The notes under the pieces: model-generated
What the model was told of the DNA's origin: nothing
Database searches by the model: none
The model's input: only the letters and a program-made list of their open reading frames with translations
Source of the DNA: Planctomycetota bacterium
GTDB taxonomy: Bacteria; Planctomycetota; B15-G4
Length of the DNA stretch: 64,000 nt
Assembly (NCBI GenBank): GCA_038212275.1
Contig: JBBQUR010000010.1
Span: 32,001-96,000, forward strand
Reading direction: 5' to 3'
In this document: positions 1-64,000 of the stretch, in pieces
How positions within the stretch are numbered: the first letter of the stretch is position 1
How the letters are laid out: each line of letters begins with the position of its first letter
Made by a program: the position numbers and the translations under genes

Positions 1-933
1 TACCGGGTTGACGGCATCACGGGATCGGGACGGACGGCGCTGCCCGCGCTCACGCTGCTTTCCGCCGTGAGGGCGTTGTCCAGCGAGTCGCTGCACATCA
101 CCGACAGCGGCGTGCTGCACGAGATCTCCGGCGGCAAGTCGATCTTCAAGCTGCACGGCGACGACCCCGAACTCTTCCCGAGCATCCCGTCGGTGGACAT
201 GAGCCGTGCAGTGCGCGTGCCTGTCGCGGCGTTCGTCGATCTCTGCAACCGGACGATGTTCGCCGCGGCACGCGACATGGGACGTTACGCGTTCAACGGC
301 GTGCTGCTCGAGATCGATCCGCAGGAGATCACGCTGGTGGCCACGGACGGACGCAGGTTGGCCATGGCGCGCATGGAATGCGCGACGGGCGTCACCGAGC
401 GTCGGTCGAGCATCGTGCCCGTGAAGGGCCTCATACAGCTTCAGCGCGCGGCCGCCGACGGTGGCGAGGAACTCGCCATCGATCTTCGGGAGAACCAGGT
501 CGCGTTCCGGCTCGGCGGCGCGGAGATCATCGCGCAACTCGTCGAGGGCGAATTCCCCGATTTCCGGGCCGTCCTGCCGAAGGACAAGGACATGCCGAGG
601 CAGGTCGAGCTCGATCGCCAGGAACTGGCGCAAGCCGTCCACCGCGCATCGCTCACGGCCGGCGATCAGGGCCGGGCCGTCGAGTTGACCTTCGACAAGG
701 GACTGCTCTGCGTGACGTCCCGCCAGGAAGGCCTCGGTGAAGCCCGCAGCGAAATGGGAGTGGCCTACGATGGCGACGCCGTCGGAATCCGCTTCAATCC
801 CGAGTTCCTGGGCGAGTACCTCAAGGCTCTCGAAGACGCCACGGTGACGTTCCGCTTCAAGGACAGGATTTCAGCGGGGGAGTTCACCTCGTCCGGCAAC
901 GCACGCTATGTCCTGATGCCGATCACGTCGTGA
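1..933 (+). CDS. dnaN: DNA polymerase III beta sliding clamp (5' truncated by window edge)
   Basis: Frame is open from base 1. Clamp motifs: LVATDGRRLA, LVEGEFPDF, IRFNPEFL and C-terminal YVLMPI. Confidence 0.95.
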   Translation, partial: YRVDGITGSGRTALPALTLLSAVRALSSESLHITDSGVLHEISGGKSIFKLHGDDPELFPSIPSVDMSRAVRVPVAAFVDLCNRTMFAAARDMGRYAFNGVLLEIDPQEITLVATDGRRLAMARMECATGVTERRSSIVPVKGLIQLQRAAADGGEELAIDLRENQVAFRLGGAEIIAQLVEGEFPDFRAVLPKDKDMPRQVELDRQELAQAVHRASLTAGDQGRAVELTFDKGLLCVTSRQEGLGEARSEMGVAYDGDAVGIRFNPEFLGEYLKALEDATVTFRFKDRISAGEFTSSGNARYVLMPITS

Positions 934-1018
934 ACCTGAGCGGATCCACGCGCCTGGGCGGCGTGCCGGCAGGACACGAGAGTCCGGTCACGAGCCTGCC
1001 GGCCTTCACGGAAGACGC

Positions 1019-3720
<2,702 letters not shown>

Positions 3721-3771
3721 GCCGCGCGATCACACGCGCGCCGGGGAGCTGGAGCAGGACCGCGTGCGCGG

Positions 3772-4269
3772 CTAGCTCCGACCGGCGTCGTCTTCGCGCT
3801 GCGTCGGCTGCGCTGACTGCGCTGACTGCACTGCTTGCGTTGACTGCGTTGACTGCGCTGGATGCGCTGGATGCGCCGGATGCACTGGCTGTGTCGCCTG
3901 TGTCGCCTGTGCCGGAGGCGCGGCCGGCGCCGTCGGCGCCGTGGAGGAGGCTTCGCCGGGAGCCGGAAGCCGCGCAACGTCGTGCCAGTCGATGTCCGCG
4001 TCTTTCGCGAGGTCCAGGTCGTCCTTCATGTCGAGTCCCTGCTTGAACTCGGCGAGGCCAGGCAGCGATCCGATGCCGGCGGGGTCCTGCAGGTTCCTGG
4101 CGGTCTCGCTGGCCAGCGTGCGCAGCTTGCGAACGGTGCGTCCTGCCTTCCGCGCGACGTCCGGGAGGTCGCCGCCGAAGAGCATGATCGCGGCGGCGAC
4201 GACGATCATGAATTCCATCGGCCCGATGTCGAACAGGGCGAGGGACGCGGGCAGGCCGATGACGGACAT
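3772..4269 (-). CDS. TatA/TatB-family twin-arginine translocase subunit with low-complexity tail
   Basis: FDIGPMEFMIVVAAAIMLFGGDLPDVARKAGRTVRKLR (TM helix, FG hinge, amphipathic helix). ATG at 4269 lies 2 nt after the lptD stop. Confidence 0.8.
   Translation of the reverse strand: MSVIGLPASLALFDIGPMEFMIVVAAAIMLFGGDLPDVARKAGRTVRKLRTLASETARNLQDPAGIGSLPGLAEFKQGLDMKDDLDLAKDADIDWHDVARLPAPGEASSTAPTAPAAPPAQATQATQPVHPAHPAHPAQSTQSTQAVQSAQSAQPTQREDDAGRS
3808..3915. repeat. Degenerate 9-bp tandem repeat (about 12 units) in the Tat-family gene tail
   Basis: Units CTGCGCTGA, CTGCGTTGA, ATGCGCTGG and CTGTGTCGC read directly; they encode AQS/TQS/AHP/TQA tripeptides. Confidence 0.85.
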
Positions 4270-4271
4270 GC

Positions 4272-6743
4272 CTAGAAGATACTGTTTTCCGTGGAGCCCG
4301 TCAGACTGTCGTCGCCGACGCCCACCGGCGTGAACGTGATCGTGAAGCTGGTCTCGTTCTTGCTCTGCCCTGTGAAACTCTCCGCGCGGCTGTTGTCCAG
4401 CTCGAAGCCGATGTACCAGCAGTGCGCCTTCTGCCGAAGTCGGACGCCGCTGCGCACCTTGTCGCTCCCGCGCGTGTCCTGCTCGAGGAAGACGGCGACC
4501 GCCCACTTCGGATTGAGTTGCCATTCCACCGTCGTGGTCACGAAGTTGAACTGGCCCGCCACCGCACTGTTCCCGATGGTGAGCTTGCGGCCTTCGCCGA
4601 TGGCGGTGGTGAAGCTCGAATAGCTCGTCTTGTAGTGGCGCGTCTCCGGGTCGAGCGTGGCGCGCCATCGCACCGAGGCGTCCTGCAGCCCGGTGATGTT
4701 GGCGTGCGGAATCCAGCGCGTGTCCACGAGCAGCGGCCCGACGAGATTGTTGTCGTTGAAGGAATTCCTTCCAGGATACAGAGGCAGCAGCAGCTCGGTG
4801 TCGAGCAGCGTCGCGACCTTGTCGTTCTGGTGCGTCTGGATCCGGTCGCGCAGGTCCAGCTTGATCACCTGTCCGCGGTCGAGCTGCTCGACCTGGTCGA
4901 TCTGGATCAACTCATCCGGCCGCTTGTTGAGCGCGAAGAGGTTGAAGTATCCGGCGCGCAGCTCGACGATGCGGCGCAGGCCCTCGATGTTCCACAGTTC
5001 ACTGTGCGCCTCGCCGGTGCCGACATAGGTGCGGCTCCACTGCGCGCCCACGTCGTAGGCGTAGCGCACGTCGGCGCCGCCGTGGAGCGTGTTGCTGAAG
5101 CCGGTGAGGTCCTGGCCCGCCTTGAGCGAGACGCGGTCGCCGTTCGAGAGGTCGTAGGGCAGCGTGACCTCCGCATTGCTGCCGACGCGCAGCACGGTGT
5201 CCGTGGACTGCAGGCCCGAGTCGTCGGCTTCGAGCAGTCGCGCGTTGCTGATGAAGTCCTTCATCGTGAGGAAGGCGTCGCCGACCTGCTCGCCCGCGAC
5301 GCGATGGGTGAGCTCGGGCAGGTACTCGACCTGCGTGTCGAAGTCGTTCAGCCGCGTCTGCGCCAGCACGCCCCACATGTGGTTGTCCACGACGTCGCGG
5401 TACCAGACATACGTCTCCTGGGGCTTCTCCTCGCGGTACTCCTTCTCGTAGTACTCCTGCAGGAAGTTTCCATCGCTGATCGCGGAGACCTCGATGTCCA
5501 GGGTCCTGTGCGCGTCGATCTTCGTGCGGTGCTCGAGGTCGATGCGCCCGCGGTGATTGTCGTTGATGGGCTGGCCCAGGAAATCCTTGCTGGCCGAGTC
5601 GTTGATGTACGAGCCGAACAGCTTTCCGAACGAATCGTCCGTGTGGTAGCTGACCCCGGGCTGCGTGAAGAGTCCGCGCTTGCTGTAGAGGTTCTCGTCG
5701 AGCTCCCATTTCGCGCGCACTTTGCCGTCGTAACCGAAGAGGCCGGCCACGCCCGTGGCGAGGTTCGTCGCGTCGCCCTCCCACGCGGTCTCCAGTTCGT
5801 AACCGAAGCGCGTGCTGCTGCCGAAGCTGAAGCGGTGCAGCAGCAGCTGCCCGTTGTCGACGTTCAGGTTGAGGCCCGGCCACCACATCACGGGGGTCTC
5901 GCCCCAGCAGATGGTGTTGCCCGCCGTCTCCAGGATGCGGCCGTCCGGCGTCGGCGTGAGCGTCGCGTCCGCGGTCTGGATGTGCCAGTGCGGGTTGGCG
6001 TGATCGCAGTTGGTGTAGATCAGCCCCGTCATCTGCGAGCTGCCGTCGCGCAGCCGGTGCAGCAGGTCGTAGCGAGCGACGATCGTCTCGCCGTCCTTCG
6101 ACACGGAGCGCAGCTCGCCCTTCACCACCGTGGCCACGCCCGTCGCGTTGTCGAGCAGGAACGAGCTTGCACCCGTGATCGTCTCGTCGCCCTCGACGAC
6201 GCTCACGTGCCCGTCGAGATAAAGCTCGGCCAGACGCGCATCCTTGACGAACACGTTCCGTTCCGGCGTTCCGGCGCCGTCCTCCGTCGACGGCGGTGCC
6301 TCGGGTGTGGCGTCGGCCTTCGCGTCGGGCAGCATCACGATCACGAGCGTGTCGCCCTTGAGCGTGCGCGCCCCCTGCACCACCTCGACGCCCTCGAGGA
6401 AGACCCAGACAAGGCGGCTGGCGTCCTGCGGGTCCTTGAAAAGGTATTGAGGTCCGAGCGGCCTGATCAGCGTGCCGCCGGCAACGGGGAGGATGCGTGG
6501 CGCGGCGGGTGGAGCGACTGCCTGCGCATCGAGCGCTGCGACGGCGGTGTCGGCCTCCGGTGCGGCGGCGGGAAGCGGCGCCGTCGCAGCTTGCGGAGAC
6601 GCAGGCGTCACGACAGGCTCCTGCTGGGCGATCAGCGTCGGCGCGGCGGCGCACCACGCGCCCAGCAGGAATGCCAGGGCGGTCCGCAGCCCGGAGCGAG
6701 CACGACGTCGGCGGGGCGCGGGGCTGGGCTGCCGTCGTCGCAC
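4272..6743 (-). CDS. lptD: LptD-like LPS assembly outer-membrane beta-barrel protein
   Basis: Signal peptide, OstA-like N-terminal region (LYLDGHV, YTNCDHANPHWHI), SDGNFLQEYY and C-terminal beta-strands (KAHCWYIGFE, TSFTITF). GTG start at 6743 follows AAGGAG. Confidence 0.8.
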   Translation of the reverse strand: MRRRQPSPAPRRRRARSGLRTALAFLLGAWCAAAPTLIAQQEPVVTPASPQAATAPLPAAAPEADTAVAALDAQAVAPPAAPRILPVAGGTLIRPLGPQYLFKDPQDASRLVWVFLEGVEVVQGARTLKGDTLVIVMLPDAKADATPEAPPSTEDGAGTPERNVFVKDARLAELYLDGHVSVVEGDETITGASSFLLDNATGVATVVKGELRSVSKDGETIVARYDLLHRLRDGSSQMTGLIYTNCDHANPHWHIQTADATLTPTPDGRILETAGNTICWGETPVMWWPGLNLNVDNGQLLLHRFSFGSSTRFGYELETAWEGDATNLATGVAGLFGYDGKVRAKWELDENLYSKRGLFTQPGVSYHTDDSFGKLFGSYINDSASKDFLGQPINDNHRGRIDLEHRTKIDAHRTLDIEVSAISDGNFLQEYYEKEYREEKPQETYVWYRDVVDNHMWGVLAQTRLNDFDTQVEYLPELTHRVAGEQVGDAFLTMKDFISNARLLEADDSGLQSTDTVLRVGSNAEVTLPYDLSNGDRVSLKAGQDLTGFSNTLHGGADVRYAYDVGAQWSRTYVGTGEAHSELWNIEGLRRIVELRAGYFNLFALNKRPDELIQIDQVEQLDRGQVIKLDLRDRIQTHQNDKVATLLDTELLLPLYPGRNSFNDNNLVGPLLVDTRWIPHANITGLQDASVRWRATLDPETRHYKTSYSSFTTAIGEGRKLTIGNSAVAGQFNFVTTTVEWQLNPKWAVAVFLEQDTRGSDKVRSGVRLRQKAHCWYIGFELDNSRAESFTGQSKNETSFTITFTPVGVGDDSLTGSTENSIF

Positions 6744-6747
6744 GCGC

Positions 6748-9612
6748 CTACTCCTTGACCCTGATCGTGGAGCGCACGATGCGGGCCTCCTGCGAACGAG
6801 GATGCACTTCCACCTGCGCGGCGTCGACCACGTTGCCTTCCCAGATGAGCCGGCAATGGCCGGTGAGCAGCGCGACATCCCGACCGACGTCCCACGCGAG
6901 TTCGTCGCCGCGCACTTCGATGTCGCCAAGGTGGCACACGACGTCGCCGGTGGCCTGCAGGCTGCGCAGTTCGTCGTGTTCGTCCGTGACGGCGCGCAGC
7001 AGTTCAGTCGCGGCCACGCTGCGCAGCTCGCTGCCCTCGCCCTGCTGCACCGAGGCGTGACCGAGCAGCTCCACCGTGCGCGTGATGCGGTCCGCCTCGA
7101 GCCGGTCACCCGACAGGTGCAGCGGGGCACGCGAGCCGGCCGTGAAGAGCGTGCCGACGGCGCTGCCTTCCGCGCTCAGGTGCTGCGGCGTACCGTCGGG
7201 CGCGGCGCGCACGGCGAGGCGCTGTGTGGCCGCCAGCGCCACGTGCTCCGCCGCCGTCCGGCGCTCGAAGGAACTGGGCCCCTCCAGCACGGCGGTTCCC
7301 GCGCGGCCATCGAGCGCCAGCAACTCGGTGTGAAAGCGGCCCTGCTGATCATTGCCGCCTTCGACGCCGTCGCGCAGCGTGCCGAAGCCGTCGCGTAGCG
7401 CGTCGTCCGCACCCGGCGGAACGGTCCAGTCGAGGCTGCCGCGCGAGGTCAGCACGAAAGCCTCCGCCGCGGGGGTGCGGGCCGCGAAGCTGATGCGCAC
7501 GTCGCTCCCCAGGTGCAGCACGCCGGTGCCGTCGTCCCAGCGCATGCCGGTGCCCGAGCCCGACATGCCCGCGCGCGACCACGCCACGGCCTCGCTGCTG
7601 GTGACAATGGGGGACGAGTCCGCGTTCTCCACGCGCACCTCGGTGCCGTCCACGAGCAGCGGGCCGTCGCGCCCGGCGAGGCTTGCGTGCGACTTGCCGC
7701 GCAGCGTCATCGTGTGCGACGGCCCGTCCACGAGCAGCGTCTCGGTGTCGAGCGTCGAGCCATCGCTCATGCGGCCGGTGACGCGACCGCGCAGCTCGCC
7801 GTGCCCGTCCTGAGCGCTGGTGGCGTGCGGCGGGGCGACCCACGTCAGTCCGCCCGCTCCGTTCAGCTCCGCCGTGAGCTGGTTCTCGGGATCCGTGAAG
7901 CGGATCTGCGCGTCGCGGGTCAGGTCGAGCTGGCCGGTCGTCTCGTCGTAGACCATGCCCGTGCCCACGATGGTCACGCCGTCGCGCGACCACGACACCT
8001 CGTCGGGCGAGGTGACCATGGCACCGGTGCGTTGCATCGACGCCGCCACCAGGCGCGCGGGCAGCACGTCGATCGGCCCGGAGAGCAGCACGACGTCGCC
8101 CTCGGCGGAGACGAGCGCAAGGCGCTGGTGCTCGTCGGCGCCCAGCGTGATGCGCTGCGCCGAGGCCTCGTTGCGCCGGTCATCGGCGACACGCCGGAAC
8201 TGCGCCGAGCCCTCCAGCCGGAACGCGCGCGCGGCGCCGTCGAAGAAGAGCATGTCCGTTGCGAAGCTCGTGCCGTCGGGCAGCGTGCCCGACACCTTGC
8301 CGCGCAGCTCGCCCTGCGCCGCCGCGATCGGGTCCGTCGCCTCCGGCGGGATGGTCCACGTCATGCCACCGGGCGCGAAGACGCGCAGCCCGGCGAGCGG
8401 CTGCTCGCTGTTCTCATCCACGGAGATCTGCGCTTCGCGGTCGTACACGAGCCGACCGACGGCCGTGTCCCAGTCGAGCTGCGTGCCCGTGGCGACGACG
8501 CCCTCCTGGCTCCACGTGACCTCGCCCGGTGCGGTGACCCGCGAGTCCTGCATGCGGATGTGCTCCGTGACCATCCACGCCGGCAGCACCGCGAACGGCG
8601 CGGACACCAGCCGCACGGAACCGTCCGCCTGCGCGATCGCGAAGCGCCCGCTCTCGTCCGCCTCGAGCGCGATGTGCTGCGCCGTGAGCTGCAGCTTGCG
8701 GCCCTTGTCCTCGCGCTCGTAGGCGGCGCGCTCCACCAGCCGGATCGTGCCGGTGCGGCCGTCCACGAGCAGGCTCTGCGCGGCGACGCGCGTGCCGTCC
8801 GACGCGACGCCCGTGACCGGCCCGCGCAACTCGCCCCAGCTCTGGGTGCGCGGATCCTTGCTGCCGGGCGGCAGGTTCCACGTGAGGCCGTCGGGCGCGT
8901 TCAACTCCAGGCCGCGCCGCTCGGGGCTCTCGACGAGCGTGATCGTCGCGTTGCTCGAGAAGTCCAGCCGGCCCGTGTCGCCGTCCCAGGTCATGTCTTC
9001 GCCGACGAGGGACATGTCGTCGCGCGACCAGGTGACGTGGCCCGGCGCCTTCACCAGGGCGCCGTCCACGTCGACGCGCTCCGCGGTCACGTGCGCGGCG
9101 TGGCCGTCGGCCATGAGCATGTCGCCCTGCACGTCGCCGATGAGGGAGAAGCGCTGCGCGTTCATGTGCGAGAGGTCGATACGCACTGCGCCGCCGACGG
9201 AGTCGCCGGTCTCGAAGCGCGCGCTGTTCGAGGAGAGCGTGCCGTTCTCGGCGCCCGTGATGCGATCGAGCAGCCTCACGAACGGGCTCTCGGCGACGAA
9301 CGCGCCCGACGCGTCGGGCCTGCCGGACTTGATCTTCACGCGATAGGCGGGCACTTCGCGCATGCTGCCGTCGGCGCCCTCCACCGGCTGCACGACGTCG
9401 AACTCGACCTCGCCCGGAAACATGACCTGCGTCGCGCGGTCATCCTTCTCGTCCTGGATGCGGAGACTCGGGGCGTCCTTGCCGGCGGCATCGAGCTCGC
9501 CGATGTGCGCGCGCTTGCGGCCGGAAAGAGGGTCGGCAAGCAGATACACCACGGCAAGACCCGCCGTCACCATGCCGGCGAACAGCAGCGCGCGACGAGC
9601 GGCCGGTTTCAC
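6748..9612 (-). CDS. Large membrane-anchored LptC/LptA(OstA)-like protein with four tandem beta-rich repeats
   Basis: N-terminal basic segment plus TM helix; repeated (A/S)P.EV.WS..G....G..M.WD..TG.L and GL.W..PP....GELRG.V.G motifs; lies between kdsC and lptD. Confidence 0.7.
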   Translation of the reverse strand: MKPAARRALLFAGMVTAGLAVVYLLADPLSGRKRAHIGELDAAGKDAPSLRIQDEKDDRATQVMFPGEVEFDVVQPVEGADGSMREVPAYRVKIKSGRPDASGAFVAESPFVRLLDRITGAENGTLSSNSARFETGDSVGGAVRIDLSHMNAQRFSLIGDVQGDMLMADGHAAHVTAERVDVDGALVKAPGHVTWSRDDMSLVGEDMTWDGDTGRLDFSSNATITLVESPERRGLELNAPDGLTWNLPPGSKDPRTQSWGELRGPVTGVASDGTRVAAQSLLVDGRTGTIRLVERAAYEREDKGRKLQLTAQHIALEADESGRFAIAQADGSVRLVSAPFAVLPAWMVTEHIRMQDSRVTAPGEVTWSQEGVVATGTQLDWDTAVGRLVYDREAQISVDENSEQPLAGLRVFAPGGMTWTIPPEATDPIAAAQGELRGKVSGTLPDGTSFATDMLFFDGAARAFRLEGSAQFRRVADDRRNEASAQRITLGADEHQRLALVSAEGDVVLLSGPIDVLPARLVAASMQRTGAMVTSPDEVSWSRDGVTIVGTGMVYDETTGQLDLTRDAQIRFTDPENQLTAELNGAGGLTWVAPPHATSAQDGHGELRGRVTGRMSDGSTLDTETLLVDGPSHTMTLRGKSHASLAGRDGPLLVDGTEVRVENADSSPIVTSSEAVAWSRAGMSGSGTGMRWDDGTGVLHLGSDVRISFAARTPAAEAFVLTSRGSLDWTVPPGADDALRDGFGTLRDGVEGGNDQQGRFHTELLALDGRAGTAVLEGPSSFERRTAAEHVALAATQRLAVRAAPDGTPQHLSAEGSAVGTLFTAGSRAPLHLSGDRLEADRITRTVELLGHASVQQGEGSELRSVAATELLRAVTDEHDELRSLQATGDVVCHLGDIEVRGDELAWDVGRDVALLTGHCRLIWEGNVVDAAQVEVHPRSQEARIVRSTIRVKE

Positions 9613-10130
9613 CGGATGGCTTCCAGGAGCTTGTCCCAGCGGCCGGTGCCGCGCAGCACGTGCTCGACGAGGTCGCGCACGGCGCCGCGGCCGCCGCGCG
9701 ACGGCACGACGAGATCCACGCGGCTGGCCACGTCGCGCGAGCAGTCGGCAGGCGCCGCGGAGAAGCCCGCGCGCTCGAGAATGCGAAGGTCCGGCACGTC
9801 GTCGCCCATGACGGCGACCTGATTCGCCGCGAGGCCGAAGTGCAAGAGGATGTCGTCGAAGGCCGCGGACTTGTCGCGCGCGTTCTCCCAGATGCGCTCG
9901 ATGCGCAGCTCGCGGGCGCGGCGCTGCACCGCGGCGCCGCCGCGCCCCGTGAGGAAGGTGGTGTGGAAGCCCGCGTCGCGCCAGAGCGCGAGGCCCGCGC
10001 CGTCGCGCGTGTGGAAGGCTTTCAGCTCCTCGTTGCCCGCGCCGAGGATCACCGTGCCGTCCGTGAGCACGCCATCCACGTCGAGCACGAGCAGGCGCAG
10101 CGCGTTCAGGTCCGGAGGTCGGGTGCTCAC
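9609..10130 (-). CDS. kdsC: KDO-8-phosphate phosphatase (HAD family)
   Basis: LDVDGVLTDG, F.TRDG.G, LTGR and MGDDVPD motifs; adjacent to kdsD. Confidence 0.92.
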   Translation of the reverse strand: MSTRPPDLNALRLLVLDVDGVLTDGTVILGAGNEELKAFHTRDGAGLALWRDAGFHTTFLTGRGGAAVQRRARELRIERIWENARDKSAAFDDILLHFGLAANQVAVMGDDVPDLRILERAGFSAAPADCSRDVASRVDLVVPSRGGRGAVRDLVEHVLRGTGRWDKLLEAIR

Positions 10131-11131
10131 GGCATCATCCGCAGCTCGAGCAGGTCCTGCACGTCGAGCAGGCCGACAGCGCGACCGTCGTCATCCACCA
10201 CGGGCAGCTGGTCGATCTTGCGCTCGCGCAGAATGCGTCGCGCCTCGCTCACGAGCTGTTCCGGGCGCACGCTGGCGGGCTTCTCGGTCATGACCTCGTC
10301 GATCGGCGCCGAGAGCATGCCGAAGTCGTTCTTCGCGCGTGCCGCGAGCAGGTTGCGGCGCAGGTCGCCGTCGGTGTAGATCCCGGCGAAACGGCCGTCC
10401 GTCGCCACGACGATGACCGCGCCCGGCCGCCCCGGCGTCGAGGTCATGCGTTCCACGGCCTGCGCGAGCGAGCTGCCGGCCGAGATCGTCGGCAGCATCT
10501 CCCCGCGGCGCATGACCTCTTCCACGCGCAGCAGCGAGCGGCCGAGGTCCCCGCCGGGGTGGAAGCGCGCGAACTCCTCGTGCGAAAAGCGGCGTTCGGA
10601 GAGCACGGCCATCGCGAGGGCGTCGCCGAGGGCCAGCATGACGGTGGTGGAGGTGGTGGGCGCGAGTCCCAGCGGGCAGGCCTCGGTGACGCGGCCGTAG
10701 TCGAGCACCACGTCCGCATGCCGCCCGAGCGGCGAATCCGCGTCGGCCGTGATGGCCACCAGCTTCGCGCCGATGTCCTTGAGCGGGCCGACGAGGCGCA
10801 GCAGCTCCGCGGTGGTGCCGCTGTTGGAGAGCGCCAGCACCACGTCGTGGCGCGTGACGCGTCCGAGGTCGCCGTGCAGCGCCTCGGCCGGGTGCAGGTA
10901 GTCGCTCGGCGTGCCGGTGCTGGCAAGCGTCGCGCCGATCTTGCGCGCGATGATCCCGGCCTTGCCGATGCCCGACATGACCACGCGCCCCTCGCACCCC
11001 GCGAGCAGCCGGACCGCCCGTATGAAGTCCGCGTCCAGCGTGGCGCCGAGCAGCGAAAGGGCCGCCGTCTCGGCGTCGAGCAGCGCGCGGGCGCCGGCGA
11101 GGATGTCCTGGTCTGAAGCCACTCTGAGCAC
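10127..11131 (-). CDS. kdsD: Arabinose-5-phosphate isomerase, KpsF/GutQ family (SIS + CBS)
   Basis: GIGKAGIIARKIGATLASTGTPS, HPAEALHGDLG, EACPLGLAPTTST, FARFHPGG and a CBS pair. Confidence 0.95.
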   Translation of the reverse strand: MLRVASDQDILAGARALLDAETAALSLLGATLDADFIRAVRLLAGCEGRVVMSGIGKAGIIARKIGATLASTGTPSDYLHPAEALHGDLGRVTRHDVVLALSNSGTTAELLRLVGPLKDIGAKLVAITADADSPLGRHADVVLDYGRVTEACPLGLAPTTSTTVMLALGDALAMAVLSERRFSHEEFARFHPGGDLGRSLLRVEEVMRRGEMLPTISAGSSLAQAVERMTSTPGRPGAVIVVATDGRFAGIYTDGDLRRNLLAARAKNDFGMLSAPIDEVMTEKPASVRPEQLVSEARRILRERKIDQLPVVDDDGRAVGLLDVQDLLELRMMP

Positions 11132-11245
11132 CGCCCTCGTGCGCGCGGACCGTGCGGCTCCGCGCTCCCGGATTGGGGGCGGCGCGGACGCCGCGGGCCG
11201 CTAGAGTAGCGAACCGCTCGTCGCCTTCGCATCCCGGACCCGCCC

Positions 11246-11977
11246 TTGAACACGGAAGATCCCGCCACGCTCGTCGGGGTGCTCGTCATCCTGTTGCTGT
11301 CGCTGAGCTGGCACGAGGCGGCGCACGCCTGGGTGGCCGACCGTCTTGGCGACCCGACCGCGCGCTCGCTGGGCCGGGTGACCCTCAACCCGCTCAAGCA
11401 CCTGGACCCGTTCTTCTCGGTGCTGCTGCCCATCGCGATGTACTTGTCCACCGGCTACGCCTTCGGTGGCGGCAAGCCGGTGCCGATCAACGTGATGAAT
11501 TTCAGGAACCGCGCGCGCGACTTCATGCTCGTGGCGCTGGCCGGGCCCGGCAGCAACATCCTGCTCGCGCTCGGCTTCAGTCTGGTCTTCCTGGTTGCGG
11601 CGAGCACCGGGCTCATGCCGGCGGTCGTGATCCACAGCCCCTACGGCGCCGCCAACGTCATTCCGCCGCAGATGCTGCGGCCCGATCCGGACTCGTTCCT
11701 GCAGTCCTGGCTGGCGACCGGGGTCCTGCTGAACCTCCTGCTCGCCGCCTTCAACATGATCCCGCTGCCGCCGCTGGACGGCAGCCGCGTGGTGGGCTGG
11801 TTGCTGCCGGCCAGCCTGCAGCGCTACTGGTATTCTCTCGACCGCATCGGGATCTTGCTGGTGCTCCTGCTGGTCTTCTATTTCCACGGGAGCTCGTTCA
11901 TCCTGGATCACGTCTTCCGGGCGTATGACGTCCTCGCGAACCACGTGGACGACCTCGTGATGAGGTTCGCCACATGA
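11246..11977 (+). CDS. Site-2 protease family (M50) membrane metalloprotease
   Basis: HEAAH zinc motif, LGDPTA..GR.TLNPL.H.DP, VALAGP.SN and FNMIPLPPLDG. Confidence 0.93.
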   Translation: MNTEDPATLVGVLVILLLSLSWHEAAHAWVADRLGDPTARSLGRVTLNPLKHLDPFFSVLLPIAMYLSTGYAFGGGKPVPINVMNFRNRARDFMLVALAGPGSNILLALGFSLVFLVAASTGLMPAVVIHSPYGAANVIPPQMLRPDPDSFLQSWLATGVLLNLLLAAFNMIPLPPLDGSRVVGWLLPASLQRYWYSLDRIGILLVLLLVFYFHGSSFILDHVFRAYDVLANHVDDLVMRFAT

Positions 11978-12005
11978 ACCCCGCCACTGCGCCAGGGAGC
12001 GCGCC

Positions 12006-12926
12006 ATGACCGAGCAGGTCTTCGAGCTGGAGAACTTCCGCGGGCCCATGGACCTGCTGCTGCACCTCGTGCGCGAGCAGGAGGTGGAGATCACGGAGGT
12101 GGACCTCTCGCGCCTCTGCGACCAGTACCTCAAGGCGCTGGATGTCCTGGAAGACCTCGACATCAACGTCGCGGGAGAGTTCCTGGTCATCGCCAGCACG
12201 CTGCTGCTCATCAAGTCGCGCGCGATCCTGCCGCGCGAGGAGGTGGACCTCAACGAGGAACTCGACCCCGGCGACGAACTCATCCTGCAGCTGCTCGAGT
12301 ACCGCAAGTTCAAGTCGCTGGCGATGGAGCTCGGCCACCGCGGCGAGCAGCGCGCGCTGCGCTTCCCGCGCGGCGCCTCCGAGGTGCCGCCGGAGGAGTT
12401 GCCGACGCTGGAAGAAGTCTCCATCTGGGACCTCGTCGGCACCTTCGCGCGCCTCACCGAGGAGCTGGGCCTCAAGCGCAGCTTCGACACGCTGCGCCAG
12501 GAGAAACCGCTCAAGGACTACCTGCGCGCCGTGCTCGACAACCTGCACGCCCAGCCGCAGTGGACCTTCCGCGAGCTGCTGCTGCATGCCGGGGGGCGCA
12601 CCGGCGTCTTCGGCGTGTTTCTCTCCGTGCTCGAGCTGACCAAGACCGGGCAGATCCGCGTGGAGCAAGGCGAGAACGGCGGCGAGATCGTGCTGCGCCT
12701 GCGCGAGGACCGCGACGAGACGCTGCTCTCGGGCATTTTCCAGGACGCGGCCGCGCCGCTCACGGCCCGGGTGGCCGGAGTCGTCGGCGGCCCGTCCGTC
12801 GAGGAGCCGGAGGGGCCGTCGCTCTTCCCGGAGCTCGCGGCGCCAAAGCCAGCGGCCGGAAGAGCCGCCGGCCCGGCGGCAGACGCCGACTCGGACGACG
12901 AGGACGACTCGGACGACGACGCCTGA
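12006..12926 (+). CDS. scpA: Segregation and condensation protein A (kleisin)
   Basis: FRGPMDLLLHLV, GEFLVIASTLLLIKSR.ILP, LLEYRKFK and FLSVLEL; acidic tail. Confidence 0.9.
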   Translation: MTEQVFELENFRGPMDLLLHLVREQEVEITEVDLSRLCDQYLKALDVLEDLDINVAGEFLVIASTLLLIKSRAILPREEVDLNEELDPGDELILQLLEYRKFKSLAMELGHRGEQRALRFPRGASEVPPEELPTLEEVSIWDLVGTFARLTEELGLKRSFDTLRQEKPLKDYLRAVLDNLHAQPQWTFRELLLHAGGRTGVFGVFLSVLELTKTGQIRVEQGENGGEIVLRLREDRDETLLSGIFQDAAAPLTARVAGVVGGPSVEEPEGPSLFPELAAPKPAAGRAAGPAADADSDDEDDSDDDA

Positions 12927-13006
12927 GGCTCATGCGCGCGGCGCCCGGCCAGCCGCACGACCAGCCCCGAGCGCGGCGCCGTGCCGGGCCGCGACGCGCC
13001 GGACAC

Positions 13007-13035
13007 TTGGCCGCCCCCAGCGAGGACAGTATCGT
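13007..13035 (+). promoter_or_regulatory. Putative sigma70-type promoter for trxA
   Basis: TTGGCC-N17-TATCGT; the same -10 hexamer recurs upstream of the gene at 37726. Confidence 0.45.
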
Positions 13036-13179
13036 GTGCCGCCCTGCACGGAAGGGCCGCGCGATCCCGCCGAAGGGCTATACGTTTCAGGTTCGCACCT
13101 GCGGCTGAAACCCGTGGCCGGCTGCGTGCATCGCAACGTCCCACCTTCCATCCCTGACCGATCGACCCGAGGAGTTCCC

Positions 13180-13521
13180 ATGGCCGGCAACGTTCCCGCC
13201 TTCACCGATGCCAACTTCGACACCGAAGTGCTCAAGTCCAAGTTGCCCGTCGTGGTGGACCTCTGGGCGGACTGGTGCGCGCCGTGCCGCGCCATCGCGC
13301 CGACGATCGAGGCGCTCTCCAAGGAGCTCTCCTCGGTCATCACCATCGGCAAGATGGACATCACCGCCAACCCGAACACGCCCAGCAAGTTCGGCGTGAC
13401 CGCGATCCCGACGATCCTGCTGTTCAACAACGGCAAGGAAGTCGGCCGGCTCATCGGCGGCGGCAAGACGGCCTCCGACTTCAAGCGCGAGTTCAACAAG
13501 GCCTTCGGCGTCTCGGTCTGA
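13180..13521 (+). CDS. trxA: Thioredoxin
   Basis: FTDANFDTEVL, WADWCAPC and FGVTAIPT; GAGGAG RBS before ATG 13180. Confidence 0.95.
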   Translation: MAGNVPAFTDANFDTEVLKSKLPVVVDLWADWCAPCRAIAPTIEALSKELSSVITIGKMDITANPNTPSKFGVTAIPTILLFNNGKEVGRLIGGGKTASDFKREFNKAFGVSV

Positions 13522-13606
13522 GCCTCTTGCCCGGCGGCGCGAGGCATCCGCAACGCGCGGCTGCCCCGCCGCCGGCCCGCAGACCCTGTCCCGGAGTGAG
13601 CGCGCG

Positions 13607-14533
13607 ATGAGGGTCACGCTGCTCGCATCCGCCGAGTTCGCCGTGCCGGTGCTGGAGGCTCTCGTCTCCAGCGGGCACGAGGTCGCGCTCGGGACGCAGC
13701 CCGCGCGGCCGGCTGGCCGCGGGCGACGTGCGGCCTCCACGCCCGTGGCGCTCTGCGCGGCGGAGTTCGGGCTGGCCGCCGAGGAATTGGACGACGTCAA
13801 CGCGCCGGAAGGCCTCGCCTGGCTGACGACCACGCAGCCCGACCTGCTTGCCGTGGTGGCCTTCGGGCAGAAGCTCGGGCCCGCCGTGCGCGCCGCCGCG
13901 CCATGGGGCTGCATCAACCTGCATCCGTCGCTGCTGCCGCGCTGGCGCGGCGCGGCTCCAGTGCCGGCCGCGCTGCTTGCCGGCGACGCGGAGACCGGCG
14001 TGTGCGTCATCGACGTCGTCGAGCGCATGGACGCGGGCGACCTCCTCGCCGTGCGCCGCACGCCGACGGCCGCGAAGACCGCCGGCGAACTGCTCGACGA
14101 GCTGGGACAGACCGGCGCCACGCTGCTTCTGGAGACGCTGGACTCGATCGCGCGCGGTGACTGCGTGCGCACGCCGCAGGACGAAGCCGCGGTGACGCGC
14201 TCGCGCAAGCTCGTGCCCGACGACGGCCGCATCCGCTGGGAACACACCGGCGCAGACGTGGACCGCCGCGTCCGCGCCGTGACGCCGAAGCCGGGCGCGT
14301 TCACGCTGCTCCCGGACGGCACGCGCCTCTCGGTGCTGCGGGGCGCGCCGACCCCGTGCGAACGCGGGCATCTCCCCGGCGAGGTGCTCGACCGCGACGA
14401 CGGCCTCGTCGTCGCCTGCGGCCGCGATGCCTATCGCATCCTCGAGCTGCAGCGCGAGGGCCGCAAGGCCATGGACGTCGTGGACTTCCTGCGCGGCAAC
14501 CCCTTGCCGCCGGGCACGCGGATGGGTCCGTGA
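13607..14533 (+). CDS. fmt: Methionyl-tRNA formyltransferase
   Basis: TQPARPAGRG, INLHPSLLPRWRGAAP, GDAETGV, MDAGD and LQREGRK.M; followed by rsmB. Confidence 0.93.
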   Translation: MRVTLLASAEFAVPVLEALVSSGHEVALGTQPARPAGRGRRAASTPVALCAAEFGLAAEELDDVNAPEGLAWLTTTQPDLLAVVAFGQKLGPAVRAAAPWGCINLHPSLLPRWRGAAPVPAALLAGDAETGVCVIDVVERMDAGDLLAVRRTPTAAKTAGELLDELGQTGATLLLETLDSIARGDCVRTPQDEAAVTRSRKLVPDDGRIRWEHTGADVDRRVRAVTPKPGAFTLLPDGTRLSVLRGAPTPCERGHLPGEVLDRDDGLVVACGRDAYRILELQREGRKAMDVVDFLRGNPLPPGTRMGP

Positions 14534-16053
14534 GCGACACGCCGCGCGACGCCTCCGATGCCCCGCGCGGCAAGGTGCGCAAGCCGGCGCATCGCGGCAG
14601 CGGGCCCGACGGCGTGCGCAGCGAGCGCGCGCGCGCCATCGCGTTGCTGCTCGACGTCGAGCGCGGCGCGTTCGCCGCGGAGCTGCTGGGCCCGCACGAC
14701 GGCCGCTTCGTGCGCGAACTCGTGCTCGGCGTGCTGCGTCGACGCCTGACGCTCGACGCCGTGCACGATGCCTTCGGCCGGCGCCCCGCCACAGACCTCG
14801 ACGACGACGTGCGCGCGGCCGTGCGCATCGGCCTCTACCAGTGGCTCTTCATGGACGGCGTGCCGCCACACGCGGTGGTGTCCGAGACGGTGGGCGCGTT
14901 GCGCCTGGCGGCCGGGGCGGGCGGCACCGGCGCGCGGGCCTGGGTCAACGCCGTGCTGCGCACGGTGCAGCGCGAGAGTCACAAGGTGCCCGAGGGACAG
15001 GACCGCGGCGGAAGCAGCCCGCGCAAGACGCTGCACCGTCCCGGCCGCTGCGTGATCTTCTTCTCGCGGCCCGTGTTCCCGGATCCTGCCGTCGATCGCG
15101 TCGCGTATCTCGCGGCGGCGCACAGCCATCCGGCACTGCTCGTGAAGCGCTGGCTGGCGCAGGTCGGCGAGGAGGCCGCCGTCGCGCGCATGGAGGCGGG
15201 CAATGCTCCGGCGCCGCTGGTGCTGCGTCCGCGCCTGCCGCGCTGCAGCGCCCGCTCGCTGGCCGAGACGCTCATGCACCAGGGCGTGTCCACCGAGCTG
15301 CTGCCGCGGCCGGGCGCGGTCACCGACGCGCTGGCGGTGAAGCCCGGCGCCGAGCGCGCGCTGGCCAGCCGCGCCTTCCGAGACGGCCTGTGCCTCGTGC
15401 AGGATCCCGAGCAGATGGATGCGGCGGAGCTGCTCGCGCCGCGCGCGGGCGAGGTCGTCTGGGATGCCTGCGCCGCGCCGGGTGGCAAGACCGCGCAACT
15501 CGCGGAGCTGCTGGAGATCGCGGAGGCAGGCGCAGTCACGCACGGCCGCATCGTCGCCACGGACGCGCGCGAGGACAGGCTGCAGCGCGTGCGCGAAAAC
15601 GTCGAGCGCCTCGGGCTGCGCGGCGTCGAGGTCGGCGTGCACGAGTTGCTTGGCGGCGGTGCGCCGGCCGGTCGTCCGGCGCGCGGCTTCGATGCGATCC
15701 TGCTCGATGCGCCGTGCAGCAACACGGCGGTGCTCGCCCGGCGCCCCGAGGCGCGGTGGCGGCTCCGCGAAGAGAGCATCGCCAAGCTGGCGTCGCTGCA
15801 GCGGCGCATGCTTGCGGCTGCACACGCGCAGCTCGCCCCCGACGGGCGGCTGGTCTACTCGGTCTGCACTCACGAACCCGAAGAGGGCGCGGCGCACGGC
15901 CTGAGTCCCACGCGATCGCCCTTCGCATGGATCGCGACGCACGCGGAACTCGGCGCGCTCGTCGACGGCTGGGAGCGCGACGGCCTGCTGGCCGGCGACG
16001 CGCCCGCGATCGGCCCGGCTGCGGACGGGCCGTCGCCTGGCGACGACGCGTGA
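14530..16053 (+). CDS. rsmB: 16S rRNA m5C methyltransferase RsmB/Sun (NusB-like + SAM domain)
   Basis: VPPHAVVSETV, VQD, WDACAAPGGKT, LDAPCSNT...RRPE and LVYSVCT; GTG start overlaps the fmt stop. Confidence 0.88.
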   Translation: MSDTPRDASDAPRGKVRKPAHRGSGPDGVRSERARAIALLLDVERGAFAAELLGPHDGRFVRELVLGVLRRRLTLDAVHDAFGRRPATDLDDDVRAAVRIGLYQWLFMDGVPPHAVVSETVGALRLAAGAGGTGARAWVNAVLRTVQRESHKVPEGQDRGGSSPRKTLHRPGRCVIFFSRPVFPDPAVDRVAYLAAAHSHPALLVKRWLAQVGEEAAVARMEAGNAPAPLVLRPRLPRCSARSLAETLMHQGVSTELLPRPGAVTDALAVKPGAERALASRAFRDGLCLVQDPEQMDAAELLAPRAGEVVWDACAAPGGKTAQLAELLEIAEAGAVTHGRIVATDAREDRLQRVRENVERLGLRGVEVGVHELLGGGAPAGRPARGFDAILLDAPCSNTAVLARRPEARWRLREESIAKLASLQRRMLAAAHAQLAPDGRLVYSVCTHEPEEGAAHGLSPTRSPFAWIATHAELGALVDGWERDGLLAGDAPAIGPAADGPSPGDDA

Positions 16054-17078
16054 GCGGCTCGCGGCCGGGCGCGCCGCTGCGCCTTGCGTACAACACGAAC
16101 GGCTGGCCGCAGCACGAGCTGCCCGAGGCCGCCCGACAGCTCGCGGCGCTCGGCTACGACGGCATCGCGATCACGCCCGACACGTTTCACCTGAACCCGC
16201 TCCGCGACGGCGCCGTGTCCGAAGCGCGTCAGCTGCGCCGGTTGCTCGACGAACTTCCGCTTGCGGTCGCCGTGGAGACAGGCGCGCGCTTCCTGCTGGA
16301 CCCAGCCCGCAAGCACCAGCCCACCCTGCTCAGCGGCTCGTCGGGCGCGCGCGCAAGACTCGACCTGCTGCGCCGCTGCTTCGACCTCGCCGTCGAGCTT
16401 CGCGCCGAGACCTTCTCCTTCTGGGCCGGGACCTGGGCGCCGGACGACGCGCCCACGGCGGCGACCATCACCTCGATGCCAGCGCGCGACGAGCAGCCCG
16501 CGACCGCCACCGCCGCGACCGCCGCCACCGCCGCCGCGACCGATGCCGCCACAGCCGCCACCGCCGCTGCGGCCGCAGCAGCCGCAGCCACCACGCCGCC
16601 GCGCGAGCTGCTGCTCGAGCGATTGTGTGCGGGGGCCGGCGCGTTGCTCGATCACGCGCGCGGCAGCGGTGTCGCCGTGTGTTTCGAGCCGGAGCCCGGC
16701 ATGGCGGTCGCATCGCTCGCGGAGCTGGACGAGTTTCTCGCCCGGCTCGCGCGACCCGAGCTGCGCGTCATGCTCGATGTCGGGCATGTGCCGGTGACGG
16801 AGCGCGAACGCCCCGGGTCGACCGCCGCGGCGGAGTCGGTGACGGCCCTGGCGAAGGCGGGCCGGCTCGGTGGCCTGCAGCTGGACGACTGCCGCGGCCG
16901 CGTGCACGAGCACTTGCTCCCCGGCGAAGGCGAGACGGACTGGCGCGCCTTGCTGGCGGCCATCGCGGAGAGCGGCTATGTGGGCCTCGCCTCACTGGAG
17001 CTGCCGCGGCATGGGCATGACCCGGTGAGCGCTGCCCGTCGCGCGCTGGCCTTCCTGCGCGGGCAGCCGCCGGGCTGA
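16050..17078 (+). CDS. Sugar phosphate isomerase/epimerase (xylose-isomerase-like TIM barrel)
   Basis: AYNTNG, GYDGIAIT, ETGARFLLDP.RKHQPTL, FEPEPG, LDVGH, HEHL.PGEGE.D and ELPRH; GTG overlaps the rsmB stop. Confidence 0.85.
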   Translation: MSGSRPGAPLRLAYNTNGWPQHELPEAARQLAALGYDGIAITPDTFHLNPLRDGAVSEARQLRRLLDELPLAVAVETGARFLLDPARKHQPTLLSGSSGARARLDLLRRCFDLAVELRAETFSFWAGTWAPDDAPTAATITSMPARDEQPATATAATAATAAATDAATAATAAAAAAAAATTPPRELLLERLCAGAGALLDHARGSGVAVCFEPEPGMAVASLAELDEFLARLARPELRVMLDVGHVPVTERERPGSTAAAESVTALAKAGRLGGLQLDDCRGRVHEHLLPGEGETDWRALLAAIAESGYVGLASLELPRHGHDPVSAARRALAFLRGQPPG

Positions 17079-17109
17079 CACGCACATCACTCAAAGGACT
17101 TCCGGGATC

Positions 17110-17799
17110 ATGACCAGCCCCGCACACGCCACGTTCCTTCCGCATCCGAAGCGCGCGCTCTCACCGGAGGCGCTGCTGGATTCGCTGCGCACGCGCTACG
17201 CCGTCAAGGCTTTCGATCCGTCGCGGAAGATCCCTGCCGACGACTGGCGCGCGCTGGAGCAGGCGCTGCTCCTCTCGCCCTCGTCCTACGGCCTGCAGCC
17301 GTGGAAGTTCCTGGTCATCGATGATCCGGCGCTGCGCGCGAAGCTGCAGACGGTGTCATGGGGTCAGCGCCAGGTCGTGGATGCATCGCATTTCGTGGTG
17401 ATCGCCGCGAGGCGCTCGATGGATGTGGAGCATATCGACCGCTTCCTGCGGCGCACGGCCGAAGTGCGCGGCGTGAGCCTCGACTCACTTGCGGCGTACC
17501 GGAAGCTCATCGTGCATTCGCTCGTGAGTCCGCCCGCGGGCTTCGATGCGCACTCCTGGTCCTCGCGACAGGCCTACATCGCGCTGGGCATGTTCCTCGA
17601 GAGCGCGGCGCTGCTCGGCATCGACGCGTGCCCGATGGAGGGCATCGAGCCGCTGAAGTACGACGAGATCCTGGGACTCGGCGCGCACGGCTACGGCGCC
17701 GTGGTCGCCGTCGCGGCCGGCTTCCGGTCAGCGCAGGACGCCTACCAGCACGCGGCCAAGGTGCGCTTCGACATCGGGGACGTCATCGAGCACCGCTGA
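17110..17799 (+). CDS. NAD(P)H-dependent nitroreductase family protein
   Basis: RYAVKAFD, LSPSSYGLQPWKF, QAYIALG, GIDACPMEG and KVR. Confidence 0.93.
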   Translation: MTSPAHATFLPHPKRALSPEALLDSLRTRYAVKAFDPSRKIPADDWRALEQALLLSPSSYGLQPWKFLVIDDPALRAKLQTVSWGQRQVVDASHFVVIAARRSMDVEHIDRFLRRTAEVRGVSLDSLAAYRKLIVHSLVSPPAGFDAHSWSSRQAYIALGMFLESAALLGIDACPMEGIEPLKYDEILGLGAHGYGAVVAVAAGFRSAQDAYQHAAKVRFDIGDVIEHR

Positions 17800-19087
17800 G
17801 CGGCACTTTCCCGCCCTTGGCGAGTCGATGCAGTTCGTCGTCCTCGAGCAGCGCGCGGGCTTCCTTCGCGGCGCGGAAGAGCACTTCGACGCGCTCGTCG
17901 CTCGGCTCGTAGCCGTGCTCCTTGAGCCACCACACCACGTTGCTCTTGCCGGACATCGGCCCCACGCGGATGACCTGCTTGAGTCCGAACTCTCCGGCGG
18001 GCACGCCCGAGTAGACGCGGTCCGCGAGCCATGCATCGCCCTTCTGCAGCGCCTTGATGACGGCGGCGGCGTGAACGCCCGTGCCCGTCTCGAAGGCGTC
18101 GCGCCCGAAGACCGGGTAGCCGATCGGAATGGGCACCTTCGTCGCGCGCGAGGTGAGGTGCACGTACTCGCCGAGGCGGCGCAGGTCGTTGTCGATCCAG
18201 CCGAGCAGCTTGAGGTTCACGAGCAGCAGGTCCATCGGGACGTTGCCTGCGCGCTCGCCGATGCCGAGGCCGGTGCCGTGTACGCGATGCGCGCCGGCCT
18301 GCAGCGCGGCGATCGCGTTCTGGATGCCGAGGCCGCGGTCCATGTGCCCGTGCCAATCGATCTTCACGTCCTTGCGGCCGCTCTTTTCGACGAGCTTGAC
18401 CGCCCAGCGGATGAGGTTGCGGGCGCCGTCCGGCGTGGCGTGGCCGCAGGTGTCGCAGAAGCAGAGGCGCGAGGCGCCGTGGTCGAGCGCCGCGCCGTAG
18501 AGCGCCTCGAGCGTCTTCGGGTCGGCGCGCGTCGTGTCCTCCGTCACGAACATCACGGAGAGCCCCTCGGCGCGCGCGAACTTCAGCGCGGCCACGGAGT
18601 GCTTGAGCATCGTCGCGACGTCCCAGTCCTCGGTGTACGCGCGGATCGCGGAGCTGCCGATGAACGTGGAGACCTCGATCTTCACGCCGGTCTTCTGCTG
18701 GATCTCGGCCACGGGCCGGATGTCGGCCTCGACCGTGCGGGCCGCGCAGTTGGGCTCCAGGTCGAGCCCGGCGTCGCGGATCTCCTCGGCAAGGCGCGTG
18801 ACCGTGGACACGACGTGCGGGCCGGCGCCCGGCAGGCCGATGTTCGGGTAGCGCAGCCCGAGCGCGGACATGAGGTGCAGCAGCTCGATCTTCTCGTCGA
18901 TCGTCGGCGCCGTGACCGACGGACATTGCAGGCCGTCGCGCAGAGTTTCGTCGTCGAATTCGATCGGATGCGGAGGACGCGTCACGGCCTCCGCGGTGTT
19001 CCAGTCGTGGATCAGGCCTTCACGGGACTGGTCGGCGCCAGGCTGGCCGGCGGTGGGCGGAGAGGGACGCTGGGGCTCATTGCTCAT
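17783..19087 (-). CDS. LeuA/homocitrate-synthase-like DRE-TIM metalloenzyme lacking the C-terminal regulatory domain
   Basis: DETLRDGLQ, EDTTR, DTCG, HGHMDRGL, GIGERAGN, GVHA and GPMSGKSN. Confidence 0.85.
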   Translation of the reverse strand: MSNEPQRPSPPTAGQPGADQSREGLIHDWNTAEAVTRPPHPIEFDDETLRDGLQCPSVTAPTIDEKIELLHLMSALGLRYPNIGLPGAGPHVVSTVTRLAEEIRDAGLDLEPNCAARTVEADIRPVAEIQQKTGVKIEVSTFIGSSAIRAYTEDWDVATMLKHSVAALKFARAEGLSVMFVTEDTTRADPKTLEALYGAALDHGASRLCFCDTCGHATPDGARNLIRWAVKLVEKSGRKDVKIDWHGHMDRGLGIQNAIAALQAGAHRVHGTGLGIGERAGNVPMDLLLVNLKLLGWIDNDLRRLGEYVHLTSRATKVPIPIGYPVFGRDAFETGTGVHAAAVIKALQKGDAWLADRVYSGVPAGEFGLKQVIRVGPMSGKSNVVWWLKEHGYEPSDERVEVLFRAAKEARALLEDDELHRLAKGGKVPLSGAR

Positions 19088-19094
19088 GCAGCGC

Positions 19095-19100
19095 ATTCTA
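19095..19100 (-). promoter_or_regulatory. Putative -10 element (TAGAAT), leaderless configuration
   Basis: TAGAAT-N7-ATG(19087); no evident Shine-Dalgarno sequence. Confidence 0.45.
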
Positions 19101-19248
19101 GCCGCGATGCGGCCCCCTTCGCGCGCCGTCCGTGCTTCGAGCTGCGTCCCGCCGCCTCGCGGTGCGTCGCGGCGCATCGAGACGCGTCGCGAGCCACGCG
19201 GATGAGAGGCCTTCGGCCCCTCGCCGGCCTGCTCGGACAGCGGCTTGC

Positions 19249-20292
19249 TCAGACAGCGGGCGGCTGACCCGGCTCGCTGAAGAACGGGTCGCCCGAGTCG
19301 AGCTTGGAGAGCCAGGCGTGGAAGTCGATGCGCTCGTTGCTGCCGATGGCGGTGCCCGCGCCCAGCATCTGGTCCACGACCTCGTTCGGCAGCGAAGCGT
19401 CGGCGGTCAGCTCCTTGCCCGAGAACGACCCGTCGAGGGCGAGCAGCCCGCGTCGCTGCAGCGGCCGGAGCAGGTGCCGGCGCCGAAGCAGGTCCTCCTC
19501 GCTCTCGCTCACCAGTTTGACCAGATCCACGGCATCGACCGAGCCCACGCCCTCGACCAGCTCCTGGTAGAGCATGGTCACGAGGATGAGCAGGGCGTCG
19601 AGGTCGAGGCCATGCTGCTCGCGCAGTTGCAGCAGCGGCAGCGCGTCGGTGACCGGGGTGAGGGCAAGGCGCTGGCTCGTGCGCAGCGCGTGCGCCCGCG
19701 CGCGGCCGAGCAGCACGCCGGCGCCGTCCGCGACGGGCAGCCCCGTGCCGGACCACGGATCCAACTGGAAAAGCAGTGCGGCGCGCCGCCGGTAGATGAG
19801 CGAGAGCCGGCGCAGGTCCGAGAGCACCTCCGCGTTGTTGCGATACGGCGCGGTGGTCTCCTCCGCATCCGTCGGCGCGATGCGGCGCGCGAAGATGTCG
19901 CAGGCGATGCGGAAGACATGGTCGGAGAGGCGATAGAGCGTGGCCTGAGCCGCGACGCCGTCCACCGGCAACGACTCGGGCAGCAGCAGCCCGCCGCTCA
20001 GCAGGCGCCCGTCGGAGGTCAGCCGTGCAAGTGCCTCCAGCCGGCCGACGCTGTCCGGCGAGGCACGGCGCGCGAGCTCGCTGCCCGTGATGCACGGACG
20101 GCCTTCGAGGCGCTCCGCGAGGGCGATCAGCAGCAGGCGCAATTCTTCCGACGAGACCTTCTGGCGGACGAGGAGTCCGAAGAGATCGCCCTTGCGGGGC
20201 GGACGGCCCAGCAGCCGCGGGAGCTCCGGAGCGGAGCGGTCCAGGGCCGAGAGCAGGCGCGCCAGGGCGGAGCGTTCAGTGGTGGTCGTCAC
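19249..20292 (-). CDS. Hypothetical helical protein with two winged-helix-like repeats
   Basis: GTG start after GAGAAGGA; coding-like composition; two similar segments (EELRLLLIAL..L...GRLLSGGLL and DALLILVTML..L...RPLQRRGLL). Confidence 0.7.
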   Translation of the reverse strand: MTTTTERSALARLLSALDRSAPELPRLLGRPPRKGDLFGLLVRQKVSSEELRLLLIALAERLEGRPCITGSELARRASPDSVGRLEALARLTSDGRLLSGGLLLPESLPVDGVAAQATLYRLSDHVFRIACDIFARRIAPTDAEETTAPYRNNAEVLSDLRRLSLIYRRRAALLFQLDPWSGTGLPVADGAGVLLGRARAHALRTSQRLALTPVTDALPLLQLREQHGLDLDALLILVTMLYQELVEGVGSVDAVDLVKLVSESEEDLLRRRHLLRPLQRRGLLALDGSFSGKELTADASLPNEVVDQMLGAGTAIGSNERIDFHAWLSKLDSGDPFFSEPGQPPAV

Positions 20293-20489
20293 GGATGTCC
20301 TTCTCTTCAGGGCGGCTGTCCGAGCCGCGACGCCGAGACCCATCGGGCCCGGGCGAGCAAGCGGCTTCCAGCCGCGAAGGTCCCGAAAGTACGCGGAACA
20401 CCCCACAGAGTAACCCACCTGCGGTGACGTGCCCGGTGTCGTCACGCATGCTGTCGCATCGATGCACGGATGGTGGCCGCAGGTCGGGC

Positions 20490-20498
20490 TGTTAGGCT
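20490..20498 (+). promoter_or_regulatory. Putative extended -10 promoter (TGnTAGGCT), leaderless configuration
   Basis: TGTTAGGCT-N7-ATG(20506). Confidence 0.4.
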
Positions 20499-20505
20499 TC
20501 CGCCG

Positions 20506-21777
20506 ATGATGGAACCGCCGCTTCGGCCGCCGCAGGAATTGCCCGCCGGCAGTCCCGTCCCTCCTGCGGCGCCGGAGCGTGGCTCGGCAGAGTTCGCAGG
20601 CGCGCACGGGATGGCCCGCGCGCGTCGCTCTGCAGCGCTGGGTCGGCGCGCGGCGCTCATCATTGCCGTGCTGCTGCCGCCGCTCGTCCTGCGCGGCTGC
20701 GTGCTCGACGCCGTGGCCATCCGGCAGACGTCGATGGAGCCGATGTTCAAGGAGAACGATCACCTGCTGGTCCTGCGCCGCGGCGTCGATCCGCGGCCAC
20801 TGCAACGCTGGGACGTGGTCGTGATCGATGGCGTCATCGACAGGGAATTGCCCGAGGGCGTGAGCGCCATGCTGAAGCGCGTCGTCGGTCTCCCGGGCGA
20901 ATGCCTGCAGATTCTCGATGGCGACGTGTTCGCGGCAGTGCCGGACGAATCCGGTTGCCGAGACGCGCGGCCCGTGCTGATCCGCAAGCCGGATGTGCTG
21001 GTGGAGGCGATGCTCGTGCCGTTGCACGTCGGCGCGGGGCTCGTGGCGCCGTGGACCTGGGCGGGGCCCGGCCAGCGCGAGCAGTTGCCGAACGGAGGCA
21101 CGCGCCTCACTGCGGGCGAGCAGCCCGGCCTCGCGGTCTTCGAGCAGAATCTCACCGACGGACAGCTCGACGCGCCGGGCGAGGAGGCTGTGCTCGACAC
21201 CGCGTTGAGCGTCACCGTTGGCGAGGGCGACGCGATCCTCGAGCTCTGGTTGCGCGAGGGCGCGGATGTCTTTCGCGCACGCCTTGCTCCGGCGGCGCGC
21301 GGCGGCGCGTCGCTGCACCACAATCTGGGCGGCGGCGTCGTGACGGCCGCACCTGATTTTCCAGGCCTGCAGCCCGGCCAGACGGTGCTTTTCTGGAACG
21401 TGGACAACGGCGTCAGGCTGCGCGTGGACGGCCAGCCGGTGCTGAACTTCGACTATGCGCAGAACGAGCCGCAACCGCCGGGCGCACCACGGCGCAACGA
21501 GCCGGCACTCGCCGTGGAAGACGGCAGTCTGGAGCTTCGGACCGTGACGGTTCTGCGCGATGTGCACTACAGTGTGCGCGGCATCTACGCAGCGGCCGGT
21601 GAGCCGCCTTCCCACGTGCCCCAGGGACAGCTCTTCGTGCTTGGCGATCACAGCAATCAAAGCCGCGACAGTCGCTCCTTCGGGCCCGTCGGACAGGAGC
21701 TCGTGCTCGGGCGGCCGCTGCTGCGCTACGCACCGTGGCCGCGGGCCGAGTGGCTGTCCGCGTCGGGTCAGCCGTGA
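20506..21777 (+). CDS. lepB: Signal peptidase I (S26) with large insertion
   Basis: TM helix, catalytic Ser in TSMEP, Lys in LKRVVGLPGE and LGDHSNQSRDSR.FG.V; start codon uncertain. Confidence 0.85.
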   Translation: MMEPPLRPPQELPAGSPVPPAAPERGSAEFAGAHGMARARRSAALGRRAALIIAVLLPPLVLRGCVLDAVAIRQTSMEPMFKENDHLLVLRRGVDPRPLQRWDVVVIDGVIDRELPEGVSAMLKRVVGLPGECLQILDGDVFAAVPDESGCRDARPVLIRKPDVLVEAMLVPLHVGAGLVAPWTWAGPGQREQLPNGGTRLTAGEQPGLAVFEQNLTDGQLDAPGEEAVLDTALSVTVGEGDAILELWLREGADVFRARLAPAARGGASLHHNLGGGVVTAAPDFPGLQPGQTVLFWNVDNGVRLRVDGQPVLNFDYAQNEPQPPGAPRRNEPALAVEDGSLELRTVTVLRDVHYSVRGIYAAAGEPPSHVPQGQLFVLGDHSNQSRDSRSFGPVGQELVLGRPLLRYAPWPRAEWLSASGQP

Positions 21778-21893
21778 CAGGCAGCGCGGCTGAACCCGAA
21801 TTCCGGCCGCTGGGAGGTCTCCCGAGGTCGCAACCCGCTGAGGCGAGCCCGGTTGAATCGCCCGCTTGTTTCTCCCCGAGTTCTTCCCAGCCC

Positions 21894-22484
21894 ATGGGTC
21901 CCCTCGACGGCCGCGAGATGATGCTCGCCGTGACGAGAGAGGTTCCGGGCGCCTTCGAGCGACTGGTTGCCGTGTACGAGTCCCGCATCAAGGCCGCTGT
22001 CGCGCGCTCCATCAACGACCGGGCGTCTGTGGACGACCTCTCCCAGGAAGTGCTCCTGAGGTTGTATCGCGCGCGGGCTCGCTACGAGCCGACCGCGCGC
22101 TTCGAGACCTTCCTCTACAGGATCATCTTCAACCTCTGCGTGAACCACACGCAGTACCAGCGGCGGCGGCGCACGCTGAGCCTGGAGCAGTCCGGCGGCG
22201 GTGAGGATGATTCCGTCAGTCTGCCGGCCGACCCCGCCGCGCTGATGCCGATCGAGGACGTGGCCCGCGATGAGCGTGCGCGTCTGGTGCGCGACGCGAT
22301 CACCGCGCTGCCCGAGAATCAGCGGCGCGCTCTGCAGCTCTCCCGCTTCGAGGGTCTCGGCTACGACGAGATCTCGGGAGTCATGGATCTCTCGGTGCAG
22401 GCCGTGAAGTCGCTGCTCTGGCGCGCGAGGGAAAATCTGCGACTCAGCCTGGCTGCGCAGCTCGGAGACTTCGCCGATGAATGA
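21894..22484 (+). CDS. ECF RNA polymerase sigma factor
   Basis: AFERLV..Y, DDLSQEVLLRLY, F.TFLYRI..NLC.N and LPENQRRAL.L..FEGL.Y.EI......S..AVKSLL.RAR; an alternative GTG start at 21774 is possible. Confidence 0.92.
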   Translation: MGPLDGREMMLAVTREVPGAFERLVAVYESRIKAAVARSINDRASVDDLSQEVLLRLYRARARYEPTARFETFLYRIIFNLCVNHTQYQRRRRTLSLEQSGGGEDDSVSLPADPAALMPIEDVARDERARLVRDAITALPENQRRALQLSRFEGLGYDEISGVMDLSVQAVKSLLWRARENLRLSLAAQLGDFADE

Positions 22485-22980
22485 GCACGACGGCGTGCGC
22501 CTGATGAGTTACGCGGACGGCAGCCTGTCGCCCGCGGAACGCGAGGCAGTCGAGGCGTGGATCTCGGTGGACCCGGAGGCGCGTCGGCTGCTGGCCGAGC
22601 ATCGCGCGCTCTGGGCGCTGCTGGGCGAGGCGGACTTCGCTGCGACACCCGCGACCTCCGAGGATTTCCGTCGCCGCACGCTGCAGCGCGCGACCGAGCC
22701 GGAGACCGCTGCGTGGAAGCCTCGCGCGATCGCCCTGCTGGCAGCCTCGGTGCTCGTCGGCGTGATCATGTTCGCGTGGCTCGATGCGTCGTCGCGGAGC
22801 ACGCTCCGTGCTGACGACGTCGTCGTCGTCGGCAACCTCGATCTGCTCGAGCACCTGTCGTTCGTCGACGAGCACGCCGCCTCGCTGGACGAGTCGGCGT
22901 TCGCTTCGGTGCTGCACGAGTTTGCGCCACCGTCCTCCCGGGACATGCCGGAGCCCGGGGCCTTCGAGGAAGGCCGATGA
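22477..22980 (+). CDS. Putative membrane anti-sigma factor
   Basis: LMSYADGSLSPAEREAVE (zf-HC2-like helix without Cys), one TM helix; overlaps the sigma stop. Confidence 0.75.
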   Translation: MNEHDGVRLMSYADGSLSPAEREAVEAWISVDPEARRLLAEHRALWALLGEADFAATPATSEDFRRRTLQRATEPETAAWKPRAIALLAASVLVGVIMFAWLDASSRSTLRADDVVVVGNLDLLEHLSFVDEHAASLDESAFASVLHEFAPPSSRDMPEPGAFEEGR

Positions 22981-23837
22981 ACCGGACCTCCCGCTGCCTG
23001 CGCGTCACGTTTCTGGCCGCGCTGCCGGTGCTGCTGCTCGCGGCGAGCTGGGCCCCCTTGCTCCAGTCCGCCGGGCAATTCGATTCGCGACAGTTCGGCG
23101 TGAATGAGAATCGCTGGCGCGCGCTGTCCGAGGCGAGCCGCCAGGAGCTGCGCATCAAGTGGCAGGCCTTCTGCAAGCTGCCGGAAGCCGAGCGAGAGCA
23201 GTACGTGCAGCGCATGGACATCCTGCGCCGCATGACCAGCACGCTACGCCGCATCCTCGGTCGCGAACCGCGCGCCGAGGAGCTCGACTTTCAGCTCGAT
23301 CAGACGCGGGAGCCGCTGCATGCGTGGCTCACGCAGGAGCTGGCGCTCGACGCTTCCGTGGACGACCTGAGCTTGCGGACCACTGCGGAGGAGGTGCTTG
23401 CCGAGAGGATCGCCGGCTTCCTGGGCCAGCTCGTTGCGGACGGCCAGTTGAGCTCCGCCGAGAGCGACCGCATCCTCGCGCAGCCCCTGAGCCTGGTCAT
23501 TCGCGACGCCGTCGGTCTGCACGCCGCCGCGCAGCAGCGCAGCGGCGATTCGATGGCTGCGAGCGGCTCCGGCCCGGCAGGCTCCGACTTTGCCGGACTG
23601 CTGAGCAGGAGCGAGCGCGAGGCGCTGGAGAGCGGCCGCTCGCCCAGCGGTCGCAGCGTCCGCGACCGAGACCCGGGTGGCGGCGGCGACCCGCTCCGCC
23701 TGCGGCTTTTCAAGCTTGCGTTCGTAGCGCAGCGGTTCCGTGAAGCGGGCATGTCCGAGCAGGAAGTGCAGAAGGCCGTGATGCTGCCCATGGCCGAGCT
23801 CGAGCAGCTCATCAACGAGCAGCTCGGGCTGCGCTGA
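22977..23837 (+). CDS. Exported helical protein, DUF3106-like
   Basis: Signal/TM segment followed by repeated W..L....R units (RWRALSEASRQEL, WQAFCKLPEAERE); third gene of the ECF operon. Confidence 0.55.
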   Translation: MNRTSRCLRVTFLAALPVLLLAASWAPLLQSAGQFDSRQFGVNENRWRALSEASRQELRIKWQAFCKLPEAEREQYVQRMDILRRMTSTLRRILGREPRAEELDFQLDQTREPLHAWLTQELALDASVDDLSLRTTAEEVLAERIAGFLGQLVADGQLSSAESDRILAQPLSLVIRDAVGLHAAAQQRSGDSMAASGSGPAGSDFAGLLSRSEREALESGRSPSGRSVRDRDPGGGGDPLRLRLFKLAFVAQRFREAGMSEQEVQKAVMLPMAELEQLINEQLGLR

Positions 23838-23870
23838 GGGCGAGGCTGGGGCGAGGCTGGGGCGTGGCGG
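23838..23870. repeat. 11-bp tandem repeat GGGCGAGGCTG x2 plus a degenerate third copy
   Basis: Read directly just after the stop codon at 23837. Confidence 0.7.
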
Positions 23871-23917
23871 CCGATCGGTCGGCGGAGTCTGAAGTGCGCC
23901 TTCAGCCGACGGGGCCG

Positions 23918-23948
23918 TTGACAGAGGCGAGCCGGGCGTCGTAAGTAT
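23918..23948 (+). promoter_or_regulatory. Putative sigma70 promoter of the glycosyltransferase pair
   Basis: Perfect TTGACA (23918-23923) followed after 18 nt by AT-rich TAAGTAT; the -10 is imperfect. Confidence 0.45.
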
Positions 23949-23954
23949 CAAGCC

Positions 23955-24752
23955 GTGCGTGCACAAACCCTGGCCTCGGTCGTGCCGCCCCGCAAGGTCC
24001 TCGAGCGTGTCGTGGTGGTCATGCCCGCCCACAACGCCCAGAGCACCCTGGAGGCCACCTTCCGTGACATCCCGGACAGCGTTGTGTCCGAGGTCATCCT
24101 GGTGGATGACGCGTCGAAGGATCACACGCAGGACCTGGCGCGCCAGCTCGGCATTACGACGCTGCGCCACGAGCGGAACACCGGCTACGGCGGCAACCAG
24201 AAGACCTGCTACCGCGAGGCGCTCAAGCGCGGTGCCGACATCGTCATCATGGTGCACCCGGACTACCAGTACGACGCGCGCGTCATCGGGGCGATGGTCA
24301 CCTTCCTGCGGCTCGGTATCTGCGACGTCGTGCTCGGTTCACGCATCCGCACGCGCCACGAGGCTCTCAAGGGCGGCATGCCCTTCTGGAAGTACATGTG
24401 CAATCGCCTGCTCACGCTGACCGAGAACGTCGTGCTCGGCCAGAATGTCGGTGACTTCCACACCGGCTTGCGCGCCTACACGCGCGAGGTGCTGGAGACC
24501 GTCCCGTTCGAGCTCGACTCCGACGACTTCGTCTTCGACACCCAGTTTCTAGTCCAATGCGTGCACTTCGGCTTCAAGATCGGCGACGTGCCGGTGCCGG
24601 CGCGCTACTTCGAGGAGGCGTCCTCGATCAACTTCCGGCGCAGCGTGAGGTACGGACTCGGTACGCTCGGCGCGCTCGGCAAGTTCCTGCTGCAGCGGAC
24701 GGGCGTGCGCCATTTCAAGGTTTTCGTGCCGGCCAACCTGCCGCGGTGGTGA
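23955..24752 (+). CDS. Glycosyltransferase family 2 (polyprenol-phosphate glycosyltransferase-like)
   Basis: [40 protein letters not shown] and DDFVFD. Confidence 0.92.
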
Positions 24753-24756
24753 TGGC

Positions 24757-26313
24757 GTGCTGAACGACGAGTCGCGCGGCGCATCGCGCGGCTTGAAGCG
24801 CGCGGTCGTCGCGTTCTTCCTGCTGCTGCTCGGCCTGCGCACCCTGGCCGCCGCCCGCCTGCAGCTCTTCGGGGACGAGGCCTTCTACTGGATGTGCGCA
24901 CAGCATCCCGCGCCGGCCTACGCCGACCACCCCTTCGTGACGGCGATGTCGGTTCGCCTCGGCACGATGCTCCTCGGGGACACGCCGCTGGGCGTCCGCG
25001 TGCTGTTTCTCGCTTACGGAGCCTTGCTTCCGTGGGCAGTGTTCGCGCTTGCGCGTCCGATCGTCGGCTCGCGGGATGCCTGGCTCGCAGCGGGCGCCAG
25101 TCTCGTGCTGCCGATTCTGGCCTCGGCGGGCGCCGTGGCCGTTCCCGACGCGCCACTAATGCTGTTCGCGGTGACGACCGCGCTGCTCCTCGAGCGCGCG
25201 ACGCGCACGGGGATGCTGCGCTACTGGCTGGCGGCCGGGTGTTGCGCGGGACTCGGCCTCAGCACGCACTATCGCTTCCTGCTCATCGTCGGCGGCGCGG
25301 GCGCCTACCTGACGCTCACGCAGGTCGGCAGGCGTTCGTTGCGTACGCCGGGTCCATGGCTTGCAGGCCTGCTCACCGTGGCGGGTCTCGTTCCGCTGCT
25401 GCTGTTCAATCTCGCGCTCGACTGGCAGCCCTTTCTCTACCAGGCCGGCGGTCGTCACGGTGAAGCCAACGGCCTGTCGACCTGGCTGTATCACCTGGCG
25501 GAGCAGGCGCTGGTGTCGACGCCGCTGCTGTACGTGGCGCTGATCGTTGCACTGTGGCAGGCCGTCGCTGCCGGCCGCGCCGGAGATCATCGCCGCGCGC
25601 TGCTTGCGTCGTTTGCGCTCGTCCCGCTGGGCACGTACTGGGTCCTCGCTCCCTTCACGGACAGCGGGCACGACCACATTCACTGGCCCGCCGTCGGATA
25701 TCTGCCGCTGCTGCCGTTGCTGCCCGGCGTGCTGCTCGGGTGGGCCGCACGCGGCAGGGCGTGGCGGATCGCAGCGTGGGCGGCCCCGGCGCTGGGCGTG
25801 GCCGTGACGCTGGTGGCCTTCATCGACCTGGGCACCGGCGTGGCCGGGCTGCGCTTTCTGCACGGCCCCTTCGACGGATGGACCGAACTGAACGTCGCAA
25901 CCCGAAGCAAGCTGCTGGTGGGACATGGTGCCGGGGCGACGGTCCAGACACCGGCGCTGCTGCTTGCCGACAACTACATTGCGGCGTCGGAGCTGCAGTT
26001 TCTGCTCGGCTCGGAGGCGGAGGTCTACGTGGCCGCCCATCCCAAGAACGATCAGCACGGCCGGGCGCTGCAATTCCGGATCTGGGAGCGCGACGAGGGC
26101 GCCTTCCGCGCACGCGGGGGCGAGCCTGCGCTGCTCGTGGAAGAGGTGAGCGAGAAGCCGCGGCCTCTGCTGGGCGTCGCATGGGAGGAGCACCTTACGA
26201 GCCTGTTCGAAGATGCCGAGCCGCTGGGCGGCCTGGATTGCAAGCAGGGCAAGCGGCGCTTCCGATTCATGGCCGGACACGTGTTTGCATCGCCACCGGA
26301 GGCGCCGCGCTGA
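24757..26313 (+). CDS. GT-C fold membrane glycosyltransferase (GT39/ArnT-like)
   Basis: DEAFYW...HPAPAYADHP, many TM helices, PDAPL, GLGLS.HY and HW...Y; directly after the GT2 gene. Confidence 0.85.
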   Translation: MLNDESRGASRGLKRAVVAFFLLLLGLRTLAAARLQLFGDEAFYWMCAQHPAPAYADHPFVTAMSVRLGTMLLGDTPLGVRVLFLAYGALLPWAVFALARPIVGSRDAWLAAGASLVLPILASAGAVAVPDAPLMLFAVTTALLLERATRTGMLRYWLAAGCCAGLGLSTHYRFLLIVGGAGAYLTLTQVGRRSLRTPGPWLAGLLTVAGLVPLLLFNLALDWQPFLYQAGGRHGEANGLSTWLYHLAEQALVSTPLLYVALIVALWQAVAAGRAGDHRRALLASFALVPLGTYWVLAPFTDSGHDHIHWPAVGYLPLLPLLPGVLLGWAARGRAWRIAAWAAPALGVAVTLVAFIDLGTGVAGLRFLHGPFDGWTELNVATRSKLLVGHGAGATVQTPALLLADNYIAASELQFLLGSEAEVYVAAHPKNDQHGRALQFRIWERDEGAFRARGGEPALLVEEVSEKPRPLLGVAWEEHLTSLFEDAEPLGGLDCKQGKRRFRFMAGHVFASPPEAPR

Positions 26314-26355
26314 CCAGGGTGCGCTCGTGGCGCGTCCTCCGCGCGGGATGGCGCG

Positions 26356-26395
26356 AAAAGGTCGAGCCCAAAAGGTCGAGCCCAAAAGGTCGAGC
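26356..26395. repeat. 14-bp tandem repeat AAAAGGTCGAGCCC x2.9, intergenic upstream of dapF
   Basis: Exact copies at 26356 and 26370, partial copy at 26384. Confidence 0.9.
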
Positions 26396-26509
26396 AGGTG
26401 TCACGTCGGCGCTCCGATCGACGGGCGGAGCCGGGTAGAGTGGGCCGCCGTTGCATGTCCGGATGCTGCGTGCGGGAGTCCGTACGCGAACTGCCAGCGG
26501 AGGGTGCGA

Positions 26510-27352
26510 GTGCGATTCGTGAAAGTGGAGGGCGCCGGCAACGATTTCGTCTTGCTCGACCTCTTCGAGCAGGCAGTTCGGGATCCCGCCGCGCTTTCGC
26601 GTGCGATGAGTGATCGCCACCGGGGCATCGGAAGCGACGGAATCCTGCTGGTCGGGCCACCGCAGGCTGGCGGCATCGCGCGCATGCGCACCTTCAATGC
26701 GGACGGCAGCGAAGGCCTCATGTGCGGCAACGGCCTGCGGTGCGTCGTGCGCTACCTCGTCGAATCGGGGCATGCCGGGGCGCAGGATCTCGTGCGCGTC
26801 GAGACGGCGTCGGGCCTGCGCGGGGGCCGCATGCTGGGAACCGGGCGCGTCGAAGTCGACATGGGCGTGCCCGACTTCCGGCCGGCATCGGTGCCGGTTC
26901 GCGGCGAGGGCGATGGCGCCGTGCCGGTGGAGATCGAGCTGCCCGCCGGCCTCGATGCGGACCCGGATGCGGGCTTCTGCGTGTCCATCGGCAATCCCCA
27001 TGTGGTGGTGTCGGTGCGCGATCCCGCCGCTGTGGTGCTTGCTGTGCACGGCCGCGCGCTCGAGTGCTCACCGCTGTTCCCGGAAGGCGCCAACGCGCAC
27101 TTTGTGCGGCTTGTCGGCCACGACCGGATCGAGTCCAGAACCTGGGAGCGGGGCGCCGGCGAGACCCTGGCCTGCGGCACCGGAGCCGTGGCGGTGGTGG
27201 CGGTGGCGCGGCGACTCGGCTGGGTGACGGCCCCGCGCGTCACCGTGGCGACCCCCGGAGGCGACCTGCACGTGCGCTGGGATGGAAGCTGCACGGCCTG
27301 GCTGGAGGGCCCGGCGAGGATCGCATTCCATGGCGAATGGGACGGCTCATGA
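26510..27352 (+). CDS. dapF: Diaminopimelate epimerase
   Basis: GAGNDF, GIGSDG, NADGSE..MCGNG.RC, VDMG.P, GNPH, FPEG.N and WERGAGETLACGTG; GGAGG RBS before GTG 26510. Confidence 0.95.
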   Translation: MRFVKVEGAGNDFVLLDLFEQAVRDPAALSRAMSDRHRGIGSDGILLVGPPQAGGIARMRTFNADGSEGLMCGNGLRCVVRYLVESGHAGAQDLVRVETASGLRGGRMLGTGRVEVDMGVPDFRPASVPVRGEGDGAVPVEIELPAGLDADPDAGFCVSIGNPHVVVSVRDPAAVVLAVHGRALECSPLFPEGANAHFVRLVGHDRIESRTWERGAGETLACGTGAVAVVAVARRLGWVTAPRVTVATPGGDLHVRWDGSCTAWLEGPARIAFHGEWDGS

Positions 27353-30135
27353 GAGCGGTGGTCGCTTCCGCGCTCGGCTCCCTGCTTGCGGGACTCCTGC
27401 TCTTCGGAACGGCGACGGACCTCGGAGTGAGTTTCGCGCCGGTGGCGACGGCCATCCTTCTGCTCGCCTGCGGTGCCGGCGCCGCGATGCGCGGCGGTTC
27501 CTGCGCATCGAGCCGGCGCCGGGATGCGGTGGTGCTCACGCTGATCGTGTTGCTGCGCGGCCCGCTCAGTGACGCGTTGCTCGCGGTGATTCCCGGCGGA
27601 GCTCGTTCGACCTGGATCATCGTCGCCCTCGTGACGCTGGCGCCCGCAGGGCTGCTGCTCGGACGCTTGCTCCGCGGCGCGCTGCAGGGCGCATTCGCCG
27701 CGCTGCTCGCCGGCGTGTGTGTCGGCGCGCTGGCCATCGGATTCGGCGTGCAGGGGCTGCTGCCTGCATGGCTGACCGTGCCGCTGGCAGTGTTGCTCAT
27801 CTGGTGGCTTTCGCGCCGGCCCGAAGCCTGCGATCACGCGGAGCACAGTCCGCCCGACCCACACACGACGCCATTGCCGGCATCCGGCTCCATCGGGCTG
27901 CTGCTCGGTGCGTCGCTGGCGCTCGTCGCTCTGTGCTTCCGACGCGTCGTGCCCGCTTATGCCTCGCCGACGGAGCATCCGGACATGGATGTCCTGCTCA
28001 TGCTGCTGCTCCCGGCGGCGCTGGTGGCCTGGCCTGCAGGAGTTCTTGCGCGTGGGCGAGCAACGCGCTGGCTCGGCGCGCTGGGAGGTCTGTCACTCTG
28101 TGGTGCGGCCTGGATCACCACTGACAGCCTCGGGCTGTATCAGAACTCCGTCGCGCTGGTCGGGCTCAAGCGCATGTTTCACGATCGCGCGCTTCACGCC
28201 GGCGGGTTGATCGCGGACTGGCATGTCTGGCTGCTGTCATTTTCCGGCGCCGTGGCCGCGGCGCTGGGTATTGCCGCCGGCGCGGTGCGTGGAACGCGTG
28301 CTGCCGCGGGCGCATTGCTCGGCGTTGGCCTGGCCCATCTGGCCGAGTTCCTGCTCATCGCGCCGCAGAGTCCGCTGGCCACCGGCACGGCCGGCGCACC
28401 GCTGCGGCTGCTCGTGGCGGCCTCGTCGTGCGGCGCGCTTCTCTTGCCGCTCTTTCTCTTCGGTCGCAAGGGCTGGTTGGCGTTGCCGGTTGCGGTGATT
28501 CCGTTTCTCGCCTGGGAGCCCGAGTCGGGAGCGCCGTGGTTCTCCACGACGATGTGGCGCCAGGTGGCGGGATTCGATGAGGTGCGTCGACCGGGCGAAT
28601 ACAGCGCCGAGTGCTTCGAGCGCGACCTCGCCGCGGATGTGACGGTCTTCTCGACACCAGGCGTGGACAGTCGCGCGCTTGAAGGGCGCGATGCCTACAC
28701 CCAGACGTTGAGTGCGCGCACGCCGCTCTTCAGTCTGGGGCCGAATGGAGAGATGCAGACGGCCATCGGGTACGAGGGCGCTCATCCCGTCTTCGGCGTC
28801 CCAGGGCAAGCCGCTGAGACCACCGATGAGACCATCGGGGAGACCGCCGGGGAGACCACCCAGAAGCCATCGACGCCTGAAGTCCAGATCGAGCGTTTCT
28901 ACGGCCTGCGCGTTGCGGGGCGCTCCTTGCACCGTCAGCACTCTCCCATCGGTGCAGAGGGAAGCGTCGGGCGACTGACACGCCTGATGGCCGTGCCGGG
29001 GAGCGTGCTTGCCTGCGGAATCGGTGCCGAGCTGCTGGCCGCCGATCTTCACGACTCCGGTCAGGCGAGCTCAGCGGTGGTCGCAAGTCCGGTGCCACTC
29101 GGGAACATCGGAACCCGGGTGTTGCTTGATCATCTGGGGAGCAACGGCTGGCAGGCAGCGCAGATCGAGGACCCGCAGGTCAGCCTGCGCACCACGCAGT
29201 CGGGCATCATCGACACAGTGGTGGTGGCACCCTCGGAAGCCTCGCTTCCCGGTGTCGCCGAGTTGTGCACCCTGGAGTCCATCGAACGCATGCGACGGCT
29301 GCTGGCTCCCGGTGGTCGCTGTCTGCTGTGGCTGGACACTTCGGAGCTGGGTGAGCGGGAACTTCGCGCGCGCATGGCGTCCTTCGGGGCGGTCTTCGGT
29401 GAGCGCAGCGCGGCCTTTGTCGAGCCGCGTGAACTGGACCCGCCCTTCGTGCTGTTGCTCGGCTGGGTCGATGACGCGGGCCGGCCGTCACGACGCGACC
29501 TTGAAGGACGCCTGCCGTCTCCGGACGCCTCGGGCTTCCGGGCGCGCATCCGGCGCCCGGAGGATCTTGCGGCCTTGCTTCTGCGTGACGGGACGGGGAT
29601 GTCGGTGCTGGCCGACTCCGGGCCGCTGCATGCCCGCGCCCGGCCGATCTGCAGCGTGGCGGGCGCGGAGGCCGGCTGGGCGGCGGTCATGGCAGTCCTC
29701 GGCGAAGCACCGCAGCTTGCATCGGTGGTGGAAGGAGCAGGGCCCGCTCGGAGCGGAGCGCGCGAGGTCTTCGCGGGGCTCGCCAAGCACGGTCGGTATT
29801 CCTACCGCCTGCTCGGCCTCAACGACACGCTCCTCGAGATCAAGCCCGATGTCGACTGGCCTCTGTTCGATGCAGAGGTCGCTTGCTACGTGCGCGCTTC
29901 GGAACAGGATCCGGATGATCCACTCCTGCAACTCGCACTGGCCGCCTTGCTCGAGCCGCTTGCGCTCGTAGGCGATCTCACTCGCTTCGCGACGGCCTAC
30001 GAGGCCTGTCACGCCGAACGGATGCGGAGCTGGCGCCTGGCGCTGCAGGAGGCCTGGGTGCGAAAAGAAGGCCTTCAACTGGAAGAGAGCGAAGCGGCCA
30101 TCGCGCGGGCTCGCAACTGGGCTGCCGGCGGCTGA
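27349..30135 (+). CDS. Large multi-TM protein with a degenerate spermidine-synthase/SAM-fold domain and helical C-terminus
   Basis: About 12-13 hydrophobic segments, then VLACGIGAE and GVAELCTLE.IE.MRRLLAPGG....W; ATG overlaps the dapF stop. Confidence 0.65.
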   Translation: MRAVVASALGSLLAGLLLFGTATDLGVSFAPVATAILLLACGAGAAMRGGSCASSRRRDAVVLTLIVLLRGPLSDALLAVIPGGARSTWIIVALVTLAPAGLLLGRLLRGALQGAFAALLAGVCVGALAIGFGVQGLLPAWLTVPLAVLLIWWLSRRPEACDHAEHSPPDPHTTPLPASGSIGLLLGASLALVALCFRRVVPAYASPTEHPDMDVLLMLLLPAALVAWPAGVLARGRATRWLGALGGLSLCGAAWITTDSLGLYQNSVALVGLKRMFHDRALHAGGLIADWHVWLLSFSGAVAAALGIAAGAVRGTRAAAGALLGVGLAHLAEFLLIAPQSPLATGTAGAPLRLLVAASSCGALLLPLFLFGRKGWLALPVAVIPFLAWEPESGAPWFSTTMWRQVAGFDEVRRPGEYSAECFERDLAADVTVFSTPGVDSRALEGRDAYTQTLSARTPLFSLGPNGEMQTAIGYEGAHPVFGVPGQAAETTDETIGETAGETTQKPSTPEVQIERFYGLRVAGRSLHRQHSPIGAEGSVGRLTRLMAVPGSVLACGIGAELLAADLHDSGQASSAVVASPVPLGNIGTRVLLDHLGSNGWQAAQIEDPQVSLRTTQSGIIDTVVVAPSEASLPGVAELCTLESIERMRRLLAPGGRCLLWLDTSELGERELRARMASFGAVFGERSAAFVEPRELDPPFVLLLGWVDDAGRPSRRDLEGRLPSPDASGFRARIRRPEDLAALLLRDGTGMSVLADSGPLHARARPICSVAGAEAGWAAVMAVLGEAPQLASVVEGAGPARSGAREVFAGLAKHGRYSYRLLGLNDTLLEIKPDVDWPLFDAEVACYVRASEQDPDDPLLQLALAALLEPLALVGDLTRFATAYEACHAERMRSWRLALQEAWVRKEGLQLEESEAAIARARNWAAGG

Positions 30136-30159
30136 TGGGCCACCGGCAAAGGCACGGCC

Positions 30160-30876
30160 TCAGGCCGTGAGTTCGAGCGTCGCCTCGGCCAGCTGACGCA
30201 CCGGGCCGCCAGGTGCCCGCGCGACCAGGCGCACTCGATAGTTGCCACGACCGATCGGCGCGAAGCTGAGCTCGCCGCCGTCAAAGGGGCGCTTTTCACG
30301 GGCCGACCCGTCCACGTCCAGGAGAATGGAGGCGAGTTCGCCCGAGGCCAGCACAGGCATGTTCTCGCAGCGCACGACAAGCCGGGCCGTGCCATTGGTC
30401 TGCACCTGCAACTCCAGTTCATCGATGCCGTGGCCCGGGCCCCGGATGGCAACCCACTCCGGAGCGAGAGTTTCCGTTCCGCGCACCCCGATCGGCGCGG
30501 GGGTGAGCGAGCCATCAAGGAGCGTGCGGAAGGTGAGCTCCGCGTGGTTCATCAGCTCGATGCCACGCTTCACCAGTCGTCCGACGATGCGCACTGCTGC
30601 GGGCGGCGATGAGGCTTGCACAGCCTCCGCGAAGGCGGGGGAGGGAGCGCTGGCAAGACGGAGATCCGTCGAGTTCAGGTTGACCACCATGCGCAACAGG
30701 TCGTGGCAATCGGCGCAGGCCAGAGAGTGCAGCTCGAGTGCCTCGCGTTCCGGGGCGGGGAGGAGCGCGCCCAGGTACTCCGCGAAGGCCTCATCGGACG
30801 GACAGTTCTTTCCGGGTGCCTTGGAATTCAGCGGCTGGCCGGCAGTCGCGAAGAGACGATCGATGGGGTTGCTCAT
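30160..30876 (-). CDS. Putative cytoplasmic zinc-binding anti-sigma factor (zf-HC2)
   Basis: CPSDEAFAEYL..LL...ERE.LE.HSLACADC (HxxxCxxC), no TM, beta-rich C-terminal half; downstream of a sigma-like gene. Confidence 0.75.
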   Translation of the reverse strand: MSNPIDRLFATAGQPLNSKAPGKNCPSDEAFAEYLGALLPAPEREALELHSLACADCHDLLRMVVNLNSTDLRLASAPSPAFAEAVQASSPPAAVRIVGRLVKRGIELMNHAELTFRTLLDGSLTPAPIGVRGTETLAPEWVAIRGPGHGIDELELQVQTNGTARLVVRCENMPVLASGELASILLDVDGSAREKRPFDGGELSFAPIGRGNYRVRLVARAPGGPVRQLAEATLELTA

Positions 30877-30979
30877 GGAAATCCTTTGTGCCTGGCCGCC
30901 TGGGTGGAGAAGCGGGCCGGTCGGACGCGACCGCACGTGGTGGATCTGACAGGCAGCGCGGGGCGCCGGGCCGAGAAGC

Positions 30980-31855
30980 TCACTGCACGACCCCAGCGCC
31001 CACGCGCTCGGCCAGCTCGTGGATGACGGAGAGGCATTCCGCTTCCACGGAGGCCGGATTCTTGAGCGCCGCCAGCTTGGCGAGCTCAGGCCTGGTCGCG
31101 CAGAAACGCGGGTAATCGATCAGGACCAGGCCAAGCAGGGCCCTTCGCTTGGACCCGGGCTGCAGCAGCCCCTCGAGAAGCTGACCGGTGGGGACACCCA
31201 GCAACGGACGAAGGGCCTGCTGGACGGCGGGGGTCAGGACCTCGGGGTCGGGGCGGCGGGGGCTCGCGCAGTCTCCGTCGCCGAGGCGGGCGGTCATCTG
31301 GTCCTTGGCGCGCTTGTAGAGGGCGTCGATATTGGCGCGCGAGGTCGCCATCACCACGCCGATGCGCTCCCGGTCCACCTCCTTGAAGACCCAGAGCACG
31401 GCCGAAATGCGCTTCCAATCCAGTGAAAACAGCAGGTTGTAGAACGTGTCCAGCTGCTCCCGCTCGAGACTCCGCTCGTCCGGGTTGTTCTGCTTCGGGT
31501 CCTCGAACTCCCAGGTGGGCTCATCGTCTTCGCGGCCCCCCTGCCCGATTCCGCGAGGATGGCGGCGGAATTTGCGACGCTCGTCCAGCGTGAAGCGCGT
31601 GACGACGATCTGCAGGAAACTGGCCAATGAGGCCGAGTTGCGCCCCTCGAAGGCGCGCAGCTTGTAGTAATCCTTCGCGGACAGGTTGATGACGAAGCCC
31701 TGGTAGAGGTCGTCCAGGTAGTCGCGGGGGAAGCCCATCCCGGGAGCGTTGAAGATCGAATAGAAGAGCGAGCGATAGCGGTCGAGGAACTGCTCGAAGG
31801 CCCCCTTCTCGCCGGCAAAAATTCGGTCGAGCAGTTCTTTCTCGTCGGCCTTCAT
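30980..31855 (-). CDS. Divergent ECF-type sigma factor with C-terminal extension
   Basis: LLDRIFAGEKGAFEQFLDRY, DDLYQ, LRAFEGRN.ASLASFL..V...F.LD..RK and a degenerate region-4 HTH (ERIG.VM.TSRANID..YKRA). Confidence 0.75.
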   Translation of the reverse strand: MKADEKELLDRIFAGEKGAFEQFLDRYRSLFYSIFNAPGMGFPRDYLDDLYQGFVINLSAKDYYKLRAFEGRNSASLASFLQIVVTRFTLDERRKFRRHPRGIGQGGREDDEPTWEFEDPKQNNPDERSLEREQLDTFYNLLFSLDWKRISAVLWVFKEVDRERIGVVMATSRANIDALYKRAKDQMTARLGDGDCASPRRPDPEVLTPAVQQALRPLLGVPTGQLLEGLLQPGSKRRALLGLVLIDYPRFCATRPELAKLAALKNPASVEAECLSVIHELAERVGAGVVQ

Positions 31856-32012
31856 TCGGGGGCGGTCCGTCTCGGGGAATGGGAGGGCATCTCACCTCGG
31901 CGGAAGCCCCGCATCGGCGCAGGGTCGCAGGCGCTGGTCGAGCCCCTGCGGCAGAGTCGGTAGTCCGACCTTAAACTGCTCCGTGGCAACATCTTACAGG
32001 AAGCATCCCACG

Positions 32013-32041
32013 TTGAAATAGACAGCCGATCCGGGGATGAT
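32013..32041 (+). promoter_or_regulatory. Putative sigma70 promoter of gyrA
   Basis: TTGAAA-N17-GATGAT in an AT-enriched intergenic patch; an oppositely oriented TAAGAT lies at 31991-31996. Confidence 0.4.
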
Positions 32042-32110
32042 AGCGACTCGCCCGGTGCCCCCCATATCCGTACTTCGGGGACACCTTGAGTGCCCCCACG
32101 GGATCCTTCC

Positions 32111-34705
<2,595 letters not shown>

Positions 34706-34742
34706 TCGCCCCGAACAGGCGCCAGCCGCTCGCCACCCCGCG

Positions 34743-36086
34743 ATGGCCTCCATCCAGGAGGCCCTGGCGGAGTTGTCGGCCGGGCGCATGCTCATCCTGG
34801 TGGACGACGAGGAGCGCGAGAACGAGGGTGACCTCGTCTGCTTCGCGGAATTCATCACGCCCGAAATCGTGAACTTCATGGCGCGGCACGCGCGGGGCCT
34901 CATCTGCCTGCCGATGGACAAGGCCATCGCGGACCGCCTCGACCTGCCGCTGCAGGTGGAGCGCAACACGTCCCGCCTCGGCACCGCATTCACGGTCTCG
35001 ATCGAAGCGCGCACGGGCGTGACCACCGGCATCTCCGCAGCGGACCGCGCGCGCACGATCCTCACCGCCGCGGGCCCCGACTGCAAAGCCGAGGACCTCG
35101 TGCGTCCCGGCCACATCTTTCCGCTGCGCGCGATGCCAGGCGGCGTGCTGCGTCGTGCTGGCCAGACCGAGGGCGCGGTCGACCTTGCACGTCTCGCGGG
35201 CCGCCGTCCGATCGCCGTGATCTGCGAGATCATGAACGAGGACGGCACCATGGCGCGCATGCCGGACCTCGTGCGCTTCGCCGGGGAGCACGGACTCAGG
35301 ATTGCCACCGTCGCGGACCTCATCGCGCACCGGCGCAAGACCGAGCGCCTCATCGAGCTCGTCGTGTCGATCGACCTGCCGACGGCCGACGGCGAGTACC
35401 GCGCACACCTCTACCGCAGCACGGTGGACGGCAGCGAGCATCTCGCCCTCAGCCTCGGCGACCCGCACCCGGGCCTGCAGGACGGCATCGGGCGTCCGGT
35501 GCTCGTGCGCGTGCACAGCGAATGCCTCACCGGTGATGTGCTCGGCTCGCTGCGCTGCGATTGCGGCAGCCAGCTCAAGGCCGCGATGCGCAAGGTCGCC
35601 GCCGAGGGCGAGGGCATCGTGCTCTACATGCGCCAGCAGGAGGGCCGCGGCATCGGCCTCGCGAACAAGATGCGCGCCTATCACCTGCAGCAGACGCAGG
35701 GCCTGGATACCGTCGAGGCGAATCGCGCGCTGGGGCTTCCGGTGGACATTCGCGACTACGGAGTCGGGGCGCAGATCCTGCGCGACCTCGGCGTACGCGA
35801 GATGCGCCTGCTCACGAACAACCCGAGCAAATACCACGCGATGAACGGTTATGGCCTGAAGATCACGGAGCGCGTGCCGCTGCAGGTGAAGCCCGACCGC
35901 CACAACGAGCGCTACCTGCGCACGAAGCGCGACAAGCTCGGCCACGACCTCGACCTCGGGCCTGAAGCGGGCCTCGCCCCGCAGGCCGCGCGCCAGCCGG
36001 GCGGCACGGCGGCCGCACCCGATCCCGCCCCGGACGCCTCGTCCGGCCGGCCGGGGTCGTCGAGCCCGGACCGCAAGCCGTCCTGA
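34743..36086 (+). CDS. ribBA: Bifunctional DHBP synthase / GTP cyclohydrolase II
   Basis: [50 protein letters not shown] and EGRGIGL.NK. Confidence 0.97.
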
Positions 36087-36115
36087 GCGCCGGCCGCGCC
36101 AGCGACCCGCGCGCC

Positions 36116-36145
36116 GGGAATAGGCCCCGGCGGGCTCCCGTCCAA
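36116..36145 (+). promoter_or_regulatory. Putative ECF-sigma-dependent (autoregulatory) promoter
   Basis: GGGAAT-N17-CGTCCAA ending 23 nt before the ECF gene start. Confidence 0.55.
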
Positions 36146-36168
36146 GCCGCACCGACGCGGAGATCAGC

Positions 36169-36726
36169 ATGAGGGACGAGGATGCGGCCCTCGTGGCCCG
36201 ATTGTGCGCCGGCGACGAGGACGCCTGCCGTGAGTTCGTGGATGCCTATCGAGACCGGATCATCACCGTGGTGGCGCGCGTCGCGGGCACCGGCTCGGAT
36301 GCCGAGGACCTGGCGCAGGAGGTCTTCATCAAGGCCCTCCGCAACATCCACCGATTCGAAGGCGGCTCGGCGCTCTTCACGTGGCTGTACCGCATCGCGG
36401 TCAACACCGCGCGCGACTTCCTCGCGAGCCGTCGTCGTCGTCCGTCCGTGCCGCTCGATGGCGAGAACGGCCCGAACGCCGAACCGACGGCCCCGGGCGA
36501 CGGCCCTGCCGAGGCGCTGCTGCGCGACGAGCGCCGCGCCATCGTGCGCGCTGCGCTGGAGCGGCTGCCCGAGCCGTTCCGCACCACGCTCATCCTGCGC
36601 GACATGGAAGGCAACAGCTACGAGCAGGTCGCGGACCTCCTGGGTGTCTCGATCGGCACCGTGGAATCGCGCATCTTCCGCGCGCGCTGCAAGCTCCGGG
36701 CGCTGCTGGGAGGGATCGCGCCATGA
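36169..36726 (+). CDS. ECF RNA polymerase sigma factor (RpoE-like)
   Basis: DAEDLAQEVFIKA, FTWLYRIAVN and LPE.FR..L.LRD.EG.SYEQVA..LG.SIGTV.SRIFRAR. Confidence 0.95.
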   Translation: MRDEDAALVARLCAGDEDACREFVDAYRDRIITVVARVAGTGSDAEDLAQEVFIKALRNIHRFEGGSALFTWLYRIAVNTARDFLASRRRRPSVPLDGENGPNAEPTAPGDGPAEALLRDERRAIVRAALERLPEPFRTTLILRDMEGNSYEQVADLLGVSIGTVESRIFRARCKLRALLGGIAP

Positions 36727-37283
36727 ACACGCCTGAGGACTCTCGCGACCTGTCCCCGGATCGCGCTTCCGGTGCTGCGCCGGACCTTGCCGAGCTTGCC
36801 GAGAATGAGCGCTGCCTCTCGGTGCTCATGCTCCTGCACGATGGCCGGCCGGTGCAGCCTGCACTTGCCGCGTGGGCGCAGGCGCACGTTGCGACGCACG
36901 CGAGCTGCGCGGCGGCCTACGCGGAGTTGATCGAGCAGTCTGCCGCACTGGCCGCGACGAGTTCCCGCCGCGCACGCCCGGACTTCACGGATCGCGTCCT
37001 TTCGCGACGGGCACCGGACGACGACGCGGGGGGCGCACGCGCCGACCTGTTGCCGTTCGTGCGTCGTCTCGCGGTGGCGGCAGGACTCGCGCTTGCCCTC
37101 ACGCTCTTTGCCGAGCTGGTCCAGCCGTCGGACGTGACGGCGGATTCCTCCCTGCAGACCAATCGGCACGCGGCCGATCACTTCCGGCGCGGCCCTTTCG
37201 GTCCGCAGGACATCGAGGCCGGCCTGCGCGGGCGGCTCAAGGATCCGGACTTCGGCCGTCAGCCTCGAGGAGCCGGACGATGA
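36723..37283 (+). CDS. Putative membrane anti-sigma factor
   Basis: Overlaps the sigma stop; degenerate ZAS motif HVATHASC, PDFTDRVL and one TM helix. Confidence 0.7.
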   Translation: MNTPEDSRDLSPDRASGAAPDLAELAENERCLSVLMLLHDGRPVQPALAAWAQAHVATHASCAAAYAELIEQSAALAATSSRRARPDFTDRVLSRRAPDDDAGGARADLLPFVRRLAVAAGLALALTLFAELVQPSDVTADSSLQTNRHAADHFRRGPFGPQDIEAGLRGRLKDPDFGRQPRGAGR

Positions 37284-37663
37284 GCCCGCGCGACGTGCCG
37301 GCCGGCGGTCGTGGCGTGCAGGTGTCCGTGGTGCTGCTGGCGTTGCTCTGCCTGGCCACGGGCGTGCTCGTCGGCTGGCAGCTCCACCGCGAGCCCGCGC
37401 GACCGGCAAGTTACCTCGCGCAACTCACGGAGTCGCTGGATCTGCGCCCCGACCAGGTGGCCGCCCTCGACACCGTGCTGGCCGAGGAAGATCTCCAGAT
37501 CGACGAACTGCTGCGCGGCAAGCTGCAGCAACTGAGCGAGCCCGTGTCCGCTCGACGCCAGCAGACGGAGGCCGCGCTGATCGCGCTGCTCGACGAGTCT
37601 CAGCGCGCTCGCTACGAGCAATTGCTGCACCCGGACGGCAGCGGCGAGGAGAGCGGGCGTTGA
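37280..37663 (+). CDS. Small exported helical protein (Spy/CpxP/heavy-metal-sensor-like)
   Basis: TM/signal segment, then L.ESLDLRPDQ...L and LL.ESQRARY (LTxxQ-like motifs). Confidence 0.6.
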   Translation: MSPRDVPAGGRGVQVSVVLLALLCLATGVLVGWQLHREPARPASYLAQLTESLDLRPDQVAALDTVLAEEDLQIDELLRGKLQQLSEPVSARRQQTEAALIALLDESQRARYEQLLHPDGSGEESGR

Positions 37664-37688
37664 TACCCCTTGAGGGCTGCCGTATCGT
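37660..37688 (+). promoter_or_regulatory. Putative sigma70 promoter for the PilM/GspL-like pair
   Basis: TTGATA-N17-TATCGT. Confidence 0.6.
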
Positions 37689-37725
37689 CGCGCCGGTTTT
37701 CCAGGGCCCGCGGATCTCCTGAGTC

Positions 37726-39432
37726 ATGGCCACGCAGACCGCCATCGAGTACGCGGGCCGCCGCGTGCGCCTGCTCGAGTTCGACGGCACGGTGCGCAAG
37801 CTCCGCGTCGTCGGCGTGCGGGAGGTGGACCTGGACGTGCCGCCGCAGGAGGAGGGCGGGCCTGACCCGGACGACCTGCGCGCGAAGGCCATTGCCGAGG
37901 TGATGAAGGAGGCCGGCTTCGCGACGGACCCGTCGGCCATGGCCTTCGATGCCGGCCACGCGATGTTCCGCGAGTTCGACCTGCCCTTCACCAACGAGGA
38001 GCAGATCGCGAAGGTCGTGCGCTTCGAGTCCGAGAGCCACTTCCCGGGCGACATCGACGAGGTGGTCATCCAGCACGTCGTGCTGCGCAAGCTGCGCGAC
38101 AAGAGCCACCTGCTCGTGGCCGCCGTCCGCAAGGACGACCTGCTCGACCGCCTCGACATCCTCGAGGAGTCCGGACTCGACCCGCAGTTCGTGGACATCG
38201 ACGTCTTCGCGATGTACCACGCGCTCGTCGGCACGGGGGTGGCCGACGAGCATCCGCGCATGATCGTCGTGAACGCGGAAACCAGCACGACCACGCTCAT
38301 GTTCCTCGTGGACGGCACGCTGTTCGCGGTGCGTTCCATCCGCATCGGCACGCATGGCGTCTCGTCCTCCGCCGTCGAGTCGCTGACGGCGGAGCCCGGC
38401 ATGGAGGACGCCGGCGGCGGGGCGGCCGCGGCCCTCGCCCGCGGCGCGGCGCGCGAGTCCGAACTGGAAACCGTCCGCACGCACGACTACCTCGCGCGCC
38501 TCACGCGCGAAATCCGCCGCACCCTGTCCACGCTGCCGGACTTCGGCCAGGCGGACGCGCTCTACATCACGGGTGCGGGCAGCCTGCTTCCCGGCATCCG
38601 TGAGTCCATGTCGGCCTCCTTCGGCCTGCAGGCCACGTCGCTCAACCTGCTCGAGCACGTGGAGCACAAGCTCTCGGACGAAGACGTCGAGCGCTACGGC
38701 CCGGAGATCGGCGCGACGCTCGGCATGGCCTTCAAGCTCTGCGGCCTCGATCGGACGCACACGGACTTCCGCCGCGAAGAGGCCGCCTACACGCGCAAGT
38801 TCGACCAGATCAAGACGCCGCTCATCGTGCTGGCGCTCATGGCCTTTCTCGTCACGGCCTTCCTCGGCCTGCACGCGTACATGGACGTGAAGCACCTGAA
38901 GGCCGAGTACGGCGACGCCGCCACCAAGAGCGGCATCCTCGGAACGGGCGATCTCCAGCTCGTCCAGCTCTTCGACAGCGAAGACAAGCTGGAGCAGGCG
39001 CGCGCGCGCATCGCGGCGGTGGAGTTCGGCCCCAAGCGCGTGGATGCCATGCTCAGGGAAGTCCAGAAGCTGAGCGAGGACATCAAGAAGGGCCTCGGCC
39101 GAAGCGACACGATCCCCGAACTGCGCTCTGCGCTGGCCGCATGGATCGAGCTCTTCGAGGTCATCCGTCAGAACGAGGACACGCTCGGGCGCATCGCGCT
39201 CACCCGCATCGACATCGAAGCCAGCGGCAAGGAGCCGACGATCAAGCTCAGCGGCGAGATGGAGGACCTGACTCACCTCTCCGCCTTCATGGACATGATC
39301 AAGGCGCGTCCGATGTTCAAGGAAGCCAACGTGGGCGCGACGAAGCCGACGACCAAGGGCACCACGAGCTTCACGGATGTCACGCTGCTGCTCAACCTGT
39401 CCGGCGCCGACGCCCAGGAGGCGACCAACTGA
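37726..39432 (+). CDS. PilM-PilN fusion / GspL-like alignment-complex protein
   Basis: Actin-like PilM region (FREFDLPF, FESESHFP, LVAAV.K, LEESGLDP..VD.D, LYITGAGSLLPGI), DFRREE, TM helix and periplasmic PilN-like domain. Confidence 0.8.
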   Translation: MATQTAIEYAGRRVRLLEFDGTVRKLRVVGVREVDLDVPPQEEGGPDPDDLRAKAIAEVMKEAGFATDPSAMAFDAGHAMFREFDLPFTNEEQIAKVVRFESESHFPGDIDEVVIQHVVLRKLRDKSHLLVAAVRKDDLLDRLDILEESGLDPQFVDIDVFAMYHALVGTGVADEHPRMIVVNAETSTTTLMFLVDGTLFAVRSIRIGTHGVSSSAVESLTAEPGMEDAGGGAAAALARGAARESELETVRTHDYLARLTREIRRTLSTLPDFGQADALYITGAGSLLPGIRESMSASFGLQATSLNLLEHVEHKLSDEDVERYGPEIGATLGMAFKLCGLDRTHTDFRREEAAYTRKFDQIKTPLIVLALMAFLVTAFLGLHAYMDVKHLKAEYGDAATKSGILGTGDLQLVQLFDSEDKLEQARARIAAVEFGPKRVDAMLREVQKLSEDIKKGLGRSDTIPELRSALAAWIELFEVIRQNEDTLGRIALTRIDIEASGKEPTIKLSGEMEDLTHLSAFMDMIKARPMFKEANVGATKPTTKGTTSFTDVTLLLNLSGADAQEATN

Positions 39433-39968
39433 TGTTCAAGGGATGGGACTTCGAGCGGGCGCTGCTGGTGCTTCTGCTGGTGATGATCGTCGGCTGCCTC
39501 GGCTTCATCTCCTGGGAGCGGTCGGTGGCGGACGACCTGCGCTCGCACCTGGGCGCGGCCGACCGGCAGCTCACGCAGATCGGCGAGCTCTCCGCGGAAA
39601 TCATCCGGCTGCAGGACGAGATGCGGCTCGACGCGATCGCGAGCGACAAGATGGGCCCGTATCCGTATCTCGAGGAGCAGATGACGGCCAGCCGCATCGG
39701 CAAGAAGTTCACCATCACCAACACGGTGGATCCGCACCCCTCCGAGGGCTTCGAGGACACGCGCTACCTGCTCTCGCCGGCGCAGCCCGACTACGACTTC
39801 ACGCGCCAGGAGATCGGGACCTTCCTCCTGCATGTCGAAGCCAATACGACACGCATGAAGGCCACGCGCATCAAGCTGGACCTCTCCACGCGCAAGAACG
39901 CCGGTCCCGACATGTGGAAGCCGACCTTCACGATCACCGATCGCAAGCCGCTGCTCATCAAGAGTTGA
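39432..39968 (+). CDS. GspM/PilO-like bitopic membrane protein
   Basis: N-terminal TM, coiled coil and small alpha/beta domain; ATG overlaps the previous stop (TGATG). Confidence 0.55.
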   Translation: MFKGWDFERALLVLLLVMIVGCLGFISWERSVADDLRSHLGAADRQLTQIGELSAEIIRLQDEMRLDAIASDKMGPYPYLEEQMTASRIGKKFTITNTVDPHPSEGFEDTRYLLSPAQPDYDFTRQEIGTFLLHVEANTTRMKATRIKLDLSTRKNAGPDMWKPTFTITDRKPLLIKS

Positions 39969-40203
39969 TCGCGCCGCAAGGGCTGATCGCGCCGCCGGTG
40001 GCGGTGTCAGCGTGCACATCCCGATCCGGCGGCCGGATCCGACGGGCACCGCGCCTGAACTCGCCGGCCGAGCGCTGATTTCCTCAACGCCAGGCGGGCG
40101 GTCGACCGAAGAGGGCTGACGTCCGCAAGGCCGTGGCTCGTCGGTGCAACGTGTGCTCCGACGGTTTCCGGCGTCACCGCGGGCGGTCATCCGCGAGCAA
40201 CGC

Positions 40204-43200
40204 ATGAACAGTCCGACCGGCCGCACCTCCGCCGAGAGTCAGCCCGGGCCGGCTCGACCGGCCGACGGCGGCGTCGCGTCGGCCACGTCTGCGACGTCCG
40301 CCGCGTCCCGGGGCCACCGGGACGTCGTGCGCGGCAACTACTCTTCCGCGGTGCTGCTCGGTGCGGCCGTCGCCTTCCTCGGCGGCGCCTTTCTCTTCAA
40401 CTGGTACCTGAACGAACTGCGCCAGATGATGCCGAGCGGCGGCTTCGTGCCGATGCAGTACAACACCGCGCTCGGTTTCGTGATCACGGGCCTCGCGGTG
40501 GTCGCGCACTGCTTGGGGCGTCCGCGCGTCGCGTTCGTTGCGGGCGCGGCGGCCGCGGGCCTCGGAAGCCTGTCGCTCGCGGAAGGCCTGCTCGGGCACA
40601 GCGTGCACATCGTGGGCGCGCTGTTCGGCGGCAGCATCGCGGGGAACAGCGGGCCGACGATGTCGGTCAACACATCACTCTGCTTCGCGCTGACCGGCGC
40701 GCTGCTCGTCACCTGGCGCGCGCCGGGCGCGCGCAAGCGCTGGCGCACGGCGGTCCTGGGCTCGCTTGCGGCGGGCGTCGTCTCGGTGGGCTTCCTGGGC
40801 CTGCTCGGATACGTCACGCACGAAGGCGGCACGTACGGCTGGGCGCGGATGTCGGCCATGGAGGCGCACACGGCGCTCGGCTTCGTCGCGCTCGGCACCG
40901 CATTCTTCGTGATGCTCATGCGCATGAAGGACTCGCCCGTGGTCGGCACGCTGCCCGGCTGGTCCGCCTGGATGGTCGGGATCGGCGTGGCGGTGCTGAC
41001 GATGACGCTCTGGACGAGCCTCACCGCGAGCGACGCGCGCACGAGCCAGCTGGCCGAGACGCGGCTGCACTCGGCGGCGCTCTCGCACACCAACCAGACC
41101 GTGCAGTCACACCTGCGCGCCCTGAAGCGACTCGCCCTGCGCTGCAAGGGCGAGGGGCGCGTGCGCCCGTCGGACTTCGGCGCGGACGCGTCGACGCTGC
41201 TCGAGGAAACGCCGGGCCTGTCGAGCATCGCCTTCATCGATCCGGGCGGCAACGTCTTCGGCGCGCAGGGACTGCACGACGACCGCACGCTGGAGATGTC
41301 CATCGGTGAACGCCAGGAAGTGCGCGCGGCACTGCGCATGGCCAGGGACGAGCGGCTGACGACATCGTCCGATCCGGTCAGCCTGTTCGGGCCGACCACG
41401 GATCTCTTCGTGTTCGTGCCGGTCTACGTGGGCGACACCTACAGGGGCGCCCTGGTCTGCGAGCACGACCTCCAGCCCTTCCTGGACTGGATCTTCGGCG
41501 ACGGCGTCGGGCGCACCTTCGACGTGGACGTCTGCACGCTCAACGGGCAGCCCTTCTACAGCCGCAGAGGAGGCGCTTCGGCACGGCGAGAGGCGCGCGC
41601 GAGCGCCGCCGCCGGCGCGTCCGGCGTGGCGGCACAGGAGGCCGCCGACGGGCGCATCGGATTCGCAGACAAGGTCTGGATCATGAGCAGTCTCGCGGAC
41701 GTCACCGTGGTGGGCGGCAAGAACGTGAGCAACACGCTGATCCTCTGGTTCGGCATGTTCCTCGCCGTCGCGCTCGCCTTCGTGATCCGCAAGTCGGGCC
41801 TCGTGCGTCAGCGCGCCGTCTCGCTCGCGGTCGCGAATCGCACCATCGAAGAGCGCTCCACTTCGCTGCGCGTCGCCAACGAGTCGCTGCGCGCCACGGA
41901 ATCGGAGCTCACGCGCGCCGCCCGCGCGCAGCGCCGCGTGCTGGACAGCCTCTCCGCGATGCTGATCGGCGTCGACGACGAAGGCCGCGTGGTGGAGTGG
42001 AACAGCGTGGCGTCCGACCTGTTCGGCCTCGGTGATGCGCAGGTGCTGGGACAGGTCTTCGACGACCTGCCCCTGTGCTGGGATCGCGAGTGCGTCCGCG
42101 AAGCGGTGGCACGGTGCATCGCCACCGGCGAGCGACTGCGGCGCGAGAACATCACCGTGACTCCGCTGCCCGCTCAGGAAGCACTGCGGGGTACGGGCAC
42201 TGGCATGACCGCAGACAGCGTCGACAGCGCAGGCGCGGAGGAAGATGCCGCGATGGACGCCGATGCGACGGAGGCCGATGCAGCCGCGAAGGTGCCGGCC
42301 GAGTCGGCTCAGAGCCGCGTCGTGAGCATCACGGTGAATCCCACGCAGACCGGAGGCGGGCGTGGCTTCGCGATCATCGGATCCGACGTCACCGAGCGAC
42401 AGATGCTGGAGATGCAGCTGCACCAGGCGCAGAAGCTGGAGTCGGTGGGCACGCTGGCCGCCGGCATCGCGCACGAGATCAACACGCCGATGCAATTCGT
42501 CTCGGACAACCTGCGCTTCGTGAGCCAGTCGGTGATGCCGCTCACGTCGGTGCTGCAGCTCATCCCGGAACTCGTGGATTGCAGCCGCAACGGTGTCCTG
42601 CCGACCGAGCTCGCGGCGCGCCTCGAGCTGGCAACCCACGGCGTGGACGTGGCCTTCCTCGCCGACGAGCTGCCGGCCGCCCTGGACGAGATGCAGGAAG
42701 GCGTGAACCGCGTGACGACGATCGTCCGCGCGATGAAGGACTTCAGCCACCCGGGCAACCAGGGGCGCCAGAACGCGGACCTCAACAAGGCCATCTCGAC
42801 GACGGTCTCGGTGGCGCGCAACGAGTACAAGTATCACGCCGACGTCGAGACGGACTTCGGAGAGATCCCGCTGGCGGACTGCTACGTCGCGGATCTCAAC
42901 CAGGTCTTCCTCAACCTGCTCGTGAATGCGGCGCACGCGATCAAGGACGTGGTCGGCGACGGCGCCGGGCGCGGCACCATCCGCATCTCGACGCGTCTCG
43001 ACGGCGACATGATCGAGATCCGCGTCGCGGACACGGGCGCGGGCATCCCCGAACACGCGCGGTCCAAGATCTTCGACCAGTTCTTCACGACGAAGGGCGT
43101 GGGCAAGGGCACGGGGCTTGGCCTGGCGATCGCCCGCGCGGTCGTGATCGACAAGCACAAGGGATCGATCCGCTTCGAGACCGAGCTGGGCAAGGGCACG

Positions 43201-43404
43201 ACCTTCATCGTGCGCATCCCCGTCTCGTCGCAGCCCGAGGACAACGAGGGAGGTCCGCGCGCCGCGCCGGCCGCATCGACGTCCGCCGCGGCCGGAGAGC
43301 CGTCGGATCTGTCGATCCCGCACGACGCTGCCCCGCAATTCCCCGCCGCTAACCCGCACGCGGTCGTCGACCCGATCCCCGTTTCCGGAGAACCGCAGCC
43401 GTGA
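40204..43404 (+). CDS. Sensor histidine kinase (multi-TM domain, CHASE-like domain, PAS, HisKA, HATPase)
   Basis: QAQKLESVGTLAAGIAHEINTPMQF, LNQVFLNLLVNA, DTGAGIP, FFTTKGVGKGTGLGL and PAS (LIGVD.EG.V.EWN). Confidence 0.93.
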   Translation: MNSPTGRTSAESQPGPARPADGGVASATSATSAASRGHRDVVRGNYSSAVLLGAAVAFLGGAFLFNWYLNELRQMMPSGGFVPMQYNTALGFVITGLAVVAHCLGRPRVAFVAGAAAAGLGSLSLAEGLLGHSVHIVGALFGGSIAGNSGPTMSVNTSLCFALTGALLVTWRAPGARKRWRTAVLGSLAAGVVSVGFLGLLGYVTHEGGTYGWARMSAMEAHTALGFVALGTAFFVMLMRMKDSPVVGTLPGWSAWMVGIGVAVLTMTLWTSLTASDARTSQLAETRLHSAALSHTNQTVQSHLRALKRLALRCKGEGRVRPSDFGADASTLLEETPGLSSIAFIDPGGNVFGAQGLHDDRTLEMSIGERQEVRAALRMARDERLTTSSDPVSLFGPTTDLFVFVPVYVGDTYRGALVCEHDLQPFLDWIFGDGVGRTFDVDVCTLNGQPFYSRRGGASARREARASAAAGASGVAAQEAADGRIGFADKVWIMSSLADVTVVGGKNVSNTLILWFGMFLAVALAFVIRKSGLVRQRAVSLAVANRTIEERSTSLRVANESLRATESELTRAARAQRRVLDSLSAMLIGVDDEGRVVEWNSVASDLFGLGDAQVLGQVFDDLPLCWDRECVREAVARCIATGERLRRENITVTPLPAQEALRGTGTGMTADSVDSAGAEEDAAMDADATEADAAAKVPAESAQSRVVSITVNPTQTGGGRGFAIIGSDVTERQMLEMQLHQAQKLESVGTLAAGIAHEINTPMQFVSDNLRFVSQSVMPLTSVLQLIPELVDCSRNGVLPTELAARLELATHGVDVAFLADELPAALDEMQEGVNRVTTIVRAMKDFSHPGNQGRQNADLNKAISTTVSVARNEYKYHADVETDFGEIPLADCYVADLNQVFLNLLVNAAHAIKDVVGDGAGRGTIRISTRLDGDMIEIRVADTGAGIPEHARSKIFDQFFTTKGVGKGTGLGLAIARAVVIDKHKGSIRFETELGKGTTFIVRIPVSSQPEDNEGGPRAAPAASTSAAAGEPSDLSIPHDAAPQFPAANPHAVVDPIPVSGEPQP

Positions 43405-44648
43405 ACCGCATCCTCTTCGTGGACGACGAACAACGCGTGCTCTCCGGCCTGCGCCGTCAACTGCATGCCCGCCGGGCATCCTGGGAGATGCAGTTCGTGG
43501 ACGGGGGCCTCGCGGCGCTCGCCGAGCTGGCCCGCGCCGTCGCGGCCGGCATGCCCTACGACGTCATCGTGAGCGACATGCGCATGCCCGGCATGGACGG
43601 CGCGCAGCTCCTTGCGCGCGTCTCGTCGGAGTTCCCGCACACGGGGCGCCTCGTGCTCTCCGGCCACGCCGATCCCGATCGCATGCAGCTCGCGCGCAGT
43701 TGCGCGCACCGCTACCTGCAGAAGCCCTGCCCGCCGGAGACGCTCGAAGCCGAGGTGAAGCAGGCCGTCGAGGTGCGCGAGGCGCTGGACCGCCTCGGCT
43801 GGGAGGCCGCCTGCGCCGTCTGGTGTTCGCCGCCCAAGCACTTCGAACATTGCGCCAGCGTCTTTGCCGCGCTGGCCAGCGAAGCCGACACCGATGACGT
43901 CGTCGCGGGGCTGCTGGCCAGCTTCACGCACGACACGGCCTTCTGGGCGCGCCTCGGTCTGGTGCTTGCCGCCGCGTTTCCCGCGCAGGTCCGGCCGGGA
44001 GCCGGCGCCGCGGCGACGATCGCGGCGATGGGCACGCGCAACATCCTCTCGCTCGTCATGGCGCTGCGCTTCTCCGACGCGTTCGGCGGACCGCCGGACG
44101 CCTCGCGCCAGACGGCGGACCTCGTGGTCGCGCAGCACATCGCGGCGATCGGGGCCTGCGAGAACTCGGGGCTCGAGGCGCTGGTGCAGGCCGTGACGGC
44201 CTCGATGCTGAGGCTCCCGCTGACCGCGCCGACCGCGCCGACCGCGCCGACCGTGCCGACCGTGCCGACCGCGCCGACCGCGCCGACTGCGCCGACTGCG
44301 CCGGCCGAAGCAGGCGCTCCGTCCGGCGCCGCCGCGGCGGCGGATCGCTCGACTGTCCTGAGCTGGCTGCTCCCGACCTGGGGCTTCAAGGATGCGGTCG
44401 TCGCGGCGGCCGCCTGCCGCGAGGCGCCCGCGCTGTGCCCGCCGGCGACGTCCGGGCCGCTCGTGCTGCTCGTCGGCGCGGATCTGCTGCTGTCCTTCAG
44501 CGACCCGGCCGTGCCCCCGGATGAGGCCTTCGTGGGGGCCCGCATGGCGTGGCTCGGCGAACGGGGCTGGGCCGAGCCGCGCACCCGCTGGGCCGCCGCC
44601 GCGTCGGCCTGTGCGCGGAAAAACTCGTCGGAAAATAGCCTCACCTGA
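43401..44648 (+). CDS. Response regulator with degenerate HDOD-like output domain
   Basis: ILFVDDE, IVSDMRMPGMDG and AHRYLQKPC; the C-terminal helical domain retains LL..WG and I..MG...I..L remnants. Confidence 0.8.
   Translation: MNRILFVDDEQRVLSGLRRQLHARRASWEMQFVDGGLAALAELARAVAAGMPYDVIVSDMRMPGMDGAQLLARVSSEFPHTGRLVLSGHADPDRMQLARSCAHRYLQKPCPPETLEAEVKQAVEVREALDRLGWEAACAVWCSPPKHFEHCASVFAALASEADTDDVVAGLLASFTHDTAFWARLGLVLAAAFPAQVRPGAGAAATIAAMGTRNILSLVMALRFSDAFGGPPDASRQTADLVVAQHIAAIGACENSGLEALVQAVTASMLRLPLTAPTAPTAPTVPTVPTAPTAPTAPTAPAEAGAPSGAAAAADRSTVLSWLLPTWGFKDAVVAAAACREAPALCPPATSGPLVLLVGADLLLSFSDPAVPPDEAFVGARMAWLGERGWAEPRTRWAAAASACARKNSSENSLT
44223..44303. repeat. 9-bp tandem repeat AC(C/T)G(C/T)GCCG x9 encoding (TAP/TVP)9
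   Basis: Read directly: ACCGCGCCG x3, ACCGTGCCG x2, ACCGCGCCG x2, ACTGCGCCG x2. Confidence 0.95.
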
Positions 44649-44739
44649 ACGGGGGACGCGAGCCGATACGCGGAAGTGCACGTGGGGCGACCGGCTCCAT
44701 CCGTCGAACGCGCGCCGCGCGCACCAGGGAGTTGAAGAG

Positions 44740-45432
44740 ATGGATCACGCAGTCCTCATCGTCGATGACGAACCGAAGATCTTCCAGGCCTTGCGGCGCG
44801 CCCTGCATCGCGAGCCCTACGAGCTGCTGTCGGCGGAGAGCGGCGAGGCGGCGCTCAATCTCCTGGCCGAGCGCCCGATCGACGTCATCATCGCCGACGA
44901 GAACATGCCGAACATGCGCGGCAGCGTGCTGCTTGCACGCTGCAAGGCGCAGTGGCCCGAGATGGTGCGCATGATGCTCACCGGAGACGCGCGCCTCGAG
45001 ACGGTCGTCGCGGCGGTGAACAAGGGCGAGATCTACCGCTTCTTCATCAAGCCCTGCAACGAGGCGGAGCTGATCATCTCGATCCGCGACGCGCTGCAGA
45101 TGCGCCAGCTCAAGGCGGCTGCCGGGGCGCTGCTCACGACGGTCAAGCGCCAGAACGAGACGATCAAGTCGATGACCGCAAGCGACGGCAGCGTCGAACT
45201 CCCGCCGATCGTGCTCGCGCCGCGCCCCAAGGCGGTCGTGATCGCGGGCGGCGGGGCGCCGTCCGCCGACCACGCGGGCGACGGCTCCTCGCACGGGTCG
45301 GGCGGCACCGGCGGCGCCGCGGGCGACAACTCCGGCAAGGGCGGGATCTTCCACCTGACGAACAAGGACATCCCCGAGGACGTCGACAAGCTGCTGGCAG
45401 AGATCCGCAGCGAGCTCGAACGGATGGGGTAG
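44740..45432 (+). CDS. Response regulator (REC plus coiled coil, no DNA-binding domain recognised)
   Basis: VLIVDDEP, IIADENMP, RMMLTG and AVNKGEIYRFFIKP. Confidence 0.88.
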   Translation: MDHAVLIVDDEPKIFQALRRALHREPYELLSAESGEAALNLLAERPIDVIIADENMPNMRGSVLLARCKAQWPEMVRMMLTGDARLETVVAAVNKGEIYRFFIKPCNEAELIISIRDALQMRQLKAAAGALLTTVKRQNETIKSMTASDGSVELPPIVLAPRPKAVVIAGGGAPSADHAGDGSSHGSGGTGGAAGDNSGKGGIFHLTNKDIPEDVDKLLAEIRSELERMG

Positions 45433-45514
45433 TGCGAGGCCTCGGCGCTGCAGCGGGCCGCGCTTTGTGCGGCCCGCGCCTGTTTCGGACGGGGCGCGCT
45501 GGAGTCGGCGCGCC

Positions 45515-48781
<3,267 letters not shown>

Positions 48782-49029
48782 CGGCTTCAGGCTCCGGGTC
48801 GTGAAGTCCCCGGCCGATCATGCCGACGTGGGACAAATTGGCGAGAGCTTACCGGTCCCCGCGCGGCGGCGCGAGGGGGGATGCCCGGCCGCCGCGACAG
48901 CCCGGGAGGGTCCCGGCGGAGTTTTCTCAAGCCCGGGGCATGGGCCAGCCGAAATCCACGAGCGTAATCGCCTCTCGTGTCGGCCGACTCCCATGGTTGG
49001 GACTCGCCGCCGGGAACCAAGGAGTAGAC

Positions 49030-49473
49030 ATGTTCTTGAACAAGACCCGGAGCGAGCGCGGCTTCACGCTCGTGGAATTGGCCGTCGTTGTCGTGATCAT
49101 CGGCGTGCTGGCCGCTTTCGCGGTGCCGCGCTTCCTGGCGTCCGTCGAGCGGTCGAAGGCTGCCGAATCTTTCAACTACCTCGCCACGGTCCACTCGGCC
49201 CAGGAGCGCTACCACGCTCGTCAGGGCACGTACGCGTCCGACCTGAGCCAGCTCGACACCGAGATGATCTCGCCCGAGTATTTCTCGGTCGGCGAGATTG
49301 CGGTCCCGTCGAGCGAGTCCTCGCTGGAGACCGGCTGGGAGCTGACGCTCACCCGCGCCGGCGCATCGGCTGGTTACGGTGCGTACACGGTCGTGTTCAA
49401 CCACGATGGTTTCGACACCACGAACAGCACCATCGCCGCGGAAGTCAGCCCGTTGCAGACCGCGACGAGCTGA
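49030..49473 (+). CDS. Type IV pilin (probable major pilin)
   Basis: Class III signal G/FTLVEL, hydrophobic helix to P22, AQERY...GTY; strong RBS AAGGAG. Confidence 0.9.
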   Translation: MFLNKTRSERGFTLVELAVVVVIIGVLAAFAVPRFLASVERSKAAESFNYLATVHSAQERYHARQGTYASDLSQLDTEMISPEYFSVGEIAVPSSESSLETGWELTLTRAGASAGYGAYTVVFNHDGFDTTNSTIAAEVSPLQTATS

Positions 49474-49601
49474 CCGTATCCGGCAGATGCAGTCCTTCTT
49501 GGCGCGTTCGCGCCGGCCCATCCCGCCTCACGGTGGATGGCCGGCGCGAATCCGCCGGACGGCCCGGCGGCCCGAGCTGCCGCATCGCAGCGCGCATGAG
49601 A

Positions 49602-49631
49602 GGCCCCGACTCTGCCGGGGCCCTTTCTCTT
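49602..49631 (+). terminator. Putative intrinsic terminator/attenuator after the pilin gene
   Basis: GGCCCCG-N7-CGGGGCC followed by CTTTCTCTT. Confidence 0.5.
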
Positions 49632-49716
49632 GAAGGGCGTCTCCGGCAGAGCGGACGCCGCCGCCGCACGGCCGCGTGCGCGGTGAAGAGTCGAGGAGAG
49701 CACGGAGACACCGGCC

Positions 49717-51219
49717 TTGCGCCGCTCACCCTGGAAGCACGTCACCGGAGTGCTGCTCGCACCCGATCGCATCCTCACGGCCACGGTCGTGGTGACGCCG
49801 CTCGGGGTGCGTCCGTCCGCCAGCGCCGAGGAAGCCATCGTCGACGGCGACCTCGGCGCCGCGCTGGCGCAGCTGCGTTCGGCCGGGCACCTGCGCGGCA
49901 GGCTCGTCTTCGGGGTCGATGCGCGGCGCTCGTACGCCATCACCCGCAAGCTGTCCACCGAGGACGCGGAGCAGAAGCCCGCGGAACTGCTCGCGTCCCA
50001 CCTCGGCCTGGTGCACGACGCGCTCGTGGCGGGCATCGAGCAGGTCAAGCTTCCTTCCGGCCTGCACGCGGCGCTGGCCGCGGCGCCGCGCGACGTGGCA
50101 TCGACCGTGCTCGAAGCGCTGGGAAAGAAGCCGGGCAACGTGCGCCTCTACCCGCTGACCTGGGCGCTGTACCAGTTCGCCTCGCGCCTGACGGGCAGGC
50201 CGCGCAAATGGCGCACGGAGGTCCGCGTCCTGCGCGACGCCGAGGGCGGCGTGGCCATTCTCGCGCACGGCGGCTTCCCCATCGCCTCGCGCCTCTTCGA
50301 CATGCTGGACAGCCGCGACGTGAGCTCCGTCGGGCTGGCCGTGCTGGGCCTGCTCACGCACGCACGCGAGGAGCTCGGCCTGCGCTCCGTGGACGGCGTC
50401 ATGCTGCACATGGACGGCACGGAAGAGGGCCTCGTGGACATCTGCGAGGCATTCACCGGCCTCAAGACCGTGATGGCGAAGTCCGTGGGCTGCGACGAGC
50501 CTGCCTCGGCCCTGGCCCTCGCGCACGCCGGGGCACGCATGAAGCAGGATGCCGTCGACCTGTTCGTCGCGCTGCGGCCGCCGCCCGGCGTGCTGCACCG
50601 GCTGCCGCTGCGCTCGGCGGCGGTCCTCGGCGTCGCAGGCATCGTGCTCGGCTGGATGCTCACCGACGCCGCCGCCGGCATCGAGAGCGAGGCGCTGAAG
50701 CTCGAGAAGCAGACCGCCGGCAACCTCAAGCGCGCCCACGTGCAGCTCACCGACCTGCGCAAGGTGCACGTCAAGCTCAAGACCGAGGTGCAGATCGCGC
50801 AGAGCTTCCTCACGAACCGCCTGCGCTGGAGCGACATCCTGCGCGAACTCCCCAGCGTGCTGCCGCCGACGGTGACGCTCGTGGACTTCGACGGCCGGGA
50901 CCAGGTGCAGTATCCGAGCACCAAGAAGAAGAAGAAGGAAGGCGCCGCCAACAAGGCGAAGGATGACGGCAGCGGTGGCGCGGCCCAGCTGTCCACGAAG
51001 GGGCGTCAGCTCACGATTGCCTGCGAGGTGGGGCTGAGCGCCGCGGACAGCTCGCCGCCCGAGGTCGAGTCGCTCGTCGCGTCGATCAAGGCCTCGCCCG
51101 TGTTCCAGGCGGTCCTGCCGCGCATCACCGGCGCGAACGTGCGCCTGCTGCCCGCGGTGAAGGGCCTCTCCGCGCGCATCACCGTCTACTGCATGCCGCC
51201 CGGCACGCCGGGGAAATGA
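49717..51219 (+). CDS. Divergent PilM/PilN (GspL-like) fusion protein
   Basis: Cytoplasmic region, TM helix, coiled coil and PilN-like WSDILREL..VLP..V.L; first assembly gene of the cluster; TTG start uncertain. Confidence 0.6.
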   Translation: MRRSPWKHVTGVLLAPDRILTATVVVTPLGVRPSASAEEAIVDGDLGAALAQLRSAGHLRGRLVFGVDARRSYAITRKLSTEDAEQKPAELLASHLGLVHDALVAGIEQVKLPSGLHAALAAAPRDVASTVLEALGKKPGNVRLYPLTWALYQFASRLTGRPRKWRTEVRVLRDAEGGVAILAHGGFPIASRLFDMLDSRDVSSVGLAVLGLLTHAREELGLRSVDGVMLHMDGTEEGLVDICEAFTGLKTVMAKSVGCDEPASALALAHAGARMKQDAVDLFVALRPPPGVLHRLPLRSAAVLGVAGIVLGWMLTDAAAGIESEALKLEKQTAGNLKRAHVQLTDLRKVHVKLKTEVQIAQSFLTNRLRWSDILRELPSVLPPTVTLVDFDGRDQVQYPSTKKKKKEGAANKAKDDGSGGAAQLSTKGRQLTIACEVGLSAADSSPPEVESLVASIKASPVFQAVLPRITGANVRLLPAVKGLSARITVYCMPPGTPGK

Positions 51220-51995
51220 CGATGGCTCTCGAACTGGGCGTGGATCGCAAGCAGATCGAGGCCCTCAAGGCCGTGTACCGGCGCTGGACCGGCGACCCGG
51301 TGCAGTTCCGCTTCCTCGCGACGCTGGTCATCATGGGTGCGATCATCGCGCTGGTGGAGATGCCCCTCGCGGCGCGCCTCGACTCGGCGCGCGCCCGGCA
51401 CAAGGAGGCGCTCGCGCTCTCGTCGCTCTCGCAGGAAGTGCGCGGCTTCGTCGAGCAGGTCGAGGCCTACGATCCGAAGGTCGCCGTGAGCGCCGAGATC
51501 GTCGACTGGCAGAACTACGTGCTGTCGCTGCTGTCGTACAGCAACGCGACGCTCATCTCCATCGAGCCCAAGGCCGTGGAGCCCAAGGGCGCCTTCCAGG
51601 TGGTGCAGATGGAGCTCGTCGCGCGCGGCAGTTCCTACCGCGAGTTCGTGGACTTCATCGACCGGCTCGAGCACGGCGAGCGGCTCATGCGCGTCGAGAA
51701 GGTGCGCGTCGAGAAGCACCAGACCTCGATGTACCTGACCTGCATGATCCGCGGCCTGGTGAAGTCCTCGGCCGCCAGCGAGAGCAAGCCCGCCAGCGAC
51801 GGCCACACCGGCGACGACAAGACCGGCGACGACAAGACCGGCGACGACAAGGGCGGCGACGACAAGGGCGGCGACGGCGAGGCAGGCGAGGCCGGGATCG
51901 AAGCCGGCGACGCGTCGGGCGGCTCAGCCGATCGCGCCGACGAGGTCGGCCCGCGGGACGCGCCGGGAGACGATGCCGGGAGCGGCGACAGGTGA
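51216..51995 (+). CDS. PilO/GspM-like protein
   Basis: TM, coiled coil and MEL..RG.SY.EF..FI.RLE...RLMRVE; acidic repeat tail. Confidence 0.7.
   Translation: MTMALELGVDRKQIEALKAVYRRWTGDPVQFRFLATLVIMGAIIALVEMPLAARLDSARARHKEALALSSLSQEVRGFVEQVEAYDPKVAVSAEIVDWQNYVLSLLSYSNATLISIEPKAVEPKGAFQVVQMELVARGSSYREFVDFIDRLEHGERLMRVEKVRVEKHQTSMYLTCMIRGLVKSSAASESKPASDGHTGDDKTGDDKTGDDKGGDDKGGDGEAGEAGIEAGDASGGSADRADEVGPRDAPGDDAGSGDR
51807..51875. repeat. 15-bp tandem repeat encoding (T/G)GDDK
   Basis: ACCGGCGACGACAAG x3, GGCGGCGACGACAAG, then a partial copy. Confidence 0.9.
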
Positions 51996-52960
51996 TCGCG
52001 AACCTCAAGCGCAACATCGTGTTCATCGCGCTCGCGCTGCTGGCGTGGTTCGGCTACGGCGATCTCGACAAGGAGAAGAGCAAGGCCGTGGCGTCGGCCA
52101 GGAGCGCGCTGCGTCCCATCGAGATCTCCGACATCACGCCGCGCGATCCGCCCTCCGACTGGGTGCTGACGCGCGATCCCTACGGGCTCGTCATTGCCGT
52201 CGAGAAGATCGAGCCCGCAGCCGGCGCCTCGCCGCGCGCAGCCGGCACTCCGTCGCGGGCGCCCCCCGGCCGGGCGACGTCCGTTTCGGCCGGCTCCGCG
52301 GGACACGGCAGCGGCGCCCGCGGCTCGACGGGTGCGGCGGCCCCGGCGGGTCTGGCGACTGCGGCGGGCTCCGATGGCAGCGCGAGTGGCGCGACGCTGC
52401 ACCCACCCGTGACCTCGCTGGCGCACTGGGCCGAGCACGCGGAGGCTCTGCTGGCGTTGCGAACCGCCACGTCGCCTGCGCCGCCACCCGAACCGGTCGA
52501 GGCGCCGGCCCCGCCGGCCGAACTGCCGCCGGTGCAGTTCACGCTGAGCCTGCAGGCCACGCTGGCGCAGGCCGGCGGTGGCCAGGCGCGCATTTCCGGG
52601 CAGACGGTGGAGGTCGGCGCGGCGCTGGCGGGTTTCGACCCCTACTCGCCGCCCGTCCTGCGCGCGGTGGAGGGCTCGGTCGCGGTGGTGACCCATCGCG
52701 GCAAGGACTACCTGCTGGATCTCGATCACCAGGCGGTGATCACCGTCGGCACGCCGGGAGCGGCGACCGGCGAGGCCGCCGCGGCGCCCCGGACGTCCGG
52801 CGGCATGGGAGGCGCGGCGGGCCATCCGCGCACCGCCAGCACGTCACCTCCGAAGGCCGCAGCCCCCTCGGCGGCAACTCAGACAGCGGCTCCGGCTCCC
52901 GGAGCGCCGAAGAAAGCCACCTACAAGGCCCGTTCGTATCCCGGAAAGCCCAAGTCATGA
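51992..52960 (+). CDS. Hypothetical Ala/Pro-rich protein at the PilP/GspC position
   Basis: N-terminal TM, RDPY motif and L.ATL....G..ARISG..V.VG beta domain; coupled to both neighbours. Confidence 0.5.
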   Translation: MIANLKRNIVFIALALLAWFGYGDLDKEKSKAVASARSALRPIEISDITPRDPPSDWVLTRDPYGLVIAVEKIEPAAGASPRAAGTPSRAPPGRATSVSAGSAGHGSGARGSTGAAAPAGLATAAGSDGSASGATLHPPVTSLAHWAEHAEALLALRTATSPAPPPEPVEAPAPPAELPPVQFTLSLQATLAQAGGGQARISGQTVEVGAALAGFDPYSPPVLRAVEGSVAVVTHRGKDYLLDLDHQAVITVGTPGAATGEAAAAPRTSGGMGGAAGHPRTASTSPPKAAAPSAATQTAAPAPGAPKKATYKARSYPGKPKS

Positions 52961-54765
52961 ACGCTGCCAGGACCGAGAGCCTCCCGCTCATCGTGCGGTT
53001 GCTCGTGGAGGGCGGTCAGCTTCCCGAGGACAAGCTCGACCAGGTGGCGCGCGCGCGGACGCAATGCCCCGAGAGCGTCGAGGAGGCGCTCATCGCCGGC
53101 GAGCTCGTGGAAGAAAACGCCATCCCCGAGGCGTGGGCGTCGCACCTCAAGATCCCGTGGGTCGAGCTGGTGCAGGACGGACAGGTCTCGCTGGTGATGC
53201 TCAACCTCCCCAACGAGCTGCTGCCGCTCTCGCTGGGCACGGTGGCCGAGCTGGCTGCGGTCTGCGGGCCGCTCGCGCAGATCGTGTCCGAATCGGTGTG
53301 TCGCCGTCGCCGGCTCTTTCCGGTGCGCGACTCGGGCCGCTTCCTCGAGATCGCGTGCCTCAACCCGGCGGACTTCGCGGCGCTCGAGGAAGTGCGCATG
53401 CGCACGGGCCGCATCGTGCGCCCCGCGTCCATCTCGCCGGGGCTCTACGCGCTGCTGCTCGCCGGCGTTTTCGGCGAACGCGACGTGGTGCGCGAGATCG
53501 TCAGCGAAGGCAGCAAGGGACCCGAGGCCAGGAAGGAGGCCGAGGCCGAGGAGGAGATGGACTTCATCCTCGACCTGCAGCGGGCGCTGCCGGCCGGCAA
53601 GGACAGTCAGGTCGTGCGCATCGTGAACGTGCTCCTCGGGCGGGCCATCGAGGAAGGCGCCAGCGACATCCACATCGAGCCGTACGAGGACACGGTGCGC
53701 GTGCGCTACCGCATCGACGGCAAGCTGCGCGAGACGACCTCGCCGCCGCGCTCGCTCTTCGTGCCCACGGTGTCGCGCCTCAAGATCCTGGCCAAGATGG
53801 ACATCGCGGAGAAGCGCGTGCCGCAGGACGGCGCCATCGCGCTGCGCAACGGCGAAAAGCGCGTGGACCTGCGCGTCTCCACCGTGCCGACGATCTACGG
53901 CGAGAAGATGGTCATCCGTATCCTGGAGAAGGAAGGCATCCCCGACAAGCTCGAGCGCCTCGGCTTCAACGAGAAGCAGGCGAGGGACTTCGTGGCGGCC
54001 GCGCACTCGCCGCACGGCCTGATGTTCGTGACGGGGCCCACCGGCTCGGGCAAGAGCACGACGCTCTACTGCTGCCTCAACCTCATCAACAGCCCGACCG
54101 AGAACATCGTCACGGTCGAGGACCCCGTCGAATACAAATTCTTCGGGCTCAACCAGGTGCAGGTGCGCGCGCAGCAGGGTCTCACCTTCGCCGGCGCGCT
54201 GCGCTCCTTCCTGCGACAGGACCCGGACAAGATCATGGTCGGCGAGGTGCGCGACCAGGAGACGGCGCAGATCTGCATGCGCGCCGCGCTGACGGGCCAC
54301 CTCGTGCTCTCCACGCTGCACACGAACAATGCGCTGCAGGTCATCAACCGTCTCGTGGACATGGGCATCGAGCCCTTCCTGCTCGGCCCGGCGCTGCGCA
54401 TGGTGGAGGCGCAGCGTCTCGTGCGCCGCCTGTGCCCCGAGTGCAAGGAAGCCTACGAGCTGCCCGAGGAAGTGGCCGTGAAGTACGGGCTGCAGCCGGG
54501 CATCACGCTCTACCGCGCCGGCACCAATGCCAACTGCGCCAACTGCCGCGGCAACGGAGTGCGCGGCCGCGTCGGCATCTACGAGGTCATCCCGATCACC
54601 GAGGCCGTGCGCCAGTGCATCTGCCGCAAGGCGCCCGTGGCCGAGATCGAGTCCACGGCCCGCGCCGAGGGCACACGCTTCCTCGCCGACAGCGCGCGCG
54701 AGCGCCTCGAGGCCGGCATCACCAGCCTCGAAGAGTGCATCGAGTACCTGAGGAAGGAAGTCTGA
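52957..54765 (+). CDS. PilB/GspE family assembly ATPase
   Basis: ASDIHIEP, DIAEKRVPQDG, Walker A GPTGSGKST, TVEDPVE, LRQDPD.IMVGEVRD, TGHLVLSTLHTN and CPEC..CANC zinc motif. Confidence 0.95.
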   Translation: MNAARTESLPLIVRLLVEGGQLPEDKLDQVARARTQCPESVEEALIAGELVEENAIPEAWASHLKIPWVELVQDGQVSLVMLNLPNELLPLSLGTVAELAAVCGPLAQIVSESVCRRRRLFPVRDSGRFLEIACLNPADFAALEEVRMRTGRIVRPASISPGLYALLLAGVFGERDVVREIVSEGSKGPEARKEAEAEEEMDFILDLQRALPAGKDSQVVRIVNVLLGRAIEEGASDIHIEPYEDTVRVRYRIDGKLRETTSPPRSLFVPTVSRLKILAKMDIAEKRVPQDGAIALRNGEKRVDLRVSTVPTIYGEKMVIRILEKEGIPDKLERLGFNEKQARDFVAAAHSPHGLMFVTGPTGSGKSTTLYCCLNLINSPTENIVTVEDPVEYKFFGLNQVQVRAQQGLTFAGALRSFLRQDPDKIMVGEVRDQETAQICMRAALTGHLVLSTLHTNNALQVINRLVDMGIEPFLLGPALRMVEAQRLVRRLCPECKEAYELPEEVAVKYGLQPGITLYRAGTNANCANCRGNGVRGRVGIYEVIPITEAVRQCICRKAPVAEIESTARAEGTRFLADSARERLEAGITSLEECIEYLRKEV

Positions 54766-54767
54766 GC

Positions 54768-55865
54768 ATGGCCACCGACACGGGCGGCGGCTTCCTCAAG
54801 GTCCGCGTCAACAACAAGATGCACCCCAAGGCCTCGTCCGAGGACGTGCAGGCCTTCTTCCAGCAGCTCTCGACGATGTTCCGCGCGGGCACGCCGATCT
54901 ACGACGCGATCACGATCTCGGGCGCGCAGTGCCAGAGCATCAAGCTGCGCGCGGTGATCGAGAACGTCGCGCAGCGCGTGGCGTCGGGCCAGTCGCTGAA
55001 CTCTTCGCTGGCCAACTATCCGCAGTACTTCCTGATCGAGTGGATCGAGGTCATCCGCAGCGGCGAGGACAGCGGCCAGCTCGGCAAGGTGCTCGAGAAG
55101 CTCACCGTGCAGATGATCGCGGCGCAGGAACTGCGCGGCAAGCTCGTGAGCGCGATGATGTATCCGATCATCATCCTGTGCGTGGCCATCGGCGCCATCG
55201 CGGTGATGCTGGTCAAGGTCGTGCCCACCTTCGCCAACATGTTCCAGAGCATGGGCAAGGAGCTGCCGGGCATCACGCAGGCCGTGCTCGCCGTGTCGGA
55301 CTTCCTGCGCGAGAAGGGCTTCATGATCGTGATCGCCATCGCGGTGGTGATCTTCGCGTACAGGCGCTGGTCGGCCACCGTCGAGGGCCGCAGGACGCGC
55401 GACCGGCTGCTCGTGTCGCTGCCGCTGGTGGGCGACGTGCTGGTGCAGGCCTCGATGCAGAAGTTCGCGAGCAACGTCGCGCTGCTGCTGCGCGCCGGCC
55501 TGCCGCTGCTGGACGCCATCATCTCGATGAAGGGCATCTTCAGCGCCAACAAGACCTACCAGGAGGCGATGGTCCGCGTCACGCAGCAGGTGGAGCGCGG
55601 CGGCAACCTGGCGGACGCGATGGAGGAGTCGGGCGTGTTCACGTCCTTCGTCGTGAGCATGACCCGCATCGGCGAGGGCTCGGGCACGCTGCCCGACGTG
55701 CTCGACGAGGTGGAGGTCTTCTATCGCCGCAAGGTCGAGATCGTCGTGGGCCGGCTCACCGGTTCGCTCGAGACCGTCGTCATCCTGTTCATGGGCGTGA
55801 CCGTCGCGGTCATCCTCTGCGCGGTGTACCTGCCCATGTTCTCGGCCGCCTCGGGAGTGAGCTGA
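54768..55865 (+). CDS. PilC/GspF family platform protein
   Basis: FFQQLSTM.RAG.P, GEDSGQL, SAMMYP, VVPTF..MF...G.ELP.ITQ, IGE.SG.L and AVYLPMF. Confidence 0.93.
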   Translation: MATDTGGGFLKVRVNNKMHPKASSEDVQAFFQQLSTMFRAGTPIYDAITISGAQCQSIKLRAVIENVAQRVASGQSLNSSLANYPQYFLIEWIEVIRSGEDSGQLGKVLEKLTVQMIAAQELRGKLVSAMMYPIIILCVAIGAIAVMLVKVVPTFANMFQSMGKELPGITQAVLAVSDFLREKGFMIVIAIAVVIFAYRRWSATVEGRRTRDRLLVSLPLVGDVLVQASMQKFASNVALLLRAGLPLLDAIISMKGIFSANKTYQEAMVRVTQQVERGGNLADAMEESGVFTSFVVSMTRIGEGSGTLPDVLDEVEVFYRRKVEIVVGRLTGSLETVVILFMGVTVAVILCAVYLPMFSAASGVS

Positions 55866-55866
55866 G

Positions 55867-58011
55867 ATGCGCCTCGCGGGACTGATCGCCGTGCTGCTGC
55901 TCGCGGGCTCCGCGTCCGCACTGCAGTCGTCCGCGTCGGGTGTGCGCGATCTGCTCGGCGTGCCGCTGCCGGGCGCGGCCCCTGCGGCAGCCGGAGTCAA
56001 CGTCACGCTGCCCGGTGCGCAGTCGGACGGCGGTGCGTCGACGAAGCCCGCGCCGACGGGCGTGTCGCCCGCCGTCGGTGCGACCGGCGCCGGCGCAGCA
56101 GCTGCGGCCGGCGCTCCGGGAGCAGCCGGCACCGCGTCGTCGGGCAGCCTCGTGCCGCCCGGGCCTGCCGTGACCGGCGCCTTCGTGCGCACCTCCGCCG
56201 ACCGTCTCGAATTCCACGCGCGCAGCCTGCCTCTCGCCGACGCCTTCGCCGAGCTGCGCCGCCTCATGCGCCGCAACATCGTGGTCGCCCCCGACGTGAC
56301 CGCCACCTTCACCGGCGACCTCTACGACATGACCGTCGAGGAGATCATCGGCGCGCTCTGCCACAGCACGGGCCTCGTCACGCGCGAGGAAGGCGCCTTC
56401 ATCTACATCGAGCCGGACAAGGCCGAGACGCGCGTCTTCACGCTGGGCCATGCGCGCGCCGAGGACACCATCGCGCTCATCCGCCCGCTGCTCAGCCCCT
56501 CGGGCCAGGTGACCGCCACGCCGTCGTCGCGGCAGGGCATCGCCTCCAGCCAGAACGAGGCCGGCGGCGACGACTACGCGGCCGCCGACCTCATCGTCGT
56601 GCGCGACCTGCGCTCGCGCCTCGACGAGATCGCAACCGTGCTGCTCTCCTTCGATGCCGAGCCGCAGCAGGTGCTCATCGAGGCGACGATCCTGCTCGTC
56701 TCGCTCTCGGACAGCAAGCAGCTCGGCGTGGAAGTCTCCGCGCTGATCGGCACGAACTTCGCCGACAACGGCGCGTCGAGCATCAGCGGCCAGGGCATCA
56801 ACTACGGCGGCTTCGACGGCCAGCAGCTCGACGACGGGCTCGGCGCCGTCGCCACCGGCCTGAACTCGCTCATCCCGAAGGCCAACGGCGGCCTCAACGT
56901 GGGCATCATCAAGGACGGCGTCGCGGTCTTCATCAAGGCGCTGCAGACGCAGACCGACGCGACGGTGCTGGCCAACCCGCGCATCGTCACCATGAACAAG
57001 CAGCGCGGCGAGGTGCTGCTCGGGCGCCGCGACGGCTTCCTCACGACCACCGTCACGCAGACCTCCACGACGCAGAGCGTGGAGTATCTCGAGACCGGCA
57101 CGCGCCTCATCTTCCGGCCGTTCATCACGGGCACGGATCTGGTGCGCCTCGAGGTGCACCCGGAAGACTCGACCGGCGGCGTCAACAGCGAGGGCCTGCC
57201 CTTCAAGGACACCGCAGAGGTCACCACCAACATCATGATCCGCGACGGCGAGACCGTCGTGATCGGCGGCCTGTTCCGCGAGCGCAAGGACGTCATCGAG
57301 CGCAAGGTGCCGCTGCTCGGCGACATCCCGCTGCTCGGCGCGCTCTTCCGCAGCGAGGACAGCACCAACCGGCACGAGGAAGTCATCATCGTGCTCACGC
57401 CGCACATCGTGAACATGAAGGACGGCAAGCTGCGCGCGGAGTCCACCGCGCTGATGCAATCCGGCTCGCCGGCGCTGGCCAGCCTTGCCGCGAGTGCAGG
57501 CTGGACGCCGCTGCCCGCGCCCGACGCAACCGCCACCGAGTGGCACGAGCCCGTCGCGCCGGCCGGCAGCTTCGACGCCTCGGGCGCCATGACCGGCCTC
57601 GACAGCGCGGGCAGCGCGGGCAACGCGGGCAACGCGGGCGAGGCGGGCGAGGTGGGCGCGGCGGGCGTGTCGGGCATGCAGACCGCAGCGGGCGCAACGC
57701 TCCCGGCAGCCGCGCGGGTTCCGTCCGGTGCGGCTCCCGCGGGCGGCACTCCTCGCCACGCGGCGCTGAACCTGCTCGCGGAGCCCCGCCTCGCGGAGGT
57801 CCACCTGGCGCTGGCCCGCAGCCTCGTCGCACGGGGCGACGTGGGCACCGCCGCGATGCTGCTCGCGGACCTGGACGCCGCGCACCGCGACAACGAGGAA
57901 GTCCGCCTCCTCGAGCGCCAGATCGGCGCCCGCAGCCTGCCGCTGCCCGACGTGTCCGCCGTGGACAGGCAGCTTCTGGACCTCATCGCCGGGGGCCTGA
58001 ACAGCCGATAG
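55867..58011 (+). CDS. Secretin (PilQ/GspD family)
   Basis: Signal peptide, QVLIEA.I, VLANPRI.T.N, DGETVVIGGL, KVPLLGDIPLLGALFR and IIVLTPHI. Confidence 0.92.
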   Translation: MRLAGLIAVLLLAGSASALQSSASGVRDLLGVPLPGAAPAAAGVNVTLPGAQSDGGASTKPAPTGVSPAVGATGAGAAAAAGAPGAAGTASSGSLVPPGPAVTGAFVRTSADRLEFHARSLPLADAFAELRRLMRRNIVVAPDVTATFTGDLYDMTVEEIIGALCHSTGLVTREEGAFIYIEPDKAETRVFTLGHARAEDTIALIRPLLSPSGQVTATPSSRQGIASSQNEAGGDDYAAADLIVVRDLRSRLDEIATVLLSFDAEPQQVLIEATILLVSLSDSKQLGVEVSALIGTNFADNGASSISGQGINYGGFDGQQLDDGLGAVATGLNSLIPKANGGLNVGIIKDGVAVFIKALQTQTDATVLANPRIVTMNKQRGEVLLGRRDGFLTTTVTQTSTTQSVEYLETGTRLIFRPFITGTDLVRLEVHPEDSTGGVNSEGLPFKDTAEVTTNIMIRDGETVVIGGLFRERKDVIERKVPLLGDIPLLGALFRSEDSTNRHEEVIIVLTPHIVNMKDGKLRAESTALMQSGSPALASLAASAGWTPLPAPDATATEWHEPVAPAGSFDASGAMTGLDSAGSAGNAGNAGEAGEVGAAGVSGMQTAAGATLPAAARVPSGAAPAGGTPRHAALNLLAEPRLAEVHLALARSLVARGDVGTAAMLLADLDAAHRDNEEVRLLERQIGARSLPLPDVSAVDRQLLDLIAGGLNSR

Positions 58012-58019
58012 GCCCGGGC

Positions 58020-59021
58020 ATGAGCGCCTGCCCGAGACTTCTGCTGCCGTGCCTGCTGGCGCTCGCGCCGTGGTCCGCCGCGCAATCGGCGCCGGGTGCC
58101 GCGTCGCCACCGGCCGCAGCGCCGGGCGCGTCGGCGACGGCCCCGGCCGGCGCGTCCTCGCTCAGCGGAGCGGCGCTCGCCAGTGCACCGCTCGCCAGTG
58201 CACCGCTCGCCAATGCATCGGTCGGCGCGCCCGATCTTCAGGACGCTCTCGCCGCAGAGGTCGATGGGCGCTGGAACGACGCGCTGCGCCTCTACGTCGC
58301 GGCGACGGCCATCTCGCCGGACGACATCTCCGTCGCGCTCGGCCTCGCGCGCGTGCACACGGCGCAGGGCCGCGCGTGGGAGGCCGCAACGCTGCTCGAG
58401 CACGCGACCGTCGCGCACCCCGACTCCGTGCGCCTGCTGCGCGCGACCGGCGACGCGATCCTCGCGGCCGGCAGCACGACGATGGCGCTGGAGGCCTATG
58501 ACCGCGCGCTGGCCGTCGCGCCCGACGATGTCGGCGTGCGTTGCGCCGCCGCGTGGGCCGCCATCGCAGGGCGCCGTTCGGACCGCCTGCTCGAACTGCT
58601 CGCGCCGGTGCCGCTGGCGTCGCTGACGCCGTCGCTGCAGCGCGCGCTCGGACGCGCGGCGCTGCTCGGCAACAAGCCCGAGCTCGCGGCCGCCGCGCTG
58701 GAAGCCTTCCTGCTCGGCGAGGCCGGCCATCCGCCCGCGACCGCCGCCGACGACGTCCAGGTGCTCGTCGACGTGCTGCTCGACACGGCGCGCGCGCGCG
58801 TGCTGCTCTCGCAGGACACGGCGGCGCTCGAAACGCTGCGCCTGGTGCTTGCCCAGCAGCCGGACTGCGCCGCCGCCTACGTGCTGCTCGGCCACCTGCG
58901 TCTGCGCGGCAGCCAGCGCGAACTCGCACTGGCGTCCTACGAGGAGGCCATCCGTCGCGGCGCCGACGCCGGGCCGCTGGCTCCGCTCATGACGCGGCTG
59001 GCTCCCGCGGGACATCCGTGA
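58020..59021 (+). CDS. Exported TPR-repeat protein
   Basis: Signal peptide and TPR-like units (A..AYDRALAVAPDD, AYVLLG.L.L......ALASYEEAI). Confidence 0.75.
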   Translation: MSACPRLLLPCLLALAPWSAAQSAPGAASPPAAAPGASATAPAGASSLSGAALASAPLASAPLANASVGAPDLQDALAAEVDGRWNDALRLYVAATAISPDDISVALGLARVHTAQGRAWEAATLLEHATVAHPDSVRLLRATGDAILAAGSTTMALEAYDRALAVAPDDVGVRCAAAWAAIAGRRSDRLLELLAPVPLASLTPSLQRALGRAALLGNKPELAAAALEAFLLGEAGHPPATAADDVQVLVDVLLDTARARVLLSQDTAALETLRLVLAQQPDCAAAYVLLGHLRLRGSQRELALASYEEAIRRGADAGPLAPLMTRLAPAGHP

Positions 59022-59022
59022 G

Positions 59023-59463
59023 ATGGGGCCCGCAGCGGGCAGTCGATCCATCGCAGGCGTCTCCCTCATCGAGGTGATGCTCGTGCTGGTCGTCATCGGC
59101 ATCAGCGCGGGCATGGCCGTGCCACGCTTCGGCATCGCCACCGAGCAGACGCACGTGGACATCGCGGCGGCCTCGCTGCACTCGGTGTGGGTCGCGGAAC
59201 GCCTGTGGTGGCTGGAGCAGCACGAGTTCTGCGACTCCGTCGACGAGCTGGCCGCGCAACGCCTGCTGGACCGCCCGCTCGTGGACGCCGTCGCGCCTTT
59301 CGAGCTTGACGTGCTCTCCGCGGACGAGGGCGCCTTCGTGGCGCGCATGCTGCGTACGGGCAGCGACGACTGGTCCGGCGAGCTGCTCATCGACGAATCC
59401 GGCGTCATCACGGGCTTCACCAGCAACGAGGCAGGTCTGCATGTCGTCCCGCAAGGCCCATGA
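59023..59463 (+). CDS. Minor pilin / pseudopilin (PilE-like)
   Basis: G/VSLIEVMLVLVVIGI..GMAVPRF. Confidence 0.85.
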   Translation: MGPAAGSRSIAGVSLIEVMLVLVVIGISAGMAVPRFGIATEQTHVDIAAASLHSVWVAERLWWLEQHEFCDSVDELAAQRLLDRPLVDAVAPFELDVLSADEGAFVARMLRTGSDDWSGELLIDESGVITGFTSNEAGLHVVPQGP

Positions 59464-59806
59464 GCTGCGCGCCGGTGAGCCGGCCGGCTTCACGCTGCTG
59501 GAGTGCACGGTGGCGCTGCTGCTGTTCACGCTGCTCGTGCTCGGCCTGTCGCGGCTCACCGTGGCGCACGATCGGCTCGTGTCGAGCCTCGACGCCTGGC
59601 TCGCGGACGACCCGGTCTACTACGTCGATCAGGCGGACGACGACCTGGCGCGCGTGCTCGGGACGCCGGCGCGCCTGTCCGAGCCCGTGCCGGCGCTGCC
59701 GGGCCCGCCGCCCGCGCCTGCTGCGTACGCGGTGACCGTGCAATCCGTCAGCACCGGGCTCGACCCGGCCACCGCGACGGCCGTCGTCGTGATGACGGAG
59801 CTCTGA
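59441..59806 (+). CDS. Minor pilin (PilV/GspI-like)
   Basis: AG/FTLLECTVALLLF. Confidence 0.8.
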   Translation: MSSRKAHELRAGEPAGFTLLECTVALLLFTLLVLGLSRLTVAHDRLVSSLDAWLADDPVYYVDQADDDLARVLGTPARLSEPVPALPGPPPAPAAYAVTVQSVSTGLDPATATAVVVMTEL

Positions 59807-59807
59807 G

Positions 59808-60284
59808 ATGACGCGGGCCGAGCGCGGGCACACGCTGGTCGAGCTGCTTGTGGTGGTCACGATCTCGGCCATCCTCGTCAACATCGCGATGCTGGCGTGG
59901 AAGCCGATCAGCGCCTCGACGCTGTCGCTGCGCGACCGGGCGTCGGAGGATGCCGAGCTGCGCTTCGCGGTGGAAGCGCTGCTGGCCGACTTCGGCGGTG
60001 CCGACGCCGCGCTGCCGACGCTCGACGGCGACCTGCGCATCACGCGCGAGCAGGCCGTGGCCGAGCTGGCCGGCGCGTGGGACGGCGACGACGACGGCAT
60101 CGTCTGGTCGCTCACGGACGGCGACCTCATCCGGCACGACGAAGCGCTGGACACGGAGATCGTCATGGCGTCCGGCCTGACGGGCTTCGTCGTGACGCGT
60201 CCCGGCGACGCCGAGACGCACGTGCTGCTCTCCGCGGGCAGCGGCGCAGGCGCTCGCAGCGTCACGCTGGCATGGCCCGAATGA
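59808..60284 (+). CDS. Minor pilin (PilW/GspJ-like)
   Basis: RG/HTLVELLVVVTIS. Confidence 0.8.
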   Translation: MTRAERGHTLVELLVVVTISAILVNIAMLAWKPISASTLSLRDRASEDAELRFAVEALLADFGGADAALPTLDGDLRITREQAVAELAGAWDGDDDGIVWSLTDGDLIRHDEALDTEIVMASGLTGFVVTRPGDAETHVLLSAGSGAGARSVTLAWPE

Positions 60285-60670
60285 AGGCCCGCGCGACACG
60301 ACGCGGTGAGCGCGGGCAGGTGCTGCTCATCGTCACTGTGCTCGGCCTGCTCGCGATGGCGGCGTGGGGCCTTGCCTGGCGCGCGACGCACGATGCCATC
60401 CGCACGGACCGCGTCATGGTGCAGCGCGCGCTGCGCACGGCGTCGGTGTTGCCGGCGCTCGCGCACGGTGCGGCGGCGTTGCGCGGCGGCCATCCGCCGA
60501 GCGATCCCTTCGAGTGCATCGACACCCTGATCGACGGCACCGAAAGCTACGACTGCCTTCTGCTGTTCACGAGCCAGATCAATTCCGAGACGTGGCAGGT
60601 GAGCTGCCGGATCGCCACGCCGTCGGAGGTGTCGAGCCTCCCGACGCTGCCCCTTGCCTTCAGCGACTGA
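60281..60670 (+). CDS. Minor pilin (PilX/GspK-like, lacks Glu5)
   Basis: ERG/QVLLIVTVLGLL; last of four consecutive pilin-like genes. Confidence 0.7.
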   Translation: MKARATRRGERGQVLLIVTVLGLLAMAAWGLAWRATHDAIRTDRVMVQRALRTASVLPALAHGAAALRGGHPPSDPFECIDTLIDGTESYDCLLLFTSQINSETWQVSCRIATPSEVSSLPTLPLAFSD

Positions 60671-60684
60671 GTCGGAGCGACACG

Positions 60685-61323
60685 ATGCACCCATCGGACG
60701 ACACCAGCGACCCGGAACGCACCACGCCTCGCGACGATGCGGCCGACGCCGGTCACGCGACGCCGCGCGACGACGTAGCCGGCAACGCGCCCGTGATGCC
60801 GCGCGACGACGCGGCTGACGTGTCGCCCGGCGCGGCACGCGAGCTGCCGCGCCGTGAGGGCGACCGCCGCGCGCGCCCGACGCCGTGGATGTCGCGCTAC
60901 TGGCTCACCGGGCGGCGCCGCGGCCCGCGCCGCGAGGACGACTCGCGCGAAACCTACGTGGACCGCTACGAGCGCCGCGAGTGGGTGCTCGTGGTCGGCA
61001 TCGTGGTGGCGTGCGTGCTCGACCTGCTGCTCACGCTGGATTACCTCGATCAGGGCGGCGAGGAATGGAACCCGCTCATGGCGCGCGCGCTGGAGCACGG
61101 CACGGGCGCCTTCATCGCGCTGAAGATGGGCCTCACCGCGGGCTGCCTGCTCTTCCTGCTCGTGCGCATCCGCTTCCGCGGCGTGCGGCGCGCGGTGCAG
61201 CTCCTGCTGGTCGCGTATCTGCTGCTCATGGGCTGGCACGGCGTCGTGCGCCTGGGTCTTCCGGACACCACGTCCGTTGCCGCGGAGAGCCTCTCGCGCG
61301 GCGCCGGGAGCAAGTCGCCGTGA
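60685..61323 (+). CDS. DUF5658-like small membrane protein with Arg-rich N-terminal region
   Basis: LD..LTL..L..GG.E.NPLM......G...F...K motif; RR.GDRR / RRRGPRR..D....YVDRY upstream. Confidence 0.7.
   Translation: MHPSDDTSDPERTTPRDDAADAGHATPRDDVAGNAPVMPRDDAADVSPGAARELPRREGDRRARPTPWMSRYWLTGRRRGPRREDDSRETYVDRYERREWVLVVGIVVACVLDLLLTLDYLDQGGEEWNPLMARALEHGTGAFIALKMGLTAGCLLFLLVRIRFRGVRRAVQLLLVAYLLLMGWHGVVRLGLPDTTSVAAESLSRGAGSKSP
60724..60831. repeat. Degenerate 36-bp repeat x3 encoding (T/M)PRDD-containing 12-mers
   Basis: TPRDDAADAGHA, TPRDDVAGNAPV, MPRDDAADVSPG. Confidence 0.7.
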
Positions 61324-63440
61324 CGGCGCGCACGGACAGCTCGGCGACACGTCCGGCGACGACCTCCGAGACTGCTGCCGGGACGGCCGCCGCGTCGCGC
61401 GGCGCGCTGCCGCGCCCGCCGCGCGCCGCGTGGCTCCTCGCCGCCGCGCTCTTCGTGAACGAGCTGTGGTGCAACGTGGCGCTGCTCGCGGATTGCTTCG
61501 GCGGCGCGAAGGTCATGCGCTCGGTGTCGTCGGACCTGGGCGGGCTCATGTGGCGGCTCGCGTGGACGCTGCTGGGCATGCTCGCCCTCAGCGCGCTGCT
61601 GCTGCTCGCCGTCTCGTGGGCCTGGGCGGCCGTGTGCCGCGTGCTGGCCGCCGGCGTGCGCGCCCGCTGGGGAGAGTCGCGCGCGGTGCGACTTTCCTTC
61701 GGCTTCGTCACCACGCTGGTCTTCGTCAACACGTGGTATTCGCTGCACGCTCTGCTGCTGCCGGCCAGCCAGCTCCGCGGCTCGTGGCTGGCCATGCTCT
61801 CCGGCGCGCTCGCGCGGCGGCCGATGGATGATCCGGCCGGCGTCGTCGTGCCCGCCTGCATGGCTGCGGCGACGGCCGTCCTGACGTGTCGTGCGCTGGT
61901 GGCGTCGCGTGCGCTGCGGCGTCAGCTCGCCGGCGCCGCGTGTGGCGTCGCGTTGCTGCTCGGCGGCTACGCCTGGTGCCGCAGCAGCGGGCCCGTCGCG
62001 CCGTTCACGCAGCAGGGCAATGTCGTGCTGCTGGGCCTCGACTCCTTCCAGATGAACCGGCTCTCCTCGGGCGGCGCGCCGCTCTCTCCGGCGCCGCACA
62101 TCGACGAGTTCCTGGGAGAGAGCTTCCGCTTCGACAATGCGTGGACGCCGCTGGCGCGCACCTATCCGTCGTGGATCTCCCTGCTCACGGGCCGCGAACC
62201 GGTCCACCACGGCGTGCGCTTCAATCTCATCGGCGACGACCACCTCGACGCGGCCAACGTCTTCCTGCCGCAACGGCTGCAGGAGCGCGGCTACGCGACG
62301 CTGCACGCCACCGACGAGACGCGCTTCTCCATCATCCGCCCGCAGTTCGGCTTCGACGCGCTCGTGCACCCGGCGATGGGCGCGCAGGACTTCCTGCTGA
62401 GCAGCTTCTTCGACTTCTCTACGGCCAATCTGCTGCGCAGGACGCGCCTCGGCCACGACCTGTTCCCGGCGGTGCGCGGCAACCGCGCCTCGGCGGCCTA
62501 CGCGCCGGAGCTCTGGACGCAGGACGTGATCGCGGCCATCGACGAGCTGCCGCGCGACCGCCCCGTCTTCATCGCGCTGCACCTCTGCGGCAACCACTGG
62601 CCCTTCAGCACGCCCGCGCCGTATGCGCACGCCGACGCCGACCCGGTGGCCTGCTGCATGCGCATGGTGGACGATCAGGCCGGCGCGATCCTCGCCCACC
62701 TGCGCGAGGTCGGCCTCATGGAGCGCTCCACTGTCGCGATGCTCTCGGATCACGGCGACGGCTGGTCCGGCATCCCCGGCGATGACACCAATTCGCACGG
62801 CGACGACCTGCGCAGCCCGTGGGCCAACCGCATCGTGCTCGGCCTGCGCGTGCCCGGTCTGGCGCCGGGCGTGTCCACGCAGCTCGTGCGCTCCTTCGAC
62901 CTTGCGCCGACGCTGCTCGACCTGCTCGACGTGCCGTACGACACCGCGTCGATGGACGGACGCTCGCTGCGGCCGCTGCTGCGCGCCGCGCAGCCCGATG
63001 CGACGAGTGCCGGCTCCCTCGACACCGCGGCCGACGCGCCGCGCGAACTGTTCGCGGAGACCGACCTCGACCGGCGCGTGTACACCGTGAAGCAGCTCGT
63101 GCAGCAGAACGCGCTGTGGTATCGCACCGATCCGGAGAGCGGCCTGGTCTTCCTGCGCGAGGAAGGCTTCCACGAGTTCATGCCGCTCAAGTGGTACATG
63201 CTCGTGTCGGGCACGCGGCGGCTGGTGGTGGTGCCGTTCAAGCAGCGCTTCGAGCTGCACCAGCTGGACGCGGCCACCGGCCGCGACCGGCCCGACGCCG
63301 ACGTCGCCACGCTGCCGACCGCAGAGAAGGCCGAGCTGCTCGACCGGCTCATCGAGCACTTCGCGCTGGATGGCCAGGTGCTCCGACAGGCCGCGCAGGC
63401 CTCCGGCTTCCTGCCGCGAGAGGTGGCGTCGGCGCGCTGA
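61320..63440 (+). CDS. Membrane-anchored sulfatase-like hydrolase/transferase (alkaline phosphatase superfamily)
   Basis: About five N-terminal TM helices, NVVLLGLDS, PLARTYPSW.SLLTG..P..HG.R.N, HWPF, SDHG and D.APTLL; GTG overlaps the previous stop. Confidence 0.85.
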   Translation: MTARTDSSATRPATTSETAAGTAAASRGALPRPPRAAWLLAAALFVNELWCNVALLADCFGGAKVMRSVSSDLGGLMWRLAWTLLGMLALSALLLLAVSWAWAAVCRVLAAGVRARWGESRAVRLSFGFVTTLVFVNTWYSLHALLLPASQLRGSWLAMLSGALARRPMDDPAGVVVPACMAAATAVLTCRALVASRALRRQLAGAACGVALLLGGYAWCRSSGPVAPFTQQGNVVLLGLDSFQMNRLSSGGAPLSPAPHIDEFLGESFRFDNAWTPLARTYPSWISLLTGREPVHHGVRFNLIGDDHLDAANVFLPQRLQERGYATLHATDETRFSIIRPQFGFDALVHPAMGAQDFLLSSFFDFSTANLLRRTRLGHDLFPAVRGNRASAAYAPELWTQDVIAAIDELPRDRPVFIALHLCGNHWPFSTPAPYAHADADPVACCMRMVDDQAGAILAHLREVGLMERSTVAMLSDHGDGWSGIPGDDTNSHGDDLRSPWANRIVLGLRVPGLAPGVSTQLVRSFDLAPTLLDLLDVPYDTASMDGRSLRPLLRAAQPDATSAGSLDTAADAPRELFAETDLDRRVYTVKQLVQQNALWYRTDPESGLVFLREEGFHEFMPLKWYMLVSGTRRLVVVPFKQRFELHQLDAATGRDRPDADVATLPTAEKAELLDRLIEHFALDGQVLRQAAQASGFLPREVASAR

Positions 63441-63442
63441 CG

Positions 63443-63570
63443 CGCCGAGACGCCGAGACGCCGAGACGCCGAGACGCCGAGACGGTGAGACGGTGAGACG
63501 GTGAGACGGTGAGACGGTGAGACGGTGAGACGGTGAGACGCCGACACGGCGAGACGCTGAGGCGCCGACA
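63443..63570. repeat. 8-bp tandem array: CGCCGAGA x5, CGGTGAGA x7, then 4 degenerate units
   Basis: Read directly; fills almost the whole gap between two convergent genes. Confidence 0.95.
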
Positions 63571-63584
63571 GGCCGGGTCGCGCG

Positions 63585-64000
63585 TCAGGCCGGTGCGGAA
63601 AGCGCGCGGCCGAGCAGGCGGGCGACATCTTCGGGCAGCATCGCTTCCTCGCCGAGCTCGGCGGCGGCGAGGTCTCCCGCGACGGCGTGCGCGTGCACGC
63701 CGAGTGCCGCCGCGGAGGCCGCGTCGGGGAGTGAGGTCGGCACGCGGCAGAGCAGCGCGCCGATCGCGCCGGAGAGCACATCGCCCATGCCGCCGCGCGC
63801 CATGCCCGGGTTGCCGGCGGTCTCGACGCGAGCGCGGCTCCCGTCGGTGACCACGCTGCCGTGGCCCTTCAGCACGACGATGGCGCCGCACGCGCGCGCG
63901 AAGCGGACGGCTGCGGCGAGGCGCGCCGCGGGAGTCGCCGGATGCGCGTCGGCGTCGGACCAGCCCGCCGCCGTGGCGAGGCGCGCAAACTCGCCGGGAT
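63585..64000 (-). CDS. nnrD: ADP-dependent NAD(P)H-hydrate dehydratase (YjeF C-terminal domain), 5' truncated by window edge
   Basis: PGEFARL, VVLKG..SVV and GNPGMARGGMGDVLSG.I.ALL. Confidence 0.9.
   Translation of the reverse strand, partial: PGEFARLATAAGWSDADAHPATPAARLAAAVRFARACGAIVVLKGHGSVVTDGSRARVETAGNPGMARGGMGDVLSGAIGALLCRVPTSLPDAASAAALGVHAHAVAGDLAAAELGEEAMLPEDVARLLGRALSAPA

Follow-up and report, generated by a model that had tools for sequence, protein, structure and literature searches.

A candidate covalent LptC-LptA bridge encoded between kdsC and lptD in a Planctomycetota bacterium

Can the parts of the Lpt bridge that span the periplasm, LptC and LptA, be supplied by a single gene? 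The window analysed here is a 64,000-nucleotide stretch of the genome of a Planctomycetota bacterium (contig JBBQUR010000010.1, positions 32,001 to 96,000 of the forward strand), in which a sequence-only reading had picked out a 954-aa open reading frame at 6748..9612 and proposed that it encodes an extra-long, single-chain LPS transport bridge. The reading frame is real and lies on the minus strand, and we consider it likely, with a probability of about three in four, that the gene is a combined LptC and LptA, one polypeptide forming the periplasmic part of the Lpt bridge.

In E. coli, how many LptA copies cross the periplasm, and whether they form a stable or a dynamic bridge, is debated. 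A natural chain of LptC and about five further modules would be a defined, countable bridge that can be expressed, imaged, shortened and lengthened. Moreover, the Lpt system of Planctomycetes is called "largely reduced" in a passage of PMC8871954, a view that the reading given here would correct, in that LptA and LptC would exist as a fusion whose divergence hides it from standard searches.

Gene order and the lptD junction

The locus is a run of four genes, with the following features (window coordinates):

10127..11131, minus strand: arabinose-5-phosphate isomerase of the kdsD/kpsF type, 334 aa, first in the coupled run (TIGR00393)
9609..10130, minus strand: kdsC, Kdo-8-phosphate phosphatase, 173 aa (TIGR01670)
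6748..9612 (stop codon included), minus strand: bridge gene P0001, encoding a 954-aa TM-anchored LptC-(LptA)n-like protein (open reading frame)
6751..6756, minus strand: Shine-Dalgarno sequence for lptD, AAGGAG, within the final two sense codons of the bridge gene
4272..6743, minus strand: lptD-like outer-membrane translocon gene, 823 aa (partial PRK03761 match, PF03968, Atlas)
5844..6488, minus strand: LptD N-terminal jellyroll, residues 86-300, presumed docking site (synteny; alignment)

The bridge gene thus lies between kdsC and lptD, as first described, and occupies the lptC/lptA slot; in E. coli, lptC likewise comes right after kdsD-kdsC. The KpsF/KdsD protein scores 299 bits against TIGR00393 (KpsF/GutQ; cut-off 203.7) and has SIS and CBS domains, and KdsC scores 136.8 bits against TIGR01670 (cut-off 106.95). 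The kdsD stop overlaps the kdsC start by 4 nt (GTGA), the kdsC stop and the GTG start of the bridge gene share the same 4-nt overlap (GTGA), and the bridge-lptD junction reads ...GTC AAG GAG TAG GCGC GTG..., with the GTG start of lptD 4 nt beyond the bridge gene stop. Judged from these junctions, kdsD, kdsC, the bridge gene and lptD are predicted to be translationally coupled. Homologs align from residues 1-6 onward, which supports GTG as the start codon of the bridge gene. A locus search seeded with a 10-sequence family alignment returned one locus.

The lptD-like product matches NCBIfam PRK03761 at 31.2 bits (E 6.4e-8), a partial match far under the cut-off of 683, and PF03968 on its N-domain at 12.4 bits; it has an Atlas feature score of 0.98 to Planctomycetota clusters with PF04453 and a signal-peptide-like N-terminus, and a search of PDB sequences at E up to 1 gave no matches. 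Twelve loci, L018 and 11 from the family, were compared: in 11 of them the sequence that comes next after the bridge gene encodes the LptD N-domain (mean column identity 54% in the alignment), and the remaining one, L021, stops at a contig edge.

Repeats, modules and predicted structure

From its N-terminus onward, the bridge protein can be divided as follows:

9541..9606, minus strand: N-terminal transmembrane helix, residues 3-24 (AF2 helix; superposes with LptC chains)
9427..9540, minus strand: linker, residues 25-62, probably flexible (pLDDT <50)
9049..9426, minus strand: module 1, LptC-like jellyroll, residues 63-188 (superposition on LptC 9dor_C)
8533..9048, minus strand: repeat R1, LptA-type jellyroll, residues 189-360 (BLASTP against R2; LptH 4uu4_A)
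8011..8532, minus strand: repeat R2, residues 361-534 (BLASTP; module HMMs; LptC and LptA superpositions)
7600..8010, minus strand: repeat R3, a shorter unit, residues 535-671 (BLASTP against R1 and R2)
7135..7599, minus strand: repeat R4, residues 672-826 (BLASTP against R1; repeat tree)
6751..7134, minus strand: module 6, C-terminal LptA-like jellyroll, residues 827-954 (LptA/LptH superpositions; repeat HMMs)

The four tandem repeats recognised earlier begin at residues 189 (APGHVTWSRD), 361 (APGEVTWSQE), 535 (SPDEVSWSRD) and 672 (SSEAVAWSRA), with the same spacings of 172, 174 and 137 aa, and the second motif reported in each, (G/S)(L/M)(T/D)W..PP, falls at residues 242, 416, 588 and 726. 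Unit-against-unit BLASTP gives pairwise identities of 34-41% among R1-R4, the best pair being R1-R2 (E 1.7e-39) and the weakest R2-R4 (E 1.3e-16); R3 matches R1 at E 5.4e-23 and R2 at 3.0e-23, and R4 matches R1 at 1.4e-18. By these scores the similarity of R1-R4 is far beyond chance, and module HMMs built from the family match all four units (1e-21 to 1e-70). Repeat HMMs M2, M3 and M5 also match residues 832-895 (1e-8 to 3e-4), and module 6 is therefore taken as a diverged copy of the repeat unit; M4 gave 0.18 on module 6, which is not significant. Self-BLASTP of the entire 954-aa protein yields the diagonal only, and no tandem repeat of matching period is left in the DNA of the gene. A repeat tree over 12 proteins clusters the repeats by position and not by species – R4 forms one clade over all 12 (support 93/84) – which rules out a recent, species-specific expansion.

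General family profiles recognise the protein in part. It scores 31 bits against PF06835 (cut-off 21), 28.6 bits against PF03968 (cut-off 20.4) and 39.6 bits against TIGR04409 (cut-off 38), and 21.2 bits against the LptA equivalog HMM TIGR03002, below its cut-off of 71.7. The LptC matches cover the last ~40 profile positions only (134-171 of PF06835 and 139-179 of TIGR04409) and fall at residues 532-569 (Pfam) and 531-571 (NCBIfam), at the start of R3 and outside module 1. LptA chains in the PDB are reached weakly by the family profile (E 0.0037-0.09).

The full-length AF2 model (pLDDT 86.7, pTM 0.61) places a helix at residues 3-24, in agreement with the single N-terminal TM anchor of the sequence-only reading, followed by 66 strands spread over residues 69-948. 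In the TM helix region, G18, L25 and D27 do not vary among the 10 aligned family sequences. The N-terminus and first jellyroll align with full LptC chains including their TM helix (6mit_C, Z 12.8; 6mjp_C, Z 12.6). Module 1, which structurally extends to about residue 211-237 in this model, matches LptC 9dor_C at Z 8.7 (rmsd 3.4 Å, 126 of 130 residues aligned, model residues 61-211) and the LptG jellyroll 8frl_G at Z 5.5.

A sub-model of residues 189-575 (pLDDT 91.5, pTM 0.83) was compared with 48,161 PDB representatives, and its top four matches are all Lpt jellyrolls. LptH (4uu4_A) superposes on residues 197-339, in R1, at Z 15.3 (rmsd 1.6 Å, 122 residues aligned), and the sub-model reaches Z 14.6 with the LptD N-domain, 14.2 with LptA and 13.8 with LptD; LptC comes below the top four, twice at Z 12.1. 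R2, in the second half of the sub-model, is matched by LptC (6mit_C, Z 12.1) and LptA (8onu, Z 8.5). The OstA-like end had also been seen correctly: residues 827-954 match LptA 2r19_A at Z 12.9 (rmsd 2.5 Å, 122 of 135 aligned), and LptH matches this C-terminal module at Z 12.6 (rmsd 2.3 Å). Foldseek assigns probability 1.00 to LptD, LptC and LptH chains with the sub-model. With the whole model it finds LptD chains at probability 1.00 amid mixed LptD, LRP and teneurin matches with rmsd >40 Å, global alignments that are usable only for those LptD chains. Structure prediction and Foldseek of the repeats, the check proposed with the original reading, thus lead to LptH, LptA, the LptD N-domain and LptC, and neither a beta-helix nor a propeller, folds that would have spoken against a bridge, is among the matches to the model.

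What stands of the original bridge proposal is one TM-anchored chain with an LptC-like module followed by LptA-type jellyrolls, as the AF2 superpositions indicate, and a covalent LptC-(LptA)~5 bridge is well supported. In the fashion of LptC, whose helix sits between LptF and LptG and whose jellyroll docks on LptF, the TM helix would hold the protein in the inner membrane next to LptB2FG, the LPS extractor, and module 1 would receive LPS. The four LptA-type jellyrolls of ~137-174 aa and the C-terminal LptA-like jellyroll would extend the beta-ladder head-to-tail, and the last module would pass LPS to the N-terminal jellyroll of LptD, the product of the next coupled gene. Such a protein would be expected to bind LptFG and LptD and to offer a continuous hydrophobic groove with LPS as its cargo, and, scaled from E. 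coli five-LptA models, the distance that it covers from one membrane centre to the other might be roughly 33-37 nm. A chain of this kind may suit the wide periplasm reported for planctomycetes, as the sequence-only reading suggested.

The rest of the pathway and competing explanations

The genome (completeness 91.11%) encodes LptB (337.6 bits) and LptF/G (184 and 142 bits), with lptB and lptFG on other contigs than the bridge gene, as well as LpxC (298 bits) and the Kdo transferase WaaA (178 bits). Separate lptA and lptC genes, which the sequence-only reading had suggested looking for, are not detectable in this 91%-complete genome: PF03968, PF06835, TIGR03002 and the protein query match only the bridge gene and lptD, and the lptB neighbourhood is without LptA or LptC. 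Run on 33,101 six-frame ORFs, six lineage-specific module HMMs find the bridge gene only; the E values that come next are 0.033 and 0.2.

It is nonetheless conceivable that the protein is an elongated LptC only, and that a separate LptA or adaptor has been missed, either as too divergent or in the unassembled ~9% of the genome; a stand-alone lptA could sit in the missing part because the genome is only 91% complete. General models could overlook a small, divergent LptA, given that the protein's own modules barely pass the Pfam thresholds, and in nine genomes of the phylum sample PF03968 matches open frames no longer than 413 aa, a length that would suit a stand-alone LptA. However, the lineage-specific HMMs find nothing else among the 33,101 ORFs, the end of the chain already superposes on LptA, lptD follows directly in what looks like translational coupling, and the arrangement is kept in all 15 other genomes of the family. 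We regard this explanation as unlikely.

Somewhat less probable again is a bridge of Lpt type that carries something other than LPS, or more than LPS: lipoproteins, for instance, or a different glycolipid, as has been suggested for the Lpt homologues of Borrelia. Parts of a Borrelia preprint (10.1101/2022.12.21.521298) tie the Lpt machinery to surface lipoprotein transport, a link also made in a passage of PMC12065857, and a search of the 91%-complete genome for LptE (PF04390) came back empty at E up to 1. Against this, the bridge gene shares its coupled run with kdsD and kdsC, both Kdo genes. With LpxC and the Kdo transferase present, lipid A-Kdo would be made and therefore need an exporter, for which no other candidate bridge was found.

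Finally, the protein could serve mainly as a structural tether or spacer that fixes how far apart the two membranes lie, or it could be a beta-ladder scaffold of another sort, either MORN-like or a phospholipid conduit of the AsmA/TamB type, that merely resembles Lpt proteins. A long beta-ladder alone is not specific, because beta-hairpin ladders of MORN, junctophilin, CPAP and OspA match the repeat region at Z 9-13 (MORN1 13.1, junctophilin 11.9, CPAP G-box 9.7), and repeats may reach middling-to-high Z through a common arrangement alone. This explanation is very improbable: Lpt matches rank first, over near-whole domains and at lower rmsd (1.6-2.9 Å over 122 residues), whereas the MORN-type alignments skip across at least 320 residues, TamB (TamAB chain 9xdc_A) reaches only Z 5.1 with the 189-575 sub-model, no MORN or AsmA/TamB family turns up in Pfam at E up to 1, and the operon context is Lpt-specific.

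Relatives, known systems and the number of modules

The combined LptC and LptA favoured here is readily set against its known counterparts. With LptC (PF06835/TIGR04409; chain C of 6MIT, 6MJP and 9DOR) it shares a single N-terminal TM helix followed by a beta-jellyroll, but it is 954 aa long where E. coli LptC has about 190, has a ~38-residue low-confidence linker after the TM helix and carries five extra covalent jellyroll modules; its HMM matches are partial and lie on repeat starts, and lptB is not adjacent. With LptA and Pseudomonas LptH (2R19, 4UU4) it shares the fold (Z 12.9-15.3, rmsd 1.6-2.9 Å, ~122 residues aligned), and its modules follow one another in the head-to-tail order proposed for LptA oligomers. 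In contrast to LptA and LptH, the modules are covalent, fixed in number and membrane-anchored, without signal peptide or free monomer, and the units measure 137-174 aa, of which only ~122 residues superpose on LptA/LptH chains of 135 and 143 residues. Since the modules sit inside one 954-aa TM-anchored chain, their working is better called LptA-like than canonical LptA.

Fusion of the two proteins is functional when engineered: according to a passage of PMC12065857, an E. coli LptC-LptA fusion forms a stable complex with LptB2FG and delivers LPS to LptD in vitro in an ATP-dependent manner. That fusion is man-made for biochemistry and has one LptA module, whereas the present protein occurs naturally, with about five LptA-type modules; literature searches turned up no account of natural fused LptC-LptA forms. 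Published E. coli bridge models contain 1-5 LptA, and LptC with ~5 modules is therefore at the upper end of that range and not beyond it, which leaves the label "extra-long" uncertain.

The single-chain architecture is not unique to this genome, which tempers the interest of the present case: it is widespread in the phylum, and look-alikes appear in the database annotations of other phyla. A collinear full-length copy is present in each of the 15 further genomes of the family, a sibling family has 980- and 1150-aa versions followed by lptD, and versions across other Planctomycetota range over 657-1150 aa. A relative of 869 aa has LptC and four LptD_N stretches (125 bits), and one of 657 aa has LptC (64 bits) and three LptD_N stretches. 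Atlas look-alikes are annotated in Acidobacteriota and Aminicenantota, and Atlas clusters of 616-730 aa score 0.92. Longer fused relatives, of 1671-4770 aa, were not found, a weak negative.

These fused LptC+LptD_N proteins of other Planctomycetota, Acidobacteriota and Aminicenantota have the same TM anchor, LptC-like part and several OstA/LptA modules, and they likewise often stand right behind kdsD-kdsC. The present family differs in a divergence that leaves it hardly recognisable to Pfam, in its module number and in its four middle modules, which are much more alike; elsewhere, inter-module identity is 25-32% in three of seven sampled lineages and undetectable by BLASTP in the other four. 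An hhalign comparison of the family with the Pfam-clear 657-aa relative gave a probability of 1.65% (E 0.03) and thus yielded no sequence-level module map between lineages.

Module number is constant within the family and differs between lineages, a pattern compatible with the earlier idea of a molecular ruler. It is possible, if rather doubtful, that module number is a heritable ruler of the envelope: the mid-section of the bridge would have been rebuilt in an ancestor of the family, through a four-fold duplication in tandem of a single LptA-type unit of ~172 aa, and the exact number would then have been kept throughout the radiation, while other Planctomycetota settled at ~4 to ~7. If so, the Lpt bridge would work at a fixed stoichiometry (here LptC and five LptA-type modules), with no need for LptA to oligomerise dynamically, and lineages with a wider periplasm would be expected to carry more modules. 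The observed range of module number, from ~4 to ~7 across lineages, provides relatives for a comparative test of bridge length against periplasm width.

The candidate bridge gene and its operon

The gene for the 954-aa TM-anchored protein (the bridge protein) is where the sequence-only reading had placed it, and of the length it gave, with minus strand as its orientation. It lies third in a minus-strand series of five genes:

10127-11131, minus: kdsD/kpsF (TIGR00393, 299 bits)
9609-10130, minus: kdsC (TIGR01670, 136.8 bits)
6748-9612, minus: bridge gene (GTG start, 954 aa)
4272-6743, minus: LptD-like gene (823 aa), directly after the bridge gene
3772-4668, minus: TatA-like gene (298-aa ORF), after lptD (TatA/B/E domain, 24.5 bits)

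GTGA overlaps are present at the kdsD/kdsC and kdsC/bridge-gene junctions, lptD starts 4 nt past the bridge-gene stop, and the AAGGAG ahead of lptD sits within the last two sense codons of the bridge gene. The 823-aa product is called LptD-like from a partial match to NCBIfam LptD (31.2 bits, E 6.4e-8), from a weak match of its N-domain to PF03968, and from its Atlas feature scores, which are 0.98 for Planctomycetota clusters carrying PF04453; a sequence search of the PDB with this protein found nothing. In its translation, some 45 Ala/Pro-rich, low-complexity residues separate a signal-peptide-like N-terminus from the jellyroll, and the N-domain carries a ~20-residue acidic/Pro-rich insert; these features, within residues ~42-200 (window ~6140-6620, minus), could give extra reach on the outer-membrane side. 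The TatA/B/E domain is in the second half of the 298-aa ORF, whose true start is probably internal, and tandem repeats of 9 nt and 27 nt (3808-3911; TRF scores 46-88) encode the Q/S/T/A/P-rich C-terminal tail of the product.

The window opens on the plus strand with the 3′ part of dnaN (1-933; DNA_pol3_beta_2 and _3, 87.9 and 59.2 bits) and continues with gyrB (1330-3720; DNA_gyraseB, 193 bits), and the operon may therefore be near the replication origin region; cumulative GC skew is flat over 1-20 kb. Divergent from the operon, 11246-16053 (plus) encodes an M50-family peptidase, scpA, thioredoxin, fmt (formyltransferase) and rsmB, which are ordinary housekeeping genes unconnected to the bridge finding.

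Repeats and predicted fold

The four tandem repeats of the sequence-only reading, R1-R4, begin at residues 189, 361, 535 and 672, with the spacing it described, and its second motif (W..PP) recurs in each, at residues 242, 416, 588 and 726. The units are 34-41% identical in unit-against-unit BLASTP (R1-R2 E 1.7e-39, R1-R3 5e-23, R1-R4 1e-18, R2-R3 3e-23, R2-R4 1e-16, R3-R4 3e-16), a likeness that by these scores is beyond chance. Per-unit family HMMs match all four (E 1e-21 to 1e-70), and because three of the family-built module HMMs (M2, M3 and M5) also match residues 832-895 (E 1e-8 to 3e-4; 0.18 for M4), the C-terminal module is a diverged copy of the repeat unit. The G/W/P/G skeleton of both motifs is kept in the consensus of 131 units from 33 proteins; a DNA-level tandem repeat was sought in the bridge gene and none is left. 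The protein exceeds the Pfam cut-offs for LptC (31 bits vs 21) and LptD_N/OstA (28.6 vs 20.4) and the NCBIfam cut-off for LptC (39.6 vs 38), but not that for LptA (21.2 vs 71.7). The LptC matches are confined to the final ~40 positions of the profile and lie at repeat starts, which thus resemble the C-terminal strands of LptC.

A full-length AlphaFold2 model, with 33 full-length relatives as input (mean pLDDT 86.7, pTM 0.61), has a helix at residues 3-24, a low-confidence linker at 25-62 and, from residue 69 to residue 948, 66 beta-strands. Compared against 48,161 PDB representatives, residues 827-954 match LptA 2r19_A (Z 12.9, rmsd 2.5 Å, 122/135 residues) and LptH (Z 12.6, rmsd 2.3 Å), and the N-terminus matches LptC chains that include the TM helix (6mit_C, Z 12.8; 6mjp_C, Z 12.6), with a large rmsd because of helix orientation; the first jellyroll alone matches LptC 9dor_C (Z 8.7, rmsd 3.4 Å, 126/130). 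The middle of this model mostly matched hairpin ladders (MORN, junctophilin, CPAP and OspA; Z 9-11), and residues 189-575 were therefore modelled on their own, with related loci supplying 12 sequences (pLDDT 91.5, pTM 0.83). Lpt jellyrolls take the top four places among the PDB matches of the sub-model: LptH 4uu4_A (Z 15.3, rmsd 1.6 Å over 122 aligned residues, at protein residues 197-339), LptD N-domain 8h1r_A (Z 14.6), LptA 2r19_A (Z 14.2) and LptD 5iv9_A (Z 13.8), with LptC 6mjp_C and 6mit_C next (Z 12.1 each). MORN1 scores Z 13.1 through an alignment that jumps across a 320-residue range, and Foldseek concurs with the Lpt assignment (LptD, LptC and LptH, probability 1.00). The Lpt-type fold anticipated from sequence is thus borne out in the sub-model, on which TamB reaches Z 5.1. 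With Lpt jellyrolls as the best structural matches, R1-R4 are predicted to be LptA-type jellyrolls, and the chain as modelled consists of about six: an LptC-like module 1, R1-R4, and a C-terminal LptA-like module. The quasi-periodicity of the ladder makes the exact limits of the modules ambiguous.

A probable single-chain bridge and its distribution

The genome (4.65 Mb, 40 contigs, 91.11% complete) was searched for alternative components. With an E limit of 1, PF03968, PF06835 and TIGR03002 match only the bridge gene and the LptD N-domain, and the bridge protein has no paralog in this 91.11%-complete assembly. Because general models barely detect the bridge family, six lineage-specific module HMMs were also run against all 33,101 six-frame ORFs of at least 70 aa, and among these matched the bridge gene alone (next best E 0.033 and 0.2). 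Across the Pfam, NCBIfam and module HMM searches of the 91.11%-complete genome no canonical lptC or lptA was detected elsewhere, as the sequence-only reading would have it. LptB (contig C1, 337.6 bits) and LptF/LptG (contig C15, 184.2 and 142.4 bits) are encoded apart from the bridge operon, and lptB is flanked by signal peptidase and response regulator genes, not by LptA or LptC. LpxC (298 bits) and a Kdo transferase domain (178 bits) are present, and therefore lipid A-Kdo is made. LptE (PF04390, E up to 1) had no match in the 91%-complete genome; it may be absent, replaced or too divergent.

The predicted fold, gene context, absence of alternative genes and conservation all back the core proposal of a single-chain LptC-(LptA)n bridge, putatively feeding the adjacent LptD, to which we assign a probability of roughly three in four. 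Full-text literature searches turned up no account of multi-module LptC-LptA chains in nature. In the passages concerned, Speth 2012 gives LptD, BamA and TonB as sole markers (PMC3422733), the Planctomycetes Lpt system is called "largely reduced" (PMC8871954), and an engineered LptC-LptA fusion is functional in vitro (PMC12065857). The bridge protein is a variant of the known Lpt system, within a widespread architecture of which we found no description in print.

A word-index search returned nine relatives (906-975 aa) and an exhaustive search of 1.84 billion representatives 43, most of 860-975 aa with the shorter ones partial; one has a named record, an "uncultured Phycisphaerales bacterium" MAG. 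Within the GTDB class (42 genomes, the window's own included), all 15 other genomes of the same family have a collinear copy, and the sibling families have weak matches only, in long genes (f3 10/12, f2 2/5, f4 0/1, f5 0/8). In two f3 genomes, the genes for proteins of 1150 and 980 aa have a SIS+CBS (KpsF-type) gene on one side and an LptD gene (PF04453, 34.9 and 27.7 bits) on the other. In the phylum sample, PF03968 matches (E up to 1e-3) occur in 35 of 121 genomes, eight with 2-4 matches in one frame of 642-985 aa. All five phylum loci inspected encode a protein starting with a hydrophobic segment (first 40 residues read): 869 aa (LptC plus four LptD_N stretches, 125 bits), 957 aa, 657 aa (LptC, 64 bits, plus three stretches), 1085 aa and 660 aa. 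A KdsC-like HAD gene immediately precedes the gene for the 657-aa protein, and the gene for the 1085-aa protein follows a KpsF-type gene. Look-alikes in the Atlas include Aminicenantota and Acidobacteriota clusters with LptC+LptD_N, of 616-730 aa (score 0.92). From this distribution the fused plan is common in Planctomycetota, with roughly 4 to 7 modules, and probably extends beyond the phylum.

Nine of the 35 PF03968-positive genomes have a match in an open frame no longer than 413 aa (e.g. G115:C88, G052:C223, G099:C102 and G146:C291, as genome:contig), and so some lineages may have stand-alone LptA-sized genes beside the fused form or in its place. Linkage to lptD is not universal in the phylum, since in one ~660-aa-type lineage (locus L038) the bridge gene is followed not by lptD but by a gene for a 639-aa HEAT-repeat and glycerophosphodiester phosphodiesterase protein (2801-4720, minus; HEAT_2 202 bits, GDPD 83.9 bits).

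Repeat history and span

The 33 full-length relatives differ little in unit length (R1 163-188 aa, R2 165-180 aa, R3 129-156 aa apart from a 797-aa sequence with 38 aa aligned), and R4 and the C-terminal module are trimmed in relatives of 866-890 aa. In a tree of 48 units (first 135 positions each) from 12 of the 33 proteins, spanning the identity range, units cluster by position and not by species. R4 forms a single clade in 12/12 proteins (support 93/84; 94% of bootstrap trees), and R2 (98/99) and R3 (84/92) are clades among the seven closer proteins, the five most divergent being unresolved. This clustering argues that the four-fold duplication is older than the family's radiation, the number having been kept since. 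In other sampled lineages units are 25-32% identical in 3/7 proteins and give nothing by BLASTP in 4/7, and the family's module HMMs score 1e-8 or worse there; because its own units are much more alike, we infer a duplication specific to the family's ancestor.

The chain is long, as the sequence-only reading had it, and counts as "extra-long" only on the assumption that few LptA are used in E. coli, since E. coli models with five LptA span a similar scale. An E. coli modelling preprint (10.1101/2023.04.28.538765) gives, in the part concerned, about 35 Å per LptA and inner-to-outer-membrane centre distances of 185, 220, 260, 290 and 325 Å for one to five LptA, the true number in E. coli being, according to it, not established. 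Scaled from these models, the centre-to-centre span of LptC plus five LptA-type modules, three of them exceeding LptA in size, would be roughly 33-37 nm. A Borrelia preprint includes a model of LptC-LptA-LptD_N at about 185 Å, and a recent review describes the planctomycete periplasm as extended or enlarged (PMC12673574).
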